Source of the DNA: a virus
Taxonomy: Duplodnaviria; Caudoviricetes
Reading direction: 5' to 3' (one strand)
IMG/VR virus record: IMGVR_UViG_3300020045_015549
Location: 1-37,032 of that record
Length of the DNA: 37,032 nt
Each line of letters begins with the position of its first letter. Position 1 is the stretch's first letter. Shown piece after piece: positions 1 through 37,032 of this stretch. The notes below the pieces were generated by a model. The model saw only the letters and a list, made by a program, of their open reading frames with translations. It made no database searches and was not told the origin of the DNA. Both the position numbers and the translations under genes were made by a program.

Positions 1-121
1 TGCGCCTATCCTACCGAGATGTCTTCCCCTCCAATCTCAAAATATTCTTTGAAGAGCAAAAACAATGGAAACCCTAAGATGGAGCGTAGATGCAAAAGCT
101 CTGGAAACTTTTACGACCTAC
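1..121. repeat. Terminal direct repeat, copy 1 (circular assembly overlap)
   Basis: Bases 1-121 are identical to 36912-37032, and ORF 36737-36988 reads into the repeat. Confidence 0.95.
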
Positions 122-331
122 AGACACATCAAACGATGGAACGCCGATATGCATGAAGCTTTAAAGGCTCTCCAGTTCTACCGGATGGTCAAGACTGCGT
201 TAAACACCCCTGGAATCGATTTACTTGAGGTGACGAGGGGAGAAGATGGGGAAGTTGAGGTAAACGTCTCTAATCGCAAATTAGAGGCCAAAGAAAGGAA
301 AAGGCGTTATGACCCCTGTTCCGTTGACTAG
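65..331 (+). CDS. Hypothetical early protein
   Basis: 88-aa ORF in a chain of overlapping small + strand ORFs. Confidence 0.6.
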   Translation: METLRWSVDAKALETFTTYRHIKRWNADMHEALKALQFYRMVKTALNTPGIDLLEVTRGEDGEVEVNVSNRKLEAKERKRRYDPCSVD

Positions 332-536
332 CCGAAAAGAAGGAAGATCCCTTGAATCGATTTCTTTATCCAGGAAGAATAAGATGTGGATATTGTGTCT
401 TCATACAGAGGAAAATAACATCATGGACATCTACACGAAGCAATTTCTCTTCAAAGACGATGCCATAAAATTCCTGTATGCTCATTGCCTGATAGTTATG
501 AATGGAGCGGATTCCTATGTCACTCCCCACCATTGA
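309..536 (+). CDS. Hypothetical early protein
   Basis: 75-aa ORF with upstream AAGG, overlapping both neighbours. Confidence 0.55.
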   Translation: MTPVPLTSRKEGRSLESISLSRKNKMWILCLHTEENNIMDIYTKQFLFKDDAIKFLYAHCLIVMNGADSYVTPHH

Positions 537-750
537 AACTAAAGTAAGCGCCTCCAACTCCTGCAACCGCTGGTTCTGTTGCTTCGGCTCCAAGTGCTGT
601 ACCAAGAGCGAAGAGGAAGGCGACACACCCAAGTCTGGGGAAAAGATTTCAGTGACTACGACTAAAACAGTTACGGAAGAAAAAACCACAAAAGTCTATA
701 AAGTTCGCCATTGGCATAGGAAGAAGAATGAGCTCAGTGAGTCCCGATGA
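517..750 (+). CDS. Small protein with Cys cluster (CNRWFCCFGSKCC)
   Basis: ATG at 517 after GGAG; in frame with track ORF 502-750. Confidence 0.6.
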   Translation: MSLPTIETKVSASNSCNRWFCCFGSKCCTKSEEEGDTPKSGEKISVTTTKTVTEEKTTKVYKVRHWHRKKNELSESR

Positions 751-982
751 TATCTTGGATGTAGAAGAAGCTGATAAGGCCCTGTCGCTCGTTCTTTTCG
801 AAGCTTCGGAGAAACTCCCTCCTGGTGTTCTCCTTCTATTGATGATGACCAAGGCCTCTTTCATCGCCCATACTTTCTTAGATGAAGGGGAAAAGCCGAT
901 AGAAGTGCTTGGAAGTCTTCTCGATAAGGGGATATTTATCGATATCCTTCAACGGAACAGGAAAAAGTATGAGAACCTTTAA
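728..982 (+). CDS. Hypothetical protein
   Basis: 84-aa ORF overlapping the previous ORF. Confidence 0.55.
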   Translation: MSSVSPDDILDVEEADKALSLVLFEASEKLPPGVLLLLMMTKASFIAHTFLDEGEKPIEVLGSLLDKGIFIDILQRNRKKYENL

Positions 983-1085
983 CGAATGGATTGACTGGTA
1001 TGAGAACCTCGAACCTGAGGATCTGGAACTGCCTGAAGATTTGCCGAACTCGCCATGCGATGAGCTAGAATGGCCCTCAGATTGA
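969..1085 (+). CDS. Small acidic peptide, 38 aa (MRTFNEWIDWYENLEPEDLELPEDLPNSPCDELEWPSD)
   Basis: Read manually (below track cutoff); overlaps the end of 728-982 and fills the gap before the convergent gene. Confidence 0.5.
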   Translation: MRTFNEWIDWYENLEPEDLELPEDLPNSPCDELEWPSD

Positions 1086-1099
1086 CTACAATCGATTAA

Positions 1100-1867
1100 T
1101 TATAAAAATAGATTAACTGTCCCATCTTTTGCGTGATATATCGTTCTAGAGGTCTCTATGTCGTGAAATTTTTTATGACACTCGTCACAAAGTATAATCA
1201 AATCTTGCAAATTATCATGTTCATACCCATGAGTTTCATAAGTTCGGTGATGACAGGCCAATTTTTCAGAACCATTACAAAGATTACACTTAAATTCAGC
1301 CTGCTTTTTCTTTTTTTCTGAAATAGCTTTCCAGTATGGGGTTCTGAGAAAATCCTGGTAGTTTAAAGACTTTATGAAATCGGCTACCTGCTCGTAATCA
1401 ATTCCATATTGATTTATTGAATTCCATTTATCCCAGTTTTTTACCCCATTTTCCCACTTGTTGGTCGGATTTAAATAAACTTCTATATATTTTAGGGTTT
1501 TTTCTTTTTGACTAGCTATTGATTGAGACTTATCTATTTCAGCTTGAATTTTTTTTCTCTCTTTGTAAATTTTATTGCACTTTTCGCAACTGTAAAGTCT
1601 TCTTTTTTTCATAAAAGAAACCAGTGAAGTTTTGCTTAAATTAATGTAAAAAATTTCTTTACAACCGTTGCACGGAACCTCACAACAATAACAAGCTATT
1701 CCGTCGTTGGGTTCGAAACATTTTTCAATCTCAAAGCTACTGAATTCTGCGAAAATAATAGAAAGGTTTTCCAGATCAGAACTATCTAAAATACAGTTTC
1801 TTGGAATAAAATATTCCCTATTTTTTCTGGCTCGAAGATATTTTGCCATTTCTGAAAAATTGATCAT
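1100..1867 (-). CDS. HNH endonuclease domain protein
   Basis: C-terminal CNLC...CHHRTY...DLIILCDECHKKFH (HNH with Zn ligands); additional CxxC motifs; AT-rich. Confidence 0.8.
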   Translation of the reverse strand: MINFSEMAKYLRARKNREYFIPRNCILDSSDLENLSIIFAEFSSFEIEKCFEPNDGIACYCCEVPCNGCKEIFYINLSKTSLVSFMKKRRLYSCEKCNKIYKERKKIQAEIDKSQSIASQKEKTLKYIEVYLNPTNKWENGVKNWDKWNSINQYGIDYEQVADFIKSLNYQDFLRTPYWKAISEKKKKQAEFKCNLCNGSEKLACHHRTYETHGYEHDNLQDLIILCDECHKKFHDIETSRTIYHAKDGTVNLFL

Positions 1868-2505
1868 ATGACAGCTCTAGCCTTCATATATTTACCCCAA
1901 TCAATTCGCAGTCCTGAATTTTCGGCCATGCGCATGGCCGTTCCCACAAAATATCTTATTGGGTCATCTGGTTTCCAACCAGTCTTAGACTTTTTTTTGC
2001 ATTGATAAAAAGTTTCTTGATAAATGTATTCGGGGACAAGACTGAGTTTCAGCTTTGCCTCAAGTGGTATATCAAGTTTTTTTAAATATTGAGGTATCTC
2101 AATTAAACCAGGTCGCCTACTAGTATCTCTATAGCTAGAATAACTGTGTGTCGCCGTGGCTGTCGCCTCAATTCTCTTAAAGTACTCTCTCTTAATTAGA
2201 TCTATTTGAAGTATGTGATGAGATATTACGATAACTTTTGGTCGATGAGCGCCCCTTGAAATAAGATGAACCCATCCCAGAATTTTGAACTCGCAGAAGG
2301 CTTCATTAACTGCGGATCGACTGCATCCCAATTTCTTTCCCAATGTCGCCTGACGAGGATTGGCACAAGGAAATCTCTTACACCACCAGAGAGTTAGTTT
2401 CCAGATTTTCTTTCTGAGAGGAGTCATCTGATCGTAAGCTTGGAAAAAATTATACTTTTCATCTTGATGTATAGTAAGAGTAATATTCTCCACCGCATCT
2501 TTCAT
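1864..2505 (-). CDS. HTH-domain replication initiator-like protein
   Basis: PRQATLGKKLGCSRSAVNEAF..F...GW winged-HTH pattern typical of phage replication initiators; AGGAG SD. Confidence 0.6.
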   Translation of the reverse strand: MKDAVENITLTIHQDEKYNFFQAYDQMTPLRKKIWKLTLWWCKRFPCANPRQATLGKKLGCSRSAVNEAFCEFKILGWVHLISRGAHRPKVIVISHHILQIDLIKREYFKRIEATATATHSYSSYRDTSRRPGLIEIPQYLKKLDIPLEAKLKLSLVPEYIYQETFYQCKKKSKTGWKPDDPIRYFVGTAMRMAENSGLRIDWGKYMKARAVI

Positions 2506-2607
2506 AAATGTTTTTCTCCTAATGTTTTACGTAAACATTATTTAGGGTTGTGATAAATCGGGAGGGTATCTTAAGATGACTGACGTCCATAGAGACACTA
2601 TCCGGTT

Positions 2608-2650
2608 ATGGGCCGCTTCCCACTTCAATGAAAGGCGGCCCATTCTTTTT
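2608..2650 (+). terminator. Rho-independent terminator (antisense to rep leader)
   Basis: ATGGGCCGC...GCGGCCCAT stem followed by TCTTTTT. Confidence 0.7.
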
Positions 2651-2693
2651 CAAGGATGGTGTATACGACAAAACTCAAATTTAAAGCATCAAC

Positions 2694-3080
2694 TTAAATT
2701 AAACTCTTGTCTAATCCACTGATATCCAATACGTAAGCCGCGCCCTTTCTCGTAAAAGGGATCATCCTCTTCCTGATGAGATAGTAAATTCTCTGGGGAG
2801 AAATGGCCAGTTCATTGGCCAGCTGGACAGGTGAATAGAGCCCCTTCTTATGGTCAAAGATCCTATTCCCCTTTTCGTCCCTGGTATTTATACGGTTATA
2901 GAGCAGCCCCTCATATGCATAGACGTCTAAGTGCTCGAGAAGCCAGTGCTTGCCCTTCTTCAAAGCTTTGAGCTTTCCCCGTCTGATAGCCATGTAGATG
3001 GTCTGCGGGTGAACTTCGCGGTATTCGGCAACTTGTTTTACGGTCATCATAGTGATAAATATTTTACATGGCAGGCGCAT
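2694..3080 (-). CDS. Tandem excisionase-like (HTH_17/MerR-type) DNA-binding protein
   Basis: MTVKQVAEYREVHPQTIYMAIRRGKLKA and a second unit YSPVQLANELAISPQRIYYLIRKRMIP. Confidence 0.75.
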   Translation of the reverse strand: MRLPCKIFITMMTVKQVAEYREVHPQTIYMAIRRGKLKALKKGKHWLLEHLDVYAYEGLLYNRINTRDEKGNRIFDHKKGLYSPVQLANELAISPQRIYYLIRKRMIPFTRKGAAYVLDISGLDKSLI

Positions 3081-3261
3081 ATCTTAAAAGGCAATCATGC
3101 TCCATCTCTACCCAGATCATGCCGCAGTCCTGACACTCCAGGACATCTTTGTAGACCACCTTAAATCGTCCTTCCTTTAATCTGGACTTACACTTAGGAC
3201 AGCAGTCATGTCTCTTAAAATCAGTGCTATTGCGCTTTAAACTCTTGGAATGGATCTTCAT
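3064..3261 (-). CDS. Small zinc-ribbon protein
   Basis: CPKC...CQDCG motifs; ATG at 3261 preceded by GAGGTAAGG. Confidence 0.6.
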   Translation of the reverse strand: MKIHSKSLKRNSTDFKRHDCCPKCKSRLKEGRFKVVYKDVLECQDCGMIWVEMEHDCLLRYAPAM

Positions 3262-3694
3262 GGCCTTACCTCTCATAAAACGGAAGACGATAGGACAAAG
3301 GAAATCTTTTAGCAACGCCAAATGGATAGAGGTAGGGGGCAAGCTGATCTACGCCAGGTCCCTTTGGGAAGCCAACTACGCCAGGTACTTAGAGTGGCAA
3401 AAAGAACAAGGATATATCCTTCAGTGGGAGCATGAACCGGAAACCTTTTGGTTCCTCAATATCAAGCGGGGCGTCAGAAGCTACCTTCCCGACTTCCGTG
3501 TGACTGAAAAGGACGGTAAGTGGCACTGGGTCGAAGTGAAGGGGTATATGGATGGAAGGTCTAAGACAAAGATCGCCAGGTTCAAAAAGTACTATCCTAA
3601 AGAGCGCCTGATTGTCATTAATGAGCTATGGTTTAGACAAAATAATGGAAAAATGAGACTCATCATCCCTACTTGGGAAAGAGGAAATGTATGA
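3260..3694 (+). CDS. PD-(D/E)XK nuclease (restriction-endonuclease-like, possible resolvase)
   Basis: RSLWEANYARYL...YLPDF...WVEVKG catalytic pattern; exact start uncertain. Confidence 0.75.
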   Translation: MALPLIKRKTIGQRKSFSNAKWIEVGGKLIYARSLWEANYARYLEWQKEQGYILQWEHEPETFWFLNIKRGVRSYLPDFRVTEKDGKWHWVEVKGYMDGRSKTKIARFKKYYPKERLIVINELWFRQNNGKMRLIIPTWERGNV

Positions 3695-3783
3695 AATGGG
3701 CTGTCTGCTTCATCATCCTATGTTGCGCTGTGGCTGTTGCGCTGTGGGTAAACTGGAAGGTGAATGGGTTTGAGGAAGACTAG
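3691..3783 (+). CDS. Small membrane peptide, 30 aa
   Basis: ATGA overlap with the nuclease stop, GAGG SD, MKWAVCFIILCCAVAVALWVNWK hydrophobic stretch. Confidence 0.45.
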   Translation: MKWAVCFIILCCAVAVALWVNWKVNGFEED

Positions 3784-3979
3784 AAGGCTCATCCCTCCGG
3801 ATGTCTTCTATAGACTTGACATTCCCCTTGGTAAACTTCGCTACATGGTATAAAGCCATCTTACCGGGCTTCCGGTAGCCAGAGAGCCAGTGATGGATAT
3901 AGGACCTATCGTAACCTATCTTCTTGGCGAACTGCCTGATCGAGATGCGGTTGTCGTAGAGCCAAGTCATTAATTTCAT
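3713..3979 (-). CDS. Cro/XRE-family HTH regulator
   Basis: MKLMTWL...SIRQFAKKIGYDRSYIHHWLSGYRKP; likely ATG at 3979. Confidence 0.8.
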   Translation of the reverse strand: MKLMTWLYDNRISIRQFAKKIGYDRSYIHHWLSGYRKPGKMALYHVAKFTKGNVKSIEDIRRDEPSSLPQTHSPSSLPTAQQPQRNIG

Positions 3980-3992
3980 AGGTACCTGTGTA

Positions 3993-4036
3993 GGAAGGTG
4001 TAGACACAAATTAGGGCCTATGCTAACATAAGTCCA
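3993..4036. promoter_or_regulatory. Overlapping divergent sigma70-like promoters with operator-like motif
   Basis: + strand TAGACA(4001)-N17-TAACAT(4024) with extended TG; - strand TGGACT-N17-TAATTT; motif GGAAGGTGTAGACAC. Confidence 0.6.
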
Positions 4037-4057
4037 CTTTAAGAGGCAACCTGCATT

Positions 4058-4246
4058 ATGAATAAAGAAGAGGCACAAATAGTAGCTGAAAAAGTTTTAA
4101 GAGTTTATAAAGACGCTGGTATGTCCCTCCAAGAAATTATGGAAGCAGCAGCAGGTTTATTTGTAGGGGTGGCATTTTCACTACGTCTAACAAAAAATCA
4201 ATTTGAAAATCTCTTAAACGTTCTGAGACGAGATTATGAAACGTGA
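4058..4246 (+). CDS. Hypothetical protein
   Basis: 62-aa ORF with GAGG SD, first gene after the promoter. Confidence 0.6.
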   Translation: MNKEEAQIVAEKVLRVYKDAGMSLQEIMEAAAGLFVGVAFSLRLTKNQFENLLNVLRRDYET

Positions 4247-4412
4247 CCCTTTGACCCTCCAACAAAAAATACTGATCGTACTGGCGTTGGCCGTTATCAC
4301 TTTGATCTTTGTATGGCTCAGCTATGAGCATCTTGAATTCATGAAACAACTGGAAATCATCACCTTAAAACTACAAAAGGAGTTACAAACCAATGGAATT
4401 TCTACCAAGTGA
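4236..4412 (+). CDS. Small single-pass membrane protein, 58 aa
   Basis: Manual read MKRDPLTLQQKILIVLALAVITLIFVWLSY...; overlaps both neighbours. Confidence 0.55.
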   Translation: MKRDPLTLQQKILIVLALAVITLIFVWLSYEHLEFMKQLEIITLKLQKELQTNGISTK

Positions 4413-5154
4413 CTATGAAAGTCCTAAGAGCAATAGTAATTATTTTAAACTGCAAGACGGCGAGAACAAGATCCGGATTCTTTCCAAGCCCATCTTAGGA
4501 TGGCTCGACTGGAAAGATAAAAAGCCTCTCCGGTTCCGGATGAATGCAAAGCCTACCCACTCCATCGATCCCAATCAAGCCATCAAACACTTTTGGACCA
4601 TGATCATCTGGGACTATGCTCAGAAGAAGATTTGTATCTTTGAGATGACGCAGGCGAGTATTTGGAAGAGGATTGAAACCTTGTCTGTAGATGAAGACTG
4701 GGGCGCACCTTATAGGTATGACCTCAAGATTACCAAGAGCGGCTCGCAGAAAGACACAAAATACACAATACTCCCTGTCGCCCCTAAAGAGATCTGGCCA
4801 GAGATACGAGATGCCTTTAAAGAGCTTCCTATTGATCTGGAAGAGCTCTTCAAGGGAGGAGACCCCTTCAATGGTGTACAAAGGACCTTAGGGTTTTGGG
4901 AGATCCCCTCCGCTATCTCTAAAGACAGTGTCCCCGACATCGGTGGAGCGTGTGTTTCTAAGGAAGAGGCTCAAGAGATCGAGGAGACCATCGAAAGAGC
5001 CATCAGTCCTTATGACAAGGATTGGAGAGCCGCAGCCTTGAGAGCTTTTAAGATCGATAGCTTTGAGAAGCTAGAGAAGAGGCTTCATGACCTGATGATT
5101 AAGCGGATCGATGAGAAGAGGGAAAAGATCCTCTCCGAAGATATCCCCTTTTAA
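4393..5154 (+). CDS. Single-stranded DNA-binding protein (phage type)
   Basis: YFKLQDGENKIRIL...YDLKITKSG...TKYTILP core, acidic C-terminal EDIPF tail, adjacent to exonuclease. Confidence 0.7.
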   Translation: MEFLPSDYESPKSNSNYFKLQDGENKIRILSKPILGWLDWKDKKPLRFRMNAKPTHSIDPNQAIKHFWTMIIWDYAQKKICIFEMTQASIWKRIETLSVDEDWGAPYRYDLKITKSGSQKDTKYTILPVAPKEIWPEIRDAFKELPIDLEELFKGGDPFNGVQRTLGFWEIPSAISKDSVPDIGGACVSKEEAQEIEETIERAISPYDKDWRAAALRAFKIDSFEKLEKRLHDLMIKRIDEKREKILSEDIPF

Positions 5155-5155
5155 G

Positions 5156-5186
5156 CAAAAACCCCCTCTTTTTTAGGGAGGGGGTG
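5156..5186 (-). terminator. Intrinsic terminator-like hairpin
   Basis: ACCCCCTC / GAGGGGGT stem; U-tract only on the - strand. Confidence 0.5.
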
Positions 5187-5221
5187 CGCAAAACTTCGAT
5201 AGGACACTGGAGAAAACATTT

Positions 5222-6118
5222 ATGAGCGTAAAAGAAGAACCCAAAAAATACAAGATCATTGAACTAGTTCAGAGGAGCGATGAGTGGCTGGCCTTTAGAA
5301 AAGGAAAGATCGGAGCTTCACAAGTAGGAGCTATCCTCGGCGTAGATCCTTTCAAGACAGCTCTACAACTCTGGACTGATATCGTCTTTGACAGGAAAAC
5401 TCCAGTAAATAGCGCCATGCAAAGGGGAATCGATGGAGAAGACGGAGCGCTAGAGTGGCTGAACAAGGTAGAAGACTCAGTAGATTTTGATAGCTTTTAT
5501 CCGGCAGTTTTACAGTCAGTGGAATATCCCTTCCTCATCGCAAGTCTGGATGGGTTTAGAGAAAAAGACATCCAAGCGGTAGAGATCAAATTCCCAAGCA
5601 AGAAGGTCCACGAACATCTTTTGGAAACTGGAAGGCCACCGGAAAGATACATGCCACAGCTCCAGTTCCAAATGTACATCGGCGGCTTTGACAAGATGTT
5701 CTACCTTTCCTGTTTTCAAGATGAGAAGGTTTTGAGGGTAGTTAAGAGAGACCAAAAATTCATCGACGAGATGATTCCTCTAATTTTGGCCTTCAGAACC
5801 TCTATAATCGATTGCAAGCCTCCCGAGCCTGTTGATAAGGATGTGGTCCAGATAGACAATCCTGAGGCTGTTCTGAAAGCCGAAAGATTCATTGAACTCG
5901 ATCGGTTGATCTGGGAGCTGTCACAGGAAAGGGATGCGCTCAGATTAGAGATGACGGAGATGGCGAACCATCAAAAGGTACAGATCGGAGCCTTGATGCT
6001 TTCAAAGGTAATCAGGCCCGGATGTGTAAACTGGGAGGCTGTAGAAGCCTTGAAGGGGATCGATCTGACAGCGTATAGAAAAAGTCCAATAGAATCTTGG
6101 AGACTTTCTTACGAATGA
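5222..6118 (+). CDS. YqaJ/lambda-exonuclease family recombination nuclease
   Basis: QRSDEWLAFRKGKIGASQ, ASLDG, EIK and QLQFQM motifs. Confidence 0.9.
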   Translation: MSVKEEPKKYKIIELVQRSDEWLAFRKGKIGASQVGAILGVDPFKTALQLWTDIVFDRKTPVNSAMQRGIDGEDGALEWLNKVEDSVDFDSFYPAVLQSVEYPFLIASLDGFREKDIQAVEIKFPSKKVHEHLLETGRPPERYMPQLQFQMYIGGFDKMFYLSCFQDEKVLRVVKRDQKFIDEMIPLILAFRTSIIDCKPPEPVDKDVVQIDNPEAVLKAERFIELDRLIWELSQERDALRLEMTEMANHQKVQIGALMLSKVIRPGCVNWEAVEALKGIDLTAYRKSPIESWRLSYE

Positions 6119-6121
6119 AGT

Positions 6122-6412
6122 CTATTTTTTGTCTCTCTTAGATCTGTTCTTGTAGGCTGGATGGGAAAATACTAAGCTTGCAAACTCATCGGGGTCGGTT
6201 GGAAGTGATTTGTAACCGGCCTCTACCAATTTAGGTTCCCACTCCTTCTTCAAACGCTCAAAACACTTTCGGTACTTTTCATCGAGGAGTACCCATTTAA
6301 GGCGTCTCTTCATGTCTTCTTCAAAGATCTCTTCGGGTATATCGTTCTGGATCACTTTCTTTTGGATCTCAGAGAGGCAAAAGCACTCTTGGTCATTTAC
6401 TGATATTTTCAT
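6122..6412 (-). CDS. Putative tail fibre-associated/assembly protein
   Basis: 96-aa ORF directly after tail fibre 2, with AGGA SD; function inferred from position. Confidence 0.5.
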   Translation of the reverse strand: MKISVNDQECFCLSEIQKKVIQNDIPEEIFEEDMKRRLKWVLLDEKYRKCFERLKKEWEPKLVEAGYKSLPTDPDEFASLVFSHPAYKNRSKRDKK

Positions 6413-6419
6413 ATTTTCC

Positions 6420-8180
6420 TTAACATACTAGGTGTCCGCCAAACCATGTTACTCTTACATCGGCGGCAATATCGTCTGTATCTCCCACTTCTCCCGTAAC
6501 TACAATTTTTACCACACACGTATCAGCAGCATCCATATCCACAATACAGGAAAGCGGAAGCGTTGTTGCGTTCGCGGCATTTCTCATGCCACCAATATTA
6601 TAATTGTTGGTTGCTATGTCTCTATTAGAAGTTACAAAAGAAGACTCTGAAGAAGTCGCCAAAGCCGTAAGGCCACTTACAGATATAGAAGAGTAAAATG
6701 AATACCTTCCTGTTACAGGAGCTGTGAAGGTGTTGGTCGCGTTATAGTCGCTGTTTTGATCAAAAACTTCTGTCGTAAAGTTTACTGTGACTAGGGTTCC
6801 GTTTCCAGTAACGTTATCCTGTGCAACCGAATGTGTTGCCAAGAACGCAGGTTGTAGGGGCATTGTGATTTCCCCAGCGGTGGTGGCTAATAAAACGGGA
6901 TTGGTAGCAAGCGCCGCATTAGACTGCGCTAACGCAAATCTATCACCATCCCCATTGTCTACTCCTATAGTCCAAGGAGAACCAGAAGGGATGTTAAAAA
7001 CATGCATTGGGCTTCCACCGGATGTCCCTCCTACGGAGGTTGTAAAAATAGCCGCTGAACCTGCATTCGTATTGTCACTATTGGTTAAGTCGGAAGTAAC
7101 GTTGCCACCTGCACTACTTCTTGTAATCGAAAGATCACCTAAAGGAAGAGTGACAAGACCAGCGGTGGAGATTGTCAGAGCGTTGGAAGTTCCTAATGCT
7201 GTTGAGGCGGCGATTACATAGGTGTCAGAGACGCTGTTATCTATCCCATGAGACCAAGAAGTGGCGCCAGTGACTGTAAAGGTCTGGAATGGATCTCCGC
7301 TAGATGCTCCCCCCGTAGTTATCTGAGAAAGAGCGTGGGATGCGGCATTCGTATTGTCTGTGTTGGAGATTGTCAGGGAGCGGGTAGCTCCAGCAGTGGT
7401 TGAAGTAAAACTAAAGTTTCCGACAGCAGAGGTGGCAAAAGCCGGATCGGCTCCAGCTGCTCCGACGAGTAGCTCTCCAGTACCCCCTACAGTGAGCTTT
7501 GTGATGGTAGTCGTTCCTGCACCGACAAGGAGGGCATGATTGGTGAGCCCCGTCAGTTGTGTTGTAAGAGTATTCGTCCCGCCCACACTCGTAATGCTAC
7601 CAGATCCCGCCATCGTCACAGCTCCGGCAGCCGTTGGGACGACTGGCGATGTACCGGAATCTGGCGTAAAGCTGTCTATCGCAGTAGAGCCCCCTACTAG
7701 ATCAATGTTGAGCGTCCCCGCTCCAGGGCTGATCGCAATCGTACCGCCAGTAGAGGTCAAAGCCGCAAAGACTGGATCGGCGTTATTGGAGCCGATAAGG
7801 ATCTGTCCGTTAGTCGCTACTGCTAGTTTTGTGATGGTGGCGGTTCCTGCGCCTACGAGAACAGCATGATTGGTGAGGCCTGTCAGTTCAGTGGTAAGAG
7901 TAGAGCCGCTCCCCCCAGTCGTAATGCTACCAGCACCAAGGAGGTTCCAGTTGTCAGCAGAGGGTGAAATGGGGGAGCCGGTTGAACCCGTGATCGTTAA
8001 CTCTTCTCCGGCGCTGATATCGATGGTGATGGTCTTGCCAGAAGCAGAGGTAGAGACGCCAGGGCCTCCGATGATCTCTAGATTATTGGAGAGAGGGACA
8101 GCAGTCCCGCTATCCGTCGTAAAGCTAGTCGGGATCTGGGGATTTGTGATGTTTACATCGATGAGACCGCCCTGACTAAT
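6420..8180 (-). CDS. Tail fibre protein 2 with C-terminal C1q/TNF-like domain (586 aa, ATT start)
   Basis: Frame is open from ATT at 8180; N-terminus (I)SQGGLIDVNITNPQIPTSFTTDSGTAVPL matches fibre 1; QPAFLA...FDQNSDY...FTAPVTGRYSF C1q pattern. Confidence 0.85.
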   Translation of the reverse strand: MSQGGLIDVNITNPQIPTSFTTDSGTAVPLSNNLEIIGGPGVSTSASGKTITIDISAGEELTITGSTGSPISPSADNWNLLGAGSITTGGSGSTLTTELTGLTNHAVLVGAGTATITKLAVATNGQILIGSNNADPVFAALTSTGGTIAISPGAGTLNIDLVGGSTAIDSFTPDSGTSPVVPTAAGAVTMAGSGSITSVGGTNTLTTQLTGLTNHALLVGAGTTTITKLTVGGTGELLVGAAGADPAFATSAVGNFSFTSTTAGATRSLTISNTDNTNAASHALSQITTGGASSGDPFQTFTVTGATSWSHGIDNSVSDTYVIAASTALGTSNALTISTAGLVTLPLGDLSITRSSAGGNVTSDLTNSDNTNAGSAAIFTTSVGGTSGGSPMHVFNIPSGSPWTIGVDNGDGDRFALAQSNAALATNPVLLATTAGEITMPLQPAFLATHSVAQDNVTGNGTLVTVNFTTEVFDQNSDYNATNTFTAPVTGRYSFYSSISVSGLTALATSSESSFVTSNRDIATNNYNIGGMRNAANATTLPLSCIVDMDAADTCVVKIVVTGEVGDTDDIAADVRVTWFGGHLVC

Positions 8181-8442
8181 AAATCACCTCTTCCCTATTC
8201 CACTTTTGCAATTCATCAGTAGTACACTCTACTTTGCAGGATATATAAGATTTAAGGTTGAGAGGATCTTTACTGTCTGGCATAGAAAATGACATATCAT
8301 AAACTCTCTTGCCCTTCAATCCCATGCTATTAGCCCAATCAAAACAGATTTTGCAAACCTCTTCATCTATTTTGCGATTTATAACAACAATGTTATGATG
8401 TATATATGGTTTTATTTTACCATTCCCCTTCGGGTGATGCAC
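8176..8442 (-). CDS. Hypothetical protein (start uncertain: GTG 8442 or ATA 8415)
   Basis: Fills the gap in the operon; its TAG stop overlaps the ATT of fibre 2. Confidence 0.5.
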   Translation of the reverse strand: MHHPKGNGKIKPYIHHNIVVINRKIDEEVCKICFDWANSMGLKGKRVYDMSFSMPDSKDPLNLKSYISCKVECTTDELQKWNREEVIY

Positions 8443-8572
8443 CCGTAAAGTCTATCTTGGCTCCTGTTTGAGCTTCGATGACATCTTCTACCTTTTCCTC
8501 GATGACATTATCTGGCCAAACATTCAGCCAGGAACAGCCCGATAGAAGGCTTACAAAGATGATGTAGCGCAT
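8417..8572 (-). CDS. Small lipoprotein, 51 aa
   Basis: Manual read MRYIIFVSLLSGCSWLNVWPDNVIEEKVEDVIEAQTG...; lipobox LSGC; GAGGA SD. Confidence 0.7.
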   Translation of the reverse strand: MRYIIFVSLLSGCSWLNVWPDNVIEEKVEDVIEAQTGAKIDFTGASPEGEW

Positions 8573-8736
8573 AGTTCCTCTTCATAGATGGGCCATGTGA
8601 TGACAGGAATTGGATCAGAGGAGGGAAACTGATCCGACTCCTCAGCTAAAATCTTGGTTGCGATTAAGGCCATGTATAACCATGAATATTTATATATAAC
8701 CCTGCATAACTTGGTATAAGTGCAGATTTTGGTCAT
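8551..8736 (-). CDS. Hypothetical protein
   Basis: 61-aa ORF lying between the two lipoprotein genes. Confidence 0.45.
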   Translation of the reverse strand: MTKICTYTKLCRVIYKYSWLYMALIATKILAEESDQFPSSDPIPVITWPIYEEELCATSSL

Positions 8737-8742
8737 AGGAAC

Positions 8743-8913
8743 CTATTGTTGAGCTTTTGCCTCTGACTTGTCTATAGGAAATACTTGGATCTGGATTCCT
8801 TTCCCAGTATCGAGGGAGCTTCTATGCACTTGGGCATCCACATCAAATCCTGGCTTTCCACTCATGCAGCTAGATAGCATGACTAAAACAACGACCAACA
8901 TTCCGTACTTCAT
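8743..8913 (-). CDS. Small lipoprotein, 56 aa
   Basis: Manual read MKYGMLVVVLVMLSSCMSGKPGFDVDAQ...; lipobox LSSC. Confidence 0.65.
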   Translation of the reverse strand: MKYGMLVVVLVMLSSCMSGKPGFDVDAQVHRSSLDTGKGIQIQVFPIDKSEAKAQQ

Positions 8914-8917
8914 ACCT

Positions 8918-9115
8918 TTAACTCTCCATTATTCTTTTTATAAATTGTTCATGCTCAACTTGCTCTTTCACTCTATAGAGAGAACGTCTCATTTTTCGCA
9001 TCGCTGAGGAGTCTTCATTCTTAGCTTCTTTCTCAATGATATCAAGAATTAATTGAGCGTCTTTTTCGGCTACCTTTTGAAGGATCTCTTCCGGGTGATA
9101 AAGGTCGGTGATCAT
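8918..9115 (-). CDS. Hypothetical protein
   Basis: 65-aa helical ORF with ATGA overlap on the fibre 1 stop. Confidence 0.55.
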   Translation of the reverse strand: MITDLYHPEEILQKVAEKDAQLILDIIEKEAKNEDSSAMRKMRRSLYRVKEQVEHEQFIKRIMES

Positions 9116-12100
9116 GATAATCCCGTACTATAGGTGATCGTGAAATACATGATGCACGTCTCGATATCCATGATGTCGGAAGCGCTGGCATCGTCTTGTA
9201 TGATCCGTATCTGAACTACGGTAACGTTAGGAGCTATTTCAGCGACGCAGTAAAAGTTTGTCGTGCTGAAGATAGCCACGTTATCGAGTCTCACAGCTCC
9301 TATCGAGTTGAGATTGGAAATGTTGCTGCTCGTAAAGGGAAGTCCCGTAATAGACATGTTACCCGTTCCCGTTCCAACACCTACAGAAGCATAACCCCAC
9401 ACAGTGACTGAATTTCCGATGCGGATATATCTTCCGGCTGAAGCAGTCAGCGTTGGAGTACCAGCCGCAGAAGAAACACCAGGCGTCCAGGTTCCTTCTT
9501 CATAGACGCTTAAAACTGTTTCGCCAAAGTCTATCGAGTCGCAAGCCACGGTGGTAAAAATAGCAGGCGACGCACTGCTAGTACCGATCGTAGTGGCGTC
9601 GATCGTCCCTGCGTTGATATCTACGCGGGACATAACAATAGAGCTCGTCCCTTTAGGGGTAATGGTAATAGGGATGTTGGCGTTTGACCCGTCAGCAGAG
9701 AGAGTAGTGCCAGCTAAGGTCACTCCTGCTGCGGCTACGTTGGTGTCAAAAGTTGTAGCTAAGGAAGTGGTAGCCGTAGAGGTGGTAAAGATAGCAGTAG
9801 TGGCGCTTGATGCTCCGATGGTTGTTCCATCTATGGTTCCAGAATTGCAATCTATTTTTGAGATCACCACATTCCCCGTACCGTCAGGAGTAATATTGAT
9901 CGCCCCGTTAGCGTTCATCGAAATGATGGTATTCCCGTTGATGTTGAGATTATCTACGGTGAAGTCTGTGCAATCCAAAGTAGTAAATGTTCCCGTGGAA
10001 GAGGAAGAAAGCCCGATGGTTGTCCCGTCGACAGCCCCCCCGTTGATGTCCACCTTCGACATCACGACAGAACCAGTCCCCTTAGGAGTGATCGTAATAT
10101 CGATGGCTGCATCGGTTCCGTCGGCAGAGAGGGTAGTTCCTACAAGAGTAACCCCAGCAGCTACAACGTTCGTGTCGAAAGTAGTGCCTAAGATCGTCGT
10201 AGAGGTAAGGGAAGTAAGGCCCGTTACGGTTGTGTCTAGATTGAGGGTGACAGTAGAGCCAGCTCCGGTAGAGCCTATATTCGTTCCTCCTGCGATGGTA
10301 AGAACGCCAGCGGCAGGTGTAGCTGTTCCAGAGTCAGTAGCGAAGGAATTGGAGACCGCCCCGTCGGTTTCTATATTGATCGTTCCAGTCCCAAGGGTGA
10401 TGTCGATTGTCCCGCCCGTAGAGGTAATGGCTCCAGCTACAGGAGGCGCCCCTGTAAATCCTATTACTAATTGTCCATTTGTAAGAGGCCCCGCCCCTTC
10501 CAGGAAACCAGTAGCTCCATAATAGGTAACGGCATTCTGTGTGCCGTAGGATACACCTACTTTGCCCGAACCATTAGGAGTCAGTAAAATATTGCCGTTT
10601 ACGTTGGAGGAGCTGATCGTATTGTCATTAATATTGATGTTGTCGACATCTAAAAGCTGAAAAGTCGCTACTCCACTGATGATCGCAGCCTCGGTAATGA
10701 AGACGGCTCCAGCTCCTGCCGGAGTAAGGTTGATGCTTCGATTTGCATCCGTTCCCGAAGTGGCAATACTGTTGGATGTTATCGAAATATTAGTGGTGGT
10801 GGGAGCGGTAACAAAGGTACTTGCCGTAGCGGTTGTAAATTTTCCGGTAGTGGCTGACGTTGCGCCAATCGTCGTCCCGTCTATGGTTCCGCTATCTATA
10901 TCAACCTTCGACATCACGACAGAGCCAGTCCCTTTAGGAGTAATGGTTATGTCGATGGCTGCGTCGGTCCCATCCGCTGATAGGGTAGTACCTACTAGAG
11001 TAACGCCTGCGGCTACAACATTCGTGTCAAAAGTGGTTCCGAGAATGGTAGTCGAAGTGAGAGAGGTGAGCCCTGTTACCGTGGTATCGAGGTTGAGGGT
11101 GACGGTAGAACCTGCACCCGAAGAGTTGAGATTTGTCCCTCCAGCAATTGTAAGAGCGCCGGAGGAGGGTGTAGCCGTTCCAGAATCAGTGGGGAAGGAG
11201 AGTGCTACGGCAGATCCCGTTGTAAGTCCTAAAGTTCCCGCTCCTGTCGTAAAGGTAATAGAGCTGTCAGAAGAGGTAAGCGTTGCGAAGATTGGATCGG
11301 CTCCGGTAGAACCTAAAAGGACTTGACCATTCGTAGCTAAAGCTAGTTTTGTGATGGTGGACGTTCCAGCACCTACTAAGACGGCATGATTGGTAAGCCC
11401 TGTTAATTGCGTTGTAAGGGTGTTTAAAGAGCCTACTGTCGTGATACTGCCCGATCCATCCATATTGACAAGCCCGGCTGCTGTAGGCACGATAGGATCG
11501 GTCCCAGAGTCAGGGGAAAAGCTGTCGATGCCAATACTTCCGCCAGCGAGATCGATATTGAGCGTTCCCGCTCCAGGTGTGATGGTGATGGTTCCAGCGG
11601 AAGAGGTAAGGGTAGAGGCTACCGGAGCTACTCCCGTGCTACCAATTACGAATTGACCGTTGGCTAAAGTAAGAGCGGTGAGAGGTCCTGTAGCCGTTGT
11701 GCTGGAGATGACGACGCCATTCACATTGAAGGAAGTGGAGGCCGTCCCTCCTCCTACGATTTGAGCTGTCCCGAACGTTGGATCAAAAGAAGCTCCTTGA
11801 GAAATCAGAGGAATACCAGAGACTCCAGGGGAGACTTTTGTGATGGTAGACGTCCCCGCTCCGATTAAGACTGCATGGTTGGTGAGACCTGTGAGACCGA
11901 GCGTAAGGGTAGCTGTCGGAACATCGCCAGAAGTGGTAAAGCTCCCCTCTCCGATGATATTCCAGTTATCGAGGATCGGGACTATGGGATCTCCAGAGTT
12001 ACCCGTAATGGAGAGGATGGCAAGAGTAGATTCTACGGTGACGATGTTGGAAGCGCCAGTAGTGGTTACGCCTGTTCCTCCACGGATTTGGATGATGTTG

Positions 12101-12192
12101 GCTAGAGGAACAGCTGTGCCGGAATCCGTTTCAAAGGAGGTGGGTATGTGAGGGTTGGAGATGTTGACATCGACGATTCCACCCTGACTCAA
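9112..12192 (-). CDS. Tail fibre protein 1 (1026 aa, TTG start)
   Basis: Gly/Thr-rich repeated modules; C-terminal YEEGTWTP...GRYIRIGNSVTV...ITGLPF fibre-tip pattern. Confidence 0.85.
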   Translation of the reverse strand: MSQGGIVDVNISNPHIPTSFETDSGTAVPLANIIQIRGGTGVTTTGASNIVTVESTLAILSITGNSGDPIVPILDNWNIIGEGSFTTSGDVPTATLTLGLTGLTNHAVLIGAGTSTITKVSPGVSGIPLISQGASFDPTFGTAQIVGGGTASTSFNVNGVVISSTTATGPLTALTLANGQFVIGSTGVAPVASTLTSSAGTITITPGAGTLNIDLAGGSIGIDSFSPDSGTDPIVPTAAGLVNMDGSGSITTVGSLNTLTTQLTGLTNHAVLVGAGTSTITKLALATNGQVLLGSTGADPIFATLTSSDSSITFTTGAGTLGLTTGSAVALSFPTDSGTATPSSGALTIAGGTNLNSSGAGSTVTLNLDTTVTGLTSLTSTTILGTTFDTNVVAAGVTLVGTTLSADGTDAAIDITITPKGTGSVVMSKVDIDSGTIDGTTIGATSATTGKFTTATASTFVTAPTTTNISITSNSIATSGTDANRSINLTPAGAGAVFITEAAIISGVATFQLLDVDNININDNTISSSNVNGNILLTPNGSGKVGVSYGTQNAVTYYGATGFLEGAGPLTNGQLVIGFTGAPPVAGAITSTGGTIDITLGTGTINIETDGAVSNSFATDSGTATPAAGVLTIAGGTNIGSTGAGSTVTLNLDTTVTGLTSLTSTTILGTTFDTNVVAAGVTLVGTTLSADGTDAAIDITITPKGTGSVVMSKVDINGGAVDGTTIGLSSSSTGTFTTLDCTDFTVDNLNINGNTIISMNANGAINITPDGTGNVVISKIDCNSGTIDGTTIGASSATTAIFTTSTATTSLATTFDTNVAAAGVTLAGTTLSADGSNANIPITITPKGTSSIVMSRVDINAGTIDATTIGTSSASPAIFTTVACDSIDFGETVLSVYEEGTWTPGVSSAAGTPTLTASAGRYIRIGNSVTVWGYASVGVGTGTGNMSITGLPFTSSNISNLNSIGAVRLDNVAIFSTTNFYCVAEIAPNVTVVQIRIIQDDASASDIMDIETCIMYFTITYSTGLS

Positions 12193-12202
12193 GACTCACC
12201 TT

Positions 12203-12865
12203 CTATTTGTTGGCAAGACGCTCTAGTTGAGTATAGATGTTTTCAAGGTTCTTTTGGATAAGGTAGATGTCTTTCTTGTTGATCTCGATCTCCTTCATGG
12301 CTCCAGTGAGATGGATAGAGGACAGATCTAAGGCGGAATCAATCTCCTGTCTCTTGTTCCTTTCGATGGAAAGCCTGTCCATGCATTCTTTTTCAACCCT
12401 TGCAATCATCGATTGACATCTAGCCTCTAGAGACTCCAGCTTCTCTTCAAAATACTCTTTCTGACGGGAGAAAGACCCTTTCACTTGGGCAAGCCACTGA
12501 TCAACCTTATTCTCAAAAGCTTTGAACCCATCGAGGGTGAGGAAGTAAGAATCTCTTTTTTCAATTAGATCTCTTAATGATGAAAGACTAGATTTGCATT
12601 CCTTTTCTAGATCATGGATTTCTCTGAATGCCTGAGAAAGAGAGTCTTCTCCCTTCTTGTATAGAAACTTTATGTTCTCATGGAGCTGTGAGATAGCTAC
12701 TTTAGAATCTTCATGGCGCCTCGACACATTTTCATCGGCTTCTTTAAGCTTTTGTACTAAAGCCTCTATAGCAATATTGCATTCGAGAACAGCATCATTA
12801 TGGTTCTTGATCTCTTGCTGCACGATCAGGGAAAATTCTTTAGAAAGATCTTTTCTTTTGAGCAC
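12203..12865 (-). CDS. Coiled-coil protein
   Basis: 220-aa charged heptad-like helical ORF in the tail operon. Confidence 0.65.
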   Translation of the reverse strand: MLKRKDLSKEFSLIVQQEIKNHNDAVLECNIAIEALVQKLKEADENVSRRHEDSKVAISQLHENIKFLYKKGEDSLSQAFREIHDLEKECKSSLSSLRDLIEKRDSYFLTLDGFKAFENKVDQWLAQVKGSFSRQKEYFEEKLESLEARCQSMIARVEKECMDRLSIERNKRQEIDSALDLSSIHLTGAMKEIEINKKDIYLIQKNLENIYTQLERLANK

Positions 12866-12871
12866 TGCTCT

Positions 12872-13201
12872 TTATCCGTAGATGCATTCTATGTACACGT
12901 CGCCGCTCACAGGAGCCGTAACTTGCTTCACAGAAAACTGTGTGTCTACCGCCAACACAAACTTATCATCGAATTGAGGGTTGATGTTCGATTGAAGGTC
13001 GTACAGGCGGAAAGTCCCAGCAGGAAGGAACATCTCGTCTTGGGAAGTATTGGTCGTAAAATAGAGATCCCCCGCTGTGTTATTTGTGATACAAAAGGCT
13101 CTCACTGGATAGGCTGTCGGATCTCCAACAGAGGCATAGGAGCCAGAAATACCCGCAAATCCAAGCGTTCTTATCGCTTCAAAATATACTCTGGCTCCCA
13201 T
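12872..13201 (-). CDS. Putative small virion protein
   Basis: 109-aa beta-rich ORF in the tail operon. Confidence 0.6.
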   Translation of the reverse strand: MGARVYFEAIRTLGFAGISGSYASVGDPTAYPVRAFCITNNTAGDLYFTTNTSQDEMFLPAGTFRLYDLQSNINPQFDDKFVLAVDTQFSVKQVTAPVSGDVYIECIYG

Positions 13202-13205
13202 GACT

Positions 13206-13406
13206 TTATCCTTTAGCGTCTATTTGTTTTTGGGCGTCTGCTTCTGCTTGTTGAGCTTTTTGCGCTTCAACCATCTTATCGACTACGATCCCCTTAAGTT
13301 GCATGATCGCATCGTGGATCTCTCCCAAGGGACTGTCAGCCGCACAAAGAAGGATATATTTGCGCTCGCCGATTTGGATTTCTCCCACTGCTCCTGATCT
13401 GAACAT
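13206..13406 (-). CDS. Hypothetical protein
   Basis: 66-aa ORF with AGGAG SD. Confidence 0.6.
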   Translation of the reverse strand: MFRSGAVGEIQIGERKYILLCAADSPLGEIHDAIMQLKGIVVDKMVEAQKAQQAEADAQKQIDAKG

Positions 13407-14024
13407 CTACTCTACTCCTACATGTTTCCAGGTTTTGTTGTTTTTTATATGGCCAATCAAATTTGCAGAAACCTTGAATTTCCGAGCCAATTCACTGGCT
13501 TTTACTCCATTAAACAAGGATTTTTTTATTTCTACAACATTTTCATGTGTAAGTTTGGATGTTCCTACTTTAGTGCCAATGGGGTTTCTCTTCTTGGATA
13601 ACATATCATTTACGTTATCCATGTTAGTACCTAAGAAAAGATGATCAGGGTTGGAGCATATTTTATTGTCGCATTTATGAAGGACGCAGAGATCATCAGG
13701 AATAGGACCTTTATGGATAATCCAAGAGGCTCTATGGCCTAAATTGGCGCCTAATGCCTTTCTACAGGTCATACGTGGATATCCTTTGCTGTCTTTCCCA
13801 TTCCAGCCCCAGCAACCTTCTTTTCGAATGACATGTTTTTCAAAGTTCTTTCTAAGTCTCTCTAGTTTTTCTTCTGGAGAGGATTGACTGATAATGAAAG
13901 ATGTTTTCAATAACCATGTGGATGCTTTCTTGTGTTTACATGGTCGGCTACAATAAGAAGATGGTTTTCTCCAATCTTCAACTTCGTAGTCTTTTTGGCA
14001 TGTTTTACAAACACATTGTCTCAT
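13407..14024 (-). CDS. HNH homing endonuclease
   Basis: CWGWNG...GYP...HRASWIIHKGPIPD..CVLHKCDNKICSNPDHLFLGT..DNVNDM; N-terminal Zn finger and C-terminal HTH. Confidence 0.9.
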   Translation of the reverse strand: MRQCVCKTCQKDYEVEDWRKPSSYCSRPCKHKKASTWLLKTSFIISQSSPEEKLERLRKNFEKHVIRKEGCWGWNGKDSKGYPRMTCRKALGANLGHRASWIIHKGPIPDDLCVLHKCDNKICSNPDHLFLGTNMDNVNDMLSKKRNPIGTKVGTSKLTHENVVEIKKSLFNGVKASELARKFKVSANLIGHIKNNKTWKHVGVE

Positions 14025-14052
14025 TTCAACCTCCGTCGTTGATCCGATGTAA

Positions 14053-14107
14053 AAGATTCGCCAGACTGTCGGAAACAGCTTTTCGGGAGCTACCCTAGGC
14101 GCATCTT
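14053..14107 (-). promoter_or_regulatory. Structured RNA element (three-way junction) in the HNH leader
   Basis: AAGAU-G-CGCC / GGCG-A-AUCUU outer stem enclosing GGG-UAGCU-CCC and CUGU-UUCCG-ACAG hairpins joined by GAAAAG. Confidence 0.6.
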
Positions 14108-14122
14108 AAGTGTCTTAGCCTG

Positions 14123-16480
14123 TTATGATTGGCCGTAAATTATGTAGTCGAAGCTGCTCACGTCTGTCACTGCCGCTGCACCTGTTACGCTATACGAAGC
14201 TACCGTAAAGGAAGCCCCTGCGCTGATCGTAGTAACAAGGAAACCGAGTGCAGGTGTAGCATTCAGGGCATTTCTTGTCACAAAGATCCTGTCAGTTGCT
14301 GCAATATTTGTGTTCAGAACCGTGACAGTTCCCCCGACAAGCGTAGCTGTGCCGATCGCATCAGTCGCTGCGCCGCCGTTGAGGGTAATCTTTTTAGCTA
14401 CACTCGTTAGCTTTAGATCCCCAGCAATGTTAACGCTTCCCGATCCCGCCTGGATAGTCGTCGTCGACGTGGTGTTGGTTGATCCCAGAACCACCGTATT
14501 AGCTCCCGCTCCACTAGCGATATTGACCGTCTTGCCGCCCGTCGAATTTGCTATATTAATTGTCTGCGTTCCCGTTCCGCCGAGGATGGTTGCCGTACCT
14601 GTGTTAGCCCCCGTACCGCCGAAGTTAATCGTACCGGAAGTAGTTGTAGGAGCGAAGGTGTAGGTAGAGGTAGCGGCTCCGTCAAGAGAGAAGTTACCAG
14701 TACCGCAAAGAAGAGAGAGTGAAGCAGAACCTGAAGCAGAGCCTATGATGACCACGTTGGCGACTGCGCCCGTCGCGATATTGACTGCCTTCGCGTTTGT
14801 CGCTCCACCAGCGATATTGACGGTAGTCGCGCCTTCTCCTGCGCCGATATCCACAATATTTGTTCCTGAAGAAGAGCCCAGCGTCATCGTACCGGTTTGG
14901 GCTGTACCTCCGATGGCGATCGTACCTGTAGTTGTAGCGGCTCCAATTGTGTAGGTAGAAGCTGCATTGCCATCTATTGAGAAGTTACCTGTTCCCAAGA
15001 GAAGAGAAAGTGACGATGCTCCAGTGACGGAACCGATCGTGATCAGGTTGGCTCCCGCACCAGCACCAATCTGGACCGTCTTGCCGCCCGTGGAATTTGC
15101 GATATTAATTGTCTGCGCGCCTGTTCCACCAAAGATGGTCGCTGTACCCGTGTTGGCTCCTGTACCGCCGATATTAAATGTACCGGAAGTGGTTGTAGGG
15201 CCAAAGGTGTAGGCGCTCGTTGCAGCACCATCCAATGAGAAGTTACCCGTTCCCACTTTGAGAGCCATGGAAGCCGCTCCAGTAGTTGAACCGATAATAA
15301 CCACGTTGGCAACTGCTCCCGTGGCGATATTGACTGCCTTCGCGTTTGTCGCGCCAGAGGCCACGTTGACCGTGGTTGCTCCCGTTCCCGTTCCCACGTT
15401 AACAATATTCGTTCCAGAAGAAGAGCCTAGCGTCATAGTGCCCGTTTGAGCTGTACCGCCAAGGGTATATGTTCCCGTTGTGGTTGAGGCTCCGATAGTG
15501 TAAGTAGACCCTGCGACGCCATCTAGGACATAGTTTCCTGTTCCTACAGATTCTACGATCGCAGTAGCTCCCGTGGTGTTACCGATTGTGATGCTATGGG
15601 CAATTGCGTTCGTTCCGATATTAAGAGCGCCTGTTCCACAGTCTAGAACAATCGATGTGGCTCCTGTGGAGTTACCCATCGTAATTGTACGGGCAGCTGC
15701 GCCAGTTCCCACGTTAATATTCTGGGCATCTGCATCGTTACCGATACCGATCACTCCAGCAGAAGAGTTAAGCTCGAGAACGCCATCTGCATCGAGCAGC
15801 ATCGTGTCATCTGAGTTCAGGATAATATCGCCTGTACTGGTAGTGGTTACGGTGAAGTGACCCGTTCCCGTGTTGATGGCAACTGCGGTGGCTCCCGAAA
15901 CGTTACCTATGGTAATCGTTCGTGCCGCAGCTCCGGTACCCACGTTCACGGCAGCAGTGTCAGCGTCTGTAGCGAGATCTAAAGCAGCCCCAGCAGTCAG
16001 GATAGTAGCACTGGCAGAGAGAGAGGCTAGACCGCTTGCAGCAATCGTTGTAAAGGCTCCCGCTCCTGGTGTAGTGCCGCCGATAGCAGGAGGCGTGGCA
16101 AGGAGAGAGACCACGTTCGCAGGGGTCATGGCTACGTTAGTATTGGTTCCTGCTTGGGCTTCTGCGGTTGTCGCTAGTTGACCGATACCCGATACAGTTT
16201 CAGACCAGGCAGGAGCACCAGCGATAGCCAGAGCATCGGCATAGAATTTAGTGGCTACAGGGGAATTGTTGTCGGTTAGAAGGACAACGCCCTCAACGAC
16301 AGTAGTAGCGGAGGGGACGAGTGTACCTACAGCCGATTCTAGGGTGGCTGGAGAGATGACGAGGTCTGTTGAAGTTCCGGCCGCCGCTTCATCTTCGTTA
16401 GCAAAGCGAGCTTGACCGCTCCAGTTTTGGGAAGATTTTTTTCCTGTATAAGAATTAGGTCTTGCAAACTTTGCGCACAT
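14123..16480 (-). CDS. Repeat-rich tail spike/fibre-like structural protein
   Basis: N-terminal fibre-type repeats (GQLATTAEAQAGTNTNVAMTP); long T/G/A/I repeat array suggesting a beta-solenoid. Confidence 0.75.
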   Translation of the reverse strand: MCAKFARPNSYTGKKSSQNWSGQARFANEDEAAAGTSTDLVISPATLESAVGTLVPSATTVVEGVVLLTDNNSPVATKFYADALAIAGAPAWSETVSGIGQLATTAEAQAGTNTNVAMTPANVVSLLATPPAIGGTTPGAGAFTTIAASGLASLSASATILTAGAALDLATDADTAAVNVGTGAAARTITIGNVSGATAVAINTGTGHFTVTTTSTGDIILNSDDTMLLDADGVLELNSSAGVIGIGNDADAQNINVGTGAAARTITMGNSTGATSIVLDCGTGALNIGTNAIAHSITIGNTTGATAIVESVGTGNYVLDGVAGSTYTIGASTTTGTYTLGGTAQTGTMTLGSSSGTNIVNVGTGTGATTVNVASGATNAKAVNIATGAVANVVIIGSTTGAASMALKVGTGNFSLDGAATSAYTFGPTTTSGTFNIGGTGANTGTATIFGGTGAQTINIANSTGGKTVQIGAGAGANLITIGSVTGASSLSLLLGTGNFSIDGNAASTYTIGAATTTGTIAIGGTAQTGTMTLGSSSGTNIVDIGAGEGATTVNIAGGATNAKAVNIATGAVANVVIIGSASGSASLSLLCGTGNFSLDGAATSTYTFAPTTTSGTINFGGTGANTGTATILGGTGTQTINIANSTGGKTVNIASGAGANTVVLGSTNTTSTTTIQAGSGSVNIAGDLKLTSVAKKITLNGGAATDAIGTATLVGGTVTVLNTNIAATDRIFVTRNALNATPALGFLVTTISAGASFTVASYSVTGAAAVTDVSSFDYIIYGQS

Positions 16481-16584
16481 GGCTTATCCTCTGTATAGTG
16501 GCTTTTCTTCCAAACTATACAAACAGGAAATAAAGCCTTCTCATTTTTCGTGACATGAACAAAAAAACTGACATACTTATGTCT

Positions 16585-16770
16585 ATGTCAAAAGAGAAGA
16601 AATTTGGGTTCATCCGCACTACTATCTATATACCCAGAGAACTTCACGAACAAGCAAAAATAATGGCAATCCTCACACAAACGAATCTCTCTCATTTTAT
16701 GAGAATCACGCTATCCGAAAAAATAAAAACACTAAAAGTAAAGATTCATGAAACCCCCAATAAAGATTGA
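16585..16770 (+). CDS. Ribbon-helix-helix regulator
   Basis: RTTIYIPRELHEQAKIMA...NLSHFMRITLSEKI RHH pattern; start could be 16555, 16579 or 16585. Confidence 0.75.
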   Translation: MSKEKKFGFIRTTIYIPRELHEQAKIMAILTQTNLSHFMRITLSEKIKTLKVKIHETPNKD

Positions 16771-17479
16771 AGTTGGAACAAAAGTCCGCGATTGGATCGT
16801 TGGAGAAAGAGACAAAAGTAAAAAAAAGGGAAGGCATTATTTTTGTCAGTGCAAATGTGGAAGGATTCTCTCAAAACCTATTGGAGATCTTATCCGAGTA
16901 GGCCCCCAAAGTTGCAAATCCTGTGCATGTAAACGAAGAGAGTTTGGAAAGTTGGGAATCTATAAACCTCTTGAATTGTCAGGAGGGAAATTTGGTAAAT
17001 GGAAAGTCCTTGAACGCATTTACAATGGAAAAATAGGAACTTATTGGAAATGTCAATGTGACTGTGGAAATATATCAGATATTTTTGGACCTGATCTTAA
17101 AAGAGGACGCACCACTCAATGCAAAGAGTGTGCTTGTAGAAAAAAAGCCACCACCCATGGCTTTGCCACAAAAGGGAAAATAACCCCCGAATATAGATGC
17201 TGGGCAGCTTTAAAAAGCAGATGTCTAAACCCAAACGACAAACGATTCAAAGATTGGGGAGGGAGAGGCATAAAAGTTTGCAATGAATGGGTACAATCGT
17301 TTGAAGTTTTTCTTGCCTATGTAGGAAAAAAGCCGAGTCCTCGCCATTCCATCGATAGGATTAATAATGAGGGAAATTACGAGCCAGGGAATATTAGGTG
17401 GGCCACACCAAAACAACAGGCTAACAACAAAAGAAACACCGCAATACGCATAGGTAAAAATGACCGGAATCCTATCTAA
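16748..17479 (+). CDS. HNH-type homing endonuclease
   Basis: Two CxCxCG...SC/QC Zn modules; WGGRGIKVCNEW...SIDRINNEGNYEPGNIRWAT.KQQANN. Confidence 0.85.
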   Translation: MKPPIKIEVGTKVRDWIVGERDKSKKKGRHYFCQCKCGRILSKPIGDLIRVGPQSCKSCACKRREFGKLGIYKPLELSGGKFGKWKVLERIYNGKIGTYWKCQCDCGNISDIFGPDLKRGRTTQCKECACRKKATTHGFATKGKITPEYRCWAALKSRCLNPNDKRFKDWGGRGIKVCNEWVQSFEVFLAYVGKKPSPRHSIDRINNEGNYEPGNIRWATPKQQANNKRNTAIRIGKNDRNPI

Positions 17480-18956
17480 AGAATGGAGGATGAACAACCT
17501 CTACCGAATCGTGAACAGGAATGGCGACTCCATCAAATTTGTCCTGAATCCTATCCAATCAGAAGTGCTTAAAAACTTGCACACAAGGAACCTGATCCTT
17601 AAAGCAAGGCAGCTCGGGCTTTCAACGTTCGCCGTTATCTATTACCTGGATGAGGCGCTCTTCAAGGAGAACAATTCTGTCGGTATTGTCAGTTACTCCC
17701 TGGAACATGCGCAGCATATCTTCAAAAGGATCATCGGCCATGCTTTGGACACTTTGCCAGAAAAGCTAAAACCTTTAGCGGGGATCGTCAACAGGTCAGC
17801 CAGGGAAATCACCTTCAACAACGGTTCATTCATCCGGGTAGACACTACTTTACGGGGCGGTACATGTCAGCATGTGTTGGTCAGTGAGTTTGGTAAGACC
17901 TGCGCCAGAAACCCCTTGAAAGCGGAAGAGGTCATTACTGGAACTCTTCAATCCGTACCCATCAGCGGCTCGGTCATTATCGAGAGTACTGGAGAGGGGA
18001 ATGAAGGGTATTTTACCGAACTTTGCAATCAAGCCATCACTCAAGGCAATGAAAATCTCTCTCCTCTCCAATACAAGTTGCATTTTTTCCCTTGGTTTAA
18101 AGAAGTCAGTTACAGAATGCTGCAAGACGTAACCTATGGTACAGAACTCACCGACTACTTCAACAAGATCGAAAAGGAAACGGGAGAGACGATTGACCGT
18201 CATCAACGAAACTGGTACGCACATCAATCTAGTGTCTTGGGCGACAAGGTGCGTCAAGAGTATCCCTCTACCCCAAAAGAAAGCTTCCTCGCTACTTCCG
18301 ACGCCTATTACTTCCAGCAATGCATAGAAGCCGCCTACAAGTCCAATAGATGCCTTAACTCTTCCATGTATGACGCCATCTTCCCTGTCTATGTGGCGAT
18401 GGATATAGGGGTAAACGATCTCACCGTGATGGTCTTCTTCCAGGTGATCCACGGAGAGATCCGAGTGATCGACTATTACGAAGACAAGAACAAGGGCGTC
18501 GATTTCTACGCTAAGTTCCTCCTTCAAGACAAAAAGTTCCTCTATGACACCATCTTCCTCCCTCACGATGCCGCCCATCGGGACGGCATCGTTGTGGAAA
18601 ATACCTACCAGAGAGATTTTCAAAGACTCTTTGGCCAGACCAATACAAAGTTCATCGTCTTGAGAAGAACCGACAAGAATGTGATGATCTCAAATGCAAA
18701 GATAAAATTTGAAAGATGCGTCTTCAATATCGGAAAGGTCAAGCCGTTCCTGGACATGATCGCCAAGTACCGGAAGAAGTGGAGCGAGGCGGTGGGGAAG
18801 TGGTTGGACGAGCCTCTTCACGATGTAAGTTCGAATTACGCGGATGCTTTTCAGTATATGGGTTTGGCGGTCAATCATCTGGAAGCGGTTGGAGGAAACA
18901 AGTCAGCCATTGAAAAGCACAAAGAATTAGTCGCCAACAGGAAAGGAAAAATCTAA
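17460..18956 (+). CDS. terL: Terminase large subunit
   Basis: LILKARQLGLST (Walker A), VLVSE (Walker B), IIEST coupling motif, AMDIG nuclease, C-terminal YADAF. Confidence 0.95.
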   Translation: MTGILSKEWRMNNLYRIVNRNGDSIKFVLNPIQSEVLKNLHTRNLILKARQLGLSTFAVIYYLDEALFKENNSVGIVSYSLEHAQHIFKRIIGHALDTLPEKLKPLAGIVNRSAREITFNNGSFIRVDTTLRGGTCQHVLVSEFGKTCARNPLKAEEVITGTLQSVPISGSVIIESTGEGNEGYFTELCNQAITQGNENLSPLQYKLHFFPWFKEVSYRMLQDVTYGTELTDYFNKIEKETGETIDRHQRNWYAHQSSVLGDKVRQEYPSTPKESFLATSDAYYFQQCIEAAYKSNRCLNSSMYDAIFPVYVAMDIGVNDLTVMVFFQVIHGEIRVIDYYEDKNKGVDFYAKFLLQDKKFLYDTIFLPHDAAHRDGIVVENTYQRDFQRLFGQTNTKFIVLRRTDKNVMISNAKIKFERCVFNIGKVKPFLDMIAKYRKKWSEAVGKWLDEPLHDVSSNYADAFQYMGLAVNHLEAVGGNKSAIEKHKELVANRKGKI

Positions 18957-19028
18957 AACGATGTCCTGTAAATAAATAGTCCCCTCTTTTCCGTTTCTTC
19001 AAATTATCTCTACTGTTAAGTTAAATTT

Positions 19029-21143
19029 ATGCTTAACGCCAACGAGATCTGGAGTGAGTTCCAGGAAAACTACCGCTATGCTCACGATTACTGGTCTCCT
19101 TTTGTCGCCAACGCACAGGTTTACACTTTAGCCGCATCCGGCTACACCTGGAGCGATCAGGAAAGGATTCAGCTTACTAAGGAAGGTAGAGAGCCTCTAG
19201 AGCTGAATATCATGAGAAGGCCCCTACAATTCTTCTCTGGATACCTGCGAGACAACCTTAACTCTATCGTCATCGCCCCAGTCGAAGGTAGCGATCAAAA
19301 GACTGCCGATCAATTTACAAAGCTCTCCTATTACACCTGGGATAAGGGTGAGGGGTATTCCACCTTCCTAGACGCCGCTGATGAATCCATGAAAGCAGGG
19401 ATCTCTTTATGCGGTCTCATGATGGATTACTCAAAAGACTTCATCAACGGAGACATCAAATTCTTCAAGAGATGCTTTAATCAATTCTACCTCGATCCTA
19501 CCTTTGAAAGAACTGACCTCAGCGACTGCGCCTTTGCCATAACAAGGGACCTTCTCGATAGAAATCTGATCAAGCAACTCTTGCCCTTCGTCGAACCATC
19601 CCTCATCGACAATATCCAGAACGCCTTCAGGGATGACAAGTTTCTCTCCTACCATCCGAACTTCACTACTTTGAGTCGCAACCGCAACTTGATGGCTTAC
19701 GATCAATACTACAAGCGGACCACAAGGAAGCGAAAGTTCCTCATCGATGAAAGCTCTTCCTATTACCGTGACATCACCGATCTGGATAGGGAAGAAGTCT
19801 CCAAGCTGAAACTCGGCATCCACCGTTTGAGAAAGATGCGAGAAGACGCAGAAGAAGGGGAAATGGGCGAAGAGGGCCTTCCACCTGTCTTAGAGATTAG
19901 AGAGGAAAATAGACCCTACGTAGAGCTTCACATCATGCTCAACGGACAAGAAGTCTATAACGGCGAGGACAAGACCGGGATTACAGAGACATACCCCTTC
20001 GCACCGATCATTTCCTATTTTGAACCTTCTATCTGGATGCCATCCCAAAGAATCCAAGGTATCGCCTCTTGTCTCTGGTCAGCTCAAAGACAGTTCAACA
20101 AGCGCCACATGAAGATCGTAGACATGATGGACTCCACCATCTCTACCGGCTTCAAGTACCTGATTGGTTCTTTGGCTGATCCGCAAGATCTCCAGCAGTC
20201 AGGACAGAACAAGATCATCGGCGTAGATCCAGAGGGAGCGGGTGCAGCGGGTTTGGGCGCTGTAGAACAGTTGCAAGGAGGGGGAGCCAATCCAGCTCTC
20301 GTAGAGTATCAGCAAGTTTTAGATCAATTGACCCTTACACTCGCCAACATCAATGAATCGGTGCTTGGCGTCGATGAGAAGGGGAATACCCAAGTCTCCG
20401 GAAGACTGGCTCAGGTGAGGATTGCTCAAGGACTAAGGTCAAATCGAAAGATCTTCGACAACATCGAGCTGAGCCAAAAGATCTTGGGCGGCTTGGTATT
20501 GAAAGCCATCCAGAACCACTATCCTCCAGGCAAAGTGGAACGGATCATCGGGGAAAAGCCGACAGAACAATTTTATGAAAAAGAGTTCGAGCAGTATGAC
20601 GCGGTAGTTAAAGAAGGCGTCAGGTCCCAGTCCCAGCGGGATGCTTACTACTATGAACTCATACAACTCAAAAAAGATGGAGTGGTCAATGTTCCCGAAT
20701 CTGAAATTGTTAGAGCGCTTCAAATGGCTGGCCTCGACGATCTACAAAAAGCTATTCAACAGCAACAAGAGCAGCTAGGCCAGCAGCAACAGATGGCTGC
20801 TAAAGTGGAAATGGAAGCTCTTGATGCTAAGAAGCAAGCGGACCTTGGTTTGGCAGAAGAGAGGAAATCTAGGGTAATCAGCAATCTTTCTCTAAAAGAC
20901 GAAAGGGAGTCCGAGGCTACACAGAATATTGCTCAAGCAGCCCTTGATAGAGCCAGAACCATCACAGAGATCGCAAAAATGGCAGATGACCGGATCTTGT
21001 CAGTCCTTCAATTCGTCAATCAGTTAGTCCAGCAAGAATCACAAGAAAGAGAAATGCAAAAAGAGCAGGTCGCTGAGCAGGCAAATAGTGTCGATGCGGC
21101 GACGGTAGGTGTGGATGATGATCAATATGAGAGTGTTCCATGA
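19029..21143 (+). CDS. Portal protein (P22-like)
   Basis: 704 aa after TerL; GREPLELNIMR motif; Q-rich coiled-coil C-terminal barrel. Confidence 0.9.
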   Translation: MLNANEIWSEFQENYRYAHDYWSPFVANAQVYTLAASGYTWSDQERIQLTKEGREPLELNIMRRPLQFFSGYLRDNLNSIVIAPVEGSDQKTADQFTKLSYYTWDKGEGYSTFLDAADESMKAGISLCGLMMDYSKDFINGDIKFFKRCFNQFYLDPTFERTDLSDCAFAITRDLLDRNLIKQLLPFVEPSLIDNIQNAFRDDKFLSYHPNFTTLSRNRNLMAYDQYYKRTTRKRKFLIDESSSYYRDITDLDREEVSKLKLGIHRLRKMREDAEEGEMGEEGLPPVLEIREENRPYVELHIMLNGQEVYNGEDKTGITETYPFAPIISYFEPSIWMPSQRIQGIASCLWSAQRQFNKRHMKIVDMMDSTISTGFKYLIGSLADPQDLQQSGQNKIIGVDPEGAGAAGLGAVEQLQGGGANPALVEYQQVLDQLTLTLANINESVLGVDEKGNTQVSGRLAQVRIAQGLRSNRKIFDNIELSQKILGGLVLKAIQNHYPPGKVERIIGEKPTEQFYEKEFEQYDAVVKEGVRSQSQRDAYYYELIQLKKDGVVNVPESEIVRALQMAGLDDLQKAIQQQQEQLGQQQQMAAKVEMEALDAKKQADLGLAEERKSRVISNLSLKDERESEATQNIAQAALDRARTITEIAKMADDRILSVLQFVNQLVQQESQEREMQKEQVAEQANSVDAATVGVDDDQYESVP

Positions 21144-21664
21144 TGCCACTTGATATGACACTTTCTACAAAGAATGATCAGATTAGACAGGTCATTATTT
21201 TCCCTGTCAGTATCTATATGGTGGGCATCCAATCTATCCACAGATTTACAGACTGCACAAAAATTAGGAAGTTCTCTAAATGCGTATCTTCTATAGCTAA
21301 ATTTTCCGCTGATAAAATTCGGATTTTTCTCTCTAAGTTTCGTCGTGGATCTAGCTCCAGATTTATCGAAGCACTTAACGGAACAATAAACACTGTCTCG
21401 TCTCCAGTTAAGAGCCAGTATTGGCATCTGGCATTCCCTACAGAACTTGAATTTGTCAGGATACCTAAACTTATTAGAGCAGGAAATAGAGCAAAACTTC
21501 CTCTTTTTAGTTTTATGGTGGGCAAATTCCACATTACATACTTGACATTGGGTAACTACATGATGATCAAGATTGTAACATTTTCGAGAGCAGTAAAACG
21601 CATTAAGCCTTTTTGCTCTAGTAACTTCAAAGGACTGTTTGCAGAAATTGCAAACTTTTTCCAT
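21122..21664 (-). CDS. HNH endonuclease with repeated Zn-finger modules, inserted antisense
   Basis: Three CxxC...YCS/FCSxxC modules; CAVC...LDAHHIDTDRENNDLSNLIILCRKCH. Confidence 0.85.
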   Translation of the reverse strand: MEKVCNFCKQSFEVTRAKRLNAFYCSRKCYNLDHHVVTQCQVCNVEFAHHKTKKRKFCSISCSNKFRYPDKFKFCRECQMPILALNWRRDSVYCSVKCFDKSGARSTTKLREKNPNFISGKFSYRRYAFRELPNFCAVCKSVDRLDAHHIDTDRENNDLSNLIILCRKCHIKWHHGTLSY

Positions 21665-21710
21665 AGGTTGACTCCTATGACATTATCAACCATTAAACCA
21701 TAAGGTAAAT

Positions 21711-21929
21711 ATGGCTTACAACAACAATAAGGGTGGCAAAGCAGCTCCTGGGAAATTTATGAGCTCAGGTAAGGGGCTTTGCAGTTATCCCGACGGCACG
21801 ATGTCCAAAGCATCTAGGGTACAACCTGAATGTGGTCCTGGCTCCAATGCCGACCAGGGAAAAGCAAACCGATTGCTTAAATCTGCCCAGAAGAAAGTTG
21901 ACTCTCTTCGCGGCGCAAGCGGGATGTAA
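21711..21929 (+). CDS. Small basic head-region protein
   Basis: 72 aa with AAGGT SD, between portal and scaffold. Confidence 0.65.
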   Translation: MAYNNNKGGKAAPGKFMSSGKGLCSYPDGTMSKASRVQPECGPGSNADQGKANRLLKSAQKKVDSLRGASGM

Positions 21930-21932
21930 TGC

Positions 21933-22310
21933 ATGTCTGTAGCTCCTCTCATTGAAGTTCCCGATCTTCTCCTCCATCCCGATTTCATGGATGAAAAAGA
22001 GACGCTCAAGAAGTTCTTGAACAAGGCGCTAGAGACAATCGTCAATCAAAACCAAAAAAGACAAGAGAGCTACTTCGTCATCTTCCACGAGAAATCGGAT
22101 GCATCCAACTCTCAGCATAAGATCCGTGTGAAGACCGAGATGCCTTCCTTCCTCACAAATTCGATTGTGTGGTGGGTGAATAATAAACAAGGTATCTGCG
22201 AATGGCTCTGGACAGTTCCCCCTAAAGAAGCGGGGAAACCAATGAGGGTTGAGTTTAATACTACAGGTGTCGCCTACCTGCAAGCAAAGGGTGCTATGCC
22301 AGCGCAATAG
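21933..22310 (+). CDS. Hypothetical head-region protein
   Basis: 125-aa ORF in the head operon. Confidence 0.65.
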   Translation: MSVAPLIEVPDLLLHPDFMDEKETLKKFLNKALETIVNQNQKRQESYFVIFHEKSDASNSQHKIRVKTEMPSFLTNSIVWWVNNKQGICEWLWTVPPKEAGKPMRVEFNTTGVAYLQAKGAMPAQ

Positions 22311-22337
22311 GCTGTATTGCGATTTAACGGGGTTTAG

Positions 22338-22985
22338 ATGAGTGCAGAGACCGTTCCTGTAAAAGAAGAGGCTGAAGAAGTATCGGCTCCTGTAGAGGCT
22401 GTAAAAGAGCCTGTAGAGGCAGTAGAAGAATCGTCTTCACAAGAGGAAGGAAAGGAAGAAGTAGCCCAGAAAGAGACGAATGTCCCTTTACACGCTCTTC
22501 AAAAAGAGCGGAAGAAGAGACAGGAGCTTGAAATTGAGCTGCGGCTTCTGAAAGAGCAACAGGCAAAACCTGCGGCTTCTCCTCAAGAAGATGAATCCAG
22601 ATACGAAGCAGTCACGAAAGAAGAGTTGGGGAATTCCCAAAAAAGCATCATCCGCGCTGTTGAGGAGAGAGCTTGGATAAAAGACTTTCCTGAAAGAGCG
22701 GCTGAAGTAAACGAGAAACTAGGTGAATTTTTAAAGCAACGTCCCAATCTCGCCTCCGCGATTGAGTCGTCTACGAATAGATATGAAGAGGCATGGGAGC
22801 TAATGGATAAATTATCTCCAAAGCAGAAAAGCGCCCTCCGGCCGGTAGCTTCAGCTAAAAAGGACGCCCCAGGATCTCCATCCTCCGTCCCCAAAGCCGC
22901 AGCCATCAACCAAGCGGTAGACTTTTCTGGCATGACTGACGCAGAATTTAATACGTGGAGACAACAAAAGAGGAAGAAGAGGTAG
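22338..22985 (+). CDS. Capsid scaffolding protein
   Basis: Acidic N-terminus, VPLHALQKERKKRQELE motif, directly upstream of MCP. Confidence 0.8.
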   Translation: MSAETVPVKEEAEEVSAPVEAVKEPVEAVEESSSQEEGKEEVAQKETNVPLHALQKERKKRQELEIELRLLKEQQAKPAASPQEDESRYEAVTKEELGNSQKSIIRAVEERAWIKDFPERAAEVNEKLGEFLKQRPNLASAIESSTNRYEEAWELMDKLSPKQKSALRPVASAKKDAPGSPSSVPKAAAINQAVDFSGMTDAEFNTWRQQKRKKR

Positions 22986-23016
22986 GGACTAAAGTGCTTA
23001 AAGGAACTAACAACAC

Positions 23017-23955
23017 ATGTCCATTACCACAACCTCTACCTATGGCTCGATGGCCGATAGATGGGCACACCGTGCTCTTCTCCAGCGATCTAAGCCCCGT
23101 TGCATACATAATCTTTTTGGAAGAGCTTTCACGCTCCCTCAAAAGAATACCGACACAATGGCATTTAGACGCCAGGAAAACCTAAACAACGATCCTGTCG
23201 TTCTAGCCCAAGATGCCGATCCTGCTCCTGAGCAAGTACAAAAATTCGACATCAACGTCACCATCCAAGAGTTCGGCAAAGTTGTATTGCTCTCTAGGAA
23301 AGTGATCTTGGTCGTTGAAGACGATACAGCCAATGAGACAGCCGATAACCTATCTCAGTGCATGCATACCATGCTCGATAAAGTTACCAGGGATGTCTTT
23401 GATAGCGCAGTTCCACAGATCTCCTGTCTGAACGGCATCAACGGCAACGCCATCACTGAACTGACACAGATCGACGTCAACCGAGCGATCGCCTATCTCG
23501 ATGAGAATGATAGCGAGAAGATGACGCCTACTGTTGAAGGTACAATGAGATTCGGTACCGGTCCAGTAGAGCCAGCATACTGGGTATGCGCTCACGTCAA
23601 GCTAAAACCCGATATCAGGTCTCTGGATGCGTTTGTACCTACTTCCCAGTATGGAAGCCAAGATCCAGTCCTCCAGGCTGAATTCGGCGCTACTGACGAA
23701 GCTAGATGGGTAACGTCTACCCTTGTGAAATTCACAAGCGACAGCCCTCCTGTCTATAGCAACACCTTCATCGCAGCGAATGCGTATGGATATGTTGGCT
23801 TGGATGAAGTCTCTACCGAGATGATTTTGAAACCCCTTGGCTTCAACGATTACCTCAATAGATTCCAGTCTATGGGATTTACCGCATGGTTCAATGCCGC
23901 CATCTTGGATGACTCTCACATCGTAACCCTGCTGTCAACCCAATCGGCTGCATAA
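23017..23955 (+). CDS. Major capsid protein (N4-gp56-like family)
   Basis: Position after scaffold; LPQKNTDTMAFRR...INVTIQEFG and EFG...ARWV patterns; strong AAGGA SD. Confidence 0.85.
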   Translation: MSITTTSTYGSMADRWAHRALLQRSKPRCIHNLFGRAFTLPQKNTDTMAFRRQENLNNDPVVLAQDADPAPEQVQKFDINVTIQEFGKVVLLSRKVILVVEDDTANETADNLSQCMHTMLDKVTRDVFDSAVPQISCLNGINGNAITELTQIDVNRAIAYLDENDSEKMTPTVEGTMRFGTGPVEPAYWVCAHVKLKPDIRSLDAFVPTSQYGSQDPVLQAEFGATDEARWVTSTLVKFTSDSPPVYSNTFIAANAYGYVGLDEVSTEMILKPLGFNDYLNRFQSMGFTAWFNAAILDDSHIVTLLSTQSAA

Positions 23956-23971
23956 TTTTTAAGGAGTAACT

Positions 23972-24736
23972 ATGTCTGATCTATTCAAAGGTCAATCGAT
24001 GAGCGAAGCCTTCCAGTTCGTTTCTGCTGCGGCCGCTCATACCTTCACTTTCAACTTCCAGCCCGATAAGGTTGTTTTTAATAACCTTACCGCCTGGACG
24101 TCAACAGCGGGCAAATTGCCTATCAGTGTTTGGTTTAGAAGCCAAACCACGGCAGCTCATGCCTTCCAACACAAAGTCATCGACTCGGCAGCCGCTCAGT
24201 CCTTCAACTTCGTGGATCTTTCGTCTAACGGCTTTACCGTAGCAGATACCGACGGCGGAGTTCCTGCGTTCAGGGCTTCTATCTCGGCTGTCTCTAAAGC
24301 TGATCCTTGCGTAGTCACCACTTCGGCAGCTCATGGCTTCCAAGATGAGCAGATCGTGCGGATCACTGACTTAGGTGATGTAGGGGTAAGTAACAGAGGT
24401 ATGGGGCAATTGGATGGCAATCGATACAGGATCACTGTCACTGCCTCCACTACCTTCTCCTTGAAGGATCCTGTCACCGATGAGCCAATTGACTCTACCG
24501 ACTACACCACTTGGGTGGCTGGCGGAAGATGTACGGTTGAATCGAGAGTCATATCGCTTAACAACCCCCAAGTGTATCCGTACGCGTCAACACCCTATAC
24601 TCCCAACCCGTTTCTCTATGACCCTGTAACTTATAAACTTACAGCAGGAACTTCGGTTATGGGCAGTGATAACGATGTATTTCTTATTGAAGTATATAAG
24701 TGGGGACAGATAGAGGACTTAGGTGATTTAGCATAA
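23972..24736 (+). CDS. Virion (decoration-like) protein with E1-FCCH-like domain
   Basis: ISAVSKADPCVVTTSAAHGF...IVRI...GMGQLDGNRYRITV...TTFSL...DSTDYTTWVAGG. Confidence 0.7.
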   Translation: MSDLFKGQSMSEAFQFVSAAAAHTFTFNFQPDKVVFNNLTAWTSTAGKLPISVWFRSQTTAAHAFQHKVIDSAAAQSFNFVDLSSNGFTVADTDGGVPAFRASISAVSKADPCVVTTSAAHGFQDEQIVRITDLGDVGVSNRGMGQLDGNRYRITVTASTTFSLKDPVTDEPIDSTDYTTWVAGGRCTVESRVISLNNPQVYPYASTPYTPNPFLYDPVTYKLTAGTSVMGSDNDVFLIEVYKWGQIEDLGDLA

Positions 24737-24794
24737 CCTAAAGACTAGCGTAATAACTCTCACAATGATAGGCTCCCCTGAAAAGGAGCCTATT

Positions 24795-25433
24795 ATGCTT
24801 TGTAACGTTTGCCAAGAAGACAAAGATCCCACTGAATTTTACAAGAACTACAGGAAATGCAAAAAATGCAGATGTAAAGAAACAACTGAATGGAGAAAGA
24901 ACAATAAAGAAAAAGTATCGGCTTATAGGAAAAAAAACAGACTAGAAAACTTAGAGGCTCATAGAAAAAAAGATAAAGAAAAAAGAAAGAAAAATCCAGA
25001 ATCTCATGCTGCAAGAATAAAAAGATACCGTGAAAAATATCCCAATAGAGCTGCTGAAGCCACAAAAAGATGGAGGGATAGAAACCATGAAAAAGTCTTG
25101 GCTAAAGCCGCCGAGTGGAGAAAAAACAATCGGGCCAAATGTCTGGAATATACTTATAAATGGCGAGAAAAACATCCTGATAAATCTACCCAAGTAATCC
25201 GAAAAGCCGCGCAAGTTCAAAGAGAAAAGTTCCCCGAGAAAAATAAAGCCAGGAAAATGGTATTTTCAGCTCTGCGAATTGGATTCTTGATTAGACCCTC
25301 CACATGCTCAAGATGCCTAAAAGAATGCAAGCCTCACGCCCACCACCCTGACTACTCAAAACCCCTCGAAGTGATCTGGCTCTGTCGTTCATGCCACAAT
25401 CAGGAACATGAAAAAGACGGAATGTCCGTCTGA
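24795..25433 (+). CDS. HNH-like endonuclease with K/R-rich helical repeats
   Basis: N-terminal CNVC...CKKC; xxWRxxNPEK-type repeats; C-terminal CSRC...HAHHPDYSKPLEVIWLCRSCH; AAGGAG SD before ATG 24795. Confidence 0.8.
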   Translation: MLCNVCQEDKDPTEFYKNYRKCKKCRCKETTEWRKNNKEKVSAYRKKNRLENLEAHRKKDKEKRKKNPESHAARIKRYREKYPNRAAEATKRWRDRNHEKVLAKAAEWRKNNRAKCLEYTYKWREKHPDKSTQVIRKAAQVQREKFPEKNKARKMVFSALRIGFLIRPSTCSRCLKECKPHAHHPDYSKPLEVIWLCRSCHNQEHEKDGMSV

Positions 25434-25699
25434 ATTCGCATTCCATTGTCATGTCGCCCGACATTATACCGTCCGACATAATAGCGGTGACGCCTCCCAA
25501 CCATTCGGAAATCCCTAATAGTTCCCACTCCCCCCTTTTTCTCTATGCAGCTGTTCACTAGAACTATGCTGTTCACTATATATTGAACAGTGAAAGACCC
25601 CCCATCTATACCGATTTATATCCCCGTATAGCTTCTCTCGATTACGCTGTCCCCCAAAATAATGTCTTGATAGAATGACCCATCATAGAGGCTCTCTCC

Positions 25700-26029
25700 A
25701 TGGTAGCAGTCGGACAACTCCCCCATCGCTTCACCATCAACCACATCTCCAACTCTCTCCCTTGCACTGTGACGACAGCCGTTGCCAATGAATACGAAAC
25801 AGGCGACTTTGTAAGGTTAACAGGCCTCGATGGCTGGATGCCTGTCCCTAGAGGCGTAGATGAGCTGAACAACAATCGCTACCGGATCGTTGTGACGGGG
25901 ACGACTACATTCACTCTCCAAGACCCCATCACACATGAGCCAATCGATTCTTCAAATTTTCCTTCGTATGTAACGGGCGGCTCAGTTAACTTGATAGAAA
26001 CGACATTCTTTTATTATGGAGAAGAATAA
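25700..26029 (+). CDS. Stand-alone E1-FCCH-like domain virion protein
   Basis: Paralogous to the central domain of 23972-24736 (NRYRI.VT..TTF.L.DP.T.EPIDS). Confidence 0.7.
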   Translation: MVAVGQLPHRFTINHISNSLPCTVTTAVANEYETGDFVRLTGLDGWMPVPRGVDELNNNRYRIVVTGTTTFTLQDPITHEPIDSSNFPSYVTGGSVNLIETTFFYYGEE

Positions 26030-26499
26030 TGCCACGACCTAGGAAAGTAAAAACTGAAGAATCCGACACGATGGGTAAAGCCCTTAGTTCCGTCCCCCAA
26101 GACAAAGAGGGGACCGATCTTCGCAACATGCCGCTCGCAACTCTGGCCGATTACTGTCGCTACAACAAGGAAGCAAGACGTCTCAATAAGAAACTGGGCA
26201 TCTTGCGCTATCCAGTCAAACAATGCCCCTTGGAGCTTCACCCTACCGACAGGATTGTCTTTGGACGGAAAGATCAACCCATGAACCCGCTCCCTGTCTA
26301 CCTATCCAATGAACTGATCGAATTCAAGATGAAGCTCATCCCAGGGAAAACCTACGATCTTCCGAGAGTCGTCATCGACTACCTCTCCAAGAAAGGGACT
26401 CCTATCTGGAAATGGTTTGATAATGCCGATGGCTCTAAAGAAACCCGTGTCGCTGCCGTAGATCCTAGATTCTCTATCAGAACGGTCTATCAGGATTAA
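26029..26499 (+). CDS. Hypothetical morphogenesis protein
   Basis: 156 aa, TAATG coupling, GGAG SD. Confidence 0.7.
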   Translation: MPRPRKVKTEESDTMGKALSSVPQDKEGTDLRNMPLATLADYCRYNKEARRLNKKLGILRYPVKQCPLELHPTDRIVFGRKDQPMNPLPVYLSNELIEFKMKLIPGKTYDLPRVVIDYLSKKGTPIWKWFDNADGSKETRVAAVDPRFSIRTVYQD

Positions 26500-26501
26500 G
26501 T

Positions 26502-27194
26502 ATGGCGCAAGCTGTCTCCGACGTCCTTAGAACAATGAGACTAGCTCTCGGTCGGAGAAATGAAAACGATCCCGACAGCAATGATGATACACTCCATCAA
26601 TACATCAATGATTTCGCCAATCTCACGATGTCCGATGATGTAAAGCTTTTTGAGCAGTTCGGAACGTTGCGCTTCACCATCGATGATACCAACACAACTG
26701 GCGTCTATACTTTCAACGATGTAGGCGCAGACGCCAGCTTCACTAACATTTCCCAGGAAGCTTTCATTACCTTGACCGATCCACCTGATGAGTCAGTTTC
26801 GTGGAATCAGTTGTATGTCTATCAGGACCCAGGCGTATTCTTCTTGGAATGGGGCGTAAACAACTCCGAGATCCTCATCCCTGGTTATCCTACCGAGATG
26901 CTCTATTACGGGACAGAAATGACTTTTAGGACCATCCCAAACACCTCCTACGATGTCATCATCTACGGCTACAAAATCCAGCCTACCTTTTCAAGCGTAG
27001 GAGATCCCGATATTCCCTTTGACTACTGGATGAGATACTTGGCCTATGGCGCTGCCATGAACTATGCCAGGGACTTTCGGTTTGAGGAAGATAAGCTTGG
27101 AATGCTCAACAGGCACTTCCAGCATGAGAGGAAGCAGCTATTGACAAGGACCCATAACCAGGTGAAGCAGCAAAGGGCATACCCTCGGTTTTAA
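26502..27194 (+). CDS. Putative head-tail adaptor (tail tubular protein A-like)
   Basis: Size, position and FRTIPN..Y.V...Y / W..YLAYGAA pattern. Confidence 0.65.
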   Translation: MAQAVSDVLRTMRLALGRRNENDPDSNDDTLHQYINDFANLTMSDDVKLFEQFGTLRFTIDDTNTTGVYTFNDVGADASFTNISQEAFITLTDPPDESVSWNQLYVYQDPGVFFLEWGVNNSEILIPGYPTEMLYYGTEMTFRTIPNTSYDVIIYGYKIQPTFSSVGDPDIPFDYWMRYLAYGAAMNYARDFRFEEDKLGMLNRHFQHERKQLLTRTHNQVKQQRAYPRF

Positions 27195-27196
27195 AT

Positions 27197-27418
27197 ATGA
27201 AAATCACTTACGAATTTGACCCTTACGAAGACAAGAAAGAGCTGAAAATGGTTCAGCGGGCAAGTGATTATCACTCAGCTCTCTGGGATGTGACAGCACT
27301 CATACGCGACTATCACAAATATCATGCGACGGAAGAAGATGCAGTAAGTAAGCTGAAGGACCTCTTGGATAAGATTGAAAGGGAACTGGAAGGCTACGGG
27401 TACTGGGAGCAGGATTGA
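27197..27418 (+). CDS. Hypothetical protein
   Basis: 73-aa ORF in the operon. Confidence 0.65.
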   Translation: MKITYEFDPYEDKKELKMVQRASDYHSALWDVTALIRDYHKYHATEEDAVSKLKDLLDKIERELEGYGYWEQD

Positions 27419-27419
27419 T

Positions 27420-27596
27420 ATGGCAAAAGATTGGATCGCGGGAGCGATAAAGAATAAAGGATCTCTGAGAAAAGAACTTGGAGTTAAAAAAGGGAAGACC
27501 ATCCCTAAGTCCAAATTGAAAGCTGCGGCTAAGAAGAAAGGAAAAATTGGTCAGAGAGCTCGGTTAGCGGAGACCCTTTCAAAGTTTAGGAAATAA
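27420..27596 (+). CDS. Small highly basic protein
   Basis: MAKDWIAGAIKNKGSLRKELGVKKGKTIP...RARLAETL; AGGA SD. Confidence 0.7.
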   Translation: MAKDWIAGAIKNKGSLRKELGVKKGKTIPKSKLKAAAKKKGKIGQRARLAETLSKFRK

Positions 27597-27598
27597 GG

Positions 27599-27733
27599 AT
27601 GCCATTCAAAAGTAAAGCTCAACGCGCCTATTTGTGGGCAAACAAACCAGAGATGGCTAAGGAATGGGAATCTGAGACGCCTAAAGGGGCAAAGCTCCCT
27701 AAGAAACTAAAGAAGAAAAGGAAAAAGAAATGA
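27599..27733 (+). CDS. Small highly basic protein, 44 aa
   Basis: Manual read MPFKSKAQRAYLWANKPEMAKEWESETPKGAKLPKKLKKKRKKK; ATGA overlap with the next gene. Confidence 0.7.
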   Translation: MPFKSKAQRAYLWANKPEMAKEWESETPKGAKLPKKLKKKRKKK

Positions 27734-27942
27734 AAAAGAAAAAGCCCAAAGGGCGCATGGTGTCTGGCAAAAAGTACGCCCAGGACCTAGAGAAGTATGA
27801 CGATAAGGAAGCGGAAGTCGATAACCACCCATCCAGGCGTCCTAAGGACATTGCAGATGCCCTAGCCAAGTCTAAAGGCAGCCGGAGTAAGAAACCCAGG
27901 GTCAAGCCACAGAAGAAAATGTCCGGTCGCGGTAGGAGGTAA
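27730..27942 (+). CDS. Small highly basic protein
   Basis: 70 aa, K/R-rich. Confidence 0.65.
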   Translation: MKKKKPKGRMVSGKKYAQDLEKYDDKEAEVDNHPSRRPKDIADALAKSKGSRSKKPRVKPQKKMSGRGRR

Positions 27943-27944
27943 TT

Positions 27945-28583
27945 ATCGTCTGGAACAGCACTTCGCCCGATGGGAGCGTGTCAGTCAAAAATAATACGAC
28001 ACCCATGCAGCAAAATACGACCTATACAGAAACGGAGATGAATAAAGATCATTTCTGGAACATAGGCGTCAATGAAGATGGCCATCATCAATTCGCTCAG
28101 ATGCAGTCTACGAACGTAGATGACCCTACACTAGCTACCAATCCCACTTTAGCTACGGGAATGGATCTCGTCTATTATACACGAAAAAAGATTGCTGCTG
28201 AATCCACCTCTCAACAAGACATGCAACCATTCGCAAGGACTACGGGAGCTATCATGCAGCTCCTCGGTATCAGAGCGATGGCCTTATTTGATGTGAACGG
28301 AACCCTTGCATATGCTCATAATGTAACTAGCGTAACCCATCAAGCCACAGGAAGATATTCAGTTGCTTTTACCACAGCACTCCCATCTGACAATTATGCA
28401 GTGATCGGAGGAGGGATGGCCAACACTTCAAATTCTACCTTCACTCCCATGCAAGTAGGACAGAGTAGCGGAGCGTCGGTTGCTGCCAGGAAAAATACAA
28501 CAAGCGCCATCATTCTTTGCAGCACAAGCGGAGGAACTCTCACAGATCCTCTTCAAGCTTGGGTCATCATGTTTGGGGGATAA
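27945..28583 (+). CDS. Putative tail-associated structural protein (probable ATC start)
   Basis: AGGAGGT SD 4 nt before ATC 27945; in frame with track ORF 27978-28583; NVTSV....TGRYSVAFTTALPSDNYAV fibre-like domain. Confidence 0.7.
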   Translation: MVWNSTSPDGSVSVKNNTTPMQQNTTYTETEMNKDHFWNIGVNEDGHHQFAQMQSTNVDDPTLATNPTLATGMDLVYYTRKKIAAESTSQQDMQPFARTTGAIMQLLGIRAMALFDVNGTLAYAHNVTSVTHQATGRYSVAFTTALPSDNYAVIGGGMANTSNSTFTPMQVGQSSGASVAARKNTTSAIILCSTSGGTLTDPLQAWVIMFGG

Positions 28584-30446
28584 ATGGATGTCATCGAGAT
28601 TGCCGGTTTCCCTACAGGGATTGACAGGTCCGGCGTAGACTTTGAAGAGCCCCTCGATGCTTTGGAAGTGCTAAGGAATGGATACGTCTATCGCCAAGAG
28701 CTAAAGTCTAGACTTGGCTTTTCACAATTCTCATCTGGAAGGCTGGCTGGCAATACCCGTGTGATGGGGATCTTTGAAAATATCCATCCAGATGGGACAA
28801 GAGAATCTCTCATAGTCGACAAGAAATATCTTTACACCTACAACTCTGGCACAAACACCTACGACCAGGTTGCCTTCACAAGCGCCGATCCCATTGTAGA
28901 TTTTGGCATTACCAATAATGAAGATTACGTTTCTGGAACGACCTACCTCACCAAGACAGGCACGAAGCGCTTTGTCTTCACTGGGAAGGGGATGTCCGAC
29001 ATTTACTTCTATGAGACAGCTGTCGGAGGGGTCAAGAGGTTTACAAATGCCGTAGACAATCCTGATTACCAAGCCCCCGCCGCAGGTGCGCTTACTAAAG
29101 CCACAACAGTGATATGGTTCGGGGAAAGACTGAACTTCTTTTCCCCAGTCATAGCTTCCCAAGTACAGGCCCAAGCCATCCTTTACAGTGCCATTAGAGA
29201 TTCTTCAGGAAACGGAGACAAGTTCAACTCGCCAGGCGCAGGCACAGCCGTATGTGACACCTATGAAACGATGAATGGCGCAGTAACGAATGGCGATGTA
29301 GTCGTAATGACCTTCCAAAGGTCTACCTGGGTGCTAGAGAAGACGCGAGATGCTTTTACACCATATTTCACGAGAAAAGTTCCCTCGGTCTTAGGAACAG
29401 ACGCCCCCTTCTCTGGCGTGGCTTGGAATTATGAAGTCAAGTCGATCGGTCAAACGGGGCTACTGACGACAGATGCTAGGCAGTCTTTACGTTTTGATAA
29501 CCGCATCCCTTACCTCACACAAGATGAATTCGATCAGGAAGAGTTTCAGCTCACCTATGGAGGCTTTGACAGGATCAATGGCCAGTTCTTATGGGCTTAC
29601 AGGGATACCGAATCTCAATTAACTGATCTGACTCAGGATAGGGTGTTAGTTTACAACTACGAATTCTCTACCTGGGCGATCAACGACCAAAGATTTAGCT
29701 GTTTCGGTCAAACCGTCCAAGGACAAAACCTCACCTGGAGCCAAATAGATGAGACTCAAGATCCTTCGTGGCTGAGATGGGATACGACAGAAGAAATATG
29801 GAATAAGATCGGCGTAGGTGCAGAGATCCAAAAGACCTTAGCCGGAGACAATCTAGGCTTCATCTATCAAATCAACACCGACTACGACGATTACTTCGTC
29901 GCAGTGTCAGCGATAAGTAAGGCAAGCAGCGCCGTCGCAACCGTCGCTGCTTCTGCCTTCCAGATAGGCGACAATGTTATATTTGAAAACGTCGAAGGGA
30001 TGACCGAGATCAATGGACTTGAATGTACCGTCACCGCAGCGACAACGACAAGCATCACCGTCAACATAGACTCTACCAATTTCACGACCTACACAGGAGC
30101 AGGGTCACTATCCAAGCTGATTGAGTTTGAGGCTGAATTTAGCCCTTTTAACCCCTACAGGAAGGAAGGGAGACAGGTGTACGTCTCCCATGTAGAAGTC
30201 TTGCTCAATACTCATGGCGGAGGGGTGTATGTCGATGTTTATGATGATGAGGAGGAATCTCCCTTCAAAACGTCTCACCTAGTCCCAAGTGATGACACGA
30301 CAAGCGCAAGAGAATGGATCACCTTTATCGTCGATCAAGAAAGCAACTTCATGACCTTCCTCTTTAGAAATAACAGCGCGGGCAATCAAACAATCATCAC
30401 TTCCATTAGAATCCATTGCAGCAGGGGAGCGTTCACCGATGGCTAA
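28584..30446 (+). CDS. Tail nozzle/stabilisation protein (tubular B / P22 gp10-like) with inserted E1-FCCH-like domain
   Basis: 620-aa beta-rich protein in the podovirus tail position; ISKASSAVATV...FQIGDNVIFENVEGMTEING insert. Confidence 0.7.
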   Translation: MDVIEIAGFPTGIDRSGVDFEEPLDALEVLRNGYVYRQELKSRLGFSQFSSGRLAGNTRVMGIFENIHPDGTRESLIVDKKYLYTYNSGTNTYDQVAFTSADPIVDFGITNNEDYVSGTTYLTKTGTKRFVFTGKGMSDIYFYETAVGGVKRFTNAVDNPDYQAPAAGALTKATTVIWFGERLNFFSPVIASQVQAQAILYSAIRDSSGNGDKFNSPGAGTAVCDTYETMNGAVTNGDVVVMTFQRSTWVLEKTRDAFTPYFTRKVPSVLGTDAPFSGVAWNYEVKSIGQTGLLTTDARQSLRFDNRIPYLTQDEFDQEEFQLTYGGFDRINGQFLWAYRDTESQLTDLTQDRVLVYNYEFSTWAINDQRFSCFGQTVQGQNLTWSQIDETQDPSWLRWDTTEEIWNKIGVGAEIQKTLAGDNLGFIYQINTDYDDYFVAVSAISKASSAVATVAASAFQIGDNVIFENVEGMTEINGLECTVTAATTTSITVNIDSTNFTTYTGAGSLSKLIEFEAEFSPFNPYRKEGRQVYVSHVEVLLNTHGGGVYVDVYDDEEESPFKTSHLVPSDDTTSAREWITFIVDQESNFMTFLFRNNSAGNQTIITSIRIHCSRGAFTDG

Positions 30447-30705
30447 AGTACCAGAATACTATCAGATCGGCGACCGGTCCAATATGACGGTAGAAAGGCT
30501 GCTAGTCATAGTGGAAAATATGTATCGCGACTTGAGTGTAGCGCTCAATAAAAAGCCAGACGTGTACCAGCGTGCAAGTAATGGGCTTACGACTGATACT
30601 TTCCTATCCAACGGAGACATCTCCATAAACACATCAACGAGAAAGGTTGAGATGCTGACCGAGCATAGTTCTACATCGGCGGTTGTCTGGACTACACTCA
30701 GTTAA
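30439..30705 (+). CDS. Hypothetical tail-region protein
   Basis: 88-aa ORF overlapping the nozzle stop. Confidence 0.65.
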   Translation: MAKVPEYYQIGDRSNMTVERLLVIVENMYRDLSVALNKKPDVYQRASNGLTTDTFLSNGDISINTSTRKVEMLTEHSSTSAVVWTTLS

Positions 30706-30717
30706 AGGAATAATTAT

Positions 30718-31362
30718 ATGGCAGCATGGATCCCAGCAGCAATCAGCGCAGGCGCAAGCTTAGGGGGCGCTTATCTAGCCAGTAGAGGAAAGAAAGAGAC
30801 AAAGATCCAGTCGCAACAGCGCCACTTGATCGACGACCTTCTCAATTCGCTCAAAGGGAGAGGATCGTATAACGATCTCTTTACAGCGAGCGAGGAAGAT
30901 TTCAATAGGTCCTTCAGAGATCCAGCTATGGCCAGGTTCAGGAATCAGGTAACGCCGCAAATTCAACAGGGATTCATCCAGAGCGGCCAGCAACGGGGTA
31001 CGTCGCTAGATGATACTTTGACTAGAGCGGGCGTAGACATGGATCAGCTCCTCAATCAACATTACATGCAGTATCAACAAGGGGCCATGGATAGGAGATC
31101 GGGGGCGCTGAATAGTATCTTGGGACAAGGTGCTGGCGCGCCAAGGCAGATGGGTGCAGGCGAAGCTTTAGGACAAGGGATTGGGGGCTATCTTTCACAA
31201 CCAGGAGCTAAGGATGATATTTCAAATATCATCAACTCTATACTGGGACAAAAACAACAAGATGATTCAAGAAATGTATTGACAGACACCTACATGCCTC
31301 AGCCCAAGGGATTTGAAAGAGATCCACAATATTATGATCCATATTCAGGAGTTATGCGATGA
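30718..31362 (+). CDS. Putative DNA ejection protein 1
   Basis: Gly/Ala-rich hydrophobic N-terminus, Q-rich body, position after tail genes. Confidence 0.6.
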   Translation: MAAWIPAAISAGASLGGAYLASRGKKETKIQSQQRHLIDDLLNSLKGRGSYNDLFTASEEDFNRSFRDPAMARFRNQVTPQIQQGFIQSGQQRGTSLDDTLTRAGVDMDQLLNQHYMQYQQGAMDRRSGALNSILGQGAGAPRQMGAGEALGQGIGGYLSQPGAKDDISNIINSILGQKQQDDSRNVLTDTYMPQPKGFERDPQYYDPYSGVMR

Positions 31363-32108
31363 GCGCACCATCCCCATTCGATGTAGGAAGAGCTATCGGT
31401 CAAAATGTCAGCGGAGCTTTTAAAGAGCAAAGAGACAGAAGCGCGCTGGATGATATATTAAGTCAAGCCATGTCAGCTGAAGATCCAGAAGCACATAACG
31501 ATGTCATTCGTCAAATCATCATGAGAGTATCGCCAGAAAGACGCCCAGAAGCCCTACAATTCGTTCAAGGACGCCAGGCACAGTTACAGGCGCAACAGAT
31601 GAGGCAGCGCCAGGCACAGGCATTGCAAGCCCAAGGGATCGATCCTGGGATTGCAAATCTGGAACCGAGCGTACAGAAGGAGTTTATTAAGAGCAGAGGC
31701 AAACAGCAACAAGAGTCAGCTGGACAAGATGCCACTCAGAGAGCTTTCACTAGACTTCGCGAACTTCACAAGAAAGGAAAAGTTGGCTTTGGATCAACTA
31801 TTACTCCAGCGTTCATGGGGGAAGAACAAGCAAAAGATGTAGGAGAGTTCAATTCACTTAGTGGAGCGCTAGAAGCGGCTCTTGTAGATAAAGTAAGCCG
31901 AGGAACTCTTTCTAACGCCCGATTCAAATACATCACAGAAACTCTTCTTCCTAAACCTGGAGATCGCTTAAAGACCATCGAAGGTAAACTTAAAGGTCTT
32001 GCAGATGTGTTAGGTCTAAAAATGGAAGATCTTCCAGAAATAGAGAAGAAACAAAAAAGCACAGAGCGTCAAAAACCTAAACTGTCATTGAAGGATATTT
32101 TCAAATGA
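31359..32108 (+). CDS. Putative DNA ejection protein 2
   Basis: Helical Q-rich protein, ATGA coupled. Confidence 0.55.
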   Translation: MSAPSPFDVGRAIGQNVSGAFKEQRDRSALDDILSQAMSAEDPEAHNDVIRQIIMRVSPERRPEALQFVQGRQAQLQAQQMRQRQAQALQAQGIDPGIANLEPSVQKEFIKSRGKQQQESAGQDATQRAFTRLRELHKKGKVGFGSTITPAFMGEEQAKDVGEFNSLSGALEAALVDKVSRGTLSNARFKYITETLLPKPGDRLKTIEGKLKGLADVLGLKMEDLPEIEKKQKSTERQKPKLSLKDIFK

Positions 32109-34123
32109 ACCCTTTTGAAAAGGCCAGAAAAGAAGGTTATTCAGACAAGGAAATATTTGAATACCTTCAGTCCGATGAAAAATACTCCTCAAAGATCAAA
32201 AAAGCCAAATCCGAAGGCTACAGCGATGAAGACATCTCTTCCTTTCTCTCTCAACCCCAGGAAAAAGAGAAACCTCAACGCCCTTTCTATGAACAATATG
32301 TAGAGCGTCCAGCACAACTATTAGGACAAAGCGCGGCTGCTGGATTTAGATCTTTGCCCCGGAGTGCCTTTGACCTGTTAAAAGCTGGAGTGCAAGGTGC
32401 TGGCGGAGATATCTCTAAACTAGAAGAAGCGCAAGCTAATGCCCCTCAATGGTTAAAAGAGACATCTAGCGAAACTTTCCCAAGTTATGAAAAAATGAGA
32501 CAGCGCCAAATTCAAGAAGGTGGAACGCAAGCGGAAGGACCGTTCGAAAAGGGAATAGAAAAACTAGGAAGATTTGCTGGAGAAGCTCCGTACTTTGGAG
32601 GGATTGGAGGAATACGGGGAGCAGCGGGAATTGCTGGAGCAGCTGTAGGATCTCAAGCGGGAGAAGAAATGGATCTAAATCCCTTGGGACAAGCCGCACT
32701 CACCTTGACTGGATCTTTCTTAGGACATACTGCGCCTACTCCCTTTCAGAAACTCTCCAAGCAAAAACTTACCCCCGAAGTAGAGAGCTACATTAAGGCC
32801 AGCAAAGAACTAGGGATTGATCCTCTTCTCACTGGGATGAATCCCAATCAAATCCAGAAAGTAGCACAGAAATGGGCCACCCACGGTATCGGAGGGCCTG
32901 AAATCCTTCAAGAGGCGTACAAGAGACGATCTCTCCAAGTGGCTAATGCATTTGAAAAGGCTATGGATGAAGCTGGAGAGAACCTATTCAAGGAACCAGA
33001 ACAAGCTGGGCAAGCTCTTAAAGAAGGCATCACCGATGCCACCAAACAGATAGAACACACTAAATCTCAACTTTATAGAGCAGTAGATAAGACCCTTCCA
33101 AAAGGAGCAACCATAAAGATTGCCGATCCAATAAAGCTAGAAAACAATCTTAAAGCATCAATGGAAGCTTTAGAAGATAGTCTTGCCCTTGCACCTGCTG
33201 AGTCTTCGGTCCATCTCCGACTAAAAAAGCTAAAAGGGAATCTGGAAAGCCTGCTCGATGTCAGAGACAATGAATTTCCTATTAAAACTTTAGAAGACAC
33301 CACGAGGTCTTTACATGACGTAATCAAATATGAAAGACCTGGAGGAGCCGATAAGCTTCTCATTCCATTCGATCGCGCTATTAGAAAAGAATTGGACAAC
33401 TACGGAAAGATCAATCTCAAATACGCTACCGCTCGTAAAGCTGCTAATGAGTACTTTGCTAACGATGTAGTCCATATCCGTCAAAACCTTCTTCAATCGA
33501 TAGCTCGCAGCGAACGGCCAGAAAGTACACTTGCGATCATGAATACAGTAAGCGGCATAAAAAATGTAGAGCGCGCCCTAAATTCCCTTCCTAATGGGAA
33601 GAAGATGACAGAGGCTCTGAAGAGATACAAGCTTCAATCCATGCTCAAAGACAAACTCATCGATGGGTCTACCGGACTGATGAAGGTAGGAGGATTAAAA
33701 AACTTCCTTAACAGGAAAACGGATCAGTATCCAGTATTCAGAGAACTCGCAGGACCTAAAGGAATAAGAACGCTAAAACTTCTGGAAGAATCAGGAAAAG
33801 GGCTGGAGAAGGGCTTTAACAATCTAGTTAACCCGTCAAAGACGGCTGATACTCTGATAGCCATTCAATCAGTCGTAGGACCATTTGAAAGGATAAGCGA
33901 AGGAGTTACAAAAGGGCTACAAGGGAACTTAATCGGCGGAGCATCGGAAGCTGCTTTGGGATCGGCTGGAATCTTAGCCCCTAAATGGGTAGCCAAAATA
34001 ATCTTAAAACCTAAACTAGCGGAACAGGTATTCGCCCTTTCAAAGGCGGCTCAAAAATCAGACTGGAAAGCTTTCAATAGAATCTTGGACATTTTGGACG
34101 ATGATTTTAAAAAAGAAGAGTGA
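32105..34123 (+). CDS. Putative large DNA ejection protein
   Basis: 672-aa helical protein; N-terminal duplicated ARKEGYSDKEI / AKSEGYSDEDI module; Gly-rich membrane-like segment. Confidence 0.6.
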   Translation: MNPFEKARKEGYSDKEIFEYLQSDEKYSSKIKKAKSEGYSDEDISSFLSQPQEKEKPQRPFYEQYVERPAQLLGQSAAAGFRSLPRSAFDLLKAGVQGAGGDISKLEEAQANAPQWLKETSSETFPSYEKMRQRQIQEGGTQAEGPFEKGIEKLGRFAGEAPYFGGIGGIRGAAGIAGAAVGSQAGEEMDLNPLGQAALTLTGSFLGHTAPTPFQKLSKQKLTPEVESYIKASKELGIDPLLTGMNPNQIQKVAQKWATHGIGGPEILQEAYKRRSLQVANAFEKAMDEAGENLFKEPEQAGQALKEGITDATKQIEHTKSQLYRAVDKTLPKGATIKIADPIKLENNLKASMEALEDSLALAPAESSVHLRLKKLKGNLESLLDVRDNEFPIKTLEDTTRSLHDVIKYERPGGADKLLIPFDRAIRKELDNYGKINLKYATARKAANEYFANDVVHIRQNLLQSIARSERPESTLAIMNTVSGIKNVERALNSLPNGKKMTEALKRYKLQSMLKDKLIDGSTGLMKVGGLKNFLNRKTDQYPVFRELAGPKGIRTLKLLEESGKGLEKGFNNLVNPSKTADTLIAIQSVVGPFERISEGVTKGLQGNLIGGASEAALGSAGILAPKWVAKIILKPKLAEQVFALSKAAQKSDWKAFNRILDILDDDFKKEE

Positions 34124-34125
34124 TT

Positions 34126-34353
34126 TTATCGGTTTACTTCTTCTACGTGCCTTTCCCATGCATCTTTGATCTTTTTACGAAAAGGACGGGTTTTACATTC
34201 AATCTTTTCCGTTCCTACCTCAATACAGCACCCGATCATTAGCAAAGCCCAAAGCAAAAAGAAAACACCAAATATTATGAAAGCAGCCCATCCAATGAAA
34301 CTGAGAACAGCCGCTGAACCAAATAACAATATCATTACGATAAGAAAATTCAC
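34126..34353 (-). CDS. Small membrane protein B (hydrophobic hairpin)
   Basis: GTG start after GAAGGGGGAAGGG; about 45-aa hydrophobic stretch then charged tail. Confidence 0.6.
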   Translation of the reverse strand: MNFLIVMILLFGSAAVLSFIGWAAFIIFGVFFLLWALLMIGCCIEVGTEKIECKTRPFRKKIKDAWERHVEEVNR

Positions 34354-34372
34354 CCCTTCCCCCTTCAATCTT

Positions 34373-34513
34373 TTACAAAATCCACTCTATAAAATATGCC
34401 ATTCCCATCCCCACACACAAAATCACACAAAACACTATCCCATACCCTCCCAGGAAACTAAGGATGCCTGCCGACACAAACAGAAGTATCGACGCAATAG
34501 TAAAAGGATTCAC
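34373..34513 (-). CDS. Small membrane protein A (paralog of B)
   Basis: Same 19-bp initiation region; GTGA overlap with the upstream stop; ILLF.SA..LSF.G shared. Confidence 0.6.
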   Translation of the reverse strand: MNPFTIASILLFVSAGILSFLGGYGIVFCVILCVGMGMAYFIEWIL

Positions 34514-34713
34514 CCCTTCCCCCTTCTTGATCTTTTCATCTCGCGTTCCATCATCTGGATGTATTTCTCTTCCAATCGGCACAGACGACCGTGGAAGTCC
34601 GTAATGGCAGCGTGGAAGCCTTTCATCTCTTTGTACGACTCCCTGTGAAGGTACCAGACCGAGCCCACTGTAGAGGCTGCGATCGTTAGTGCGTGAAACC
34701 ATTCCATTGTCAT
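34510..34713 (-). CDS. Small protein with N-terminal TM helix and coiled coil
   Basis: MEWFHALTIAASTVGSVWYL...DFHGRLCRLEEK. Confidence 0.65.
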   Translation of the reverse strand: MTMEWFHALTIAASTVGSVWYLHRESYKEMKGFHAAITDFHGRLCRLEEKYIQMMEREMKRSRRGKG

Positions 34714-34719
34714 AGACAT

Positions 34720-34756
34720 ATGATAGGGAAAGTGGCTATTTATGTCCACACCTTCC
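34720..34756 (-). promoter_or_regulatory. Sigma70-like promoter with operator-like motif
   Basis: TGGACA-N17-TATCAT preceded by GGAAGGTG; ATG follows 6 nt after the -10 box. Confidence 0.6.
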
Positions 34757-34854
34757 CACTATGCCCATTTACACAATCCATGCACAATAGCAAGTAACTG
34801 TAATTGTATATGTTAGCGGTTATGTAAAGGAGAAATTAGATAATGGCGACACAA

Positions 34855-35103
34855 TCAATCTGTTGCATCTAACCATGCGCCCCATCTCTTTAAATAGATC
34901 ATGGTTTCGTAGACGATATCCAATCCATGTTCGGCGCATTTATTGGGGTCCTTAAGAAATGCTTCGTGTTCTCTTCTTCCCCGCACGTCTATTGTTTTTC
35001 TCTGGGGTAAGGAGGGAGGAAGTCCTCCTTCATCGATTAAAGGCGTAGGTTCGGTGTTTAGGTGTTGGTATATTTTCATGACTCTCTCCACAAAGTTTAA
35101 CAC
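34855..35103 (-). CDS. Hypothetical protein
   Basis: 82-aa ORF; start uncertain. Confidence 0.5.
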   Translation of the reverse strand: MLNFVERVMKIYQHLNTEPTPLIDEGGLPPSLPQRKTIDVRGRREHEAFLKDPNKCAEHGLDIVYETMIYLKRWGAWLDATD

Positions 35104-35161
35104 ATTGACATGGCAACTTTTAACATTTCTATGGGGAAAATGTGAAGTTATTCTTTAACAA

Positions 35162-35611
35162 TCAATCAGGCTGCTTGAAGTCGCCACGCATACCCGCGGC
35201 TAACAGCTTGGCGAAGTTCGTCGCCTCTTCCTGTTTGATGCCGCGATCGCGTTCAGCTTGGCGGTCTTTTAAGTGTTCTTCGTGATGGTAAAGCATCCGG
35301 TCATGAAGAGAAGCATTCCGATTGTAGGCCGCCTGATGTAACTCACCCTTAGCGAGTTTGTCTTCCCGATGACGCGCAATTCTCTCTTTTGCTTTTCGAA
35401 GGGCTAAGGAAAACTTCTGAGATTTTTCAGCAAAATCACACAGATCTTGCGCTAGATACGGCTTGGCATCTGTAAAGCCATAAAGGTGGATTGCATCCGG
35501 AGATAGCGACCAAGCTTCAAGATCGTCAGCTTCTTTTTCGTAATCGTATTCACGAGGGCGACCATTCTTTACAGGCTCTTGGGATTTCTTTTCGGATTTG
35601 GCGGCGGCCAT
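35162..35611 (-). CDS. Putative terminase small subunit (P22 gp3-like DNA packaging protein)
   Basis: N-terminal GRPREYD motif, FSLALRKAKERI helix, typical size. Confidence 0.65.
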   Translation of the reverse strand: MAAAKSEKKSQEPVKNGRPREYDYEKEADDLEAWSLSPDAIHLYGFTDAKPYLAQDLCDFAEKSQKFSLALRKAKERIARHREDKLAKGELHQAAYNRNASLHDRMLYHHEEHLKDRQAERDRGIKQEEATNFAKLLAAGMRGDFKQPD

Positions 35612-35617
35612 AGCCAC

Positions 35618-35803
35618 CTACCACTGGTACTTGATTTTCACTAATACATCCGTAGGGCTTCCCTTGAAGCGTCCTACGGTCTCATCGACCATCCCTTTGA
35701 GCGCTAAACTATCGTGCGAAAGAACCAATCCTTCTTCATGAATTAAGTACTTCTGCGTCAAGGTTTGCTCCTCATCGGCAACTCTGATGGTCACTTCTAT
35801 CAT
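35618..35803 (-). CDS. Hypothetical protein
   Basis: 61-aa ORF just upstream of the TerS-like gene. Confidence 0.55.
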   Translation of the reverse strand: MIEVTIRVADEEQTLTQKYLIHEEGLVLSHDSLALKGMVDETVGRFKGSPTDVLVKIKYQW

Positions 35804-35928
35804 TTAAATTTGAATATATGGGGAAGTAATAATTTGAAGCGAGAATATTTTGCCGAGTGTGTGGGATTTTGTAGGAATTAACTCGGGAATCTGCCATAAA
35901 GGTTTCACCAACAACACCAAAGGAAAAC

Positions 35929-36276
35929 ATGCCATCCCAATCCCAACTAAAAGAACTTCTAACCGAAAGCTACCGCCAAGAATATGACCTTTTCAACTTA
36001 TGCGCTGAATGTCTCTGCGCTCTATTTCCTCTGCGAAAAGGACTAGTCATCCAGCTTCTCGGGGAAGCACGTGACCTCTATTACGAATCCCATTCCATCC
36101 CTTCCCTTCAAGAAATAGCAGACAAGGTGAAAACCTCAATGGAGGGGAACAACTCCGATGACTATATCTGCGATGGATGCAAAGATTTGACTGTCCGTCC
36201 TCAGATCAATAAAGACACCCCAGAAGTTTCAGAAGAAAAACCAAAGCGTCGAAGCAGGAAGAAAAAAAATGTCTAA
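35929..36276 (+). CDS. Hypothetical early protein
   Basis: 115 aa with AAGGA SD and two CxxC motifs. Confidence 0.65.
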   Translation: MPSQSQLKELLTESYRQEYDLFNLCAECLCALFPLRKGLVIQLLGEARDLYYESHSIPSLQEIADKVKTSMEGNNSDDYICDGCKDLTVRPQINKDTPEVSEEKPKRRSRKKKNV

Positions 36277-36457
36277 GCCCTCAGATAAAACCGTCGCCCG
36301 CGTTAACGTCTACAAATCAGTTATGAACTCCATCAAGCGCGGAGAGCCAACCGAAAAGCAATGGTTCGACAAGAAGAGCCAGAAAGCTTTCAAATTAAAA
36401 CTTGAGTGCGTGGAAGTGCGCACCGATGAAGATGGAAACAAATGGGTGAAGATCTAA
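36269..36457 (+). CDS. Hypothetical early protein
   Basis: 62-aa ORF in the overlapping chain. Confidence 0.55.
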   Translation: MSKPSDKTVARVNVYKSVMNSIKRGEPTEKQWFDKKSQKAFKLKLECVEVRTDEDGNKWVKI

Positions 36458-36630
36458 CAGAGCTTGCAGATCAATTTCTTGAGGAATGGGAGCCGCTTGA
36501 TTCCCAGTTTGCAAATACGGAAGAAGCCTATATAAATGGTGTATATAATTTTTCTGATTGGTTAAAACAAAAAAACGGAAAACTCCCATGCCAACCACCC
36601 CAAAATTCTGCCCCAAAGGCCACAAACTGA
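36442..36630 (+). CDS. Hypothetical early protein
   Basis: 62-aa ORF, acidic N-terminal half. Confidence 0.5.
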   Translation: MGEDLTELADQFLEEWEPLDSQFANTEEAYINGVYNFSDWLKQKNGKLPCQPPQNSAPKATN

Positions 36631-36740
36631 GCTACTCCACCTTGTACGACGCCAAATACTGTCGCATCTGCAACCAGTGGACGGAGATCGCCTCCCGCGA
36701 TCGTCCCCCAGCCCCTAAGCCCTACCAGCGCCACCCATGA
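36588..36740 (+). CDS. Small zinc-ribbon protein
   Basis: CPKGH...CRIC; ATGA overlap with the next gene. Confidence 0.5.
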   Translation: MPTTPKFCPKGHKLSYSTLYDAKYCRICNQWTEIASRDRPPAPKPYQRHP

Positions 36741-36988
36741 CCGTCGTGTACTGCCTGACCTCTCCCAACGAAGTGACTCTCCCCATCATCTATACAGGCA
36801 CATCCCCCGACCACCTAGCGCGGGAGATCCGTCTCGCGATGAAGGCGCATGACCTCTGCGGCGTAGATGCTTTCGCCAAGATTTGGCGACCTATCTCGCC
36901 GATGACCTACATGCGCCTATCCTACCGAGATGTCTTCCCCTCCAATCTCAAAATATTCTTTGAAGAGCAAAAACAATGGAAACCCTAA
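36737..36988 (+). CDS. Hypothetical early protein
   Basis: 83-aa ORF running into the terminal repeat. Confidence 0.55.
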   Translation: MTVVYCLTSPNEVTLPIIYTGTSPDHLAREIRLAMKAHDLCGVDAFAKIWRPISPMTYMRLSYRDVFPSNLKIFFEEQKQWKP

Positions 36989-37032
36989 GATGGAGCGTAG
37001 ATGCAAAAGCTCTGGAAACTTTTACGACCTAC
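36912..37032. repeat. Terminal direct repeat, copy 2
   Basis: Identical to 1-121. Confidence 0.95.

Follow-up and report, generated by a model that had tools for sequence, protein, structure and literature searches.

Translation starts at AUU are known from a few genes, and initiation at AUU behind a strong Shine-Dalgarno (SD) site has been described before; gene 26* of phage T4 provides an internal AUU start in a phage structural gene. In E. coli, infC and pcnB carry an AUU behind a good SD site with a T at -1, and discrimination by IF3 is expected there (PMC5499595), the AUU or AUC of infC being conserved for autoregulation. The output of AUU amounts to 1-2% of that of AUG in E. coli (10.1101/063800) and to about 10% in S. 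aureus behind an extended SD, where the chromosomal genes cvfC1 (AUU), ccpN and citZ (AUA) combine a weak start with such a site (PMC13009471). Another line of work concerns the base directly before the start codon. A U at this position pairs with A37 of tRNA-fMet, a quadruplet interaction demonstrated in E. coli with compensatory tRNA mutants (Hollerer and Jeschek 2023, PMC10018350), and U(-1) pairing together with a weak start codon has been reported for chloroplast petA (Esposito et al., cited in PMC10018350). In phage SPP1, the tail spike gene 21 starts at UUG and is the only gene of known function there without AUG (PMC6316719).

The stretch of DNA analysed here (the window) is a complete virus record of 37,032 bp with terminal repeats, which encodes a P22-like portal, a terminase and a major head protein. 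Genome-contig scans and INPHARED gave no match to a host or a cultured relative, and the Atlas clusters were all viral. Two long T/G/S-rich genes with a common N-terminus lie on the minus strand: fibre 1 (9112..12192), which starts at TTG in the window and in the closest relative (L001), and fibre 2 (6420..8180), for which the open frame, the alignment of homologues and a family survey point to an ATT start codon at 8178..8180. This ATT resembles those of infC and pcnB in lying behind a good SD with a T at -1 and in its expected discrimination by IF3, but the fibre codon belongs to a virion gene and switches among ATG, GTG, TTG, ATT and ATC, whereas that of infC is conserved; in addition, infC and pcnB have no T at -2, unlike the fibre leaders. 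The S. aureus genes share the combination of weak start and extended SD, yet they are chromosomal, and the main text of that report does not mention A37 (PMC13009471). The UUG of SPP1 gene 21 is canonical for IF3 and concerns a single gene, whereas a family-wide pattern is found here. Gene 26* is an internal second start of one gene, unlike the fibre ATT, which would be the sole start.

The earlier note on this DNA had placed the beginning of fibre 2 at the ATT and not at the TTG at 7760, and the features on which it relied are all present. The frame comprises 587 codons between an in-frame TGA (8184-8186), two codons upstream of the ATT, and the TAA at 6420, and its first ATG, GTG or TTG lies 140 codons downstream of the ATT. 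The minus strand reads ...GAGGTGATTT ATT AGT CAG GGC, from which a gene of 586 codons with T/G/S-rich repeats and a C1q-like C-terminal domain would be translated. AGGTGA stands 3 nt upstream of both fibre starts (12196-12201 for fibre 1), and the N-terminus of fibre 2, ISQGGLIDVNITNPQIPTSFTTDSGTAVPL, is colinear with that of fibre 1; the two proteins have only their N-terminal 55 residues in common, and the motif that follows residue 14 is found at internal positions as well. The SD site of fibre 2, GAGGTGAT (8183..8190), includes the in-frame TGA, matches the anti-SD over 8 nt at an aligned spacing of 5 nt and, at -11.5 kcal/mol, ranks second of the 29 scored window starts after that of the ATC at 27945 (-11.6), compared with -4.3 at TTG 7760, all values referring to a generic anti-SD that may not be the host's. 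Calling genes from ATG, GTG or TTG loses the N-terminal 140 codons (7761..8180), a part of the protein that is under purifying selection: the L001 orthologue (583 aa, ATG start) aligns over fibre 2 residues 1-586, and codons 2-139 show a dN of 0.17 and a dS of 1.98 (dN/dS about 0.09). The conserved extension, the alignment with L001 from residue 1 and the codons found at position 1 in the family make it very likely that the ATT is the start of fibre 2. Judged from sequence, translation likely begins there with low efficiency.

Comparison with L001 also suggests how the site came about. At the position of the fibre's ATG the window has 237 extra bases with 33% GC, against 46%, which hold a 79-codon gene (8176..8415, minus strand) starting with ATA where L001 has the fibre ATG. 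The last codons of this gene constitute the fibre 2 SD. Its stop codon, TAG, shares one base with the ATT, so that re-initiation at fibre 2 is possible. The ATT site is likely the product of an insertion in which this short AT-rich gene landed at the old ATG, a direction that rests on one relative plus the GC content. The 79-codon gene has 36 homologues, and 8 of the 17 aligned ones have Met exactly at ATA 8415, the others having longer N-termini; 11 of the homologues gave no Pfam match, and the viral-contig search found no relative of the inserted gene. Because the ATA has an SD of -8.3, against -1.5 for the alternative in-frame GTG at 8442 (again with a generic anti-SD that may not be the host's), it may be a third non-canonical start in the window, less certain than the other two. 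The gene, which probably starts at the ATA, is 10-20 residues shorter at its C-terminus than most homologues.

The start codons of homologous fibre genes, whose tabulation the earlier note had proposed, were collected from 292 sequences (the window and loci, with six own-genome loci omitted) by means of the pattern xS[QH][AG]G followed by a T/G/S-rich frame, the first codon being left unconstrained. There were 136 distinct matches, 118 of them at most 45 codons from an upstream stop and the other 18 internal; three of the 118 (one each TTG, GTT and TTA) were removed because an in-frame ATG lies further than 12 codons upstream of them. The remaining 115 distinct N-termini start with ATG (79), GTG (17), TTG (8), ATT (9) and ATC (2), so that 104 have ATG, GTG or TTG at the position aligned to the fibre 2 ATT, and none of the 115 has ATA, ACG or CTG. 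The 18 internal matches use 13 different codons. About one in ten fibre relatives carries ATT or ATC at the start position, which is not a private error of the window. Weak start codons are indeed enriched in these genes: the ratio of ATT or ATC to canonical starts is 11 to 99 in the fibre family and 1 to 588 in genes outside it (p=1e-8), and GTG and TTG account for 25/99 and 35/588 starts, respectively (p=5e-8).

A tree was built from 79 of the 119 N-termini; it is short (76 columns), and its bootstrap is unsettled. The 14 ATT/ATC rows require 12 changes on it, of which no fewer than 9 are forced, compared with a mean of 13.2 after shuffling. These rows are therefore not one clade, although the tree overcounts the origins because some leaders are common to different fibres (L002/L027/L030/L043 and L101/L274). 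The codon also switches between close relatives: ATT in the window and ATG in L001, ATT in L274 and ATG in L250 (88%), ATC in L097 and GTG in L249 (81%). Within the second pair, L250:745 and L274:147 have 88% identical N-termini and related leaders, with ATG, GTT and a weaker SD in the former and ATT, GGGTT and an 8-nt SD in the latter; from the sequences, this difference looks like a recent switch.

Genes outside the family served as controls. Among 21 other families, one of 897 gene instances had no canonical start before the conserved region, in a test able to detect start loss in 588 of 896 instances. This sole exception is a short tail-fibre-like gene in the window itself (27945..28583, plus strand), with an inferred ATC start behind the leader AGGAGGT-AATT (27934-27944). 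Its homologues begin M-x-W at the ATC, and leader and ATC are identical in the genome of L001 (G001, L298:1499-1501), an independent assembly that, at two other genes, has diverged from the window by a dS of about 1. In phages that bear ATT or ATC starts, all 54 testable control genes have ATG or GTG, which argues against host-wide laxity, and ARAGORN found no ATT-reading phage tRNA either in the window or among 22 related loci (partial genomes). A family-free screen gave 117 rows, mostly antisense shadows of fibre genes, from which seven sense-strand ATT/ATC cases were picked by eye; it added five fibre-like cases (L139, L158, L030, L043 and L203) and one portal gene (L203, minus strand 4343), which has GAGGTGACCT-ATT where its homologue in L055 has ATG. 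ATT is therefore not confined to fibres. The case at L158:11757 is an ATC start in another fibre-like family (xATNNSIN), and the habit is thus not limited to genes with xSQ[AG]G.

The leaders of ATT/ATC fibre genes differ from those of their canonical relatives in two respects. The SD duplex has a median of -10.7, against -7.1 for ATG fibres (p=0.002, with a generic anti-SD that may not be the host's), and its spacing is 4-5 nt in 9 of the 11. The second feature lies directly before the codon, where T occupies -1 in 11/11 ATT/ATC starts but 25/104 canonical fibre starts, and TT occupies -2/-1 in 10/11 but 5/104 (3/79 among ATG fibres); with shared leaders collapsed to 9, the enrichment over 78/553 control ATG genes has p=1e-6. 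In a wider set of 22 ATT/ATC leaders, T at -1 was found in 21 (against 20/79 ATG fibres) and TT in 19, the exceptions being the L203 ATT fibre, which has AA, and two leaders with CT. A held-out scan of DNA, in which only AGGT and the first codons were fixed and positions -5 to -1 were free, gave 62 matches. Seven were family members, three of them known already, and all four new ones read AGGT-GGGTT-ATT (TT 4/4); among the 55 non-family matches TT occurred in 2.

In fibre 2 the TT lies at 8181..8182 and is complementary to A38/A37 of the initiator tRNA, with which it would pair. The U(-1):A37 interaction was shown for one base directly before the start, as here (PMC10018350), whereas in these leaders -2 is usually also T and six of them extend to GGGTT. 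A second pair, U(-2):A38, is plausible since A38 is a loop base. A leader fully complementary to the anticodon arm of E. coli metZ would read TCGGGTT upstream of the codon, and the contiguous complement in the 22 ATT/ATC leaders, in bases, is 0 in one, 1 in two, 2 in nine, 3 in four and 6 in six (the sixth base being fixed by the search pattern in the four held-out leaders), compared with 0 in 59, 1 in 17, 2 in two and 3 in one of the 79 ATG fibres. Both sites of the window, ATT 8180 and ATC 27945, score 2. The complement GGGTT-AT occurs in six ATT/ATC leaders, in different gene contexts, and in 0/104 canonical starts; these six may descend from one ancestor, though their flanks and upstream genes differ. 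It is conceivable, if doubtful, that such leaders form a graded second anchor for weak starts. This anchor would begin with U(-1):A37 and U(-2):A38 and extend, at its longest, to GGGUU-AU, whose 7 bases complement tRNA positions 35-41, so that pairing would have to displace the three G-C pairs of the anticodon stem. If true, the mRNA would capture the initiator tRNA in a natural step that circumvents IF3 proofreading or adjusts its stringency, and the phages would use this step to dose their virion fibres; the full pairing is given a low probability because pairing with 39-41 needs the G-C stem opened, which is rigid in the initiator tRNA (PMC4611024). A literature search, largely of open-access papers, found nothing on leader-tRNA complement beyond -1 or on a fibre family with recurrent ATT/ATC starts.

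The N-terminal part of the protein is also predicted to have a structural role. Residues 1-165 of fibre 2 were predicted as a homotrimer with a score of 0.83, against 0.01 for the best control. In calibration, 20 of 30 solved homo-pairs came up to the mark, as did 1 of 23 single chains; the runs agree in at least 94% of contacts with a pLDDT of at least 89, and residues 1-13 are outside the listed trimer interface. The model thus predicts a homotrimeric shaft, as in trimeric tail fibres or spikes. At the other end, the C-terminus, a candidate distal receptor-binding domain, resembles C1q: the ESM Atlas relates it to viral C1q clusters at 0.97, and Pfam gives a match below cut-off (E=0.006). 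Monomer AlphaFold models were poor (pLDDT 49.5 and 40.5), and Foldseek returned no matches for them.

The reading that we prefer, with a probability of about 70%, is weak near-cognate initiation at the fibre ATT, aided by the SD and by extended codon-anticodon pairing and giving low output. The strong SD would position AUU in the P site, where U at -1, and probably also at -2, would pair with A37 (and A38) of fMet-tRNA and offset the lost third-position pair, so that the initiation complex would partly survive IF3. Ribosomes that finish the upstream gene at the overlapping TAG may add re-initiation at the ATT; an upstream stop within 15 nt is found in 9/11 ATT/ATC fibres and 61/79 ATG fibres, a similar frequency, so that it does not mark ATT in particular. 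The outcome would be that a trimeric virion protein present in few copies is made continuously in small amounts, and fibre genes would move freely along a scale ATG > GTG/TTG > ATT/ATC. Such a low supply is the simplest purpose; it is not strictly required, as L001 tolerates ATG.

Two alternatives would deny that the ATT is a functional start. One supposes an assembly error, with ATG in the real genome, or else a fibre 2 gene that has recently lost its start and is decaying or is translated from TTG 7760 alone. The earlier note had regarded an ATG in a close homologue as a sign of assembly error or private mutation, and an ATG is indeed what L001 has; the public contigs, moreover, end at 8165, short of the codon (X1 contributes contigs at 7558-7728 and 7764-8165, X2 and X3 contribute none, and 8178-8180 lies outside). 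The conclusion drawn from the ATG does not hold, however, since the codon in this family switches among start-capable codons, and the window's leader carries the TT signature of the family's ATT starts. The fibre 2 frame is intact, and TTG 7760, besides its weak SD, lies inside the predicted trimer, which leaves this reading highly improbable. Still harder to credit is a ribosomal frameshift or fusion, by which the upstream gene would be read into the fibre through a +1 shift near ATT TAT TAG. The upstream stop does overlap the ATT in the window and in L015, but elsewhere the main upstream gene mostly ends 5-26 nt before the ATT or ATC, the gene in question varies between cases and is absent in L001, and a fusion would neither limit position 1 to start-capable codons nor hold the SD spacing at 4-5 nt; the earlier note's preference for an ATT start over a frameshift is upheld.

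The other two alternatives accept the start and differ over what it is for. Under an IF3-responsive switch, the host's IF3 level (or temperature or growth state) would set the amount of fibre 2 relative to fibre 1 and alter the fibre on the virion. It draws on the discrimination by IF3 of AUU and AUC but not UUG starts (PMC5499595, PMC4611024) and on the block of M13 growth by IF3 overproduction (PMC2268962). The start codons are unequal at 11 of 17 two-fibre loci, nine pairing ATG with a weak codon and two TTG with ATT; the other six are ATG/ATG, near the eight expected from codon frequencies, and there is no fixed order, so that the proposal that TTG and ATT set the ratio of two alternative fibres is not supported. 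The conservation of the codon expected of IF3-regulated starts (infC, sigR) is absent at fibre 2 and seen only at ATC 27945, in one relative; free switching between close relatives, unlike infC, argues against a conserved IF3 sensor, and the AUU gene cvfC1 of S. aureus is described without medium-dependent change (PMC13009471). Such a switch is quite unlikely. A tolerated accident, in which the AT-rich insertion destroyed the ATG, a makeshift SD and ATT were good enough and weak starts persist since little protein is needed, overlaps with the preferred reading in mechanism and differs in purpose. The 237-bp segment lies exactly at the old ATG, fibre modules recombine often, as leaders common to unlike fibres indicate, and ATT/ATC starts are unclustered on the tree. 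Random loss, on the other hand, should give ATA and ACG (transitions) at least as often, and these never occur at position 1; the compensating SD and TT are nearly universal, and both ATC 27945 and the AGGTGGGTT-ATT leader have been retained in diverged genomes and in different gene contexts. We consider an accident of this kind unlikely, and retain, as the probable reading, weak initiation that limits the supply of the fibre.

If weak initiation is the correct reading, about twenty natural ATT/ATC starts can be compared with about a hundred canonical ones within one family, and the comparison reveals the requirements of a weak start, namely a stronger SD and U at -1/-2. It provides evolutionary support for extended codon-anticodon pairing and ready-made leaders for testing its reach (1, 2 or 5 bases). 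There is also a practical consequence, in that standard gene calling trims 13-140 N-terminal residues from about 10% of these fibre genes, likely including the end that attaches to the virion.

Several neighbouring genes on the minus strand deserve mention. A 96-aa gene directly after fibre 2 (6122-6412), with 15 matches among the loci, is a candidate fibre chaperone. The HNH endonuclease gene at 13407-14024 (Pfam HNH_3) has no match in L001-L008 and is likely mobile. Genes of 109 aa (12872-13201) and 220 aa (12203-12865) are conserved and usually stand before the first xSQ[AG]G fibre; in the primary set, the 220-aa gene precedes 8 of the 11 ATT/ATC fibres and the 109-aa gene precedes none.
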